In this document: positions 1 to 64,000 of the stretch, piece after piece | How the letters are laid out: the number at the start of each line of letters is the position of its first letter | How positions within the stretch are numbered: position 1 is the stretch's first letter | Assembly (NCBI RefSeq): GCF_000142905.1 | Contig: NW_013657678.1 | Span: forward strand, 124,001 to 188,000 | Length of the DNA stretch: 64,000 bases | Origin: Thecamonas trahens ATCC 50062 | Taxonomy: Eukaryota; Protista; Apusomonadida | Direction of reading: 5' to 3' | The notes under the pieces: model-generated | Told to the model about the DNA's origin: nothing | Databases searched by the model: none | What the model saw: the letters and a program-made list of their open reading frames with translations, nothing else | Translations under genes and position numbers: made by a program

Positions 1-2389
1 CCGCGAGGAGAGGACCGACCAGCCGCGAGACCGCGTGGAACGCGCTGCCAAGCTCGGAGCTCACTGGATCGTAGAGCGCCCACTGGGCAAGAAGGCCAAG
101 AACCCGGCGCGAGACCTGCGGCGAGCCACCCTTGAGCACCCAAAGGATCTTGAACAGGAGCTGCGCCCACTTGGCAATGATCGGCGAGGTAAACTTGCCC
201 ATGGCACGCTCACGCTTGCTCGGCTTGCGCTTGTCGGTCGCGCCAAACGCGGCGCGGCGCGCCGCCACAGCTGCCACCACGTCGAGCACCAGCAGCGTCG
301 CCGTCGGGTCGGCCACCACAACCTGCGACGCAAGCAGTTCGGTGACGGCTCCGAGAAGCGGCTCCAGCGCCGCCGTGGCCGCCGTCGTCTCGCGATCGGC
401 AAGTAGCAGTTCAACATAGACCGGAAGCGCTTGCAGAACTCGGCGGTGACCAGCGGTGGCGGCGAGCGGATCCGAGCCAGAAAAGGCGTCAGTGGACGGT
501 GGGACAAGCAGCGAGGCCAGGAACGGGGTCATGTCCGCCAGCGACGCCGCTGCCAGCGCCAGCGGCGCCGTGCCGGCCTCGACGGGCGCCGCCGCCAGCT
601 GTGCCGCGAGCGAGCACAGCGCCACGTTGAGCGAGGTGACGGTCTCGCCCAGCGAACGAGCGAGTGCGGCCTGCTTGGCATTGGCCCGGGACGGGATCGG
701 CGACGACACCGGAAACGCCGCCAGGTAGTGGTTGGTCGTATGGTCGCGAACGACGGTAGCAAGGCGAGCCGGCAGGACCAGGCCGGCCTCGATTACGGCG
801 CCGACCAGGGTCGAGAGCACGCGGACAACCGAGAGCAGCGCCGATGCCCGCGCCAGCGACAGCCGCGAAGACGGGTCCGACTCGATCCAGCACTCCAGCA
901 TCAGCGCGGCAATGCGGTCGAGAACGTCGAGCGCGGTGAGGCTCGCCGCGGCCTCGGACGACCCGCCGGACACGCCCTTGCGCGTGGTGGCTGCGGCTTG
1001 CGCCAGCGGCGGCGCGAACAGCGGCTCCGAGACCGGCGCCGAGACCGGCCGCGGCTGCGCGAGCCGCACCCATCCGGTCTGCATGTAAAGTCGCGGGCTG
1101 TTCCACGGAACGTGAGTCAGAGCAGCATCGGCAGCGGCGGCGCCGACGTCGGCCACACCGTCAGGCACATGCCCGTCGCGCGCCGAAAACGTCGCGCGCC
1201 ACGTCTGCGGCGCAAAGGCGAGGACAACGAGAGTCTCAAGCGCGTTGAGCACCGCCGCGCGCCCTGACGACGAGCTTGCCACGCCCGATGGCGTGCCGGT
1301 CAGCGTCAGCGCCGGGCCTTTTCCCGAGCTCGCTACGTGGGTCCCGGTCGCAATGTACAGCAGCGAGTCGAGGAGCGCCGGTGCCGATGCGGCAATGCGC
1401 CACGGAAAGTAGGTGACAACAAGGTCAAGCGAGCGGACTGCATCAAGCCGGACCGAGTCTTCGAGGTGCGACATACCCGACGAGATGTACAGGACCAGGT
1501 GCGCCACGTACGGCGCAAAGACGGCGAGGCTACTCCCTCCGCGCCCGATCGCCATGCCGTGGAAGAGCTTGGCAAGCAGGTTGCGAACTGCAGCTCGGAC
1601 CCCAGAGTCGACGTCTAGCAGCGTCTCTAGCACGCCGAGAACCGTGAGTCGGATGTTGTACGCCACCATGGCCGGATACTTGACCACCAGCTCGGTGATG
1701 CCCTCGAGTGCCGACGATCGCATGCGGGCGTTAAAGTGCTTGACTTGGCTCAGCAGCTCAGGAAGGACCAGCCCGCGCGAGGTGAACGCGCTCGCCACAT
1801 CGGTCATGGTCTCGTTGGTAGACGCGCCGTGGGCCAGTGACGTCCGCGCCTCGAGCGAGGCCTCACCGTACTGGGTCATCTGCGATGGCATGACCAGCGT
1901 CTTGGCCTTAAACCGAGTGTCCGTCTGGTTCTCTTGCCTTTTTTTGTCTTGCCCACTCCATCCTTCCGTTTCTGTCCATGCCTCCCATGGCCATCGCCAT
2001 CAACGCATGCTGTGAGTCGTCGCCTGGCGTGGCACAGGCCGCCCTGGACATGCTAGGTGGCATGCCCAGGGAGAGCCCTCTCTGCAGTCCAGGTCTCATG
2101 TGGTCGACTGCACCGAAAGGTGTGTGTGCGGGGGGGGGGGGGGGGGGGAAGGGGTTGGTTGGCTGTGGCACGGTTCTATGGCTCTGTGTCGGGCGGTGGG
2201 CTCTTGCCTCGTCCATCTTCGGCATCCATCTCTCCTGGCCCGAGTCAAGGGAGGGGAGTTATAGGGACAGAGGAGGGGAGAAGTACCTTGGAAAAGGGAG
2301 GGTGCAGGGGATGCTTGGCAATGAAGGCGTACCTTAAAGTCGACAGTCCGCGACTGCGCCTTCTTCTGCTTCTTTCTGCGGCTGACCAT
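1..2389 (-). CDS. IPI1: Pre-rRNA-processing protein IPI1/TEX10 (rixosome), 3'-truncated by the window edge; exon 1 2389-2333, exon 2 from 1971, apparent frameshift at A7 (1939-1945)
   Basis: Exon 1 MVSRRKKQKKAQSRTVDFK|GTACGC; exon 2 KRKDGVGKTKK..RQENQTDTRFKAKTLVMPSQ...LPELLSQVKHFNARMRSSALEGITELVVKYP matches the TEX10/Ipi1 N-terminus. The frame appears open to position 1, so it is absent from the ORF track. Confidence 0.85.
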
Positions 2390-2494
2390 GGCGCAGTGGC
2401 GTCGAGTGGTCGACCCGTCGAGCGGCTGACCCGTCGAGTGGTGGGCCCGTCGAGTGTCGACGAGTCCAGAGTCCATGATGAATACAGTTTACAG

Positions 2495-5400
2495 CTAGGC
2501 ACGGAGCTTAGAGCGCTTGGAGGTGCGGAACTGAGGGGAGACCGGGACGGTCAGTTGGGCCTCGGAGACCTTGACCCGGATCGGAGCGTAGTGGCGGATG
2601 GGCTGGGCCTTAAAGTCGAGCGACTTGCGGAACTCGGCGAGCTCTTCGGCCTCCTCGCGGGCACGGGCAGCAGCCATGGCGGCGCGTTCGGCCTCGAGGA
2701 CTGCATCCTCGGCGGCCTTGACCTCGGCCTTGGCCTCGCGCTCCTCTGCGCGGCGCGAGGTGTTGAGATCAAACGGCTGAGTCTCGGTCAGCGGCGCGGC
2801 GGAGCGGCGCGGGGTGAAGACCGGGAGGTCATGGGCCGGCGCGGGCTTGGCGGCGAAGGACGAGAACTGGGCAGCCTCGGCCTCGAGCTCGGCGGCAATG
2901 CGTGCGGCGCGCGAGGCTTCGGCAGCCTCGTGGCGCTTGACCGACTCGAGCTCGAACGGGATCGGAACGGTGAGCTCCTTGGGCGCCGCGCGCGGGAGCG
3001 GGTCGGGCGTCTCCAGGTCGAGCAGCGGCGTGGCCTTAAACTTGGCGGCGGCGGCAGCGGCGGCGGCCTGCGCCTCACGCTCAGCCTCGATGCGGGCGCG
3101 GTACTTGGCACCGCGGACGTCCGACGCAAGCTCGAACGGGACCGGGACGGTGAGCGGCTTGCGCTTGGGCGTCGGCAGCGGTTCAGGCGAGTCAAAGACC
3201 GGCATGAGACCGGCCTTGAACTTCGGCCGCGGCGGCTCGTCCGAAAGCACCGGCTCGGGTCGCCGCGATGCGCGGTCCTTGGTTGCCAGCGCTGGTGAGT
3301 GCGGGATGGTGAGCGATTTGATCGCCGAAACCGGGCCTGCCGGCGGCGGCGGCGCCTTGTACACCGAGCGTGGGACCGGGCGGGCCTTAAAGGTGAATGA
3401 CGGCGGGTCGGCGGGCTCATCATGGGTGCGGCGGCCAATGCGCGAGTCAGAGGCAAATGTGGGCGTGATGGGGCGGGTCGGCTTGACGCGCGCCACCTTG
3501 GGCACTCCGTAGTCACCGCACGATTCGAAGATCTTGGCGTTGACCGGGCGAGCCTTGAAGCCGGGATGAGCCTTGATAGCCTCCAGTTCGGCGTCTTCGG
3601 TTGAGAGTACGGCGTGCTTCTCGCGCTTGGCGAGAGCGTCTGTGGCAAACTTGGGCGTGACCGGGATGGTTAGCTGGAGCGGGCGCGATGCAGCCATCGG
3701 CGCCGGCTTGGTCTTGAACCGGGTAGGCGTCTTGGCGAGGAAGGCGTTGACGGCCTCGGCCGTGGAGACAAACGAGGCCGATGCGTGGATGGGACCCTTG
3801 TCCGAGGCAAAGTGGAACGGCCGCGGCTGGGTCGCCGCCACCTTGGCCTTGCGCACTCCGGCGAGGCGCTTCGAGCGCTCTGCGGGCCGCGGCGACTCGG
3901 CCGCCGGCTTGCTCTTGATCCGCGAATCGGTGTGGAAGCGGAAGGCAACCGGCTCGGTCAGCGGCTTGACTGAGCGCTTGGAAACCGGCGCCTTCTTGGG
4001 CCGCGCCGCACGCTTGCGGTTCTTCACCATCTGCCGCTTGAGCTCGGCTCGCGCCTCGCGAATTGCATGCAGCTCGAGCTCCTCCGACGTGAGAGCCTTG
4101 GTCTTGGGCTTGGCCCGCTCGCGGCGCTGGAACGCTGGCGTCTTGGGCACCGTCAGCGCCGGCGCGGTCCGCGGCCGGTGGCTGCTCCGCGCCTTGGCCT
4201 CGGCCTTGGCCTCGCTCTCGACCGCCTCCTCGCGTGCCTTCCACGCCACGGTCGGTCGCGAGAACCGCGGCGCGCGGCCGGCTGACGTCTTTGGCCGCCG
4301 CTTCCGGGCTGCCTTGGCCCCCGATTTGACCTCGCTCTTGGCCGCGGCCTCGGCCTTGGCTTCCGCAGCGCGAGCAGCCTCGCGAGCCTTCCACGCCGCC
4401 GTCGGCTGAAGGAATCGTGGAACCCGAGCGCTTGGCTTGGCGCCGCCGCGGGCTGCCTGTCTCCGGGCCTGCTTGGCCTGCGGCTTTGCCTCGGGCTTGG
4501 CACGCGGCTTGGCGCGCGGCCTCGGCTTGGGCTCACCTGCGGCCGTCTTGGGACGGACCGAGGCGGCGGCCGGAGCAGCGGCCGAAGCGGGCACGACCGT
4601 GGTATCGGCCTCGGGCTCGGGCGACGACGAAATCTCGCGCTGCTCAACCTTTCGGACCCGGATCGGCCGCGACCGCAGCGAGCTTGCCAGCAGCGAACGG
4701 GGGCCGTTGGTGGACGACGTCAGCGATGCCGACATAATGGTAAACGAGTCATCGGCGGAGCCGGTGGCGGCCTCCGGCTCGACAGTCTCGGCGATGACGT
4801 CTTCGGCGATGACGTCGTCGGCGATGACGTCTTCGGCGATGACGTCTTCGGCGATGACGTCTTCGGCGATGATGTTCTCGGCGACAATGTCCCGCAGGGC
4901 AAGGGGCTCATCGGCCGGGCTCGGCAACTCGGCCTTGAGCGGTGACATCATGATTTCGTCTGCAGCAATAAGAGGCGCATGCGTGATTGGAGCATACGTG
5001 GCGTCCATGATCTCGACCTCGGCGTCTGCGTCTGCGTCCGCGTCTGCGTCGGCCTCAGCCTCGGCCTGAGCCTCACCCTGAGCCTCAGCCTCAGCTTCAG
5101 CCATAAGGACTGCAGGCATTGGGAGCGGCTCGGGCGAGCTTGGAAGCTGCTGTTCGTCGAGGTCAACAACTGCCGGCGTCCGTGACGGGGTGCACATCGC
5201 ACCCGGCCGCGAGACATCGGCCATGTGAGCAACGCCAGGCGGGGATGCCATGACGGCAGTCAGTGCCACACGGGCCGGGACAGCCGCGAGCGGCTGCGCC
5301 GCAGCGGCACTCACTGGAGTGCCCGGAAGCATGTTGTCAGCCACGGCATGGTCATGCTCCGGCGCCGGGGCGACGGAGGCGCGGCGGCTGCCGCTGGCGA

Positions 5401-5749
5401 CGAGGCGAACGTCGGTGACAGGGTCGGTACGCCCATGATGTTGGCGACAGGCGCACATGCATCCTCTGGTTTGTTAGCTACACCCACACTCATCCGCAGA
5501 CTGTGAGTAACCATGCCTTCTTGATCGTGGCACCATCCACAGGGGCGAGCGTGACCTGCGGGAGGCGCCAAAAACGCCCATCGCGAAAGTTTGAAAACTT
5601 TGGCCGACAGAGAGGGGCAGGCAGGGGGGAGGGGGGGGGGGGACAGGCAAAGGTAGCGTACTGAACCACTCGTCGGCATGGGCGTCTGTGGCGTCGATGT
5701 CGTCAAAGTCGACAAACTGCGGTGCCTCGAACTCGTACGTGTTGGCCAT
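2495..5749 (-). CDS. TPX2: TPX2 microtubule/Aurora-A-binding protein; exon 1 5749-5662, intron 5661-5466, apparent frameshift at 5367-5370
   Basis: Aurora-A-binding N-terminal motif YEFEAPQFVDF...ADEWF; repeated LTxPxxPxF/PFxF motifs; GDYGVPKV; C-terminal FRKSLDFKAQPIRHY...LTVPVSPQF. GTACGC donor, GCTAAC branch point, CAG acceptor. Confidence 0.9.
4788..4880 (-). repeat. 15-bp coding tandem repeat (EDVIA x~5-6) within TPX2
   Basis: tcggcgatgacgtct units on the + strand. Confidence 0.9.
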
Positions 5750-6034
5750 GATGGGGCCGGAGCCGAGAGGGGTTGCGAGAGGAGTCAGAGTCGATAGTCG
5801 GTGGTGCGAGTGAGAGTGGGAGCTGCTGCCGGCTGCCGCTCGTTGGTGCGCTTTTTCCCGGGCGGACGTGAAATAGCCAATGAAGCGCGAGAACAAGACG
5901 TGTGTGGATTTGTAAAGGTAGTGATGAGCTGCAAGTGCTAGTGTTGGTAGTGATGGTGGCAGTAGGCGGAGGAGGGGGAGTGGTGGTCCAACAAGGAAGG
6001 GGACCATGGGGTTGGGGCGGCAGGCGGCTCTCGC

Positions 6035-7345
6035 TCACGGGTGCGGCTCGGGCAGCGACGGTGACGAAAAGGTGAGCGATGAGGTGCGGGCAATGATATC
6101 GTCGACGGCACGAACGTGGAGGACCTTGTTGCACACAGAGTGTGAGACGAGGGCAAGCGCGTCCTGATCATTTGGCGGCAGGTGGGCGAGGATGCAGGCC
6201 ATGACGTTGTCGTCGAGCGACTCAAGCCGGGTCGTGACTCCTCCGCCAGACGCTGGGAGTGCACCGACCGAGGCGAGAGCTGCCATGGCACGAGCCGGCA
6301 GCTTGGGTGCTTCTCGCGTGGCTTGGATCGGAGTCGGGCCTGTCGGCTGCCCGGAGAACGCCGAGACGGTCATGCCGCGCTCGGCGGCAACCGAGGCGAT
6401 GACTTCGGCTTGTCGGCGGCGGTTGCGCTGCTCGCGCAGCCGGGCCGTGCACTGGCAGACCTGGCGGTCGCGGCGACGAGCCCGTCGGGTAAGGTCATCA
6501 TCGTCGCCAGATCGTGCGCCACCGGCATCGTCGCACTCGTCGCCGGCCAGCCCGGACGATCGCGGCGACACCCGCTTTCCGCCGCACACCGCACAACGAG
6601 ACTCGACCTGCAACGCCTGATCGGAAGCGACTTGGGTCGGCGCTGCCCCCAGCCGGACACTTGACGGCTCAACCGACGAGCACCGGCGGCGGCGAGATGC
6701 CCGGTGGCGCATCGACGACGACGACCGGCTTGGCGCGCGCGACCGGCGCGACCGGCTCGCCGCTGACGACGCCGACGCTGACGCTGACGCCGACGCGCTC
6801 GAGTGCTCGCCCTCGCCCAGGACAGCAAGTCCGGTACTGCGGTCTCGTTCTAGCGACCGCGACCGCGACCGCGACCGTGACCGAGAGAGTGACCGCGAGC
6901 CCGAGCCCGAGCCTGGCCCCGGGCGCATGCTACGGGCAGCGACGGCGGGGTGCAGCGCGAGCGGAGGCGAGGAGGCTGACGAGGACGGATACGACGACAG
7001 CAGAGCCGACGAGCACGACGAGAGAGACAGCGGGTGCTGCGAGATAGCCAGGGGCGTGGTGGCCGGAGTGCTGGCCGGAGTCGGTGCCGTCGGACGTAAA
7101 GTGGGCAGCGGCGGAAGGCTGAGTCGCACTCGCTCGCCGAGGCCGATCGAGCCTTCCGGGGCACAGCCCGACCTGGCGACGCGTCGCCGACCCAGACTGC
7201 GGAAATCGGGTCCAGCCTCGGTTGTCTGCACGTCCATGGTCACAGAGTCGAGGGGTATGAGTGCACACATTGGTTCGGTAGCAATCGGCGTAAGCGAGCC
7301 CTCGTAGGTGGTGTGGACCACATTGGGCCGCGGCGGGAATGGCAT
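6035..7345 (-). CDS. Low-complexity (S/R-rich) protein with a C-terminal F-box-like motif
   Basis: 436-aa ORF; RSRSRS tracts; LESLDDNVMACILAHLPPNDQDALALVSHSVCNKV resembles the F-box consensus. Confidence 0.55.
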   Translation of the reverse strand: MPFPPRPNVVHTTYEGSLTPIATEPMCALIPLDSVTMDVQTTEAGPDFRSLGRRRVARSGCAPEGSIGLGERVRLSLPPLPTLRPTAPTPASTPATTPLAISQHPLSLSSCSSALLSSYPSSSASSPPLALHPAVAARSMRPGPGSGSGSRSLSRSRSRSRSRSLERDRSTGLAVLGEGEHSSASASASASASSAASRSRRSRAPSRSSSSMRHRASRRRRCSSVEPSSVRLGAAPTQVASDQALQVESRCAVCGGKRVSPRSSGLAGDECDDAGGARSGDDDDLTRRARRRDRQVCQCTARLREQRNRRRQAEVIASVAAERGMTVSAFSGQPTGPTPIQATREAPKLPARAMAALASVGALPASGGGVTTRLESLDDNVMACILAHLPPNDQDALALVSHSVCNKVLHVRAVDDIIARTSSLTFSSPSLPEPHP

Positions 7346-7788
7346 TGGCCACGTTGCGGCCGCGCTCGCTTTGTGCGCTGGAGACGATCCAGACGACGGC
7401 TACGGCGAACCGAGTGTAATCGCAGGCAGCTACCTGATGGGTCTACGGGAAGTGCTTGCGCTTTACTGCTTGCGCAGACTCGTCTCTGCTGTGCTTGTCT
7501 TGACGGCAAGAGGGGGCGTGGGACGAGTGCGGGTGTCTCCTCCGCCACAGCCCGCTAGCTGCTGAGAGTGTTCTCCACCGGGGTTTTGGGGCTTTTTTCC
7601 CCGCACCTGGTCAAGGAGGCAAGCGGTTGCTTGTTTTTCTTTGTTCGCGTTTGGATGTGGAGGTGAGAGTGAGAGTGAGAGTGAGAGAGAGTGTGTGAGG
7701 GATGTGGTGTGCATGAGCGTGTGGAGTGGTGCGAGTGCGAGTGAGTGTGCGTGGAGCAGTGGAAGAGGGTACGTGCATGGTGGCCCGT

Positions 7789-10780
7789 CTACTTGCGGTA
7801 GCGACGGACGGTCTGGCGGGCAAAGGTGGCGACCTCGATCGTGTCCTCATCGTCCGAGCCGTCGAGCTCGCGGATGAGCGGGAGGACCCACTCTTGCTTG
7901 AGGTAGCCGCCGACGTCGGTGCCGTAGGTGTGGGCGAGGTCGCCGAGGCAGCCGACGGCGGCGCGGGTGACCTCTTCGGAGCGGAACTCGTCCTTGTAGA
8001 CATGGCCGATAAAGGCAAAGAGGTGCTCGACGTAGCCGTCAAGGAGAGCCTCCTTCTTGGCCTCGCGGAGGCCCTGAATGATGCCGGTGAAGCCCTCAAA
8101 GACGTTCTCGCGGAGCGAGTTGAGGTAGACGACCAGCTCCGGGTACGAGGTGTCGACAAAGACCTGCGAGGCCTGGCAGAGGAGCTGCATAACCGGGTTG
8201 ACGTGCGGCGCAAATGCGGCCTCGATGGCGAGGGCGAGGTCGCCAAAGGCGGCGAGGATGACCGGCTTGACCCTGTCGGGCAGGGCGCCGTGGTTGAGGT
8301 TGGCAATGAGGGCGCCGATGATGTCGTCGGCATACGGCGCCATGCTCTTCTCGAGCGCCCGGCAGCAGTCGCCGAGCACGCCGATGGAGACGATGCACAC
8401 GTCGGGCTCCTGGTGCGACTTGATGCCGGCCATGAGGAACTCGAAGAACGCGTTCATGTACGGCTCAAAGTCCTCGTCGATAGCCCGGGCCAGGGCGCCG
8501 ATGGCCACCATCGCCTCCTCATGGACTGTGTCGGTCCGGCACCGCAGGACGGCGAGGAAGGCCTCCATGAGGCTGTCGGCGTGGCCCATAATGTCGCCTT
8601 CGACCCGCTCGATAATCGCCTGAAGCGAAGAGCAAATGAGGCCCTGCAGGTCTGACCGCTGCGTCATCTCGTCGGCAGAGGAAATCTCGTACGCGAGCGT
8701 CTCCCCGAGCCGCTCGAGGAGGGTGGCAAAGACAGACGAGACGTGGACGAGGCAATCCTTGGCCGAAGACTCGATCATGACGTTGAGCGTGGTGTACGCC
8801 GTGCCCCGCAGGTTGGACATGTCGCCGTCGCCACGGACGGTGACCGAGAGCAGCGTGACGGCAAGGTCAGCAAAGAACGGCGAGAGGCCGTACGTGTCGG
8901 CGTCGGGCTGGGCAAAGACCTTAGCCAGGTTGTGCAGCGCCCAGCAGCACGAGACTGCGACACGCGGCGATGCGCCGAGCCCATCGTTGATGGCCTCCAA
9001 CAGCGCCGGGCCGTGCTCCGACGGAATGGCCTCGGCATGGTACTTGCACACCGCGCCAATGGTCCATGCCGCAGACTCGGCAATGAGCAGGACGTCCGAG
9101 CCCATGAGCGTGGCAAAGGTCGGCAAGCCCATGGCGATGAGCTCACCAACAGCCGCGGACGACACGCCCTCCAGAATGGAGCCAAAGGCGAAGATGGCGG
9201 CCTCAACATGGCGCCACGACTCGCCCTCGACGTTGCCCACAATAAACGGCACAACGTACTCAAGCACAGCGTCGCGCACGTCCTTGGCCACCAGGTTGAG
9301 GCACGTGCCGGCCGCCATCGAGATGTTCCACGTCGTCGGCTGCTGGTCCTCTTCCTGCCGGCACATAGTCTGCGTCAGCAGCTCCACCAGCGGGCCGAGC
9401 ACCGTCGCCACGTACTCGAGTGAGACCGACTTGGGGTGCTGCCCGCGCTGCTGCGCGTCCTCGGCCTCGAGGTGGAGGAAGATCTCCTCCTCACAGATCG
9501 TCGACCAGAACTCGATGGCCTGCAGCGCAGACTGCTCCGGGTCCGACCGGATTGCCTCAAACGTCAGCTGGTACAGCGCCTCCATGTACGGCTGGATGTT
9601 GCCGTAGAAGAACGACGCAATGCGGACAAGGCACTCGAGTGCCGCACGCCGGATTCGCGTGTCCGACGCCTGCGTCGCAGAGCAAACCACAGTCATGATG
9701 TAGTCGCGGTCGTCCGGAACCTCAAATGCGTCAGACACAAACTCGAGCGCATTGTACAGCGCCTTGGTAGCCTCCAGCCGCACATTGTCGTTCCGCTCCG
9801 TCTCCTCCACACCAGACATGACCGCAGTCAAAATCTGCCCACTCTGCGCCGCAAGCACCTCGCGCTTGACACCCTCGCAGATGTATCCCAGGCATGCCAG
9901 CGTCGACTGACGCAGCATGTCGTTGTCCATCACCGTCATGTTCTGCAACAGCGCCTCGACAAGCCCAGGCCACATCTGCTCCGGCAGCTCGATGGCAGCA
10001 ATCTTCGCCACAACAGCCGCAGCCGTCATCGCCGCAGTCGCATCAGAGCCCAGCGTCTGAAACAGCCCGTTCTTGATCGTCATCCGCGTCTCTTCGTCGA
10101 GCTCGCGCCACGCCTGCGCAAGCTTCATCTTGGTAATTGGGTCGCGCGCGTCCAGAAGAACCTTCAGCGCAAGGCCGGCAAGCTGCCGCGACACCTCTGT
10201 TGGGCCGCCCACAAGCTCGTGGCAGAGCCCAAGCATGTAACCACCATAGTTGGAGACTCGGAGCGAGTTGAGGTACGCCTCGGCCTCCTGGCGAGCCTCG
10301 TTAGCTGTCACGCACACCCGGTCCCACCCCGGCCACTCCGTGAGTTTGGATCGTCTGCGACCTTTTCCTCACCGACTCGCCGCCACCCCCTCCTTCCTCC
10401 CCCCCCCCCCCTCTCGCCCCGCATGCTGGCCTCACCCCGCTCCGGCTCGCACCATGCTAGCATGTCCCATCTCACCCGTATAATGAGCTCTCGACGGCAG
10501 GTAGTCCATGCGGGGTGCGCCCCGCGGAGCCACCAGCTCTGTGGCTGCGAGCATGCGACACGGTGCGAACGCGCGCCAAGACGCGGCGAAGGGAAAATTG
10601 GGGCCGATGTCCGACTACACGAGGGCATATTCAGAGCGCTACCACAGCAGACATGAACCACAGCAGCCAACCTCCACCCGTAGCCATCCCTCACCACACC
10701 AGCTACTCTCTCCCCACACTTGTCCCGTGCTACGTACTCCCCTCGTGGACCGCGAGCAGGGCCTGGGTCAAGTCGCTCAT
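7789..10780 (-). CDS. KPNB1: Importin beta-1; exon 1 10780-10738, exon 2 10304-7789
   Basis: MSDLTQALLAVHEG/TNEARQEAEAYL; RQLAGLALK; IAAIELPEQMWPGL; QAIEFWSTICEEE; WNISMAAGTCL; FAFGSILEG; HEAT repeats. Phase-1 GTACGT...CAG intron joins the exons in frame. Confidence 0.95.
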
Positions 10781-10935
10781 TGATGGCTCGGAAGAAAAGT
10801 GGCCGAATTTGGTTACGGGGACCATTTTGCTGTGGCGGATTTGGCCGGTCGCCCGCTCGACGCCGGTCGCTCGTCGCTCGCTCTTCGCCTAATTGCGCTC
10901 ACCCACACAGCCTTTCACTCGACTTGGCGGCAATC

Positions 10936-11841
10936 ATGGCGGTGGCTACCTCGCGGGCACAGCTGTTCAAGGACAAGGGAAACGGATGCGTGCGGAGAGG
11001 TGAGCTGGCGCTGGCGGTTCAGTGGTACGACAAGGCTCTCGAGGTGCTTGGCGAGGTCGACGCAGGTAGCGAGCTGGCTCAAACTGCGGCGGCCATTCTG
11101 GGCAACAAGTCGATGGCAGCTGGCAAGATGGCGGCGTGGGACGAGGCACTGGCGGCGGCGCAGGATGCTGCCCGCCTCCGGCCGGACTGGCCCAAGGCCC
11201 ACTACCGAGTCGGCCAGGCGCACGCTGCGCTTGGCGCTCACGCCGCCGCTATCGCCGCATTGACCGCCGGCCTCGCGCTCGCGCCCAACGATGCCGCGCT
11301 GACCAAGGCGCTGGCCGATGCCGAGGCGGCGGCGGCGGCAGCGGCGGCGGCAGGTACAGGCGGAGAGTCAGGCCGAGGCCCTGGAGGTGCGGCGCCGGCT
11401 CGGGCGTCGGTGGCCGAGGAGTCGGCGGCGGCGGCAGCGATGGTCATCAGTGACGCGCCGTCAGCCAAGGCCAAGGGAAACGCGCTGTTCAAGCTTGGCA
11501 AGTTTGAAGCCGCGCTGGAGGCATACTCTGAGGCGCTGGCGCGTGCAAAGGCAGACGACGACGGGCGCGCGGTGTACCATCTCAACGCCGCAGCATGCTA
11601 CATGCAGCTGCGCCGGTTTGAAGACGTTGTCGCCGCTTGTGACGCTGCGCTGGCGCTGGGCCAGCTGGCGGACACCAGCAAGGCGCTCCTCCGCCGCGCC
11701 ATGGCCCACGACGCCATGGACAACCCGGCCGGAGCCTATGCTGACTTTATGGCGGTGATGGCTAGCGGCAAGCTTGCGCCCGAGTTCCAGGCCCGTCTCT
11801 CACGGCTGCGCAAGGCGCTCAAGGCTGACGGCAAGCTCTGA
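10936..11841 (+). CDS. TPR-repeat protein with two TPR blocks (STI1/HOP-like co-chaperone)
   Basis: FKDKGNGCV...A..WYDKAL, RPDWPKAHYRVGQA, AKAKGNALFKLGKFEAALEAYSEAL, NAAACY, KALLRRA. Confidence 0.85.
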   Translation: MAVATSRAQLFKDKGNGCVRRGELALAVQWYDKALEVLGEVDAGSELAQTAAAILGNKSMAAGKMAAWDEALAAAQDAARLRPDWPKAHYRVGQAHAALGAHAAAIAALTAGLALAPNDAALTKALADAEAAAAAAAAAGTGGESGRGPGGAAPARASVAEESAAAAAMVISDAPSAKAKGNALFKLGKFEAALEAYSEALARAKADDDGRAVYHLNAAACYMQLRRFEDVVAACDAALALGQLADTSKALLRRAMAHDAMDNPAGAYADFMAVMASGKLAPEFQARLSRLRKALKADGKL

Positions 11842-11870
11842 CATGCGCCACGCCGCCGCAGACGGTAAGG

Positions 11871-12446
11871 CTACAGCAAGCCGGTGTCCCACAAGATGCC
11901 CAGCACAGTCTTGCGCGTCTCTGTGTACCGCGTCTCCTCGCGGATGTAGCGCAGGATGCTGCGATGCAGGGCGTGATGGCGTGAGTTGTGGACAATGAGC
12001 AAGGAGTAGGAGTAGGAAATGAAAGGATAACGTACGAAACAGCCCATTCCTTGAGCTTGCGTGAGGTGATGTGCGGGATGATGATCGTGAGCAGGTCACC
12101 GGCCTCGAGAAACATGTCGGGCTCGTCAAGGCAGGCAAAGCAATACGAGAGCACGCGCTGTTGCTCGCTCTCCTCCAGCACCAGCCAGACTTTAACAACA
12201 TCCTCCGGCTCGCGTAGCGCCTTGATCAACTCTCTCTGCACCGGTGCCGCCCATCCCGAGGTCGTCCAAGTCGCCCGTGAGTCTCCTGCCCTCCCTCCCC
12301 TCCTCCCGTTCCCCGGCCACACCCACCCACCAACCCACACCCACCCACACCCACTCACATACCACAAGAGCAGCCTCGGCCATGTCCATGGACGGTGTCT
12401 TGGCAGGCATGTCCAAAGAGCCAAAGTCCAACGTGTCGGAGGCCAT
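11871..12446 (-). CDS. Small 3-exon hypothetical protein (~123 aa); exons 12446-12363, 12235-12036, 11958-11871
   Basis: GTATGT and GTACGT donors and CAG acceptors join with consistent phase to MASDTLDFG...AALV/RELIKALREPED...KEWAVS/ILRYIREE...LWDTGLL*. Confidence 0.7.
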
Positions 12447-12582
12447 GGCGGGCGTTGGGTGCGACGCTTGGCAGCTGAGAACGGTTGGCGCCAACTGGAG
12501 GGTGTGGGAGCCGGGCGGCATCGAGTCGTCGGGAGAGGCTTCGTGGGTCGGGAAACCACTTTACAAATCGCACGCACTCCAA

Positions 12583-13826
12583 CTACTTGCGCTGCTGGGC
12601 ATGCATGTGATCGGCGGTGAGAAGAAGGAACTTGTCGTACAGCTCTTGGTACTGGATATCAGCGTCGTGGAGCTGGGAGTGGAGCAGCTCGTTGGCTCGG
12701 TGAGCATCGTCGAGCCCGCGCCGCATCTCGTTGACTTGAGCTTGGAGAATGGTGATGCGCTCGCGCATCCATGCCACCTCGTGGTCTGGCGCTGCGCGAA
12801 GCCTAGAGTCACGTTCGTGCGGGGAAGGCGGCTCGGGGGTGAGCGGGAGAGGCGAGGCGGCCGGAGTCATCTGGGTCGCAGTCTCAACCACGGCGCGGGG
12901 CGGGCTGGGCGCGGGCGAGGGGGCGTTGGGGGAGCGGACGATGAAGGAGCGGCAGCATGTGCATGACTGTGACTACCGTCCGGACTGCTCCTCGCGCCCG
13001 CCTCGAGCGTCCTGACGTACGCGGCGGTTGCGCCGTGGATGCGCGCGAGGAGCGAGCCGTAGACGCCGAACGCGCCTGCGAGCCTGTCGAGAATGGCGGC
13101 ATGGGCCGAGTACGCATCACGTGCACCTGACACATCGTCAGGTACGCCTCGAAGCGAGGATTCCAGCTCACGCTCGAGTGCTGCAAGGAGTGCCGGCTTG
13201 CGAGCGGTGGAGCTCTGCATCGGATTGCGAACGGTCTCGACGACGAGCGACGTTGGCGAGAGCGCAGGCTTGCGGATGGCCGGCAACCGCTCGACCCGCA
13301 CAGCGGCACGGTCCTCGGAGTGAAACGCAGTCGGCGGTTGGGCAGCGTGCACTTGCTCGGGCCGAACTCCGCCGAACCACGGCCGCGAGACCGGCGGCGG
13401 GGCGTTGATGGGCCGGCGGGCACACATGACGCGAATGTCGTTGCGCAGCGAGTCGACCGCGTCGTTGAGATAGAAGCGGACCGAGTCGTTGCGCGCGCGC
13501 TTTCTTCGGATCTTCAACATCTGCTCTGCCACTCGCGTTCCGCCCGGCACCAGCGGGAGCCGCCGGCGCGCCGTACTCCGGCTGGCGTGGCCTCGACCGC
13601 GGCCACGCCCATGGCGGCCGCTGCGGCCACTCCTTCTTCCATGCTCCACTTCAATAGCCGGCAGCGCGCCCCGCAGCGGCGGCGTATCTGGGTGCATCAG
13701 CCCCCCTCCCTGCCGTCTTGAGCCGTCCTCCCCCCCTCCGCGAGCCTCTGCAGGAGCACCCTCCTCCGCTCCGCCGTCGCCTGCGCCGCCTTGCCTCGCC
13801 ACCACCGCCTCGCTCTCGTTCGGCAT
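12583..13826 (-). CDS. TSNAXIP1_N-like domain plus coiled-coil protein (apparent frameshift near 12897-12932)
   Basis: LERELESSL...AYSAHAAILDRLAGAFGVYGSLLARIHGATAAYV resembles the translin-associated factor X-interacting N-domain. The adjacent frame (12583-12891) encodes a coiled coil. Confidence 0.55.
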
Positions 13827-14225
13827 ACCACACACAAGAGAGCGCTATTTCTCAAACCAAGCTCCAGCTAGCGTAGCTGCAGCGCGTCGACAAGCGGTGC
13901 CGGAAATCTGTCTCACCCGCCCGCGCTTGCACTGCGCCGCAACGAGTTGGGTCTGGCCACCGGTCACCAGCCATTGCCGCCCGATTGCCGGCCACCATTC
14001 GCTGGCCCTCCACTCGCCGCCACTGGCCGGCCCCCCCCCCCACACACCACACACACACACACCACACACCACACACTTCGCCCTCTCCCACTTGTGCCAC
14101 CACCACACACACATACACACACACACACTTCTCCCTCTCCCCTCCGCCCTCGCCACTTCCCTCGCCCCACCACTCCTCCTTCCTTCCCCCCTTTCTTTGG
14201 AAGCCGGCTCGCAAACCTTCCAACC

Positions 14226-15404
14226 ATGGCTGAATCCGTCGTCGAGGCAGATTCAGAACTGCTGCCACCGACAGGCATCCGCAATCCAGGCGCATCAGAC
14301 TATCTGGCTGTTCTCGTTCAGGCGCTGACCCATGTGCCACCCATCCGCAACCGCCTGCTATTCTGGGACAATCCGGATGGCGACAAGGTGGCCGACGCCG
14401 TCGCTGCTGGCACACCACTCTCCGATGCTGTCGAGGCCTGTGCCAGGAGCGCGATGGAGGACGACCATCCGTCGTACCGCATCACAGGCGCACTGCAGCG
14501 GCTAATGGCGCGCTGCATCGCGGGCCCGCGCGAGCAAGCGGCAGAGCTTCGCGATCTCGCCGCCGCGTTTGGTTGGTCCGGGGCCGACCTCGCCCAGGGC
14601 CACGACGCCCAGGAGCTGTATGCGGTCCTCATCGGCGCGCTCGACTCGGAGCTCGCCGCTGACACCGTCGTCGAGGTGTCGGGCGAGGCTGTCGGTCCAT
14701 CTCCCAACCTCATCTCGTCACTGCTCACGGTCTCGGTGAAGCGGACCATCACCTGCTCTGAGGGGCATGTTAGCGAGCGGGCCGATCCTGCGTTCTCGCT
14801 CCAGGTCCGTGTTGCCGGCCAGCTGTCGCTCGTGGCGTCGCTGCATGACACCTTTCTCACGTCAGAAACGTTTGACGGCGACAACCAGTACTCGTGCTCA
14901 CAGTGCGGCGTCCACCGCGATGCCATCATGCGCCACTCGCTCGATCCCGACCTCCCACCGGTCCTCGTCTTCACACTTGCGCGCATCGACTTTGACTTTA
15001 TCACCTTTACTCGCCGAAAAGTCAACTCGTCGTTGGAGATTCCGGCCACACTGAGCAAGGCTGACCTGCTCAACAGGCCCGACGCCGGTGCCGATGCCGA
15101 CGTCGATGCCGATGCCGACGCCGACGCGCCCGCCTACCAGCTCGCTGCAGTTGTGTGCCACAGCGGCACCGCCAACGCCGGCCACTACACTGCACACGTG
15201 CGTGATCCGGCAAGCCAGACGTGGTGGCTCGCAGATGACGCCAACGTCGAGCCGTCGCCTCTTGCCGACGGCGAGTGGGATCCTGTGAACGACACCGGCT
15301 ACATCGCGCTCTACACGGCCGTCAGCGACGATGACGGTGCTGCGCTCACCCCGCGCGACCTCGTTGCGCCGCGGCTGTGGGAGTTGGCCCAAACCATCAG
15401 GTAA
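14226..15404 (+). CDS. USP (peptidase C19) family protein, probable pseudo-deubiquitinase (catalytic Cys->Asp)
   Basis: Cys box GIRNPGASDYLAVLVQAL; GHDAQEL; FDGDNQYSCSQC; LPPVL; His box VCHSGTANAGHYTA...WWLADDANV. Confidence 0.85.
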   Translation: MAESVVEADSELLPPTGIRNPGASDYLAVLVQALTHVPPIRNRLLFWDNPDGDKVADAVAAGTPLSDAVEACARSAMEDDHPSYRITGALQRLMARCIAGPREQAAELRDLAAAFGWSGADLAQGHDAQELYAVLIGALDSELAADTVVEVSGEAVGPSPNLISSLLTVSVKRTITCSEGHVSERADPAFSLQVRVAGQLSLVASLHDTFLTSETFDGDNQYSCSQCGVHRDAIMRHSLDPDLPPVLVFTLARIDFDFITFTRRKVNSSLEIPATLSKADLLNRPDAGADADVDADADADAPAYQLAAVVCHSGTANAGHYTAHVRDPASQTWWLADDANVEPSPLADGEWDPVNDTGYIALYTAVSDDDGAALTPRDLVAPRLWELAQTIR

Positions 15405-16746
15405 ACCAGTTATGTGAGCTGGTGTCGTGTCCGTCCGGCACCAAGTACTCGGTGACAGTTGTCGCGGCGGAGACCGGGAACAGGCCCTTGTCCCCCGACG
15501 AGTTGAGTCCGAGGTACCAGTCGCTTGATGAGTAGGCGAGGACAGAGATGTGTTCGTCAGCTTTGAGGGACAGCTCGTCATCGTCCTCGGCCGGTCGCGA
15601 GCTGGCCGCAGCCATAATGGCAAGTACAGGCGTGGCGCACATGACTGGGAACAGACCCTGGCTTCCGTCGGCCTTCGCCCCAAACCACCACGAGCCATTC
15701 GCAAACTGGTATACATCAAGGTACTCACCACGTTCAAATCCGAGCTCGCCGTCTTCTTGCGGCGCCCACGTGTACACCGCGTACGCCTTGCACAACAAGC
15801 GAGCGTCGGTGCTTTCTCCCTCGGATGATGTCTCGTACTCGTACTCGAGGGTCTCGGGCGTCGACGTGGCCGCCAGCAGCACCGTCTCTTCGCCGCCTGT
15901 CGAGAGCCCACCCGCAGCTGCAATTCGCTCGGCGAGCAGGACGTATGACTTGACCAGATCGGGTTCGATCTCTGTACTCTCGCCCGCGTCGAGGTCTGGG
16001 ACGCTCGCTGCAAGCAACGCAATGTCCGGAACGACAATTGGCACCGGTGACGGCGCCGACGGATCGTCGTCGTCGGCATACGGCAGCTCAGGCACTGGCG
16101 CACTGCTGGATGACGTGGCGGCGCTGATACTCGCAAACGCCGCCGCTTGCGCCTCCTGCGCTCGCCGCAGGGCGGTCGAGTACGACGCCGACACGGCCAC
16201 AGGCGCTCGCGCCGCGAGTTTGAGCTGTGACGGGCGGGCAAAGAAGCCGCGGCGTCCGCGGATGCGGCCAAAGTAAAACACACCATCCGGCACCCCGTCG
16301 GTTGGGCCGGCAAGCTTGGCGCCCTTGCGCGGAATCGCCGCCGCCGCGCCGCCCGTCGCCACATCAAGCTTCTCCGCCAGCACCGCCGGCGACAGCTGGG
16401 CGGCGAGGACGCCGACCCAGAGACCCGGCGCCGACTCGACATAGCCCACATACGCCACCGTGCCACGGCATGCGAGTGCCGGGCAGATCACCGTGTCGCC
16501 CACGCCGACCGAGCACGGATGCTGCTCCGGTGCATACCTCGGACAGAGCGGTGCCCTGATCCACATTGACACCTGCCCCGCGCCATTCCCATCGCTCCGG
16601 CTACCGCCACCACCACCGCCACCACCAATCCGGCCGCTCCGATCATCTTGCCTCCGTCCGCGCCTGCGCCTGGACCTGTCCTTCCGACGCGTGCCCTTCC
16701 TTGGTCCTTTCCTTCCAACTGTGTCTCCTCTGCTCCGACCTGTCAT
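15397..16746 (-). CDS. CAP-Gly plus two SH3 domain protein
   Basis: GTVAYVG...PGLWVGV...GPTDG...GVFYF...RGFFARPSQL (CAP-Gly); two SH3 with ELxF/L...WW/WY.G...GLFP. The 5' end is near a gap, so the start is uncertain. Confidence 0.8.
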   Translation of the reverse strand: MTGRSRGDTVGRKGPRKGTRRKDRSRRRRGRRQDDRSGRIGGGGGGGGSRSDGNGAGQVSMWIRAPLCPRYAPEQHPCSVGVGDTVICPALACRGTVAYVGYVESAPGLWVGVLAAQLSPAVLAEKLDVATGGAAAAIPRKGAKLAGPTDGVPDGVFYFGRIRGRRGFFARPSQLKLAARAPVAVSASYSTALRRAQEAQAAAFASISAATSSSSAPVPELPYADDDDPSAPSPVPIVVPDIALLAASVPDLDAGESTEIEPDLVKSYVLLAERIAAAGGLSTGGEETVLLAATSTPETLEYEYETSSEGESTDARLLCKAYAVYTWAPQEDGELGFERGEYLDVYQFANGSWWFGAKADGSQGLFPVMCATPVLAIMAAASSRPAEDDDELSLKADEHISVLAYSSSDWYLGLNSSGDKGLFPVSAATTVTEYLVPDGHDTSSHNWFT

Positions 16747-16970
16747 GCTAGCAGACCACGGATAGCTACGGAAGCCACTGCAGCGAGTAAGGGGGGGGGG
16801 GGGGTGTAGGGGTAGGTAGGGGAGGGGGAAGAGTGCACGTTGTTTCAGGCAGCCTTCGGCGGTATGGATGTAGAGTCAAGTGCAGGGAGTGGCTGTGGCT
16901 GTGGCTGTGGCTGTGACCGCATCACCAGCGTGTCAGGTCATGGCCACGACCCCCCCCTCGCCCCCCCCCC

Positions 16971-17127
16971 NNNNNNNNNNNNNNNNNNNNNNNNNNNNNN
17001 NNNNNNNNNNNNNNNNNNNNNNNNNNNNNNNNNNNNNNNNNNNNNNNNNNNNNNNNNNNNNNNNNNNNNNNNNNNNNNNNNNNNNNNNNNNNNNNNNNNN
17101 NNNNNNNNNNNNNNNNNNNNNNNNNNN
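16971..17127. other. Assembly gap (N run) flanked by poly-C
   Basis: N bases. Confidence 1.
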
Positions 17128-17241
17128 CCCCCGCCCCCCCGCCAAGGCCACCGGCCACAGAGGGACGACGAGAATGTCCCCCTCACTTCACTTCACCTTC
17201 CCAAAACCCACATTCACACCTCGTCCTCCTTGTCCTCGCAT

Positions 17242-19818
17242 ATGGCCTCGGCCGAATGGACCTGCGCCACATGCACCCTCGCCAACCCGCCAAGCTCGGC
17301 GGTGTGCACCACATGCTTTGCCCTCCGCCCGGTCACTCCAGGCACGGTGCTCTCAGCGCTATCAAGCCCGGCTCGGCCAGGGTCATCGCCGCTGGGCAGA
17401 GGCTGTGATCTGGCTGCTATCCCACACCAGGGCGAGGAGAGGCTGCCGCCGCACTCGCCGCGACCGCTGCCATCGCCGCGCCTCCCGCCGCGGCCGAGGG
17501 ACACCGCGCTACCGGCTCTGGCGGATGCGCTCAGGGCCCTGTCGCTGGATGCCGGCACCAGTGCTGGCTCATCGTCGTCGGGGATGCACGGCATGGCTGT
17601 TCCGATGTCCTCGCCCACCACTACCGATCCGCCGCTAATGGTCTCGCTCTCGCGAGGTGGTTCCGTCGACGTCGTCGATCCGTGGGCCTGCCACATCTGT
17701 ACCTTCTCCGGCAACGCGCAGGGCGCGTTGGCGTGTGAAGTGTGCGCCGCGCCACGACCGGCTCGTGCACCGCACCGAGGCGCGGTTCGCGATGGCGTCT
17801 GGGCCTGCCCAGCCTGCCAGGCTCGCAACGAAGGCGCCGCTGTCTTTTGCACCGTCTGCCACTTTCCCGACAACATTGTTGTCCTCGACAACGCGCGCTC
17901 GCCGCGGCACCAGGTGCTCGCACCGCCACCAGATGCGCTTGAGGCCGACATCATGGGCGCATACCCACTGCCGCACGGCGCGGGCGTCATCTTTCGGGTC
18001 TGGGCTCCGTCGGCCTCGCGCGTCTGCGTCGCCGGTGTCTTTAACAACTGGTCGCCCACCATGCACGTCCTCGAGGCCGAGGCCGACTGCGAGCACTTTT
18101 CGGGCGTTGTGCCATCAGCAGCCGTTGGCGATGCTTACAAGTACGTGGTCTTTGCCCACGACGCCTCGGGCGCCGAAGTCCCGCTCTGGCGCAACGACCC
18201 GTGCGGCCGCTGGCTCTGCGTCCTCCCGGCAGCTGGCGCGAGCGAGAGCGACGCGCCCGAGCCGGGGGTCGCTCCGCCGCATGTCGGAATTCGCCATGAT
18301 CTTGTCTACGACTCCGCGGCGTTTACCTGGACCGACAGCGACTTTGTCCGCCCGCCGTACAACGAGCTTGTGCTGTACGAGCTCCACATCGGCGGCTTTA
18401 CCCCACACGGAACCTGGCTTGCCGCCATCGATCGGCTCCCGTACCTTGTCTCGCTTGGCATTAATGCCATCCAGCTGCTACCTCCTACGCAGGACGCGCA
18501 CACCATTTGCTGGGGCTACGACCCGGTCTCACTCTACTCGCCGCATGACTCGTTTGGCACGCCCGACGAGATGAAGTCTTTTGTCGACGCCGCGCACGCC
18601 CACGGGCTTGCAGTCATCCTTGACTGGGTCCCCAACCACCTTTCTGTCCGCTCCGTGGTCCGCTCGTTTGATACCGCCGACGCTGCGTCGGCTGGTCCAT
18701 ACATCTACGCCGAACCGGAGCTTCGGTCGACGCCGTACGGTCCACGGCCGAACCTTGCGTCGCAGCACGTCCAGGCCTGGCTCATCCGCTCGGCGCTGAT
18801 GTGGCTCGATGAGTACCATCTCGACGGCATCCGAGTCGACTCGACAGGCACACTCCGCCGCAGCGAGCCGGCTTTGCACGCCGGCGCTTCGGCCCGGGGC
18901 GCTGCCGCCGACCTGGTGGAGGCCTGGGAGTTTATGCAGGAGCTGACGTCCATTGTCCGTGCCCGCTTTCCGGACCGACTCCTCATCGCTGAGGATCTCA
19001 ACTCGGAGCCGCTGCTCACCTACGGTGGCGCTGGCTTTGATACCCAGTGGGACCCTGTGTTCTGCTCGATGGTAGCGCACCAAATGACGCTCGCCTCGGA
19101 TGCGCTGCGGTCAATGGATGCCATCGCATCGGCTATCGGCCGTGTGGCCGGCGGCGGAGCGCCGTCGTCACGGCTCATCTACACCGAGTCGCACGACACC
19201 ATTCCAGCCGATCGCGAGTCGCGCCTCCCACACGCCATTCAGCACGGCGGCGAGTCGTTTTTCGCCCTACGTCGCACCCTCCTCGCCGCCGTCCTCCTCC
19301 TCACGTCGCCGGGAATTCCCATGATTTGCGCTGGCCAGGAAGTCCTCGAGAACCATGCGCCGCCGTGGCCGACTCCGCTGTATCTCGACTGGTCCCGGCT
19401 TGAGGCCGCTTCTAGCGACGAGGCTCTGGCGCGGACCCTCTGCACCCTTCATACCTTCCAGACGCTCATCAGCCTCCGGCGCAACGTCCACGGCTGTACC
19501 GGTGGTCTCACTGCCGATTCCGTCCGGGTCTTCCACACCAACGACGCTGCCAACGTTGTTGCCTATCACCGCTTCCACCGCGGTGGGCGTGGAGACGACG
19601 TTGTCGTCATCTGCAACGTCTCCAACACGCCATACGCCGAGTACGCCATCGGCGTTCCGCGCTCAGGCGTCTGGCATGTCCGCCTCAGGTTTGAAGACGA
19701 GCCCGACAGCGTTTCTCGCCTCGTTGCCGCCCGCGGAGCCTATGACCTCTTCCCGTTCTCACTCACCCTCTCTCTCCCGCCGTACTCGGCGCTTATATTG
19801 TCTCAAGACCCGCTGTGA
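17242..19818 (+). CDS. 3x RanBP2/NZF zinc finger - CBM48 - GH13 alpha-amylase-family enzyme (branching-enzyme/TreZ-like)
   Basis: WTCATCTLAN..CTTC, WACHICTFSGN..CEVC, WACPACQARN..CTVC; MGAYP..GVIFRVWAP (CBM48); LYELHIGGF, LGINAIQLLP, WGYDP, AHAHGLAVILDWVPNH, DGIRVDST, LIAED, YTESHD. Confidence 0.9.
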   Translation: MASAEWTCATCTLANPPSSAVCTTCFALRPVTPGTVLSALSSPARPGSSPLGRGCDLAAIPHQGEERLPPHSPRPLPSPRLPPRPRDTALPALADALRALSLDAGTSAGSSSSGMHGMAVPMSSPTTTDPPLMVSLSRGGSVDVVDPWACHICTFSGNAQGALACEVCAAPRPARAPHRGAVRDGVWACPACQARNEGAAVFCTVCHFPDNIVVLDNARSPRHQVLAPPPDALEADIMGAYPLPHGAGVIFRVWAPSASRVCVAGVFNNWSPTMHVLEAEADCEHFSGVVPSAAVGDAYKYVVFAHDASGAEVPLWRNDPCGRWLCVLPAAGASESDAPEPGVAPPHVGIRHDLVYDSAAFTWTDSDFVRPPYNELVLYELHIGGFTPHGTWLAAIDRLPYLVSLGINAIQLLPPTQDAHTICWGYDPVSLYSPHDSFGTPDEMKSFVDAAHAHGLAVILDWVPNHLSVRSVVRSFDTADAASAGPYIYAEPELRSTPYGPRPNLASQHVQAWLIRSALMWLDEYHLDGIRVDSTGTLRRSEPALHAGASARGAAADLVEAWEFMQELTSIVRARFPDRLLIAEDLNSEPLLTYGGAGFDTQWDPVFCSMVAHQMTLASDALRSMDAIASAIGRVAGGGAPSSRLIYTESHDTIPADRESRLPHAIQHGGESFFALRRTLLAAVLLLTSPGIPMICAGQEVLENHAPPWPTPLYLDWSRLEAASSDEALARTLCTLHTFQTLISLRRNVHGCTGGLTADSVRVFHTNDAANVVAYHRFHRGGRGDDVVVICNVSNTPYAEYAIGVPRSGVWHVRLRFEDEPDSVSRLVAARGAYDLFPFSLTLSLPPYSALILSQDPL

Positions 19819-22134
19819 CACGCTTGGTCTGCGTCTCACTTCCGGTGGTGTCTATGACAACGCTTGACTTGGCCCGCTTGTGCCGTGGAAGGTCATCGTC
19901 TGTGGACTCACGGCGGCGCTTGTTGCTGCCAGCCAATGTAGCCCGGGTCCGGTGGAGGAACAGCCGTGCTACGGGCGACGCGCCTGCCACAGCGAGCAGG
20001 CTCTGCAGTAAGGCAGCGGGCTCGTCTACAGCGGCAAGCTCGGCGTCCAGCACCGCCCACATTCGCGCCTGGGTCTCCTCCTCCCAATTGAGGCTCGCAT
20101 CAAAGACAGGCTCGCTGCCGTGGATCGGCGCTGCCAGCAGTGTTGCACCTGTGCTTGCGCGAAGCTCAGCAAAGTTGGCCAGCATGGCATATCCCGCGTG
20201 CTGTGCAAAGCTCGCCAGCGTCGCCGTGCGGTGATCATCCGTCAGCGTCAGCTCGGAGCACTGCAGCAACCGTGCGAGCGCAGTGACTGTCCTTTCCGGC
20301 CAGACGGTGACCAGACATGTCACCAAGTGGCCGAGATCGTCGGGCGCGAGCGCAGCGATGCTTGGCCACACGCTGCTGTCGTTGGTGGCGAGAAGCCAGG
20401 CTGCCAAACTCGCACCTGGCCAAGTCGAAGCCAGCGCGTCGCGAAGTGGCGATGCCCGGCCCATGACGGCGTCGATAATGGCGACGCGGTCAGGCTGAAG
20501 GCAGCGCTGCAGCCATTCCGCGAGCGCGGTCGGCGAGTAGCCCTTGCGGCCATCGACGGCGAGAACGTGCGAGACGAGGGCGCGGAGCGTATCGCGATCA
20601 GAGCCTGCACTGGCTGCGTCACCTTCCACCAGACGGCGGAGATGCCGCCCAAAGAGCACTAGTTCGTCGGGCACATCGGTGTGACTAGTTCCGCACTGCT
20701 GCACTTCGGCTTGAGCGGCAGAGTCGTTCTGACGCCCAGAAGCAGCCTCTGGGAGGGCTTGCTGGGATGGCAGCAGCCGCGACAGCCGGGAGCGAAGCTC
20801 CGGCGAGAGCGGTGCGGCGGCAAAAACAGTTTTGGGCGATGGAATCAAGCCTGCAGCGACAACAGCGCCGACTGCAGCAGATGCTCGTGCTTTTGGATCT
20901 GGTCCCATCTCGGCGCCAGCCGCCAAAGAGCTGAGCACTAACGATGCGAGCGGGACAAAGTCCGGCAGCGAGTGGCGGAGCAGGAGCGCGGCAGGTTCGA
21001 GACGCGCCGTCTCGTGCGGCGCACCAGTAAAGGTGAGCCAGTCGCTAACAAGCGCGGTGCCAAGCTGGTCAACCCGATCCAGCCCTAGCTGCAGTCCAAG
21101 GCCGACGAGCCAGCCCGCGAGCATCCATGGCGGAACGGTGGCTCGGCTCCGGGCGCGGAGGCATCGAACAGCAAACCGGATGGCGGAAGTGAGCTCGGCT
21201 AGCGTGGCGTCGCTACGGGCAGTGCTCCAGCCCCGGGAGGTGACGAGCCAAGTCTGATACCGACCCTGGCTGCCGACCTGAACGTGGCCTGCCATCCACT
21301 CGAGCCGCGCTGCGAGCTGCGGATCGAGCCGGTAACGGCAAAAGACCGATGCTGCCGCTGCCTCGTGCGCGATCTGCCACTCGGGGAAAGGCGCAGTCAG
21401 TCGAAGCACGGCGTCTGCACCTGCCGGCTGCAGCGCGTCAGGCAGCTGAAGCGCGAGGCGGGAGGTGAGCTGCTGCACGCTTGTCCGGAGCTGAGTATGG
21501 CCGCGGCTGCCAAGGCTGGGCTCCATCTCGAGCAGGGCAATGAGGCAGGCGGCAAGGACTGGCGGCGCCTCAGCAGCGAGCCAGGCTGCTGCCGGCTCGA
21601 GGGCGACACAGAGCCAGCCCAGAGTAGCAGCAGCGAGCGGGCCCATGACCGCCGGAGCCAAGGTGGAGGCAATGAGGCCGAGTACATGTGCAAAGCGGAC
21701 AATGCGCATGCGAAGGAGGTGGTCGACAAGGCGCAGCGCCGCCATCTGTGCAGACGGGCGGACGACTCGCCATCGGTTCGTGACGAGCCACGCGAGCCGA
21801 TCGGCGCACCCAGCGTAGCCATCGGTAACCGCATGCGGCAGCAGCACCAGCAGCTCGTCCTGTGCCGCCACATCGGCGCCTGCCGCCATCACACCATACA
21901 TGATGCCCACACCAAGCCGCGCGGCCACCGCCGCCCCGCGCGCCGCCGCCTCTTGCACAGCTTCGGCCGCTGCTTCGGCCTCCTTCCCGGCGACGAGCTG
22001 CTCTAGCACCGCATACGCCGCCTCCCACTCGCCGTCAATCTCCGTGTCGCGGGCGTCGAGCCGAGCATACACCCGCACAGGCGATGTTGGAGGGGCCGCA
22101 GCTGGAGCGACGACAGCAGCGGCATGTTCCCGAT

Positions 22135-22174
<40 letters not shown>

Positions 22175-22237
22175 CCCCTCCTTCCGCCCTCTTCCTGCCC
22201 GCAAAGACCCGATGCCATGGCGCTTGTCCGATTCCAT
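19793..22237 (-). CDS. INTS3: Integrator complex subunit 3 / SOSS-A homolog (divergent)
   Basis: HVQVGSQGRYQTW, AIRFAV, PWMLAGWL, LVSDWLTF, LEPAALLLRHSL and SLNWEEETQARMW align by eye with INTS3 motifs. Confidence 0.75.
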
Positions 22238-22463
22238 ACGAATGACGTGCCCCCACCCCCCCTCAGATAGTCACCCTTGCCAGCTCAACAGAAGGCGACA
22301 AGAGTTGGCTTCCGCGACCGACCCCACCGCCCCCCTCCCCACCGCCGCCGCCGCCGCCACCTGGCAGTCGATCCCTCGTGACGTGGTGAGACCCACATGC
22401 GTCCTGTCCTCAGTCGCTCTCGGCCACACCGCTCTGCACCCCACCTCTCTCCACACATACATC

Positions 22464-23894
22464 ATGGGTGCGTCCATACGTGACGTGTGTCTGTTGGCGT
22501 ACGCAATGGTGGCTACGGCCATCCTGCTGTACATCTTCACCTCGGGCACCGGCTCGGCCTCGCTCGACGCCGCCCGCAACTCGCGGGCAAAGTGCAAGAT
22601 CGATCTGGTCCACGCGCTGGAGAACGTCGATACGCTGTACGAGCAGCTGGACAAGGAGCAGTCGCGTTCGGGACGGCTTGCGTCCCAGATCGAGTCGATG
22701 AAGGAACGCTTGCAGCAGGCCGAGGATGAAGCCAAGGGTGCCGTGGCCAACGCCGAGCGCCTGGCCGAGCAGGTCGAGGCGCTGCGCGAGGCCGACAAGA
22801 TGCTGCAGGAGGCAGTCGACTCTGCCGACGCCTCGCGCGATGCCATGCGCAAGCAGTTGTTGGAGGTGCAGACGGCAGCAGCAGCGGCAGCGGCCGAGAA
22901 CGCGCCGCAGACCTCGGGCGAGCTGCTGGACAAGTGCGCCGAGCTCGGGTGGCGCTCGCCGCAGGTTGACATGGACACCGACGGCAAGCACACCAAGCTC
23001 ATGCCTGCAGGCCCGCTCCCGCGTGCTCTGGTCTCGGTCACTGGATCCGCAGCGGTTGCTGTCCCGGTCGGCGTGCCTATCGATCCGCGGACGATGCAGT
23101 TCCGCCTGCCCAAGACCACCAAGCGGGTGTGGTTTGACGTCGGCGCCCACCGCGACGCCATGTACACGCTGCCTTTTGCCAAGGAGCAGGAGGACTTGCT
23201 TGTCTTTGCCTTTGAGCCGCTCTACCGCATGTGGGCCGAACTGGCCATCACTCACGCGCATCCGCGGGTGGTGGCTCTCCCAGCGGCAGTCGCGCCCGAC
23301 GGCGGCGTCGCTACCTTTCACATGGCTGGCACCGACCAGTGCTCTTCGCTCAAGCCGGTCGATCCCGAGACCGACATCTACGACTGGCCCGGTGGATGCA
23401 CTGAGGTCACCCACGCATACCAGGTTCCGGTCCTCTCGCTCCAGGAGGTGCTCGACGCCCTCCCGCTCCCGACGGTCCAGTTTGTCAAGATCGACGCCCA
23501 GGGCGCAGACTTTGACGTCCTACTCTCGGCAGGGCCGGCGCTCGCTGAAAAGGTAGAGAACGTTGTCGTCGAGGTCCAGACCAACGTCCCGCTCTACGCC
23601 GGCGCCAAGAACGAGACCGATTTTGTCGACTACATGGCCGACGCGGGCTTTGACCTTGTCAAGCGCGCCCTGCAGGGCCCCAACGAGCTCAACCTTCTCT
23701 TCCATAACGCCAAGCTGGGCATCAAGCTCACCAGCGAGGACTGGGACCTGCTTCCGCTCAACATGATCTTTGACGGCGTGTACGAGGCCAAGGTTGCCGC
23801 CGCCTCGGGCGCGCCTGTCCGCGTCAAGAAGGGCTCGCTCAAGGTCAAAGACCGCGACCTGCCTCAGCCCTCAACAACGTCGTCGTCTCCCTAA
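22464..23894 (+). CDS. Type II membrane-anchored FkbM-family SAM methyltransferase with coiled-coil stem
   Basis: N-terminal TM (VCLLAYAMVATAILLYIF), heptad coil, WFDVGAH, VFAFEP, FVKIDAQGADFDVL, VVVEV. Confidence 0.85.
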   Translation: MGASIRDVCLLAYAMVATAILLYIFTSGTGSASLDAARNSRAKCKIDLVHALENVDTLYEQLDKEQSRSGRLASQIESMKERLQQAEDEAKGAVANAERLAEQVEALREADKMLQEAVDSADASRDAMRKQLLEVQTAAAAAAAENAPQTSGELLDKCAELGWRSPQVDMDTDGKHTKLMPAGPLPRALVSVTGSAAVAVPVGVPIDPRTMQFRLPKTTKRVWFDVGAHRDAMYTLPFAKEQEDLLVFAFEPLYRMWAELAITHAHPRVVALPAAVAPDGGVATFHMAGTDQCSSLKPVDPETDIYDWPGGCTEVTHAYQVPVLSLQEVLDALPLPTVQFVKIDAQGADFDVLLSAGPALAEKVENVVVEVQTNVPLYAGAKNETDFVDYMADAGFDLVKRALQGPNELNLLFHNAKLGIKLTSEDWDLLPLNMIFDGVYEAKVAAASGAPVRVKKGSLKVKDRDLPQPSTTSSSP

Positions 23895-23946
23895 AAAAAC
23901 AGGTCTGTGTTCAATGAGGGCGGGGGGATGTGAGGGGATAGAAACC

Positions 23947-24966
23947 TTACGCAAGCGTGGCCATGCAGAGAGCAACCACGGCGGCGACGGCGACGGCGGC
24001 GGCGACGGAGGTAGTAGGCACGCTCGTGCCCGCTGCCGACGTCGTGATCCCTGCCATCGGGTTGCTCGACGCCCCGAGCTGCGGGTCCCACACCAGATGC
24101 GACGGCTTGTCGGCGCCGAATGAGAACGTAATGTCGTACTCGCCTTCGTCGCCCACGTTGTCCTTGAGGACCACCGGCGATGAGAAGATCGGAACCGACG
24201 CGTTGCCGTTGCTGGCCTTCTTGACCCAAGCAAAGACACCAACCTTGCCAAACGCGACAACCTCCTCCTCGGTGCCTGAGCCTGAGTCGTCGTCGCGCGG
24301 CTCCTGCGTCGTCTTGGCCGTCGCCCGCGTCACCAGAGCCAACCGCGACGGGCCCGAGACCCGGTACGGGAAGTTGTGCAGCAGCATGTCAACCTTCATC
24401 ACCGCAGGGTTGACCGGCGTCGTGCCTGTAATGTTGAGCGCAATCGGCACGTTGGTGAGCGTGAAGCGGAACGTGAGATCCAGCGTGGTATGCACCGCGT
24501 CGCAGGTGTACTTTTTGATTGTCGCGCCGACCGCCGGCGCCACGCACATCAGATCACGCCACCCGTCGTCCTTAAGCGTCGTGTTGTACCGCCACTCGCC
24601 GGATGAGAGCTTGCCGTTGCCGTCGGTGTCGACAAACTCGATAAGCTCCTGTGGGCGGAACCGGATCTGCGTCTCGGTCTCCAGCACCCCGGTCTCGGTC
24701 TCAAACTCATATTCGATCTTGAGCTCGCCCGACGCATCTACCAGGAACTTGACCGATCCCTCCGGACCCTCGCAGTCGTCGTCACCCGGCGGGCACGACG
24801 ATGGCTCGGTGTTGCGAAGCTCCGACTTCCACTTTGCCTGTTGCGCCTCCAGCTCCCACGAGATCTCCCGGTCTGCGTAAACGACTCTGGCGTTGGCCGC
24901 GAGCACAGCGACGACAACCGCAGCCGCCACGATCATCCAGCCCATACGAGATCCAAACCGAGTCAT
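23947..24966 (-). CDS. Uncharacterised secreted protein with C-terminal hydrophobic (TM/GPI) anchor
   Basis: Signal peptide MGWMIVAAAVVVAVLAANA; beta-rich core (IEFVDTDGNG, MKVD..NFPY..RLAL, LVWDPQLG); hydrophobic tail. Confidence 0.75.
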   Translation of the reverse strand: MTRFGSRMGWMIVAAAVVVAVLAANARVVYADREISWELEAQQAKWKSELRNTEPSSCPPGDDDCEGPEGSVKFLVDASGELKIEYEFETETGVLETETQIRFRPQELIEFVDTDGNGKLSSGEWRYNTTLKDDGWRDLMCVAPAVGATIKKYTCDAVHTTLDLTFRFTLTNVPIALNITGTTPVNPAVMKVDMLLHNFPYRVSGPSRLALVTRATAKTTQEPRDDDSGSGTEEEVVAFGKVGVFAWVKKASNGNASVPIFSSPVVLKDNVGDEGEYDITFSFGADKPSHLVWDPQLGASSNPMAGITTSAAGTSVPTTSVAAAVAVAAVVALCMATLA

Positions 24967-25131
24967 GATAAGCGTTGCTGGTCTTGTTGTTATTGCTGTT
25001 GCTGTTGGTAGTGAGCGTGGCGATGGCAGTCGCACGGTCGACACATCATTTCGCCGTGCTCCGTTTTGTGGTCGCCGGCCAGCCATGCGCCCGTGAGCAC
25101 CAATGAGCAGTTTGGCAACGGGGCGAGGCTT

Positions 25132-28100
25132 ATGAGCAAACGTGCTCAGGCGGAGAGGAGAGGGGGCGGGTGGCGGGAAGGACATGAAAGAGACCACCGA
25201 TGCCAGCACATCCACCCTCACCATACCAACGCTCCACTCCATAACCACAGGACCGTATCGCTGCTCGGCTGTGGAACACGTAGCTATGGTCGTCACCCAT
25301 ACCGCCAGGTTACGGCTGGTGTCGCGGGAACGACGGCCCGCGGCTGCGTGGTGGCCACGCGGTGGCGGGCAAGTGCTGATCTGCCGCTTGGCGTGGCTGT
25401 TGACCCAGACATGGTTGCTGATGGTGGGTCTCTCAGCAGCGTGGTGGGTGGTAGCCATCGTCCCACTCGCATTCCCATTGTCAACGTGCGTGTCAAGGTT
25501 ACCGGCGGAGTGATCATCCTATCTAAAGGCTCCATCGACATGCGCGCAGCTCGTGCCGCTCTCGAGCTCGCATCGTCGGCCGTCCTCGATGGCGTTGTGC
25601 TCGAGTACGATGCCTTTATTGCACCGGGCGCTCGGCTGGTGGCCCGATCCGAGCCGTTCGCCGTCTTTCCCAACTCGGTCCGGGCCTCGCGATGGGCAGC
25701 GTCGGGCGAGCCGAGCCGGTTGGCGATGACGGGGGATGGGCTCACTGGGCCATCGGGGTTGGGCGATGCCACGTCGTCGACGCCTCCGCATCGGGTTCTC
25801 GTGGCTGTTGATGGCCAGACTGCCTCGAATCCGACCTGGCACGTTTGGGCGGGCGATTTGAAGGCCGTACACAGCCTGCAGGTTCTGACAGCGGCGCTGG
25901 CGCGGCCTGCCGGCATCGACCCCGCTGACATCGATCTGGAGGCCACCTCGGTATTCAAAGACACGTTTGGCGAGTGGGTGTCAGCAGCATCGCTCTCTGC
26001 GGTGGGCTTGGTTGACTTTGACGGCTCACGTGTCTCGCTGGCAATCCGAAGCAAGGTTGAGACGCCGTCACTCACCCCTGGCCTGCTCGATGGACTCGGG
26101 TTTGACCTCGATCTCGACGCCATTGTTTCTGACATGGATCCCATCGGAAGCATGGAGTGGAGTGCGTCGACCGCCAAGTCACTGTACCTCTCACCGACGG
26201 CGACGCCGGACGAGCGCGCGCTGCTGGGTGATCTTGTGCCTGCCTTTGCACTGGCCCAACCGGTGAGGCCGCCCGCTGTACTCTCACTCCAGCTCCTTCA
26301 CCCGATGGCATGTGCCCTCAATAGCAGCCGGACAGCGGTGGTGGGCTGGCCCGCCGGCGGCGCGCCGCTGCATGTTTCGGCAACCATGTCTGGTATTGCG
26401 CCGCGCGATGTGACACAGACCTCGCTGTCGATCGGAAGCTACCGCGTGGCACTGGCCACCCACAGTGTGACGGCCTCGGTCACCTTTCGCAACCAGACGC
26501 TCGATGGCATTGTTCTTCTCACCTCGGAACCAGTGGTCCAACAAGTTGATAGGCTTGCCACTCATGCTGTACCACTTGAGAACGACGGGCTGCCTCTCCT
26601 TTTGGCAAGCTTGCCTGTCAGCCTCTCAATCGAGCACACTGCAGGCGGCGAGCGGGTTGTCACCGTCTCGAACCCGTTCAGCCTCGCTGTCTTTGCGGAC
26701 TCGGCGGGACGCGGGAACGGCGGCGGCCACAAGCGGCGGCATGACTCGCGGTCGTCGTCATCGTCGTCCGAAGGCGACCGCGAGCGTCGCGGCAGGGACC
26801 AGGACCAATCTTCCAGCCATGATCGGACCCGGCGCAAGACGCTGTCGGGCAAGCACTCGGCAAGCCGGAACAGCAGCTATGGGCCAAACGAGAGCTTTGA
26901 CTTTTACAACGGGCTGAGGCTGGGCCATCTGCATCTGCTCGTCGGGCAGGCTCCGGGCGCCGCGGGCGTCCGGACTGCTCTGGAGAACATGCTGAGTGCG
27001 GGCGTGCCGGCTGATCTTCCGCTCTGGGCTACAGCCGACCTCTGCATCACGCTGCTCCGAGTCGGCGAGGACGATGCAGCGTGGGCAGTGGCATCGCGGG
27101 CGATTGTCGGGAACGGATGGGCAGCGTTGGCGGCGGTGGGTGCCAAGATGGGCGTCTCGGTTCTTTCCGAGGCGCTCCATCATCCGCGGGTCTTGGCATG
27201 TCTGCTTGCGCTGGCGTGCAACTTGCAGCCGCCTGACGACGACCAACTTTCTCTGCTGGCGCACGCCGGCGAAGAGGCACTGCGGCTGCGGCGCGCACCG
27301 GCGTTTGCACTCATTGCCATGTACGGCAGAGCGCATGGCGGAGGGCCAGATGCCGCTGCTGCGGTAGCCGCCGCGCAAACGGCACCGCTCAAGGCACTGG
27401 CGTGGCTCATGTCGCTGCACACCGATTGGACGCCCATGGATGGCGTGACAGCGGCTGCGGTGGTCTCACAAGTGGATGCTGCGCTCGACGCTATCGATAC
27501 GCAGCGTCCGCCTCCAGCGGCGGGTGCGGTTGAGGTCGGCGTACCTACATCTGCAGCCACTCTGTCGTCTTCGTCGTCGTCATCGTCTTCGTCGTCATCA
27601 TCGTCATCTTCGCTTGTCTCACGACTGCGCTCTTTGCCAACTCACAAGGCAGGCGCCAGCGAGCAGTCGATTGCCCTCGATTCGTGGGGTGGAAATCGCG
27701 ATGGTGTGCTGCTTCTTGGCGTTGTGGCGGCCGGGTCGGATGCGATAGTCGGCAGCGAGTCTCTGCAGAGGCCGCCGCCGCCGCCGCGCGCCGCTGTTGA
27801 GAGCGTTCGCGGCGACACTACAGACAAGAGCAAGAAGACAAGCCGTGTGGGGGCACTGGTGGTGATCCTAGTTGCCTTGGTGGCTGTCTTTCTGGCCGGC
27901 ATGATTGCGGGCGGCAGCACCCAGGCCGTGGTTAACGTCAGCGCGGCGAGAGGGGCGAGCTCGGTCGGCGGGCTTGGACGCGCGTCGCTGACCCAAGCTC
28001 CGGTCAACGGAACAGTGACCGCTTCGACATTTGCTGCGATGGACGGACACGTGCCGGCAAACGGGGTGAGTGACGGCTTTGGAGTCGCGCGCGTGGTGGC

Positions 28101-29340
28101 GCGCGGACACATCCGGTGTGGACTGGCGACGATGCCGGAGCTGGCGTCGTTCCGAGGCGAAATTGACATAGCTGGGGTGCGGTTTTGCGCCGCCGTGGCG
28201 GCGGCGGTACTGCAAGATCCATCAGCGGTGCAGTTTGTACCGTTTCCTGAATTTGCGGGCGAGGTGCCGGACGTGGTAGTGGCGAACGCATCGACTTTAC
28301 CCGGCTCGGTAAGCCTGGCGCGAATGACCGCGCCGCTGGCCCATCACGGAACGACGATCCTGGCGCGATGCTTTGGCGGAGCGTGTCGCGGCAGCGCAGC
28401 CGATCTTGCGGTCAATGCAACGCGTGTCTGTGTGAATGACGCGGATGCTGCCGAGCTGCAACAGCTTGTGCCCGGTGTGGCGGTGGTCTTGGTCTCGTCG
28501 GCGTCTGACGGCGTCGTCGAGGTGATCAAGTTTGATGCGATGGACATCGGCGCGGACGACTGCGATGCGTACTTTGGCACGTTTGCAGAAATTGCTGCGG
28601 TGCTTGCCAGAGAAGTTGAGGAGAAGCATGCAGAGCAGGGCGAGTCGGACCTGCTCGGCAGTTCGGGCAAGACGCCCAACTATGATGGGACGATTGCTAT
28701 CGGATGGCCGCCGGTGCGAGTGAGCGGGGCGTACGTGGCAGCGAACCTGCGGCCGGAGGAGGTGCGGTGGAGCACGGTACTCGAGGGTGTGCGGGCGGTG
28801 CTTGTGCGAGCGTCGGAGCTGGGCATCAATGTGGCGGGCATCACACCGCTGTGCAAGACCGGCGACGACTCGTGCGACGAGGTGCCCGGAAGCGATGCGG
28901 CGCGCGGCAACGTGGCGCAAGTCGACAGCATCTTTACTGAACTGGGTCTCGGTGAGCTTGGAGGGCGCGAGCGCCGGGTGCTGCTGAGCGTCGGCTCCCT
29001 CGACCAAGTCTGGGCCGCAGTGTACGGCAACGCGACGTGGAGCCTCTTTACCGGCACTGGGGCGACCAACACAGTGTGGGCACGTGGCGGCAGCATCGGA
29101 GCTCTGATCGGAAGCGGCAACCAATTTAGTAGCAGCCGATCCGGATACGTGGTTGTCAGCTCTGGCAGCAATGGCGACTCTGCTGCGCTCGAGGCGGCGT
29201 CGACAGCCGAGTCATCGCTCCAGCGGCGCAACGCCGGACTTGGCGTCGGCATCGCGATCTGCCTGGTGGTAGTCGCTCTCACCATTGTGCTTGTTTGGTA
29301 CAAGGCACGAGGGCGGGAGGCTCCCGCTGGGAGTTTGTGA
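25132..29340 (+). CDS. Large two-TM protein with an AapJ/BztA-like solute-binding domain between the TMs; start uncertain
   Basis: 1,400-aa ORF; TM at ~27850-27915 and ~29236-29300; VVARGHIRCGL...FCAAVAAAVLQDPSAVQFVP resembles bacterial general amino-acid-binding proteins. Confidence 0.65.
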   Translation: MSKRAQAERRGGGWREGHERDHRCQHIHPHHTNAPLHNHRTVSLLGCGTRSYGRHPYRQVTAGVAGTTARGCVVATRWRASADLPLGVAVDPDMVADGGSLSSVVGGSHRPTRIPIVNVRVKVTGGVIILSKGSIDMRAARAALELASSAVLDGVVLEYDAFIAPGARLVARSEPFAVFPNSVRASRWAASGEPSRLAMTGDGLTGPSGLGDATSSTPPHRVLVAVDGQTASNPTWHVWAGDLKAVHSLQVLTAALARPAGIDPADIDLEATSVFKDTFGEWVSAASLSAVGLVDFDGSRVSLAIRSKVETPSLTPGLLDGLGFDLDLDAIVSDMDPIGSMEWSASTAKSLYLSPTATPDERALLGDLVPAFALAQPVRPPAVLSLQLLHPMACALNSSRTAVVGWPAGGAPLHVSATMSGIAPRDVTQTSLSIGSYRVALATHSVTASVTFRNQTLDGIVLLTSEPVVQQVDRLATHAVPLENDGLPLLLASLPVSLSIEHTAGGERVVTVSNPFSLAVFADSAGRGNGGGHKRRHDSRSSSSSSEGDRERRGRDQDQSSSHDRTRRKTLSGKHSASRNSSYGPNESFDFYNGLRLGHLHLLVGQAPGAAGVRTALENMLSAGVPADLPLWATADLCITLLRVGEDDAAWAVASRAIVGNGWAALAAVGAKMGVSVLSEALHHPRVLACLLALACNLQPPDDDQLSLLAHAGEEALRLRRAPAFALIAMYGRAHGGGPDAAAAVAAAQTAPLKALAWLMSLHTDWTPMDGVTAAAVVSQVDAALDAIDTQRPPPAAGAVEVGVPTSAATLSSSSSSSSSSSSSSSSLVSRLRSLPTHKAGASEQSIALDSWGGNRDGVLLLGVVAAGSDAIVGSESLQRPPPPPRAAVESVRGDTTDKSKKTSRVGALVVILVALVAVFLAGMIAGGSTQAVVNVSAARGASSVGGLGRASLTQAPVNGTVTASTFAAMDGHVPANGVSDGFGVARVVARGHIRCGLATMPELASFRGEIDIAGVRFCAAVAAAVLQDPSAVQFVPFPEFAGEVPDVVVANASTLPGSVSLARMTAPLAHHGTTILARCFGGACRGSAADLAVNATRVCVNDADAAELQQLVPGVAVVLVSSASDGVVEVIKFDAMDIGADDCDAYFGTFAEIAAVLAREVEEKHAEQGESDLLGSSGKTPNYDGTIAIGWPPVRVSGAYVAANLRPEEVRWSTVLEGVRAVLVRASELGINVAGITPLCKTGDDSCDEVPGSDAARGNVAQVDSIFTELGLGELGGRERRVLLSVGSLDQVWAAVYGNATWSLFTGTGATNTVWARGGSIGALIGSGNQFSSSRSGYVVVSSGSNGDSAALEAASTAESSLQRRNAGLGVGIAICLVVVALTIVLVWYKARGREAPAGSL

Positions 29341-29418
29341 GTGCTATAAAGTCGCGTCGATGACCAACGTATGTTGTGTTGCTGTCGAGCCACAGTGGCC
29401 GAGCAACCGGCGAGCTGT

Positions 29419-29492
29419 CGACGGGTGGCCGACGGGTGGCCGACGGGTGGCCGACGGGCCGACGGGCGGGCCGACGGGCGGGCCGACGGGTC
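29419..29492 (+). repeat. Tandem ~11-bp CCGACGGG(TGG/CGG) repeats immediately upstream of a start codon
   Basis: About 7 copies of CGACGGG. Confidence 0.85.
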
Positions 29493-29513
29493 GGCCACCG
29501 CTCTCCTGCCGCC

Positions 29514-30291
29514 ATGTCGACCCTTGCCACACTCGCGGTTGTTCTGGCCCTCATTGCGGCATGCCTGGCGCAGTCGCCGCCGCCGCCACCCATGACCAAC
29601 ACACAGAGCGAGACGGTGGACAACGGTACGCTAGTGGGAGTGCATGCCACTGCCCCCCTCCCCCCCTACTCCTCTCCCCCGCCTCGCCCTCCCCTGCCGC
29701 CCTTTGCCAGCGTGGGTCCGACCACCGAACACAGCGGCTACCAACCACTGCAGCTGGGGGGGGGGGGGGGGGGGGGGGGTAGCAGAGACTGGGTCCTGCC
29801 AAAGCCACACTGCCTACACAGGATTGACCACCCTCCACAGCCGCACATGTGCAACCCTCTCTTTCTGCTCTCCACACCACCTCCACCAAATGGGCCCCTC
29901 CACCTCTGTTATCCCCCCCCCCGTTCGCCCTGGCGCCTGGCCCTGTGCTCCCGCAAAAAACACCACCGAATGACTAATGAACGAACGAATGGATGACTGA
30001 TCCGATGAACGAACAACAAACAATGTGCATGATCGAACGATTGTGCGAATGTGTGAACCGAACGATTCCTCGAACGACTGCGCGAACGATTGTGCGAACC
30101 GAACGATAATGGTGTCATCAACCACACACTCCTGTGCAGATGACCCCGCCATCGGCCTCGGTCTCGCCATCGTGGCCTGCGTAGGCGTGGCCGGCATTGT
30201 GTGCCTGGCCGGCTACTGCTCGCTCAAGCGCGACGAGCGCAAGCTGTCCAAGATGGAGGCCAACGACTTCCATGATGAGCACTCGGCATAG
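29514..30291 (+). CDS. Small type I membrane protein (~87 aa); exons 29514-29625 and 30140-30291
   Basis: Signal peptide, PPPPP linker, phase-1 GTACGC...CAG intron, TM IGLGLAIVACVGVAGIVCLAGYC, basic/acidic tail. Confidence 0.75.
29968..30110 (+). repeat. Intronic degenerate (C)GAACGA(TTGTG) satellite
   Basis: Repeated gaacga/cgaacgattgtg units in an A/T-richer patch. Confidence 0.7.
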
Positions 30292-30492
30292 TTATGCTCG
30301 GTGCATATGCTACTTGTTGTCGCTGCATCTGCCGCATCGCCGCCTGCCTTCCCCCCGAGCCTCCTCTCGCTCCGCCAGCCCGACCAGCATAGGTCGGGCT
30401 GGCCTTCCCGCCCGGGCCCTGGCTGCCCAGAGCCCTGCCGGCATCGCGCGAAGCTCCCCCCCGCTACCCGCCTCATGCAATAACAATTGCCT

Positions 30493-31494
30493 TTACGCTG
30501 CCTTTGTCTTACTCCGACGTGTCCGCGGCCTCAACGAGCGTGCGGCGTCGCCACTTGCAGTTGCCGTCGACTTGGCCGCCGACCGCTGGGTCCTGGCCCG
30601 GGTCCGGCTCCGGCGGCGCTCGCGGGCGTCGACGAGGGCGGCCGACGGTGGGCTTCCGCTGCGGACCTCGAGCGGCGGGGCCGGCGGCGGGATGGCGCCA
30701 GACCACACGCCCTCGGCGCGAGCGACCTGCTCGGCAAAGACCAGGCCGGCAAGGAGACGCACAGCCTCGACTGGCGCCTGTGTCCATCGCCGAAGGGCGT
30801 ACGCCACCGCAAGACCCACCATCGACGAGTACATCGACCGCGAGCCCATGACCGCCCGGCCGGGCAGCCGGACGTTGTGCGAGACAGAGGCAACGTAGGC
30901 GACAGCGCGCATGGTGAGGCCCGTGGCGACCGCCATGGCCACGCATGGCATGATCACGCCCGGCGCATACCACACCGATGGTATCGGCCGCGCGTAAGCA
31001 GGCATACTGCTCGGGTCGCTCGTCAGCGTGGCGTAGAGCTTGTCTTGGAAGGCAATGGCGCCGCGGGCCTTGTAAGCACACTGGCCGATGACTACCGCCA
31101 GCCGCACCGGCCACCAGCCGTACGCCCGCAGCAGCAGCGGCGTCTCATACGTCAGCGCCCAGAGCACAATCGGCACAAGCATGGCGTGTGGCTGCGTGAG
31201 GTAGCTGAGCGAGGCCGTCGGCGTGATGCTCGCCAGCGCCGCCACCGTCGACCCGGCCGAGCACGCCACCACGGCGAGCAAGTAGGCCCAGACCCGGGTC
31301 CGTGCCGGCAGTGCCACCTCGGCCCGATGTACCCGAGTGCAGGTGAAGATGCAATGTCCAACGTATGCACATGCCCAGAGCACGTCACTCCACGTCATGC
31401 CCGCCACCACCTCGACTGTCTCCGCCCACGCCACCTGCGCCGGGCCTACCGCCACCAGCATCTGCTCCATATCCAACCCCATGATGCCCTGCAT
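30493..31494 (-). CDS. Polytopic membrane protein, TRIC/TMEM38-like; start uncertain
   Basis: AYVGHCIF...AYLLAVVACSAGSTV...AMLVPIVLWALTYETP..LRAYGWWPVRL...YKARGAI parallels TMEM38 spacing. Confidence 0.5.
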   Translation of the reverse strand: MQGIMGLDMEQMLVAVGPAQVAWAETVEVVAGMTWSDVLWACAYVGHCIFTCTRVHRAEVALPARTRVWAYLLAVVACSAGSTVAALASITPTASLSYLTQPHAMLVPIVLWALTYETPLLLRAYGWWPVRLAVVIGQCAYKARGAIAFQDKLYATLTSDPSSMPAYARPIPSVWYAPGVIMPCVAMAVATGLTMRAVAYVASVSHNVRLPGRAVMGSRSMYSSMVGLAVAYALRRWTQAPVEAVRLLAGLVFAEQVARAEGVWSGAIPPPAPPLEVRSGSPPSAALVDARERRRSRTRARTQRSAAKSTATASGDAARSLRPRTRRSKTKAA

Positions 31495-31745
31495 ACTCTG
31501 CAACTCACTCAGCTTTGTCTTGCCTTGTCGACCTTTGGGTCTCTTGCCACTACTGGGGTCGATCTGCTGGGGTTGAGTCGAGTGTGCTCTGTCCTGCTCG
31601 CCACCACCTGGTCGCGCGCTCGCTTCATTTGCCGCTGCCTGCGCCAACGTGATGCCTACGTCATCACCCCTCAACGCTTGATTTGCCATTTGCTCGGGAT
31701 AGGGCGTTAACTGTTCATGCAACCCCCCCCCCCCCCTCCCCTCCT

Positions 31746-34700
31746 CTACCCGATCGTACGCACCATGCCTGGAGCTGGTCGCGAGGTGTCGGCTCGAGAG
31801 CGCGAGCGGGTGGAGCCAGCCCGGTCTCGACCACACACGCGCTCGCCGTCTCGCTGGAGCCCGCGCTCACGTTCCTTGCTCCTGTGCTTGGCCTTGGCTT
31901 TGGGCCTGGCGTTGGACTTGGACCTGGACTTGGACCTGGACTTGGACCTAGCCTTGGCCTTGCTCTTATCCTTGGCCTTGGCTTTGCTCCGCTTTCCTGC
32001 ACCCAGCTGCGGATCGTCGCGCCCATCGACAACAAAGTCATAGGCAGCTTCGACCTCGCGCTGCTTGTGCGAGAGCCGCTTTAGGCCTGCGCCGCGACGA
32101 GCGCCATACGTCCGCAGCGCCTTGGTCGTCGCAGACCGAGTGATGCCACCGGCGAGCGCCGGTGAGCGACGTGGCCGGTGCCGAAGCGGGGCAGCGTTGG
32201 TGCACGCTCGGGCTCGGGCGCAGCCACCTCGCCCGATTCAGAGAGGACGTGCGGCGAGCGCGAGCGCGACCGTGACTGCGAGCGCGAGGTCGAACGCGAG
32301 AGTGAGCCTGACGGCGACGATGACCGTGACGAGCCCGAGCGGGAGCGCAGCGGATCGAGCGACCTCTTGCGGTCGCGGGTCGGCAAGACCATGGCGACCG
32401 GCGGCGCAAGAAGGTTGCCCTCGGACGCGGTGGCTGGCTGCAGAAGACGCGGCGACGGCAATGTCGGTGTCGATGACGAGAGCATCAGCCGCGGATGCGA
32501 GTGGGTGCCCGACGAGTCGCGGCGTGCGCGGGTCGGCAAAGCTCCGCCTGAGCTTGTGCCTGCACCTTGCTCGCCGGCCTCCAGACTTGCCAGCGCCGAG
32601 ACGAGGTCGGAGCGAACGCCATCGTCCAGATTTCCCGTTTTGAGCACATGCTGCATGTACCGGCGGAGCGCCCGCTTGGCATTTGCTTCCTGCTGCAGGC
32701 GCGCCTTGAGGCGAGTGACTTTGGCCTTGAGCTTCTGAATCGACTCGGCGTCGATTTCGCGACGGGCCGCGAGGTAAGCATTGGCGTTGCTCGTCGCGCA
32801 CCCGTGTCCACCGCGAGCGTGGTGCTCGCGAAAGACGGCCATTTGCTCCTCCAGGTTGGTAGCGAGGTCGGCAACCTCGCGGGCACGAGTCTGCATGCTC
32901 TCGAGAAGGCCGGCAGTCTCGACGGCGGCCGCCGACAGCCGCGCAAGCTCGTTTCGCATCCGCACCGCCTCGTCGGCGCCGACCATCGACTGCTGCGCCT
33001 CAAACCGCGAGACAAGGTCGATGGTAGCAGTCTCGGACGCCACCAACTCTGACTCGAGGTTCGCGAGATCACTCAACAGCTGGGTATTCTCATGGCTCAT
33101 GAAAGCGAGCTCGCGGTCGAGCGCTGTGCCGTCGGCGCGCTCGCCTTCGGGTGCAAACTGGAACGGCACTCGGTGGTGGCCCTTGTCGGTCTCAAACGTC
33201 CGCTCCATGTGCTCGGGCGACGTCACCGAGTACATAGCCATCTTGGTGGCGATGCCCTTGAGCTCAAACGAGCCGAGCGCCGCCACCACAGGCGTATTCG
33301 CTGCTGACGAGCCTGCGAGGCACGGAGCAATCTCGGCTTGGACCGCGTCCGAGACCACAATCTGGCCGCCAGACGCGAGGCCCTCGACTCGGGCCGCACG
33401 GTTGACCATTGGGCCAAAGTAGTCCATGCGACCAGTGACTGGATCAAGCCGCGACTGTGGCGTACCCAAATGAATTCCCATCCGCACACGCAAGCCGCGC
33501 CAGATGAGCTCACCGGACGCGGCATGCTCCGGTCGCGTCAGCGGACGGCTGGCATCGAGCAGCGCCTCCGGCCAGGCCGCACGCAGCAGCGCGCTCTGCA
33601 AAAAGACTGCACACGCAATGGCATCCATGGCCGAGCGGAACGCAATCATAAATGCGTCGCCTTCAGTCTTGACCTCGTAGCCCGCGTACCGCGAAATGCC
33701 TTCGCGGACAACGTTGTTGTGAACCGCCAGCGCGGCAGCCATCACCTCGGCGTCTGACTCCCACAGCGCAGTTGAGCCCTGGATGTCGGTAAACATGAGC
33801 GTGAGTCGCCCGGTCGGCGCAGCAACCCCACAGTCGTTGCGGTCGTCGTCGGCGGCGGCAACCTGCAGCTTTTTCTGCACAATCTTGAACCGCTTGGCAA
33901 GACCTTGGGACCGCTCCAGTGCCGACCGCAGCTTGGCCTCGGCCTCGGCACGCTCGGCCTTGACCTCGGCCACAAACGCCCGTGCGCTGACCTGGGCCTG
34001 GGCTTGCTGAGCCTGGGCCTCGCTCAGGCGCGCAGCGAGGCTCTCGCACTCAGCGCGTGCAGCGTCGAGCTTGGTCTGCAGCTCGTCAACTTTGGTCTGC
34101 AGCGGCGCCTGCTCGGCGTCGATGTCGTAGAGCTCGAGCTCGAGCCTCCGATTAGCAGCCGCAAGCTCGTCGGCCCGCGCGTGCGCCGCATCGGCCTCGG
34201 CTCGCGCTTCACTAACCTCTTTGCGGAGCGAGGCCAGTTCGCATGCAACAGGGTCGGCGTCACTGGACTCGCCGTTGGCCGACACCCACTGCTCCAACGG
34301 CGGCAGCGCCGCGAGCAGCCGTGACGAGCACAGCAGCCCCAGCGCGCCCTGCACGCTCTGCGCCAGGCCGAGCACCTCGCTGACGTACAACATCAGCGTG
34401 CACTCGTCCGGCTGGTCCACAAACGCCTCGGGCTCGAAAATGGCGGCCGGAACGCTGAGCAATGCCTCGGCCTTGTGGGCCACCGCAGCAAGGCCCTTGG
34501 ACGGCCAGCTTGCCCGCGGCACAAGCGCCGCAAGGAGGCTGTGGAGTACCGTGCCGTCGGCCCAGTCGGTGGTAAAGTTGAGCAGCGGCTTGCCATCGGC
34601 GCCGGCGCACGTGCCGCGCTCGCCGATGACCTCGCGAACTTGCGCTAGAAGCTCCGACTTGGCCTTGCCTGCCCGCCGTGGGCTAGACACCGCCGGGCTC

Positions 34701-35340
34701 GACTCTTGACAAAGCCCGGGCATCCGCCGCCGGCCCTGCGCCGCGCGGAGCGCCAGATCCCACAAGAACATGATGCCGCGCTCGCCTTTGTCCAGATCTA
34801 GCAAGTCGGCGAGTGTACACCCAAGTCTCAACCCGCCGTCTTTGAGCAGCGCAAGGCAAGCGGCGGTGCATGCCACAGGGTCGTTCGTGCCGGGCCACCC
34901 GGGCTCGCGGACCACAGCCTTGTCCAGCACCATTGACGTGAGCGCGGGAAGCACGACAGTGAGCTGTTCTTGGAGCTCTTCCACCGGCTGCACGCCCCCT
35001 CCCATACACAGCGCACGCATTATCCACAACGGGTAAGTCTGGGCCGTGTGCATCCTCTCCCACCCTCTGTACATACGCGCCAAATACGCCGCGTAGAATG
35101 TTTGTCAGCTTGGCGCCCATCCGACAACACCAAGTGGTGGCTTGCCGAACAACGCCGGGCGCCAGCAAAGCGCAAGCCGGGAACCACCGCCATTCCGCAC
35201 ACACACACACACTAACACGCACACACATGACCTAAGCGTACCACATGTGCGTCTCCAAGTGCGCTATTTACCCAGGCAAGGAGGCCTGTCTTGAGCCGCG
35301 CCACCCGCCACGGCTCTACCCACCCATTGAACCGGTCCAT
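31746..35340 (-). CDS. Tandem calponin-homology - coiled coil - class III adenylyl cyclase - coiled coil/basic tail; exon 1 35340-35242, exon 2 from 34987, probable frameshift at 32188-32191
   Basis: KTGLLAWVNSALG (CH1), LLNFTTDWADGTVLHSLL...PDECTLMLYVSE (CH2); LMFTDIQGSTALWE, VKTEGDAFM, GLRVRMGIH, MDYFGPMVNRAARV, GGQI. Without the frameshift the ORF stops at 32081. Confidence 0.85.
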
Positions 35341-35493
35341 AGCGACACGACAGAGAAGCGTGTCGTGTTTGACTGTGGCAGCGCGGGTGAGCGCATAAAA
35401 AACGAGCCACACCTGCCAGGCGATCAGACATGCCACATGCGACGTGTCGGTACTGTTCGGTGTTGTTCGGAGCATTCCCGGCGCCAACCTCCG

Positions 35494-37797
35494 TCACGCC
35501 TGCAACTGGCGGTCGACAAGCTTCGAGTACGTGCCGCCGCGCGCAATGAGTTCGTCGTGGCTTCCAGCCTCGGCGATGCGCCCGTCCTCGACAACCACCA
35601 CCAAGTGGGCCTGACGAACCGTCGAGAGGCGATGGGCGATGATGAGTGCAGTCCGACCCTCCATGAGGTTATCGATGGCTTGCTGGACAAGAAACTCCGA
35701 CTCGGCGTCGAGCGCCGACGTCGCCTCGTCGAGGAGCAGGATCGATGGGTTGATCAGCAGCGCCCGGGCAATGGCGATGCGCTGCTTCTCGCCACCGGAA
35801 AGCCGCACACCACGCTCGCCGACCAGCGCATCATATCCACCCTCACACCGGGTGATAAACTCGTGGGCGTTGGCCCGTTTGGCGGCTTCCACAATCTCCG
35901 CAAACGAGGCCTCGGGCTTGGCGTACGCAATATTCTCGGCAATCGAGGTGGCAAAGAGTACCGGCTCTTGCGAGACCATGGCCATGTTCCCCCGGAGCCA
36001 GGCGAGATCAAGCTCGTCGAGCGGGACGCCGTCGATGATGATGGTGCCCGAGGAGGGCGAGTAGAACCGCTCAATGAGGGCCATGATCGTCGACTTGCCC
36101 GAGCCCGATGGGCCAACAAGCGCGGTGACAAAGCCCGGCTGGATGGTGAGCGAGACCGAGTCGAGAACAACCGTGTCCGGCCGGGTCGGATAAGAAAAGC
36201 TCACGTCGCGGAGCTCGATGGCGCCCGCAAGCTCTGGCAGTGAAACACCGACGCCCGGCTGCGTTGGCGGCAGCAGCGGCTTGCGGTCGAGGAGCGCAAA
36301 GATCCGCTCCGATGCACCAAGCGCCTGCATGACCGTCGTCCACAGTGAGGCCAGCGCCGCGAGATTGATACCCACGGTGAGGGTGTAGAGGAGAAAGGCC
36401 GTGAGCGAGCCCGCAGTCATCGAGCCGTGGAGCACAAGCCGGCCGCCGTACCACAGAACGAGCACAATGCCGAGTTCGGCGGCGAGGGTGACGCCGCCGA
36501 GGAACGACCCGTACGTCAGCGCAATTCTCTTACCGATGGCGTATGAAGCCTGAATGTCGCCAGTGTAGCGTGCCACTTCGTGCGACTCGTTGGAGAACGA
36601 GCGGACCGTCCGGATCTGTGCAATCGACTCTTCCGCCGTGGTGCCGGCTGTCGCCAGCGCGTCCTGAAATCCCTTGCGCAACCCGCGCAGCATCCGCCCG
36701 TAGATGACGGTAGCGATAGAGATGACCGGAACGACAGAGAGCATGACAAGCGTCAGCCGCCATGAGACGACGAAAAGGATGGCCACTCCACCGAGAATGG
36801 TGACTAGCGTCCGGGCAAACATCGAGATGTTGATGGTGACCGCGTTCTGCAGGACCTGCGTGTCTGACGAGAGCCTGTTGATGAGCTCGCCCGTCCGATT
36901 GGCGTCAAAGAACCCGATCTCTTGCGCCACAATCGACGCGTACAGCCGCGTTCGCAGTCGTGCCACCACGCGCTGCCCTGCAAGCGTGAACATCCAGCCG
37001 CGGACAAAAGAGCCAAGAGAGCCCAGAACAAAAACAACAATGAGCTGGAGGACCGATGTGGCGAGCTTATCCTCGCCGGCATGTGTGTCAGACGCTGTTC
37101 GGTCGTCTGAGACGGCCGAGATGATCTTGCCAAAGTACATCGGAATGGCCAGCGCCGCCGCCGCCGCCACCAGTAGCGCCACCAGGCCAACCGCAATAAT
37201 GCCCTTCTCCGGTCCGGCGAGCGAAATGAGCCGCGGCAGCGTCGCGCTTGGCGGGAGCTTGTCCAGACTGACGCTGCTGCCGCCAGCCTTGATCCCGCCG
37301 CCGGCCACGTCGCCGGCAGCATCGTTAATCCCAAGGTACCCGCCACGCCTCTCCGCCGCCAGCCTCAGATACGCATCGCGCGTGTCTGCGCGAACCACGA
37401 AAAAGGCGAGGACTTGCGTGAGCGCAAAAGCTAGGGCAGCAATGACCATGGCGTGGGTGAGCTCGGCCGATGCAGGATACGACGCCTCGTCAGCCCGGAG
37501 CACGACCACAGCCTTGACCACTGTAAAGACAAGGGCGGCAAAGTTGAACAAGCCCAGCAGTGGCGAGCCAAAGACCGCACGGTACGACGCCGCAAGCAGT
37601 AAGCCAGTGCCCACACACCGGACTACCGCCAAGCACACGAGATCAAACGTTGATGTCCGCACCGAGTATCCGCGCACCGATTGCCCGTCGGTCGCCCACC
37701 CGCGCTCTGCGCCCTCACCCACAAACGCCCCGCCCTGCGCCAGCAACTCCAGCAGGCTCAGCCCTATCAGGATCGCTGCTCCGTACTTGAGCTTCAT
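35494..37797 (-). CDS. ABCB half-transporter with N-terminal TMD0 (ABCB9/TAP-like)
   Basis: FFDANRTGELINRLSSD, Walker A GPSGSGKST, VSQEPVLF, LSGGEKQRIAIAR, LLLDEATSALD, IAHRLST. Confidence 0.93.
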   Translation of the reverse strand: MKLKYGAAILIGLSLLELLAQGGAFVGEGAERGWATDGQSVRGYSVRTSTFDLVCLAVVRCVGTGLLLAASYRAVFGSPLLGLFNFAALVFTVVKAVVVLRADEASYPASAELTHAMVIAALAFALTQVLAFFVVRADTRDAYLRLAAERRGGYLGINDAAGDVAGGGIKAGGSSVSLDKLPPSATLPRLISLAGPEKGIIAVGLVALLVAAAAALAIPMYFGKIISAVSDDRTASDTHAGEDKLATSVLQLIVVFVLGSLGSFVRGWMFTLAGQRVVARLRTRLYASIVAQEIGFFDANRTGELINRLSSDTQVLQNAVTINISMFARTLVTILGGVAILFVVSWRLTLVMLSVVPVISIATVIYGRMLRGLRKGFQDALATAGTTAEESIAQIRTVRSFSNESHEVARYTGDIQASYAIGKRIALTYGSFLGGVTLAAELGIVLVLWYGGRLVLHGSMTAGSLTAFLLYTLTVGINLAALASLWTTVMQALGASERIFALLDRKPLLPPTQPGVGVSLPELAGAIELRDVSFSYPTRPDTVVLDSVSLTIQPGFVTALVGPSGSGKSTIMALIERFYSPSSGTIIIDGVPLDELDLAWLRGNMAMVSQEPVLFATSIAENIAYAKPEASFAEIVEAAKRANAHEFITRCEGGYDALVGERGVRLSGGEKQRIAIARALLINPSILLLDEATSALDAESEFLVQQAIDNLMEGRTALIIAHRLSTVRQAHLVVVVEDGRIAEAGSHDELIARGGTYSKLVDRQLQA

Positions 37798-38340
37798 GTT
37801 GACAGTCGCACTTGCTGCTCCGCGCAAAACAACGAGCAGTGGCTTTGTCCCACCCCCACGCCAGCGCCCACGCCTCCTGCACCCTCACCTCGCCTCCTCG
37901 CTGCCGCCGGTCGCACCATGGCCACAGCAGACGGCGACTCGGCAATGGCATGACACTTTTGATGGGTTACGAACGACCGAGACGCGCAGAGCCCGGTGCA
38001 TGGGACCGACCACAGACGCGATCACAGAAGCCACATGCACATGTACCAAGTATCCACATAGCCTCTCCTCCCCCCCCTTCCCCCCTTTCCCCCTCCCCTC
38101 TCTTCGTCTCACTGCAGACCGCAAGCTGTGAATCAGAAAAGCCAGCCGAGCCACTCGTCTGTCACCTACCTGTCACCTGCGGCAAACGTTCACGCTGTTC
38201 CTCACTCCCGCAGCCCCCCTTCCCCCCCCCCCCCCCCACCCTTGCCCCGTACATCGCCAACACTCCTCACAATTGCCCCAACCCCGCCTATCACACACAC
38301 ACACACACACACAAGCTCCTGCACCATTCCATATCACGGT

Positions 38341-41300
38341 ATGCGCCCGTCTTCCGCTGTCTTCATGCTTCTTGTCGTGGCTGTGGCAGGTGTCTGGGCA
38401 ATCCCGGCCAGCAACACATACTGCGCTCTTCGGCCGCGTGTCTCTATTCATTCGGTCTACCCCGTTGGCTCCGGCTCAGACCGTACACTGCGCGCAGTGT
38501 CGGGTGCGTATGCAGCAAGTGCAAATGCTTCGTTCGACATCGACTACTTTCCGCATCCCATGCCTACCACCATCGATGACTACGCCCACTGGGTCAAGTC
38601 ACCCATCTCTGCAGATGTTCTGCCGTGGTACCCGCGCGGTGGCGGGTACACCATCTTTGATGGCGACCACTATGAGCCGCTCGACGACCTGTGGGCAGCA
38701 TCGGATCTAGGCTCGGACCTCCCGCAGCCGGCCATCCGGGCATGTCGCGGTGCGGACGGTGTCATGTATGCTGTCCCACTCGTCGCCGAGTCGCAATTCT
38801 GCGTCTACCGCGAATCGTTCTTTGCGGCGCGTGGCCTCTCAGCGCCGCGCTCGTGGTCCGAGTTCCTCCAGCTCTGTGCCGCTGTCTCGAGCGATGGCAC
38901 TGCTTGCCTTGCCACGGACTTTTCCTGGTTCCCGGCCTCTGCTGTCTTTGACTACCTTGCAATCCGGATGCACGGCAACGCGTTCTTCACCTCGTTTTCG
39001 AGGGAAACGTCTCGTTTACGGATCACCGTCTTATGGACACCTTTACCGAGTACGGCCGCCTGCTCGAGGCCGGCTACTTTGCGCCCACGCCCGAGTCGGG
39101 CTTTACCCTCATGCCTGACTCGAGCTGGCTCAAAGACAATCGTGCTGCCATGTACTGCGGCATCTCCGCCGCCACCGGTGTCCTCATCGGTGCCGGTGTA
39201 TCATCGACTGACCTCAAGGCTTTTGCATTCCCTCGCTATGATGGGTCACGCGGTAGTGCTGGTTCCGACACGCCCACCAACGCCGCGCTCTCACTTCTTA
39301 CCACGCTCTCCATTCCTCGCAACGCTCAGCACAAGACCGAGGCCAAGGACTTTCTGGCCTTCCTCTCACGGCGCGAGACAGCCGTCAACATCACGCTCCC
39401 TGCGCTTCAATCAGGGTTCCCCCTTCGCCTCTCGGCTGCCTCTCTCGCTGCCTCTTCGCGCGCGCGGCTTGGTGTCACCTTGCTCTCGGCCATGTCCGAG
39501 CGAGCGCCGCAGGTCTCGCGCTCGGCATTTGGCCCGAGCGAGCTCTCCATTGCATGGGGAGCTCTTCTTGACGCGATCAACCTCGGTGCAACGTCAGTGG
39601 ATCAAACGCGTGCCATGGCCGACGATAAGCTGCCGGTCATCGAGGCCACTCGCCAGGCACTGCTTAACCTGCTTACTATCTCTCCGATCGTCCAGCCGGG
39701 CGGAGGCTCATTTGCCGGCTCGGTCACAGTCACGCTCTCGACGCCCACCACCGGTGCCACCATTTACTACACCATTGACGGAACTGAGCCGCGCCTGTCA
39801 TCCGCTGAGTATTCGGGGGGGTTTGTGCTCTCCGCCAAGGGAACCATAGTGGTCCGGGCCTTTGCTGTCGCCTTTGGCCTCCACCGTTCTCCTGAAGTCT
39901 CTGCGTCGTTTGTAATAACCGCATCAAGCGATGCTCTCGTCGCTCGCCCGTCTGCCGCGGTCAGTGTTGGCATGGTGATTGGCGCTGCGGCAGGAGGCAT
40001 TTGCTTTGTCGCCTTGATCCTCGCTTTCGCTCTGGTTTTTCTCCGCCGAAAGCGCACCATGGTCCACTCGATTAACTCGAGTGCAGACCTCATCATCGAG
40101 CCTGAAAGCCTCCATCTGGAAGTTCATATTGGCTCGGGCTCGTTTGGCGAGGTGTGGAAGGGTACGTGGCGGTCGGCCAATGTGGCTGTCAAGCAACCGC
40201 GATCGTCAATCGTGTTTGACGTCGCTGCCTTTGCCGACGAGGCCCGCATCCTGCATCGCCTCCGCCACCCGCACATTGTTATTTTCATGGGCATTACCGT
40301 TAACCCTGCAGCAATCGTGACTGAGTACATGGATCGCGGCTCGATGTACCAAGTCCTTCACGATCCTTCGCTGTTCCTGCATCCATTGATTGTGCTCAAG
40401 TGGGCTCACAACATCACCATGGGCATGGCCTACTTGGCGGCGTCAGACGTCGTCCACGGCGACCTCAAGTCGCTCAACGTCCTCATCGACAACGCGTGGA
40501 CTCCCAAGATCTGTGACTTTGGCATGTCCACCATAATTCGCCCAATAGCCGAGGCCGAGAACGACGTGTCGTCGCACGGCAGCTTCTTCAACACGGCTCC
40601 ATCATCGCATGTCTCCTCGCTCACCCCGCTTGAGCTGGCCCTTGGTAGCACTGGCCATGACGAGTTGTACAATGTTGGAACCCTTCTCTGGGCTGCACCC
40701 GAGACTGTCTTCTCGGGTGCACCTGGCATGACATCGGCCTCGGACGCGTACTCGCTCGGCATCACGCTCTGGGAGCTGGCATCGCGGGCTGACCTGTTTC
40801 CTTCTGAAAACCCCTTAGCCGTGGCCCTCGATGCCCTCGAAGGTCGCCGCCCACCGCTGGCGGCCATCCCGCCGTCACTCGTCGACATTGTCCCGGTCAT
40901 CGAGGGACTGTGGGCCCAAGAGCCAGACGCCCGGCTGAGCTTTGACAGCGCTGTCGCCCAGCTCCAGTCTCTCTACTCGGTCGAGTCGGTGGTGTACCCG
41001 AGTCAGGACGCCCTGCCGAGTGGGCATGTCATCGTCATGCACTGCGAAGTGCGGCTGGTCCGTCGCGCCTTGATCAGCTCGCCGGCCGCACTCGGCGCGC
41101 CCCTCGCTGCCTTTCACACGCACCTTCCCAAAATGGCCCGTAAGGCCGGTGGGCATGTTCTTGCCTGGGGTCTCGGCTGGGTCACTATCACTCTCCACGG
41201 TTTGGTTCAGCTCCTCGACATGCTCAAACGCGTGACAGTCGTCGACCGAGGAGCGCTTCCCATCGCCACGCTCATTGTTCACGGTGAGCTCGAGACCGAG

Positions 41301-42632
41301 CCAAGTGTGGGACCCTGCAATCCGATGCTGAAAGGCCCTGTCATGGATGAGCTCGAGCTCATATGGCTTGCGCTCTTTGGCCAGATGCGGTGCGGGGAGC
41401 TGCAGCCTCCTCTCACACCAGCGGTCACGTACTGGGCAAATTCTGCCGCCACAGGCGAGGCTTCCGCCGGCCTCGTAGCGTCATCGTCCATGGCCGACCT
41501 CATCCACTCAGCCAACCATTCCCTTGCGATTGAGGTCCTGGAAATGCCGCTCGAATGCCGAATCGAAGGTCTCTTACAGATCATGCGGCCCGACGAGGTT
41601 GTCAGGCTCGACGGCTTACCCATCTCCAAACCTGTCGCGGGTGGCTCTTCGCCACCGTCCTTGGAAGACGGCGACAACAGCGTGGGCAATGTCGCGGCTC
41701 TGGCTGACTTTGCGCAGGCTGCGCCGTTTCTTCCCTCCAACTCGACCATCTCTCCGGCTGCTGGCGAGTCGTCGGTGCCCTCGCGCCAGCCGCTCGCCCT
41801 CTTCACCGGCATCACTCTCCGAAGGCTGGAGCAGCAAGCTGGCTCGACTCGGATTGGCTCGCTCGGGCTTGCGCGCACCGTTGTCTATCCACCGCTCGGC
41901 AACGCACCGGTTGTACTCAAGACGCTTGTGCGGCAAGCGCTGCCACCGCAGCAGCTTGTCGACTTTGTGCTCGCCGTCGCCACCGCCGCCAAGGCTTCAA
42001 CGCCGCACGCTCGCGGACCGCTAGCGGTCTGCGTCGAGCGCGGCTCGCTGGCATTCATCGTCCCGTACTTTGCGCACGGCTCGCTCGCCGACGTCATGGC
42101 CTCACGGCCGCAGCGCGGAGTAGGTGACCCTGGTGTTGTCCGCTCGCTTGCCATCGGGCTTGCCGATGCTGTGAACGACGTCCACGAGTGTTTGCCGAGA
42201 GGACACGGCGACGTCCGCCCGTCCAACTTTGGCGTCGAACGCTCCGGAACTAACTGGCATCTGTACGCCATCGACTTTGGCCTCGCATCGGTCGCTCGCT
42301 GTCAGGGCACGCTCACCGCCGCGCCCGCCACCGTCTACATCTCGCCCGAAGCTATGACCCACCTTCCGAACTCGCCTGCCGCTGACATGTTTGTCATCGG
42401 CACCATCCTTTTTGAGCTCGTCACCAGTCGGTCCGCCTTTAAGGGCACGCCGCTGGAGATCTGCTTTAAGATCCGGACCGGATCGCGGCCGGACATCGAC
42501 TCGTCGATCATCCGCTCGCCCATGCTCCGGTCCATCATTTCCCGCTGTTGGGACATGGATCACACCGCCCGCCCATCGTCACGAGACATGCTCGAAGTGC
42601 TGAAGAGCCTCAAGGACGTCGACTTTGGATGA
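38341..42632 (+). CDS. Receptor kinase: signal peptide, sugar-type solute-binding domain, Fn3-associated/chitobiase-C domain, TM, TKL kinase, degenerate cyclase-like region, second kinase domain; apparent frameshift at 38995-38998
   Basis: DGVMYAVP..VYRESFF...PRSWSEFL; PGGGSF..VTL..GATIYYTIDGTEP; IGSGSFGEV, VAVK, HGDLKSLN, DFG, WAAPE; second HGDVRPSN, DFG, YISPE. Confidence 0.85.
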
Positions 42633-42832
42633 AATGCGAGAGGTCGACGAGAAAAGGAATGGCAGCGACGCAAATGTAAACTTACCCAAACACCTCCGAT
42701 GCGGGCAAGCGTTTGATCATCAGTAGAGCTGCTGTCCAGCTCGACTTCCGGCTGCCCCCCCCCCCCCCCCCCCCCCGCCCCTCCCCCTGCCGCCGACGAG
42801 TCACTCCGCACGCACGCACACGCAACTCCGCC

Positions 42833-45484
42833 ATGCAACGGTCCATTGCGTCGTTCTTTGGCGCCCCGACTCCCATGGACGTGGCACCCGCGTCCTCGAC
42901 ATCACCCTTGGCTGCTGCGGCGGACGCTTCCCCTTCCCGTGGCCTTCGCAACGCCCCCGCCCCGCCCTCGCCCGGCCTGCCGCATGATTCTACACCCGCC
43001 GCCAAGGCGGGCCCCTCGGCCGGCCCAGCCTCGCCCTCGCCGCGCAAGCGCAAGGCCGACACAGACCTAGCCCCAGACACAGATGCAGACGCGGATGCGG
43101 ATGTCGGTGCTCCAGGTCGGCACCCGTCCAAGAAGCGCAAAGTGCTCTCAGACTCCGAGTCGGACGACGAGGCCGACAATGGCCAGGACGCTCTGGCCAA
43201 GGGCGGAAGCGAGGGGAGCATCAAGGACGCCGTCGCTCTTGTCACCACGACTGCTGACATCACCATGCTAGCCGCCAAGGCCGAGATCAAGACCGAGATC
43301 AAGACCGAGATCAAGACCGAGATCAAGACCGAGATCAAGGCCGCGCCTTCGTCGGCAGCATCTGCATCGCCGTCGACATCGCAGGCAACCAACGTTGCGT
43401 TTACTCGCGAGCAGCTCACAGTTTTCTCTGCAGACCGGCCGGCGCCCGAAGGCGACGACGAGCCGGTAGCAACCAACATGGCCGAGGCGTACAAGGGCGC
43501 GACGTATGATCCAATCGCGGACGCGGGGTGGAAGGCCGGGGAGCCGGTGCCGTACTTGGCGCTCGCAGCGACGTTTGAAAAGATCGAGGCGACAACCAAG
43601 CGGATCGAGATCATTGCCCACCTGTGCCGGCTCTTGCGGTCGGTCATTGCCCTCACGCCGGATGACCTGCTCGAGGTCGTCTACCTCTGTACTAACCAGG
43701 TCGCGCCGTCGTTTGCCGGTATCGAGCTCGGCATCGGCGACACCGTCATCATGAAGGCCATCTGCGAGGCGACCGGGCGGACGCTCAAGTGGCTCAAGGC
43801 CGAGTACGCCGAGACAGGCGACCTCGGCGAGATCGCCGAGGACTCGCGCGGCATGCAGCAGACCATGTTTAAGCCCAAGCCGCTCACCGTCCGCAAAGTC
43901 TTCAAGACGCTCAAGGGCATTGCGCTCGAAAAAGGCCAGTCGTCGATGAACCGCAAGAAGGACCGCATCAAGTCGCTGCTCGTCGCCGGCGAGGGCTCCG
44001 AGGCGCGCTACCTCGTCCGCTCGTGCCAGGGCAAGCTCCGCATTGGCCTCGCCGAAGCCTCGGTCCTTGCGGCACTTGCCCATGCCGCGTTCTTCACCCG
44101 GCCGGCCATTGGTGACGACGGCCAGGTTCTCGACGCGTACACACAGATCAAGCCCAAGCTCAAGCTCCCGCAACTCCAGGCCGAGCTAGACGAGGCCGTC
44201 CGCATTGTCAAGGAGGTCTACTGCGAGCTGCCGTGGATGAAGGTCATTCTCGAGTCGCTGCGGACGACCGGCCTCCGCACGCTGCACGACCACTGCTACC
44301 TGCGGCCCGGCATTCCTATTCGGCCCATGCTCGCCTTCCCCACCAAGGGCATTTCGGAGGTCTTTGAGCGGTTCGGCGGCTCGGCGTTCACCTGCGAGTA
44401 CAAGTACGATGGTGAGCGGGCTCAGGTCCACCTCAAGTCGGACGGCTCGATCGCCATCTACTCGCGGTCTTCCGAGGACAACACGTCCAAGTACCCCGAC
44501 CTCATTGCCATGCTCCCATCGGCGCTGCAGGATCCAAAGGCAACAACGTCGTACGTCATCGACTGCGAGGCTGTCGCCTACGACCGCGTCACCCAATCCA
44601 TTCTCCCGTTCCAGGTTCTCTCAACCCGCAAGCGCAAGGACGTCGATGTGGCCGACATCCAGGTCCAGGTCTGTCTCTACGCCTTTGACCTCCTCTATCT
44701 CAACGGGCGCCCGCTCCTCAAAGAGTCGTTTGCCACCCGTCGGTCGCTCCTCTACTCGACGTTCAAGGCGACCGAGGGCCACTTTATGTTTGCCCACGCC
44801 AAGGACTCGTCCGACGTCGAGGAGATCCAGACGTTCCTCGAGGAGGCCGTCAAGGGCAACTGCGAGGGCCTGATGGTCAAGACCCTCGACGAGAACGCCA
44901 CCTACGAGCCGTCCAAACGCTCGCACAAGTGGCTCAAGGTCAAAAAGGACTACCTCGACGGCATGGGCGACACCCTCGATCTCGTCGTCATCGGCGCGTA
45001 CACCGGCAAGGGTAAGCGGACTGGTGTCTACGGCGGCTTCATCCTCGCATGCTACGATCCAGACTCGGAGCGCTTCCAGTCGATTTGCAAGATCGGCACC
45101 GGCTTCTCCGACGCAGACCTCGCCGCTGCTCACTCCTCGCTCGCTGCGCACATCATTCCGGCACCTCGCTCTTACTACGCCTACCCGGACCATCTCACCC
45201 CCGATGTCTGGTTCGAGCCGGCTCAGGTCTGGGAAGTCCTGGCCGCCGATCTCTCCATCTCGCCAGCCCACAAGGCCGCCGCCGGTCTCGTTGACCCCGA
45301 GAAGGGCATCTCGCTCCGCTTCCCGCGCTTTGTCCGCCTCCGTGAGGACAAAACGCCCGAAAACGCCACGTCCTCGCACCAGGTTGCTGACCTTTACCGC
45401 GCCCAGGACATCAACCACGGGTATGAGGCTCCCGCCGCTGCCGGTGACGACGGCGACGACTTTTTCGACGACGAGCTGCTCTGA
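42833..45484 (+). CDS. LIG1: DNA ligase I
   Basis: PIP box MQRSIASFF; EYKYDGERAQ; CEGLMVK; WLKVKKDY; SLRFPRF. Confidence 0.97.
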   Translation: MQRSIASFFGAPTPMDVAPASSTSPLAAAADASPSRGLRNAPAPPSPGLPHDSTPAAKAGPSAGPASPSPRKRKADTDLAPDTDADADADVGAPGRHPSKKRKVLSDSESDDEADNGQDALAKGGSEGSIKDAVALVTTTADITMLAAKAEIKTEIKTEIKTEIKTEIKAAPSSAASASPSTSQATNVAFTREQLTVFSADRPAPEGDDEPVATNMAEAYKGATYDPIADAGWKAGEPVPYLALAATFEKIEATTKRIEIIAHLCRLLRSVIALTPDDLLEVVYLCTNQVAPSFAGIELGIGDTVIMKAICEATGRTLKWLKAEYAETGDLGEIAEDSRGMQQTMFKPKPLTVRKVFKTLKGIALEKGQSSMNRKKDRIKSLLVAGEGSEARYLVRSCQGKLRIGLAEASVLAALAHAAFFTRPAIGDDGQVLDAYTQIKPKLKLPQLQAELDEAVRIVKEVYCELPWMKVILESLRTTGLRTLHDHCYLRPGIPIRPMLAFPTKGISEVFERFGGSAFTCEYKYDGERAQVHLKSDGSIAIYSRSSEDNTSKYPDLIAMLPSALQDPKATTSYVIDCEAVAYDRVTQSILPFQVLSTRKRKDVDVADIQVQVCLYAFDLLYLNGRPLLKESFATRRSLLYSTFKATEGHFMFAHAKDSSDVEEIQTFLEEAVKGNCEGLMVKTLDENATYEPSKRSHKWLKVKKDYLDGMGDTLDLVVIGAYTGKGKRTGVYGGFILACYDPDSERFQSICKIGTGFSDADLAAAHSSLAAHIIPAPRSYYAYPDHLTPDVWFEPAQVWEVLAADLSISPAHKAAAGLVDPEKGISLRFPRFVRLREDKTPENATSSHQVADLYRAQDINHGYEAPAAAGDDGDDFFDDELL
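43283..43339 (+). repeat. 12-bp coding tandem repeat (EIKT x~5) in the LIG1 N-terminus
   Basis: gagatcaagacc units. Confidence 0.9.
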
Positions 45485-45540
45485 CGCTGCAGCTGCGGTA
45501 GCGACCGAAACAGTGCGTAAACTGTCCACCCTCGACGTCA

Positions 45541-48500
45541 TCAGCCGAGCTCGACCACAGAGTCTCCGGAAGACGACGAGTCCAGCACCGACTTGCGCGG
45601 GCGGGCGGGTGGGAGCTTGACGGCTGACAACGACGAGGACGACGACGAGGACGACGACGAGGACGACGAGGAAGATGACGAGGAGGAGGCGGAGGAGGAT
45701 GCGCCGCCATCGTCGCCGTTGTCAACCGCCTTGCCGGCTTCTTTGCCAGTGGATTTCGGCTGCGAACTACGCGATCTTGCGTGCAGCGCTGAGGTAGCAG
45801 TAGGTGCAGCCGTTGCGGGCGGCTCCGTTACGTCGGCGACTGCGGCAACGGCAGCTGCTGCGCGGAGAGCAGCTGATTTTGGTGTCGCCGCATCAGCGGC
45901 CTTGTCCTTGGCCTTGGCCTTGCTCTTGGCCTTGGCCTTGCTCTTAGCCTTGGCCTTGCTCTTGTCCTTGCCTTCACGGGCACGGATCGGCTCGGCGGGA
46001 CGAGGTGGCTCGTCTGGCTGCGGCGAGCCGCCGCCACCAACCTTTTTGCGCCTCGGACGACGGATAGTGCCGTAGGCCGAGACCGACTGCAGACGAGCGA
46101 GGGCGTCGTCAATGGACGAAGTGTTGACTCGCCGCAGGGTGGAACGCGAGCCGGTACCATGTCTCAGGTTGGGTGACGAGTAGTTGAGGGCGCCAGCGCT
46201 GGCAGCCGAGGTGTTGGCGAGCAGGCCCCCGCGGCCCGCGTCCCGCGCCACTGCAAACGAGTGCATTCGCTGCATGCTCTTCTGCTTGCGCCGCCGGCGC
46301 CGCCGGGCCGATGATGTTGTCGACCGGTTCGACTCGGTTTCCAGCAGGGCGTCGATAGCATCGCGCGACCGCGACGTTGTCATGGTTGGCATGTCACCAG
46401 AAATGGACGTTCGCATGTGGAGGTTGGACGACGGGAGAGGGTCAACCGTGTTGCGGCTGTGGTCCTGGCTCGCACCACGCCGCCGCGACCTCGACCGCGA
46501 GTGCGAGTGCGAGTGCGAGCGGGAACGCGCCCGAGACCGCGACCGCGACCGTGACCGCCGTCTGCTTGAGCTGCGGTCAGAGGCCTTGCTCTTGCCCTTG
46601 CCCTTGCCCTTGCCCTTGCCCTTGCCCTTGCCCTTGCCCTTGTCTTTGGCCTTGTCCTTAGCCTTGACGTTGTCCTTGGCTGTGGCAGCATTTGCTTCGC
46701 CGATGTCAAGCACGTCAAGGGCCAGTCCGCCCTTGGGTGACGACGCCATGTTGGACTTGTAGCGGCGCATCGAGTTGACCGAGTCGTGTCCCGATGCGGA
46801 ACGGGTGAGCGGGGGAACGCCGTCGGCATCGCGCGAGGAGTTGAGCAACGACGAAGTCTCGGCAACAGTCAGCTTGCGCTGTGGGGAGCGACCGGTGGCC
46901 TTCGGCTGTAGGTTCTTCTCGCGCGCCGGCGACATGATGACAGCCGACGAGTCGAGCGACTCGAGCACATCCAGTGCCGACTGGAGCGACTGCGAGGAGG
47001 CTGCTGGAGCGGCGTCGGCGTTTTGAGCGGCAGTGCGGTCGCGGAACGCCTCCATAGCTGCCTTTTGGCCGAGCGAAGAGTGGACGACGGTGCGAACCTT
47101 GGACCACTTGGACGAGCCGCCCGCGCCTGCGGGCTTCATGCCTGCAGCAGTATCGTGCATGGCTTTGGCGAGCGAGACAGTAGCCGAGGCGGTCGAGCTT
47201 GCCGGCGACGCATCCATTTCGTGACAGAGCGCACGGACGACGTCCTTGATTTGCCGCGACTGGTCTGGGACGAGGAGCAGTCGCGAGACAGCGTCCCGGA
47301 TGTCCGGCACGCAGACCAGCGGCTCGGCGGTGGAGAACTCGAGCAAAGCGCGGAGGACTGAGAGCGCGAGGAGAACGAGCTGCGGCGACGACGAGTCTAG
47401 CGCAGCAGTGACCGACGTCACAACTTTGTGCGGAGCGGCCATGGTTGGTGAGCGGTCGAGGAGCTCGTCCTTGTCGAGCGCCAGAATCTTGCGGATGAGG
47501 AGCATGGCGTTGAACTGGGTCAGCATGTTGTCGTTGGCGGTCCAGGCCACGGCGCGCTCTAAGCCACCGAGCTCGTCGACGCAGAACCAGAGCGCGTTGC
47601 TAGCCTTGGCCAGCTCTAGGAACATGTCCAAGACAGATGCCGCGGTGAAGCGCTTCTCGTCATGGAGAAACGCGACCAGCAAGGCGCGCGGCGTCTGCAG
47701 GTACAGATGACGTGCTGGAGGTTCGGCGAGTAGCAGTCGGTCGGCGTGCTTGCTGTCGCCAACGAGGCCGACGTACATTTGCAGGACAAGCGAGAGCAGC
47801 TTCCGCTGGCCGGCCTGCAGCGAGGAGAGAGGGACGAGTTGCAGTGCCTCGAGCTGCGCAACGAGAACCTTATCACCACCGCGAGTGACCAGGAGAGCAC
47901 GGCAGCGCGGCGAGGTCTTGACCACGGCTTTGAGGCCCGAGGCGGCAAGGACTTGGGCATGGACCGACGACGAGCCGCGGATAACGTTGAGGAGCGCCAT
48001 GGCGCCGCCAGACGCTACAAGGCCGTCATGCGACCACTCGGACTTGGCCACGTACGACAGTGTCGCCAAGGCGTACGCTTGCTGACGGCCAGACGAAGCC
48101 ACCATGTGGCCGACGACAGAGCTGAGTGGAAAGGTCTCGCCGGCGTGCTCACGGACGCGGTCATTGGCGCAGAGCGCGGCCGCGAGACGGAGCACGTCCT
48201 CCAGCCACGAGTTCATCGTGTTGGCCAGGGTATCCGAGAGGGTCGACAAGCCGTTCGGCGCGAGCGGCGACGCCGGCGACGACGAGTCGAGGCAGCGCTG
48301 GATAGAGGTAAAGACGCCAAGAACGTTCATCGGCTCGAGTGCTGCCTCGGACGCTGACATGAACAGCAGCGTCTTGGCAGCGAGGGCGCGAACCTGCAGG
48401 ACGCGCGCAGTGAGCGAAGGCGGGACCAGAGCAAGGACCTCGATGGGCGGCAAGAGCGCGCCGGCGTAGCGAAGCGCGTCGCGTGCAGCCTCGTGCTGAG

Positions 48501-48782
48501 CGATGACCATGAAGACCTGCAGAGCGGCGGCCACCAGTGCCGGGTTTGCCACAAACGTCCGTGGCACATCATTGAGCAGTTCCAACGGCGAGAGCGTTGC
48601 AGCCTGCGAGTTGCGGACGGCGACGAGCTCGCGATTCAGTACTGCCGTGAGAACAGGCAGTGCGCCGGCGTGGACCACTGCCAGCGCGCCTTCCTCGCCA
48701 CGCCGCGCCGCCGTAGACAGCTGCAGGGCAAGCACCTCTTGTTCATGAGCCGCCTTTGCCTCACGCAGCCTCGCCACAATCT
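45541..48782 (-). CDS. Armadillo/HEAT-like helical protein with K/G/S/R low-complexity C-terminus; upstream exon(s) near the gap
   Basis: >1,000-aa ORF; ARM-like segments (AVVHAGALPVL, LVASGGAMALL, ELGGLERAV); TTCAG acceptor at 48783. Confidence 0.65.
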
Positions 48783-48987
48783 CTGAACAGAGGAAGGAAG
48801 CGGTGAGTTTGGGAAAGGGAGGGGGGGGAGGAGGAGGAGGAGGAGATGGGCGGCTGGAAGCGACACGCACCTTTGAGAGCCACCGACATGGGTAAGGGTG
48901 GGGAGAGGGGGGGATGGACGGACCCACGCCGGTGGAGGGAGTGAGACGGTGAAGGGGGGGGGAGGGGAGGCCGGTGGGTAGTAGGGA

Positions 48988-49087
48988 NNNNNNNNNNNNN
49001 NNNNNNNNNNNNNNNNNNNNNNNNNNNNNNNNNNNNNNNNNNNNNNNNNNNNNNNNNNNNNNNNNNNNNNNNNNNNNNNNNNNNNNN
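48988..49087. other. Assembly gap (100 N)
   Basis: N bases. Confidence 1.
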
Positions 49088-49458
49088 CGGCGTCGAACTT
49101 ACTCGTCCCTCAGTTCTTGGTCGCTTGCCCGCCCGCCGCAGCCTCCTTCGTCTCTTTCGCACCGCGGAGTTCGCACGTGCAATACAGCTCAAATAATGAG
49201 GCCGAGTCCGCGTTGCTGGCAAGACTTGCCTGCAGGTAGGTAACGCCCGAAATCGACGTGGGACTAGAGGTGGGGGGGGGGTGATCGGGTGGTTGGCGGG
49301 TCGGTGGCTGGGCGGCGCGACGGCGGAATAGCAGAGGACGGTGGGGGGGCTCGAAGGGATCCCCATCGAGGGACGAATCCAAGGGGAGGGGTGCCACCTC
49401 ACCGCGTGGAGCCGCGCCGAAAGAGGTACGGAGCAAGAAGGAAGACGTACAGAGGAGA

Positions 49459-50472
49459 ATGGTAGTGGGGGGAGCTGTGCGTGCCACGGCTGGGGCCATT
49501 TGCATGTACTGGGCTGTCTCTATCACGCTCATCTTTGCCAACAAGGTCCTCATGTCGTCGGCGGAGTACTCCATTCCGGCGCCACTGTTTGTCACCTGGG
49601 TCCAGTGCGTGGAGACGGTGGCCATTTTGTGGGCGCTGGGCATGGCCAAGGAGGCACGTCCGGACCTCCCGTTCCTGGCCCAGTTTCCTTCCCCGCGGGT
49701 TGATTCAGCCACCCTCCAGGCCGTCGCCCCGCTCTCGGTCGTCTTTGTCGTCATGATCGCTGCCAACAACGTGACGCTGATGAACATCCCCGTCTCGTTC
49801 TACAACGTCGCCAAGGCGCTCTCTGTCGTCTTTAACGTGGTGCTCGGGTACTACGTCCTTGGCTCGGTCGTCTCGTGGCGGGTTCTTGCCACGCTTGGCG
49901 TTGTTGTCATGGGCTTCCTTGTCGGCACAACTGGCGACGTCCAGCTCGACATGATGGGCACTCTGTTTGGCGTCCTCTCGTCGGCCATGTCGCCGCTCAA
50001 CTCGATCATGACTAAGAAGGTGCTTCCGCTGGTTGGTGAGGACAAGTGGGTGCTCTCGTTGTATAACAACGTCAATGCCTCGCTCCTCTTCATCCCGCTC
50101 ATGATCATCTTTGGCGAGGTTGACACCCTCCGCAGTCACACACACATTCTGTCCTCGCCGCATTACTGGGTCATCATGCTCGCCTCGGGCGTCCTCGGCT
50201 TTGCCATCGGCATTGTCATTGTCATGGTCATCAAGCACACCTCACCGCTGACCTTTTGCCTTGTCGGAGTCCTCAAGAACTCTATCCAGACCGTTCTCGG
50301 TGTTTATTTCTACGGCACAATCATGTCCTCCGGTGCCGTTCTCTCGGTCGTCCTTGTCCTCGTCGGCTCACTGCTCTACACATATGTGCGCTCGAGCGAG
50401 TCGGCCAACGAGGCCGACGTTGTCAAAACCGTCAACGGCTCCGATGACGACGATGACGAGTGCCAGGCGTAG
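49459..50472 (+). CDS. GDP-fucose transporter (SLC35C1-like nucleotide-sugar transporter)
   Basis: YWAVSITLIFANK, APLFVTWVQC, PLSVVFVVMIAANN, VSFYNVAK, YNNVNA, IKHTSPLT. Confidence 0.88.
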   Translation: MVVGGAVRATAGAICMYWAVSITLIFANKVLMSSAEYSIPAPLFVTWVQCVETVAILWALGMAKEARPDLPFLAQFPSPRVDSATLQAVAPLSVVFVVMIAANNVTLMNIPVSFYNVAKALSVVFNVVLGYYVLGSVVSWRVLATLGVVVMGFLVGTTGDVQLDMMGTLFGVLSSAMSPLNSIMTKKVLPLVGEDKWVLSLYNNVNASLLFIPLMIIFGEVDTLRSHTHILSSPHYWVIMLASGVLGFAIGIVIVMVIKHTSPLTFCLVGVLKNSIQTVLGVYFYGTIMSSGAVLSVVLVLVGSLLYTYVRSSESANEADVVKTVNGSDDDDDECQA

Positions 50473-50529
50473 TGCTGCAGGGACGGGCAGAACAGGGAGA
50501 GCGTAATGAAAAGGGATGCGCGAGTCTTT

Positions 50530-53500
50530 TTACGTTGACAATGCCGTGATGAGCGACTGTGCCCAGGTGAGCGCGTGCAGTGCCTGCTCAGGAGCGGCGG
50601 CGGATGCCTGCTGCGCCGCGGTAAAGACGAGGCTTGTTGCGACGTCGGCGGGGATGTCGAGCGCGTCCACTAGAGATGCAAAATCGACCGGAGACGGTGG
50701 TAAGGGTGCGAGGTATTGCTCCAACGTGAGCTCGGGGGTTGCGGGGGGATCTTGAGACTCGGTCTCGGCCTCGACAGCTTCAACTTCGAAAGCTTCAACC
50801 TCGGCCTCAACCTCGGCCTCGACCTCAGCTTCAGTCTCAGGCTCAGGCTCGGCAGCTTCAAGCTCGGTCTCAACATCAGCCCCGTCAGCCTCAACATCAA
50901 CCTCAACATCAGCCTCAACCTCAACATCAGCCTCAACCTCAACATCAGCCTCAGTCTCAGTCTCAGCCTCAACAGCAGCCTCGACCTCAGCCTCAGTCTC
51001 AATCTCAGGCTCGGCAGCTTCAAGCTCGGTCTCAACATCAGCCTCAACCTCGGCCTCAGCCTCAACATCAGCCTCGGTCTCAACCTCAACATCAGCCTCA
51101 GCCTCAACCTCAGCCTCAACCTCAGCCTCTGCCTCAGCCTCAGCCTCAGTCTCAGTCTCAGGCTCGGCAGCTTCAAGCTCGGTCTCAACATCAGCCTCGT
51201 CAGCCTCAACAGCAACCTCAACATCAGCCTCAACCTCAACATCAGCCTCAGTCTCAGCCTCAGCCTCAACAGCAGCCTCGACCTCAGCCTCAGTCTCAGT
51301 CTCAGGCTCGGCAGCTTCAAGCTCGGTCTCAACATCAGCCTCAACCTCGGCCTCAGCCTCAACATCAGCCTCGGTCTCAACCTCAACCTCAGCCTCAGCC
51401 TCAACCTCGACCTCGGGCTTCTTCACCTCCACCTCGGTGCCCTTGGGCATAAACGACTTGAGCAGCGCCACAACACGGTCGCCATGGTCAAGCGAGGCAG
51501 GCACAATACAGAGGCAAAGCTCATTCGGTGACAGTGAATAGAGCACCACGCCAGAACCGCCGTTGGCAGCCCGGAGCGCAGCAAGGTGCTTGCCCTTCTT
51601 ACCAACAACAAAGCCACCAAGTGCGGACGCAATCGTCACGCGCCACGCCGAGTCCAGTGCCCTTCGCTTCGCACCGATGCGCTTGAACGCAGCCTTGGGT
51701 CCGATAACACGCCGGCAGAGTTTCGACACCCCGTCAAAGACCGCGAGGCCAAGCCCAGTCACTACAACCGCCTGCCCCAGCTCCACAACTTGTGCACTCA
51801 CGTCGTCGCCAAGCTTGGCGCACGCCGCAGCCAGCTTGGCCCTATCGACGCCAGCCCGTACAGGCACTTGCACAGCAACACGATCTGCAGGCAATGCCTC
51901 GCAGAGCACAGAAAAGAGGACAGGGGCAGGGGTTTGCGGCCCAATCAGCCACCGTACGCCGTTGCTCAGCACAGAGCTGCTCGAAGCCGCAGCCTGCGGC
52001 CGGATTCCGATCCGCACACGATCCCGTGCGTCCGCACCAGCCTGCACCACCCACTTGTTCTTCAGCTGGCTGTCTAGTCCGCGCGCAGGCCCTGCAGCAA
52101 GCTCAGTAGCTGTTGCCCGTCCAAGCACACGCTCAAACATGAGACCAAACACTCGCCGGACCCGCGCAATGCGCCCTGAGAGAACCAGCGTGTCTTCACC
52201 AGCCTCGAGCACGCCGGCCTCGCGGTGGTCATCAGGGAAGAGCGGGACGTCGGGTGACACATTCAACTCCGCCAGCCCGGCGCGCTCCAACGAGAGGCGC
52301 ACTCGCTCCGACGCGTCCGCAACAGACAGAACAGCAAATGCAGCTTCAGCAGCAAGCGCAACGCTCTGCCCGCGGACAGACGCTTCCACAAACTCCCCGT
52401 GCTCGGCCACACTCACAAAGCTCTCATTCTCGCGGCTGGCAGCCCTCGCCGCAGCAGCAACCTTCTTGGCCACGCCCTTGCGCCGAACCACGCTCACACG
52501 ACACACCACCGGACCACACGCCTTGCCCGCCCGCTCCCGCGCCACAGAAGCAGGCACCGCTCCAGCGGCGGCGGCAGCAACCTCAGGCCCGCCTTCCGCG
52601 CCCGCCACACCCGCCAGTGCAACCACAACGTCTGCCGCTCGCCCGCAGCACACAAGCCGCTTGCCGTCGACACGCGCCGCAATCTCGCACGCCAGTGCAG
52701 CATCCAGCGCAGCTTCGACATCACCAGCACAAAAGTCAACGACAGCCCGCGTGTCGGGCTTCACCCCTGCCACCTGCCCGACCATGCGCGCGAGTGCCAT
52801 GACCACAACAGGCACGGAAGCGCCCGATGCTGTCACCACAGCAAACAGCGCCTGCGAGGTGACATAAATATTCGCCCCAGTCGTGCTCTTCACCTCTTTC
52901 AAATGCCGGCCCTTCTTGCCCAGCAAGATGCCCGTCAGCGACGCTGGAAGCCGCAGCCGTCCCTCGGGCGACCTCGACCCGCAACCAAGAGTGGTCATCA
53001 CGTTGGCAGAGCTCAGCCCCAGCGCCGTGCAGGCACTAGTAATGACCTCAGTCACGCTGCCGGCCCAGCTCCCGAGCTGGCCTGCGACAAGACGCACATT
53101 CCCACACGCTTGGCGCGGCAGTGCATTCAGCACAAGCCCAGCTCCCGCAAGATACATATCGGGCCCACACACCGCCGAACTCGCACCAGGCCCGGGATGG
53201 AGAATCAGCCGAGCCGTCTGCTCGTCCGTTGCCACACCAGCAACCACGTGAGTCTCGCGCCACCTCTTCACTCTCGCTCTCGTACCATTCATGGGGACAT
53301 GATCAGGCTGAAAGATTATCTCCAAAGATTGGTCAGACTCTTCCTATTTCAGTAAAAAACATCATCTCATGCACACGACGCATCAGCTCGTGCCAGCTCT
53401 CACACCTCCCGCACCTCGTAAACACATACCTTGCCGCCGACACCTTCAGCCTTGTCCTAATACTCATGAACAGCTCCCGCATGAATGTGAGTATTCGCCC

Positions 53501-56500
53501 CCTCACGCCGCAGCAACTTCAACACGATGGCAACGATCAGTGGATTGACAGATAATCGTTTTCGTCCCCATCGGTTTGTAAGACTTAGATGTCCTGATGA
53601 TTTGGGTCATCATCTCGTTGCAAACAGCCCCAGCACTCTCTCGCGACGATGCTCACACACTCTCCAACATACCTTGCCACTTCCTGTACGCGGAACCTGT
53701 AGCGCCAATTCGGTCACGCCGGTGACCAAAGCCTGCAGCCGCTTGCGACGCGCAAGTACCTCATGCGCAGCCTTTGCCGGCACCTCGATCGTCCACCACG
53801 CCTTGCTCTCATGCGCCAAGCTCGGCGCCTCAGCCATCTCCACCGCGCTATCAAGCTCAACGCCGCAGTGCTGGGTCAGACACGCCGCGAGCTTGCCAAT
53901 CGATTCAAACGTCCACTCGGCCTGTGGCTCCCCAGAAAGCTGTGGAAGCACTCGCTCCATGAGCACCTCCACCTCGGCCAGCTCACGTCGCACAATCTGA
54001 GCAACCTCGCCCAGCGCAAACAAGACGTCACGCAACGCGCCGAGCATCCAGATCTTGCGACTTTTCGTCCACTGCGTTACCTTTGGATGACGCATCGCAA
54101 TCAGTGCACTGCGCACACCATCAGGCACACTCACACGCACACGAACAAGGGAGCTCGGGAGGAGCAGAGTCCGGTACACAACGCCTTCACCACGGTGGAC
54201 CAGCGCAAGTCCCGCAAGTGCAAGCAGCGCTCGCTCCGCATCACGTGATGAGCCGTCAAGTACCACACATGGCAGCGCGCCCTTGTCAAGCACCGCGTCG
54301 AGACATGAGTCCACAAACCCGCGTCGGGCCGCGGCCATCAGCTCTGCGCCGCTGGCGCCGGGAAGCCAGCTGTCGACGAAGTCGGCCTCTACAACCACCG
54401 GCGTGTCTCGAGTAGCCCGCGCAAGCAGCGCCTGTAGAGCCTGTGCCAGCACCACCGGCGAGTTGGCCGAAACCCCAAACTGAGTCGAAGAAATGCGCGC
54501 AAGATTAAGCCTGCTGTCGGAGTACTGAGCCTTGATCTCTGCAATCATGCTCTTCTGATCCTTGCCCACCATTCGCCCGAGCAGCTGGGCCGAGCCGATA
54601 GACAACACAGCGGCAACTGGCAACTGCCCGCACACCACTCCGCCAAGCGCCACAGCAACCTTCTCGGCTGCAACGCGAAGTACAACCGGCATCTCGCCGG
54701 TGACCACCAAGCGCGGAAGTGATAACGAAGACATCTCCACCACCCCTCGCGTCGCCTTACCTCTTACCAGCCTCACCATACCACCTCTCAAGGCGTCGTC
54801 ACGCGAAAGAGCAATCTCCATGCGCACCGCCTTGCCTCGTCGCGGCTTGGCGCACAGGCGCGTCAAGCTGACAAGCACCTTAACGAAAAAGTCCAGCGCG
54901 GCCACCGCCGGCACGCCGGCAGGCAACCTCAGCTGCCAAGAGCTGCCGGTCCGAACCACATTAAACACCATATTTGATCCGAGCTCAGGCAGAGCCACCT
55001 TGCGGAGACTCATCTCACTGTGAAGGCCCGAGGTAAGACTGCGCGAGATCGGGAGCGCGAGTGTGTGCTGCGCTAGCCCTGCCAGCGTCTCGGCCTTGCC
55101 AAATATCGCAACAAGCTCAAAAAACGCCTCCAGGACCGCACCCGGCGCACCGCTGATTCGGACTAGCGAGCCCACAACATGGTGGAGCACGCTGTCCCAG
55201 GCGAGTCTCGCCAGCTTCTCGGACGCGCCATCACACGGCGGCAGACGTAGCATAAGTGCCACTTGTTCGCCTTGTGGCCGCGTCGCTTTCAGTTCGGCCA
55301 GCATTGAGCGCACTGCCTGACATTGCCCAGTCAGGCCCGACACTCCGCTCTCCTTGACTTGGATGTGCGCAAGTCCCGAGCCCGATGACATCTGCAGCAC
55401 AAGCTGCGCCCCGGTCTCGCGCTCAAGCTCCTTGAACTTGGCCCGCTTCCCGCCAGCGAGCAGCGCGCCGCTCGATCGTGGTGTAGTGAGCACCATGTCC
55501 GAGCTGACCTCGACCGGTGGCACCTCCGCGCCCAAACAGGCCAGCGCGCTTGCCACCACCGAGAACAGCTCACCTTCATGAACTGCCACACAAGCACCGG
55601 AGAAACTGTCGGTCCACACCGCGTGGCTTTCCGGCACCGCGGGAATCTGGAGCCAGGCGTGCTCGGCTGGGTCCAGTCGTCTCAGGATGCCCAGCAGTGC
55701 GGTGGCCCGGACGTCGTCGGCCTCGCCCGCGAGCGCCACGTCTACGAATTTGCCCGCAAAGACAAAGTGAAGTGTGGCACCAGACGCAGCCTCGATCGCC
55801 TTCTTGATGACCGCCCGTCGCCCCAGCAGCACGGCTCCGGCACGTGCCGAGATCCGCAGCGTCCACGCTGCCATGTCAACCGAGACAATCGGACACCCAG
55901 GCGCCGCCAAGTGGTGCAGCGCCCAGAGAACAGTCCGGATGCTATCGGCCGACGCTACCAGCACCGCGTTGTCGCCATGGCTAGATAATTGACCGTCACC
56001 TAGCACCTCCAGGGCCTGTACATGATACGCAAACGGGGAAAAGGGTGAGTCGCTCGTGGCTTGCAAAGCAATGACATCCAGGGAGAAGATTAAGCAGTAG
56101 TCGGCGTCGTGGTAACCATCAGACAAGCACAAAGTCTCCTCAAGGATGAATAAGAAGAACGAAAGTTATTGAAAAGTGAAATCATCATATGGGGACGACA
56201 AACAGATACGGCCTGACTGCGGCAAGGAGCGCATAGCCACAAGGCAGCGGTGAGAGACAGGGGAAAGAAAATGGGGGAAAGGAAAGAAAAGAAAACATAC
56301 CTCGATCATCTCGTGTCCCCAAGATGTCGGCAGATGAAGCGCCACACTGGCATTAGCCAGCTGGGATGCAAGAGCAAGCATCATGCGGAGAACAGCGACC
56401 GAGCCGCTCGCCGACTCGACAGCAAACTCGACGACCGGCCCGTGCGAGACAAAACGGAGCACCACAGGCGCCACGCCTTCCAAGCTCTTCGCGCCGAGCA

Positions 56501-57113
56501 AGTTGCGGCTGGTCAGCATCCGCGCAGCTGCGGATGACGCCACCAACCGCGCCGCGGTCACGCGGTCACAGGCAGCGCCGCGGGTGTCAAAAACAACCGA
56601 CGACGCCGACGGCGAGGCCGCCGACACCTCGATAAGAGAGGCTGATGTTGTGTGCTGGGCACGCTGGCCAAGCGCAGTCGCCAATGCATCAGCGTCGAGG
56701 CCAAAGACCGAGGAGCCCACGGCAGCGAGGACGTCGGCCACAGCGGCCGGCAAACCCTCGACAACAAGCGCAGGCTGCTTCGAGTCGGAATACACCACCG
56801 TACCGGGAAGCTCTTCCGACGGCAGTGTCGGCAAAGGAGCCTGGGGCGGCAGCGGGAGCTGAAGGCGGAGAACGGCCTTGCGCGGGACGGCTGCGATGAC
56901 CGCAGCCATGGCCCGGGCCAGCGAGAGCGGATGGCGAGTCGGGTGCTGTGCAGTGACGAGGACAGAACCGTCGGCAACTGAAGCCACAGTCATAGACACG
57001 CCCGATGCATCAGCAACCTTGTTGACCAGCCTGGCATCGACGTTGCCGGCCGGCACCAGCGCCAGCCAGCCCGTTGCCCGCCGAGAAAGCAGCTGCGGCT
57101 CTGACAAAGACAT
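50530..57113 (-). CDS. Giant (~1,950 aa) protein with multiple degenerate KH-like repeats and an acidic repeat tail; exons 57113-56301, 56015-53673, 53217-50530
   Basis: Two phase-0 GTATGT...CAG introns join three ORFs; GILLGKKGRHLKEVKSTTGANI, GFVVGKKGKHLAAL, GALLAGGKRAKFKELERETGAQL. Confidence 0.65.
50755..51420 (-). repeat. Acidic coding minisatellite (E/A/V/T/D) with higher-order ~150/~300-bp periodicity
   Basis: ctcaggctcggcagcttcaagctcggtctcaacatcagcc starts at 50842, 51004, 51157 and 51301. Confidence 0.9.
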
Positions 57114-57545
57114 CACAAAAATCTGCTAATCCACCGCAGACCGCCTCGAACGAGCCCTGGCGCGGCAATGCAGATAGCGACCCGGCAACCTAGAAGGTTC
57201 GCAAAGGTATGGGTAGACGTAGTCAAACCCCGGCCGCCTGCCTGTCTTGTCCAGCAGCGACAAGTGTTATCAAGCGTACAATAAAGCCGTGTCCTGTAGC
57301 AGACGGTGGCCGCAAGCCTCACACCGCAGCCAGCTCACACCGCAAACACAAATGCAAACACAAACACATTTTGATTTCCGGCTGGTGGCCGAGACGAGAG
57401 TACGACGCCACACGTTGCCACGGTTGACGATCGGCCGCCGATCGACAGCCGCCCGGCGGGCCGACTCGGCTGGCGATCGACTGCGGCAGGTCGACCACAC
57501 CATGCGGCGCTTGGGCGCCGTTGCTGCGCCCAATGTGGTACGTGG

Positions 57546-60086
57546 CTAGAGGCGGACAAATCCGGTACGTCGCGAGCGGGAGCGGACCACAAAGAAGCCG
57601 GTAATGCACATGGCCAGTACGCCAACACCGGCGATGAGGCCGATGATGAGCTCGAGGGTGTGCGCCCACGAGACTGAGATACGGAAGGGCGAGCCGAGCG
57701 CCGGCTCGTTGTCGACCATGATCCACAGCTCGTATGTTCCGGTCTTGTCAATCGAGTACGAGCAAGAGACGGCGGCGCCGATGCTCGGGTCGTGGACCTC
57801 GGCGCAGCTGACGGCGTACGACCGCGGGCCGGTGATGTGCGCCGCAATCGAGTTGTTGCCGAGCGAGGCGAGCACGTTCCCAAACGCGTCCTCGACAAGG
57901 ACGAGGAACGACTCGGTCCGGCCGGTCACGGTCGACGAGAGAGCCGACGATGACGTTGCTCGGACGTGCGAGGCGGTCGGGTCCGCGCGGGCCGGTACGA
58001 CTGTCATGTCAAACGGCGAGTGAAGAATCGGGGCAGAGTTGACCGTGACGGCGATGGTGTAGTCGCCGGCGACCGTCGCGTCGTACGCGACGTCAAAGCT
58101 TCCGGTCTGCGAGTTGTAGGTGGAGGAGGCATCGACGGTGGCCCCTCCGCCACCAGAGCTAATAGTGACTGCGAGCGCCGTCTTCGCCTGCGACACCAGG
58201 TTACCATACGCATCCCGCGGTGTGACCGTAAACACGGCGTGAGCGCCGGCAACATGGGCAGCGTTGATGCCGGCACCGGCAGCGACACACTTGGACGGAT
58301 CGGGCACGTTGTCAGTGACGACAAGGACCGACGAAGGGAACGAGGCGGCGTCGGTACCGTCGCCGACAGTCACGTCGAGCGCGTACGTACCGGTGATGGT
58401 GGCGGTGTACGAGACCGTGACATTGCCCTTGACTGCGGGCGAGACTGCAGCAGTTACCGGGGCTGGGCCGGCGGTGAACGAGGCGGTAACGGGGGTGGTC
58501 GTGCCCGAGGCCGCCACCGTGTTGCCAAACGCGTCGTAGAGCTGGAGTGAAAAGGCAGATGCAACGCCGGCGACAGCGTTAAACTGGGCCGCTCCGGCGA
58601 ACTTTGTCCTCGCTGGATCGACAGGCCCCGGCGTGACAGCGACATCAAAGACTGCTCCACCTTGAACGCCGACCCCGCCGATGGAGAGCGAGAGCGTTGA
58701 CGATCCGGTCACCCGCAGGATCATGGTACATGTGTAGACGCCGTCACCGGTGTAGATAAAGGTAAACGACGGGGTCGGATCCTGTACAGGCAGAATGTGG
58801 GCAGTGATGACAACCGAGTCCGAGTCGACCACGTTGCCGTACTGGTCGTGGATGGTGACCGAAAACGAGGAGGCGTCGCCGGCAGTAACGGTGGCGGCGA
58901 CATCAGCGACAGTCGAGGCGGTGGCGTCAACCGCACCCGGAGCGAGTTGAACCGCAAACGGCGCGCCGACTACAGCCACGCCGTCCAGAGTCACGTCAAG
59001 GTTGTGGCTTCCAGCAACGGTGGCGCTGTAGCTGCCAGAGTAGCTGCCGTCGGCGCCAGGCGTGCACGGAAACGAGACGCCGAGCTCGAGAAGCGTGAGC
59101 TGGCACTCGAGGGCGGCAGCGTCGCGATGGTACGGATACCCGTACTGATCATGGAGCTGGACAGCGACCGGCAGGTTGGCGCCGACAGAGCCGCCGGCGA
59201 GGCCGGTGCCTGAAGCACGCGAGGTGTTGGCATTGGCTGCGCCGAGAAAGGCATACGACCAGGCGAGGACGTCCTGGACGTCGGCAGTGTCGTCTGTGGC
59301 GCCGGTGATCATGAGCGACGCCGTGCCACCGGCGCCCAGATCGAGCAGCTCGTTGAGTGTGTGGTTGCGCGGGAGGTGGCAGATGCCGACAGGGGGCTGA
59401 ATGCCTTCGGCCCAGACGGTGAGGGTAGCTGTGGCGTCTGGCGAGGCGTCCCAGCCGTACGGCGGCTCGTAGCGGACGGTGACTGTGTACGGGGATGGGC
59501 TGGGGTTGGCCATGGGAACTATGCCGGTGATGATTGGGCAAAGGCGGGCGGACGAAGCCTCGTCGGCCGAGTTGGGCGCAGTACCGGCCGAGTGGACCGA
59601 GATGTGGTCCGACGACGGATCGCCGAGCTCCGGGTTCGAGAACGTGTCCATCTCGATGGCAAACGAGTTGGGCAGGCCGCCAAGGCCGGTCGGATCCAGG
59701 TCGCCGTATCCAATGCCGCCGCCGTAGGTACCTGTTGTCTGTGGCGAGTTGAGAATGACGAGGGCGAGGCCGTCGCGCCCGCCGCCAGCAGCCACGTTGG
59801 ACATCTCAAAGGTGAGCGAGGTCTCAAAGCCACGGACCAGCATCGGAGCCGACCAACGGGCCGAGGAAGACCATCGCGGAGTATCCGGCGTCATCCGCAG
59901 CCTATCGCCTGCAGCGCCCTCAGACCTCGTCAGCGTCATGTTGTTGGCGAGGACTGCAGCCGTGAAGGCTGTCACCTCCAGCCCATACGGCGCCGTCCTT
60001 GGGTTGGGCGTCCCCACCACGGTAGCAGCGCAGGCGCAGGCGCATACCACCACCACCAGCCACACCAAGTTAAAGGTGAGCCGCAT
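57546..60086 (-). CDS. Type I membrane protein: L-type (legume) lectin plus ~5 filamin-type Ig repeats
   Basis: Signal peptide; RLRMTP, GFETSLTF, DGLALVI, GGGIGY, FAIEMDTFSN..DPSSDHISV; repeats with DxYGN...YxxSY.AT.AG...GSPF; C-terminal TM and RSRSRRTGFVRL*. Confidence 0.85.
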   Translation of the reverse strand: MRLTFNLVWLVVVVCACACAATVVGTPNPRTAPYGLEVTAFTAAVLANNMTLTRSEGAAGDRLRMTPDTPRWSSSARWSAPMLVRGFETSLTFEMSNVAAGGGRDGLALVILNSPQTTGTYGGGIGYGDLDPTGLGGLPNSFAIEMDTFSNPELGDPSSDHISVHSAGTAPNSADEASSARLCPIITGIVPMANPSPSPYTVTVRYEPPYGWDASPDATATLTVWAEGIQPPVGICHLPRNHTLNELLDLGAGGTASLMITGATDDTADVQDVLAWSYAFLGAANANTSRASGTGLAGGSVGANLPVAVQLHDQYGYPYHRDAAALECQLTLLELGVSFPCTPGADGSYSGSYSATVAGSHNLDVTLDGVAVVGAPFAVQLAPGAVDATASTVADVAATVTAGDASSFSVTIHDQYGNVVDSDSVVITAHILPVQDPTPSFTFIYTGDGVYTCTMILRVTGSSTLSLSIGGVGVQGGAVFDVAVTPGPVDPARTKFAGAAQFNAVAGVASAFSLQLYDAFGNTVAASGTTTPVTASFTAGPAPVTAAVSPAVKGNVTVSYTATITGTYALDVTVGDGTDAASFPSSVLVVTDNVPDPSKCVAAGAGINAAHVAGAHAVFTVTPRDAYGNLVSQAKTALAVTISSGGGGATVDASSTYNSQTGSFDVAYDATVAGDYTIAVTVNSAPILHSPFDMTVVPARADPTASHVRATSSSALSSTVTGRTESFLVLVEDAFGNVLASLGNNSIAAHITGPRSYAVSCAEVHDPSIGAAVSCSYSIDKTGTYELWIMVDNEPALGSPFRISVSWAHTLELIIGLIAGVGVLAMCITGFFVVRSRSRRTGFVRL

Positions 60087-60553
60087 GCTAGACGGGAGGG
60101 AGAGGTGGGTGGGTGAAGCGGGGAGGGGAGGGGGTGGCGGGGGGGGGGGAGGGAGGGAGGGTGCGTGGCGCGTGCGATTGCCGTCGCCGGTCAGCCACAC
60201 ACGACACGCGACACGTGCAGACTGGCAATATGGGGAGGAACAGGGCTGGATCGGTACATCTAGGGCGGATGGAAGTGGAGGGAGGGGATAGAGGGAGGGG
60301 GTAGGGATGCCGATCGGTGTTGAGCTGGGTTGTCTATGGGATAGTTGTGTCGTTGCGGGTGGGCGCCTCTCTGGTCGTGGGTACGTTGTCGGCTTGGGAG
60401 AGCGCAGGTTCCGCAGGGAGAGAGGGTGGAGACGGTGGGGGGGGGGGGGGGGGGGGGAAGGCCGGGGAAGCTCGCTGTTGAGCACCTATCTACCTGGCCA
60501 CGGTGGAAGAGGCGACAGGTTGCAGGGAGTAGAGCAGGGGGGTCAAGGGCGCC

Positions 60554-61099
60554 ATGGGCATGCTGTTCTCCTCGATGTGGGACCGGCTGAAGGGCGGGCC
60601 GAAGCAGCACAAGATCGTGATCATCGGCAACGCCAACGCCGGCAAAACGACGACACTGTACAAGCTGGTGCTGGACGAGGCGATCGATACAGCACCGACG
60701 CTGGGCTCCAATGTGGAGGAGCTGGTTTACAAGAACATCAAGTTTGTGATGTGGGATCTCGGCGGGCAGGAGTCACTCCGCAAGACGTGGGCATCGTACT
60801 ACACCTCGTCAGAGGCCATCATCCTGGTGGTCGACTCGACCGATCGCGAGCGTATGCATCTCAATCGCGAGGAGCTGTATAGCATACTCAACTCGGAAGA
60901 GCTGCGCTCGGCGTGCATCCTCATCTTTGCCAACAAGCAGGACGTCGCCGACGCGCTCTCAGTCTCGGAAATCTCGCGCGAGCTCAACTTGGCGTCCATC
61001 AAGACCCATCCATACCACATCCAGCCGTGCTGTGCCCTCTCTGGCGACGGCCTGCTCGAGGGCCTCGACTGGATCACGGCCAACATGGCGAGCGGGTAA
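60554..61099 (+). CDS. ARL5: ADP-ribosylation factor-like GTPase 5
   Basis: MG start, GNANAGKTT, PTLGSNVEE, WDLGGQESLR, ANKQD, CCAL. Confidence 0.88.
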   Translation: MGMLFSSMWDRLKGGPKQHKIVIIGNANAGKTTTLYKLVLDEAIDTAPTLGSNVEELVYKNIKFVMWDLGGQESLRKTWASYYTSSEAIILVVDSTDRERMHLNREELYSILNSEELRSACILIFANKQDVADALSVSEISRELNLASIKTHPYHIQPCCALSGDGLLEGLDWITANMASG

Positions 61100-61228
61100 A
61101 CCAACAGAGTAGCCGCCGTGGATGTGGGCCAATAGCCAACTTGGCCAGTGGCATGTGGGTGACTCGCCTCCACCACCTCCACCTCCAACTGGCGTCTGTT
61201 CGGCCACCCCACTCACTGCGACCCAGCA

Positions 61229-62812
61229 ATGGTACGCTACATGCGACGAGAGCCAAGCCACCACCCCCCCACCCCCCACCCCCACCCCGCACACCCACAG
61301 CCATGCCCATTCGCAACACACATGCAAACCCACCATGCCACACCATGCCACACTCACCCATACACCCTCTCCCAACTTTCCCCCCTCCCGCAGTTCACCC
61401 TTCCTCGCCTCGCTGTGGCGCCGGCCCTCGGCCGCACCGCCTCCTCTGCCCTCGCTGCGTCCCTGTCGACGGCGGCGGCTGCCCGGGCCGGGCCGGCAGT
61501 CAAGGTTGACCGCAAGAAGGAGATCCAGGCTGCCAAGGGACGCAACGTGGTGCTCGTGGACGCCGCGCGGACGCCGTTTGTCATGGCCGGGACCGACTTT
61601 AAGCCGCTCTGGTCGCACGACCTGCTGCGCAAGGCCTTCAAGGGCCTCCTCGCCAAGACGCAACTCGACACGGAGCATCTCGACTATGTGATTGCCGGCA
61701 ACGTGCTGCAGGAGGTGAAGACGTCGAATGTGGCGCGTGAGGCTGCGCTCGGCGCCGGGATCCCGGACTCGGTCCCGGCCCACACGGTGACCATGGCGTG
61801 CATCTCGTCGAACCAGGCGCTGACGACGGGCGCATCCATGATTGCGTCGGGCCAGATTGACTCGATGATCTTTGGCGGTACCGAGGTCATGTCGGACGTG
61901 CCGATCCGGTTCTCGCGCCCGCTCCGCCGGCTCATGCTCGACGCGCAGAAGGTCCGCTCGCCGCAGGGCTGGATCAACCTGCTCAAGCGGTTCCGCCCGA
62001 GCATGCTCGCGCCGGAGCTCCCGGCCGTCGCCGAGTTCTCGACCAACGAGGTCATGGGCCACTCGGCAGACCGCCTCGCCGCGGCCTTTGACATCTCGCG
62101 CGAGGCGCAGGACGACTTTGCGCTCCGCTCGCACATGAACGCGCTCGAGGCCGGAAAGGCCGGCAAGCTGTCGGACATTGTCCCGGTGTACGTGCCAGGC
62201 AAGAAGGAGCCCGTCGTCGCTGACAACGGCGTTCGCATCACACCGCGCGAGAAGCTCGCATCGCTCAACCCGGCCTTTGTCAAGCCGCACGGCACCGTGA
62301 CGGCGGGCAACGCCTCGTTCCTCACCGACGGCGCCTCGGCCGGCCTCATCATGTCCGAGGACAAAGCTCTGGAGCTCGGCTACAAGCCGCTCGCCTACAT
62401 CCGCGAGTACGAGTACGTGGCCCAGGACCCCAAGGATGAGCTCCTCCTCGGCCCGGCCTACGTCACGCCCAAGGTCCTCGCCAAGGCCGGCCTCACCCTC
62501 GACGACATCTCCGTCTTTGAGTACCACGAGGCCTTTGCCGGCCAGCTCCTCGCCAACATTGCTGCCCTCGAATCCGAGTGGTTCTGCAAGAACAAGCTCG
62601 GCCTTGACGCCGCCTTTGGCTCCATCGACATGGACAAGCTCAACAACTGGGGCGGCTCGCTCTCCATCGGGCACCCGTTCGCCGCTACCTCGACCCGCCT
62701 CACTTACCACGCTGCCAAGCGCCTCCAGGACGCCGACACCAAGTACGCCCTCACCGCCGCCTGCGCCGCCGGCGGCCTCGGCTCCGGAAACGTCATCGAG
62801 CGCTACGAGTAG
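61229..62812 (+). CDS. HADHB: Mitochondrial trifunctional enzyme beta subunit (3-ketoacyl-CoA thiolase); ATG-only first coding exon, intron 61232-61393
   Basis: EVKTSNVAREA, TVTMACISSNQA, PELPAVAEFST, QDPKDELLLGPAY, HEAF, GGSLSIGHPF, ACAAGG; transit peptide MFTLPRLAV... Confidence 0.93.
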   Translation: MVRYMRREPSHHPPTPHPHPAHPQPCPFATHMQTHHATPCHTHPYTLSQLSPLPQFTLPRLAVAPALGRTASSALAASLSTAAAARAGPAVKVDRKKEIQAAKGRNVVLVDAARTPFVMAGTDFKPLWSHDLLRKAFKGLLAKTQLDTEHLDYVIAGNVLQEVKTSNVAREAALGAGIPDSVPAHTVTMACISSNQALTTGASMIASGQIDSMIFGGTEVMSDVPIRFSRPLRRLMLDAQKVRSPQGWINLLKRFRPSMLAPELPAVAEFSTNEVMGHSADRLAAAFDISREAQDDFALRSHMNALEAGKAGKLSDIVPVYVPGKKEPVVADNGVRITPREKLASLNPAFVKPHGTVTAGNASFLTDGASAGLIMSEDKALELGYKPLAYIREYEYVAQDPKDELLLGPAYVTPKVLAKAGLTLDDISVFEYHEAFAGQLLANIAALESEWFCKNKLGLDAAFGSIDMDKLNNWGGSLSIGHPFAATSTRLTYHAAKRLQDADTKYALTAACAAGGLGSGNVIERYE

Positions 62813-62993
62813 GCTAGAGTGTAAACCCTGTGACTAGACACAGCGTGTGATGCAGAGTCCTCACACTGACCGAGGCCGCAGCCCCAGCCCCAAAGCCAGC
62901 CACCAGGTCACGCGGGTTGTGCAGGCCTTGCAGCCAGCAAGAGAGCCACCTCTCCCCTCCCCCTCCCCCCCCCCTCCCCCACCTCACCCAACC

Positions 62994-64000
62994 ATGGCGT
63001 CCATCCGCGACTTCTTCGCAGAGGGCCCGTACCCCCTCTGGGTCCTCGCCCTGCTCGTGACGGCGTACCTGCTCAACCAGCTCGACCGGTACACCCTCGC
63101 CATCACTTCCAAGGAGATGGTTCCGCTCGGCGGCAACGGCACGGGCTTCCGCTACCAGATCCTCGCCGGCCCAGTCTTCACCCTCGTCTACACTCTTGCG
63201 GGCCTCCCGGTCGGCTACATCGCCGATCGCTTCAACCGTGTCCGCATCTTTGTCGCCGCCATCCTGGTTTGGTCGGCGGCGACGGCCGCCATGGGCGCCG
63301 CCGACACCTACTGGCAGCTCGTCCTCGCCCGCGCGGGGCAGGGCATGGGCCAGGCTGGGTGCAATCCCATCGCCAACGGCCTCATCGCCGAGTACTTTGC
63401 GCCCTCCACCCGCGGCACCGCCCTCGGCATCTACCAGTGGGGCATCTACACTGGCTACTCGCTCTCCTTTGGCGCCGCAGGGCCCATCTCGGCACGCTAT
63501 GGCTACCGCTGGGTGTACTATGCCTTTGGTCTCGCGGGCGTCCCCATCGCCGCCGCCATCTACGCCACTGTCCGTGAGCCCCGCGCGGCGTCCACGACGA
63601 CAAGACTATCGCCCTCTCCGAGGGCAAGCCGCCGGCCAAGCCGTCGCTCTGGACCGTCCTCACCTTCTTTGCTCGCCCCTCACTGCTCCTCCTCTGCCTC
63701 GCAGGTGCCATCCGCAACTCGGCCGGCTACGTCTGGGCCTTTAACACAGAGATCTTCTTTGAGAACGTCCACGGCCTCTCCAAGGTCGACATCGCCAAGT
63801 ACATGTCGGTCATCCCACTCGTGGGCGGCTCGCTCGGCGCCCTCCTCGGCGGCATCATCGCAGACCGCATCATCAAGAAGCGCGGCATGGCTGCCCGCAT
63901 CTGGGTCCTTGTCTTCTCCCAAATCCTCGCAGCCCCCTTGCCGCAGGCGCCCTCCTCCTCAATCCGCCGTGGGCCTTTATCTCGCTCATCCCCGCAAACG
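62994..64000 (+). CDS. Spinster-like MFS transporter, truncated by the window end; apparent frameshifts at 63579-63582 and 63933-63939
   Basis: YLLNQLDRY, GLPVGYIADRFNR, LARAGQGMGQAG, IAEYF..RGTALGIY, GGIIADR. Confidence 0.88.
   Translation, partial: MASIRDFFAEGPYPLWVLALLVTAYLLNQLDRYTLAITSKEMVPLGGNGTGFRYQILAGPVFTLVYTLAGLPVGYIADRFNRVRIFVAAILVWSAATAAMGAADTYWQLVLARAGQGMGQAGCNPIANGLIAEYFAPSTRGTALGIYQWGIYTGYSLSFGAAGPISARYGYRWVYYAFGLAGVPIAAAIYATVREPRAASTTTRLSPSPRASRRPSRRSGPSSPSLLAPHCSSSASQVPSATRPATSGPLTQRSSLRTSTASPRSTSPSTCRSSHSWAARSAPSSAASSQTASSRSAAWLPASGSLSSPKSSQPPCRRRPPPQSAVGLYLAHPRK

Follow-up and report, generated by a model that had tools for sequence, protein, structure and literature searches.

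Zinc fingers of the RanBP2 type joined to a branching-enzyme-like GH13 module in Thecamonas trahens and other single-celled eukaryotes

Ubiquitin-based quality control of glycogen has, to our knowledge, been described only for HOIL-1 and malin in mammals, and we know of no enzyme in which a domain that binds ubiquitin is joined to a catalytic domain active on glucans. HOIL-1 ubiquitylates unbranched glucosaccharides, and in animals the quality control of glucans already involves ubiquitin (PMC9016349). This glucan ubiquitylation, together with the polyglucosan diseases, raises the question of how ubiquitin is read on glycogen (PMC9016349). Ubiquitin-binding fingers of the NZF class are defined by four Cys, a Trp, an Asn, a TF or TY pair and, within the second CxxC, a hydrophobic residue; TRABID and CAPN15 bind through a single finger, and their other fingers add avidity (PMC11372445). 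Here, we describe a gene of T. trahens in which three RanBP2-type fingers precede an alpha-glucan enzyme of the GH13 family.

The gene occupies 17242..19818 on the forward (+) strand, as do all features given below, of the window, by which we mean the whole 64,000-nucleotide stretch of DNA that was analysed. In the list of open reading frames it is a single exon, uninterrupted from the ATG at 17242 to the stop codon at 19816-19818, that encodes 858 amino acids without a signal peptide. The protein is identical to an 858-aa ORF product present in public collections (P0001). Pfam finds on it, in N-to-C order, three copies of Zn_ribbon_RanBP, CBM_48, Alpha-amylase and Alpha-amylase_C. The ORF list and Pfam thus confirm the claim of the earlier note that three fingers, a CBM48 and a GH13 domain share one ORF. 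An assembly gap, seen as an N run at 16971-17127, lies 114 nt 5' of the ATG; because the frame is open across it, an extension of the ORF 5' into the gap is conceivable from this DNA alone. The Tara orthologue (P0122, 881 aa), which has the same domain set and is co-linear with the window protein at 57% identity, starts at the same place as the 17242 ATG, 52 nt past the preceding gene. The locus sits on a 680-kb scaffold, flanked by a CAP-Gly/SH3 gene and an Integrator-3-like gene. Bacterial contamination is ruled out by this scaffold, by the neighbours and the composition that the gene has in common with them, and by the fusion to eukaryotic fingers.

The enzyme module begins with a CBM48 (17953..18201; PF02922, 44.2 bits; pLDDT >95), continues with a (beta/alpha)8 barrel (18355..19506, approximate limits; PF00128, 72.8 bits, and alignment to GlgB 5gr1) and ends in an all-beta Alpha-amylase_C domain (19540..19803; PF02806, 38.8 bits; modelled beta strands at residues 760-854). 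Conserved regions I-IV of GH13 are all present, as DWVPNH (18622-18639), GIRVD (18826-18840), IAED (18982-18996) and ESHD (19186-19197), and they supply the nucleophile Asp (D533, 18838-18840), the acid/base Glu (E584, 18991-18993) and the stabiliser Asp (D652, 19195-19197); the motifs RVD, AED and SHD are intact, as the earlier note had read them. R531, D533, E584 and H651 are invariant among the 55 family sequences of our alignment (A2), in which D652 is at least 90% conserved. The AlphaFold model shows the (beta/alpha)8 fold with pLDDT mostly above 90 over residues 235-858, and Foldseek returned at least 500 matches in the PDB; among the matches listed all are branching enzymes, at target-normalised TM scores of 0.82-0.85. 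Branching enzymes also give the best full-length profile match (345 bits). Judged by its sequence, the window enzyme is a member of an uncharacterised, mostly bacterial GH13 lineage whose proteins resemble branching enzymes. Since the same genome encodes the canonical pathway elsewhere, with GBE1, a GT3 glycogen synthase, a phosphorylase and the debrancher GDE as separate genes, the role of the window enzyme is probably accessory.

In a maximum-likelihood tree (LG+G4), all 11 eukaryotic rows form one clade (support 100/99) that is nested in bacteria, and the sister of this clade is P0130 (99/95), which lies on a bacterial contig. The ESM Atlas clusters nearest to the window enzyme are likewise all bacterial. 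The bacterial ancestry earlier suggested for the GH13 module is therefore upheld, and the tree adds that the GlgB rows form a clade of their own (100/100) and that the window family lies outside it, across a 100/99 branch, on the TreZ side. By a crude N-terminus heuristic for secretion, signal-peptide-like N-termini occur in 64 of the 118 non-eukaryotic relatives versus 0 of the 11 eukaryotic members. The gene neighbourhoods of three bacterial relatives (Nibricoccus, a Tara Phycisphaerae MAG and P0143) contain no glg or starch-utilisation genes and offer no clue to function. A single bacterium-to-eukaryote transfer of a branching-enzyme-like GH13 as the source of the C-terminal 620 residues is part of our best explanation, which holds further that 17242-19818 is a true eukaryotic gene with one exon, whose product acts on alpha-glucan in the cytosol as an accessory enzyme. 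Taken as a whole, together with the mechanism proposed below, this explanation appears to us about evenly poised between right and wrong.

The eukaryotic members comprise Monosiga brevicollis XP_001748900.1 (A9V892), Arcella, Pterocystis and several metagenome eukaryotes. Most have N-terminal fingers; in P0126, no finger was found in the called ORF. A layout in which an NZF with a TF or TY pair and a hydrophobic residue is followed by about 40 aa, a second finger, about 70 aa and the CBM48 is seen in four lineages. Because it recurs in this way, we regard the fusion as real, old and conserved, and not as an artefact of gene modelling. The ORF at 5437-7716 of L017 has the same three-finger layout as the window protein. 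Searches of the literature by accession, domain names and topic found no description of the NZF-GH13 architecture or its family, in keeping with the view from which we started, that the architecture is undescribed; it is not, however, unique. Fingers joined to GH13 occur in distant single-celled lineages (Monosiga, Arcella and Pterocystis among them), and the architecture is already in public databases, unannotated or automatically named, and uncharacterised.

The three fingers are ribbons of the RanBP2 type, with the pattern W-x-C-x2-C-x(about 10)-C-x2-C, and all match Zn_ribbon_RanBP (PF00641), which scores 33.3 bits in the window protein and 45.6 bits in the Tara orthologue (cut-off 27). 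F1 spans residues 6-25 (17257..17316; WTCATCTLANPPSSAVCTTC; PF00641 stretch 6-31), F2 residues 148-168 (17683..17745; WACHICTFSGNAQGALACEVC) and F3 residues 187-206 (17800..17859; WACPACQARNEGAAVFCTVC). Each has the four Cys, the Trp and the Asn of an NZF, and the further pairing of TF or TY with a hydrophobic residue is found only in F2 (TF and V); F1 has TL and T, and so is without the ubiquitin-binding signature, and F3 has QA and V. The NZF signature claimed for F2 in the earlier note is thus present in its TF and V, and the orthologues keep the signature at the same position, but the spacer between the Cys pairs is atypical at 11 residues instead of the canonical 10, and the structural Asn is consequently shifted by one (TFSGN versus TFxN). 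The Pro/Ser/Ala-rich linker between F1 and F2 (17338..17676) is disordered (pLDDT <50 over residues 33-152), and neither its sequence nor its length is conserved with the Tara orthologue. The spacing of F2 and F3, in contrast, is held at 39, 40, 41 and 40 aa in the window protein, Tara, L017 and Arcella.

Fingers of the RanBP2 type that bind RNA are marked by an N-F-x-x-R pattern. It is absent from F1, F2 and F3, which excludes ZRANB2-type RNA-binding fingers here. Fingers of the ZRANB2 type do occur elsewhere in the same genome, in an array at L009.

These features suggest a mechanism. The eukaryotic descendants of the transferred enzyme lack the signal peptide and, in most cases, carry in its place a flexible N-terminal arm of RanBP2-type zinc ribbons, with a conserved core formed by an NZF (Thr-Phe/Tyr and a hydrophobic residue), some 40 residues and a second finger. 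The NZF would bind the Ile44 patch of ubiquitin weakly, and the flanking fingers may raise avidity or make another contact. In this way the enzyme could become enriched on glycogen particles or on proteins bound to glycogen that are marked by ubiquitin, or be sorted along with them. There, an alpha-1,4-glucan would be cleaved by GH13 double displacement (D533 as nucleophile, E584 as acid/base, and D652), after which the chain may be transferred, in branching or disproportionation, or hydrolysed. We infer three elements of this scheme: ubiquitin binding (from the motif alone), the target, and the choice between branching and hydrolysis. The fullest form of the proposal, in which the NZF-GH13 family is an ancient ubiquitin-guided system whose NZF reads ubiquitin set on poorly branched glycogen, or on proteins bound to it, and whose GH13 module then repairs (branches) or trims the glucan, we consider doubtful.

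Whether the fingers read ubiquitin at all is the point on which the strongest alternative turns. The fusion and the enzyme may be real while the fingers are generic RanBP2-type modules for protein binding or localisation, whose ligand might, for instance, be Ran, a protein associated with glycogen, or something else; this is somewhat unlikely in our estimation. F1 and F3 are without TF in all of the three-finger proteins, and no TF finger exists in Monosiga or P0132, which branch early among the eukaryotic members. Further, the solved fingers nearest to F1 are those of RanBP2/Nup358, Nup153, TRABID and MDM2/4, and the best PDB matches of F3 are the RanBP2/Nup358 fingers and the NZF of HOIP (RNF31; E 4e-5); both F1 and F3 are most like RanBP2/Nup153 fingers. 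F2 is not only atypical but also modelled with low confidence (pLDDT 41-49, compared with 64-74 for F1 and 61-74 for F1 and F3 together). TF-hydrophobic fingers make up about half of the non-array RanBP2 fingers in the same genome, so one finger in three with the motif is not, by itself, statistically striking. A zinc finger of HOIP that does not bind ubiquitin binds NEMO. Roles other than ubiquitin binding are documented for RanBP2 fingers (PMC11372445).

Against these points, the TF/TY pair and the hydrophobic residue are kept in six of the nine finger-bearing members and, in three-finger proteins, always in the middle finger; the signatures read TF..V in F2 of the window protein, TY..M in Tara, TF..I in L017, Arcella and P0131, and TF..M in Pterocystis, and the middle fingers of Tara and L017 are orthologous to F2. 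The matches of F2 among solved fingers (Npl4, TRABID/ZRANB1, TAB2/3 and Vps36) are, moreover, all ubiquitin-binding NZFs, and the N-F-x-x-R pattern of RNA-binding RanBP2 fingers is absent from all three fingers. We therefore consider F2 a predicted binder of the ubiquitin I44 patch. A UBA-like match at the N-terminus of the Monosiga protein (15 bits, E 0.023) is below the cut-off of 22.4 bits and was not taken as support for ubiquitin binding.

Another possibility is that the fingers bind ubiquitin in order to sort or regulate the enzyme itself, for example by delivery, alongside ubiquitylated cargo, to an autophagosome, multivesicular body or vacuole in the manner of glycophagy, or through coupled mono-ubiquitylation that governs its turnover. 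The evidence for ubiquitin binding serves this reading and our best explanation equally, NZFs act in sorting by ESCRT-II/Vps36 and p97-Npl4 (both among the F2 matches), and glycophagy has been discussed as a route for ubiquitin-marked glucan (PMC9016349); we nonetheless judge it improbable. Least credible of all, and in our view very improbable, is that the fingers are part of another gene upstream, or of an untranslated leader, and that the protein starts at MGAYP (17953), for although an ATG stands there directly before the CBM48 and an assembly gap lies upstream, no stop interrupts 17242-19816, Tara P0122 and L017 keep the fingers in frame, in the same order and with a conserved F2-F3 spacing, the motif FPDN(I/L)VVLD(N/S)AR that follows F3 is conserved between the window protein and the Tara orthologue, the G/C bias at codon position 3 runs on through the finger region (GC3 0.72-0.79 across the finger, linker and enzyme parts), and Trinity transcripts of two other species, Pterocystis and Arcella, each carry finger(s) and enzyme in one complete ORF.

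The recurring fusion hints, as far as sequences can tell, at an old link between ubiquitin and glycogen handling in distant single-celled eukaryotes. If the ubiquitin-guided reading is true, the system is ancient and is served by a specialised reader-effector enzyme missing from animals; if the fingers do not bind ubiquitin, what is left is a common kind of accessory amylase or branching enzyme, shaped by domain shuffling. The analysis also documents a GH13 lineage, placed between GlgB and TreZ, that had not been described before, and a clear example of domestication, in which a bacterial enzyme lineage with many secreted-looking members had its signal peptide swapped for eukaryotic targeting fingers. 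The family spans a choanoflagellate, an amoebozoan, a centrohelid, Thecamonas and uncultured relatives. The presence of the fusion in several eukaryotic supergroups makes it a cheap and concrete test object. It comprises soluble fingers and a catalytic part that folds well, and the predicted separation-of-function mutant is a change of TF to AA.

Of the described enzymes, GlgB (GH13_9) in its short forms, such as the Rhodothermus branching enzyme (8zqa, 6joy), has the same CBM48-barrel-Alpha-amylase_C order, fold and catalytic residues as the window enzyme. Identity to GlgB is only 21-24%, however, the window protein adds N-terminal zinc fingers, and many bacterial members of its lineage look secreted. 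The curated NCBIfam equivalog models score it at 206 bits where 577 are required (NF008967) and at 182 where 464 are (TIGR01515); these cut-offs and the phylogeny rule out canonical GlgB. TreZ (GH13_10) shares its side of the GH13 tree with the window family, and the motif after the acid/base Glu of the window enzyme (IAEDLN) resembles the AESDLN of TreZ. The TreZ model (TIGR02402) gives 186 bits against 538.8, in a match that ends at residue 615, and the C-terminal domain is Alpha-amylase_C (PF02806) rather than the DUF3459 (PF11941) of TreZ. These differences, the phylogeny and the lack of a TreY-like GH13 among the three PF00128 loci of the genome rule out TreZ. Eukaryotic GBE1 (GH13_8) has the same three-domain fold overall and likewise acts in a glycogen-storing cell, but the window protein matches human GBE1 at only E 2e-20, while the true GBE1 of the genome is encoded by another gene (G000 C45, L002:1998-3965) and matches the human enzyme at E 5e-209, and this identity is excluded as well.

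The closest relatives in architecture, Monosiga XP_001748900.1 (A9V892), Arcella intermedia and Pterocystis sp., belong to the same eukaryotic GH13 clade and also bear N-terminal RanBP2-type finger(s). They are 38-48% identical to the window protein and have one or two fingers to its three; Monosiga, like P0132, differs further in an extra C-terminal CBM20 and in fingers without the TF motif. In the arrangement of the fingers, the nearest known proteins are TRABID/ZRANB1, calpain-15 (SOLH), HOIL-1 and HOIP, NZF-bearing enzymes whose fingers serve to read ubiquitin. In these, flexible linkers connect an N-terminal RanBP2-type array, with TF in only some of its fingers, to the catalytic domain. 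A calpain with two fingers of this kind is encoded in the T. trahens genome. The catalytic partner in those proteins is a protease, a deubiquitinase or an E3 ligase, whereas in the window protein it is a GH13 enzyme.

The finger-GH13 gene is a single open frame of 858 codons in the ORF list (17242-19818, + strand), and Pfam matches its product to Zn_ribbon_RanBP in three stretches (33.3 bits against a cut-off of 27), CBM_48, Alpha-amylase and Alpha-amylase_C. The zinc fingers are F1 (residues 6-25), F2 (residues 148-168, WACHICTFSGNAQGALACEVC) and F3 (residues 187-206), all encoded on the + strand. The GH13 signatures DWVPNH, GIRVD, IAED and ESHD are all found, and D533, E584 and H651 do not vary in a family alignment of 55 sequences, where conservation of D652 is at least 90%. 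The earlier note was thus right to place fingers, CBM48 and GH13 in one ORF with intact catalytic motifs. The TF signature that it saw in F2 is also present, with the caveat that the spacer between the Cys pairs of this finger is 11 residues, not 10, so that the structural Asn is shifted. In an AlphaFold model built from the 55-sequence alignment, residues 235-858 are very confident (pLDDT mostly >90), F1 and F3 are moderate (61-74), F2 is low (41-49) and the linkers are disordered.

The canonical glycogen set is complete elsewhere in the genome (28.7 Mb, about 65% GC), with GT3 glycogen synthase, phosphorylase, GDE and a genuine GBE1 that matches the human enzyme at E 5e-209; the window protein is therefore an extra enzyme. 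One plain alpha-amylase is also encoded, and no TreY was found in the genome. Against curated models, GlgB and TreZ were both rejected as identities for the window protein (206 bits, cut-off 577, and 186 bits, cut-off 539, respectively).

An exhaustive HMMER search returned 516 relatives at E < 1e-30. In an ML tree, GlgB forms a separate clade (support 100/100), and the window protein's family groups with TreZ across a 100/99 branch from GlgB. All 11 eukaryotic sequences fall in one clade (100/99), whose sister (99/95) is P0130, a protein with a lipoprotein-like N-terminus from a bacterial contig with sigma-70, MerR and anti-sigma-type kinase genes. A crude heuristic assigns signal-peptide-like N-termini to 64 of the 118 non-eukaryotic relatives and to none of the eukaryotic ones. 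The closest solved proteins in fold and co-linearity are branching enzymes (Foldseek TM by target 0.82-0.85), and in a profile comparison the Rhodothermus enzyme scores 345 bits over the full length. These sequences indicate a branching-enzyme-like yet distinct, uncharacterised GH13 lineage that was acquired once from bacteria, and the suspected horizontal origin is borne out by the tree. We hold the architecture and ancestry so described to be nearly certain; chain transfer and hydrolysis are about equally likely predicted activities.

Three glycogen-related observations were made in passing. An open frame of 1171 aa with three CBM20 starch-binding modules (contig C64, 44508-46946, +) is possibly a glycogen-targeting protein; more CBM20 matches lie on C7 and C53. 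A glycogen synthase match of 848 bits (C38, 334585-336495, -) contains one in-frame TAG, which could be an intron, assembly error or break. In the longer Pterocystis isoform (P0275 versus P0127), an insertion of 21 residues directly precedes the catalytic ENHD motif and would disturb conserved region IV; intron retention or an alternative isoform is the probable explanation.

In the NZF subgroup of RanBP2 fingers, a Trp precedes the first of four Cys and an Asn lies between the two Cys pairs; with a Thr-Phe/Tyr motif and a hydrophobic position within the second CxxC, these features jointly bind the ubiquitin Ile44 patch (PMC11372445). The finger signatures are TL/T, TF/V and QA/V in the window protein, TH/I, TY/M and LH/E in its Tara orthologue P0122, ST/S, TF/I and HQ/V in an ORF on metagenome contig L017, TF/I and YT/F in Arcella, TF/M in Pterocystis and TF/I in P0131; the Monosiga protein and P0132 have no TF. 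All three-finger proteins carry the TF/TY finger in the middle position. In four lineages it lies 39-41 residues from the next finger, and that next finger is 64-78 residues from CBM48. Solved fingers matching F2 (Npl4, TRABID, TAB2/3, Vps36) all bind ubiquitin; those matching F1 and F3 are RanBP2/Nup153 and HOIP-type. Chiefly because the TF/TY finger keeps its position over 40-60% catalytic-domain identity, ubiquitin binding would be a selected property; we predict it as fairly likely for the family and as an even call for the window protein itself. Against selection, fingers of the TF-hydrophobic kind are frequent in this genome (fused to calpain, OTU1-like, ZZ, Ras/Roc GTPase, WW and ankyrin-IBR proteins), F2 is atypical, and the UBA-like N-terminus of the Monosiga protein scores sub-threshold.

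Other finger proteins of the genome were also recorded. A 1371-aa frame (L011, 1699-5811, -; C11, about 180.7-184.8 kb) with two NZF-type fingers (TL..A, TF..M), ankyrin repeats and an IBR match looks like an RBR E3 ligase, loosely akin to LUBAC components. A calpain (L004, 3911-6844, +; Peptidase_C2 at 257 bits) carries two NZF-type fingers at its N-terminus (TL..V, TF..A) and resembles SOL/calpain-15 in architecture. A 400-aa ORF (L009, 1671-2870, -) has seven RanBP2 fingers, five identical (WDCAACSGHNFGSRSVCRDC), which suggests recent tandem amplification; their N-F..R pattern is typical of RNA-binding fingers.

A start at MGAYP (17953), without the fingers, is unlikely because no stop separates fingers from enzyme, codon position 3 G/C stays at 0.72-0.79 across finger, linker and enzyme segments, P0122 and the L017 ORF keep in-frame fingers, and Pterocystis sp. 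and Arcella intermedia Trinity transcripts (EukProt) join finger(s) and enzyme in single complete ORFs. The fingers are thus judged part of the enzyme's protein. P0122, the closest relative (881 aa, 57% identity), lies on a 5.1-kb Tara Oceans contig adjoining SUFU-like and TPR genes; its three fingers keep the same order, and its start is five residues ahead of finger 1 and only 52 nt past the preceding gene. On L017, the public call P0129 (664 aa) is too short, because it begins at an ATG inside the actual ORF (5437-7716, +; 759 aa), which gains two fingers and has the window protein's layout.

Upstream of the ATG lies an assembly gap of 157 N (16971-17127) with long C/G homopolymers on either side, within the ~500-nt interval to a divergent CAP-Gly and 2xSH3 gene (15397-16746, -). 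The reading frame is open through the gap, and the P0122 start position argues against an N-terminal extension. Downstream, the CDS overlaps by 26 nt (19793-19818) the 3' end of a convergent 814-aa ORF (19793-22237, -) that matches the N-terminal domain of Integrator subunit 3 in Pfam at 57 bits.

The separate modules are known, as are NZF-enzyme fusions. In the literature searched we found no description of an NZF and GH13 pairing or of this GH13 lineage. The claim that no such protein is described therefore stands for that literature; the sequences themselves are already public under automatic names (e.g., Monosiga XP_001748900.1).

We propose that the ~235-residue flexible arm, which probably carries a weak ubiquitin-binding NZF between helper fingers, would tether the CBM48-GH13 enzyme to glycogen particles marked with ubiquitin or to proteins bound to glycogen; alternatively, the enzyme may be sorted along with them. 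A dedicated role on ubiquitylated glycogen is improbable. In mammals, HOIL-1 attaches ubiquitin to unbranched glucosaccharides and keeps polyglucosan from forming (PMC9016349), so a reader-effector would be meaningful if such marks occur in this organism. The arm would follow a logic parallel to that of TRABID and calpain-15, where binding comes from a single finger and added avidity from the rest (PMC11372445).
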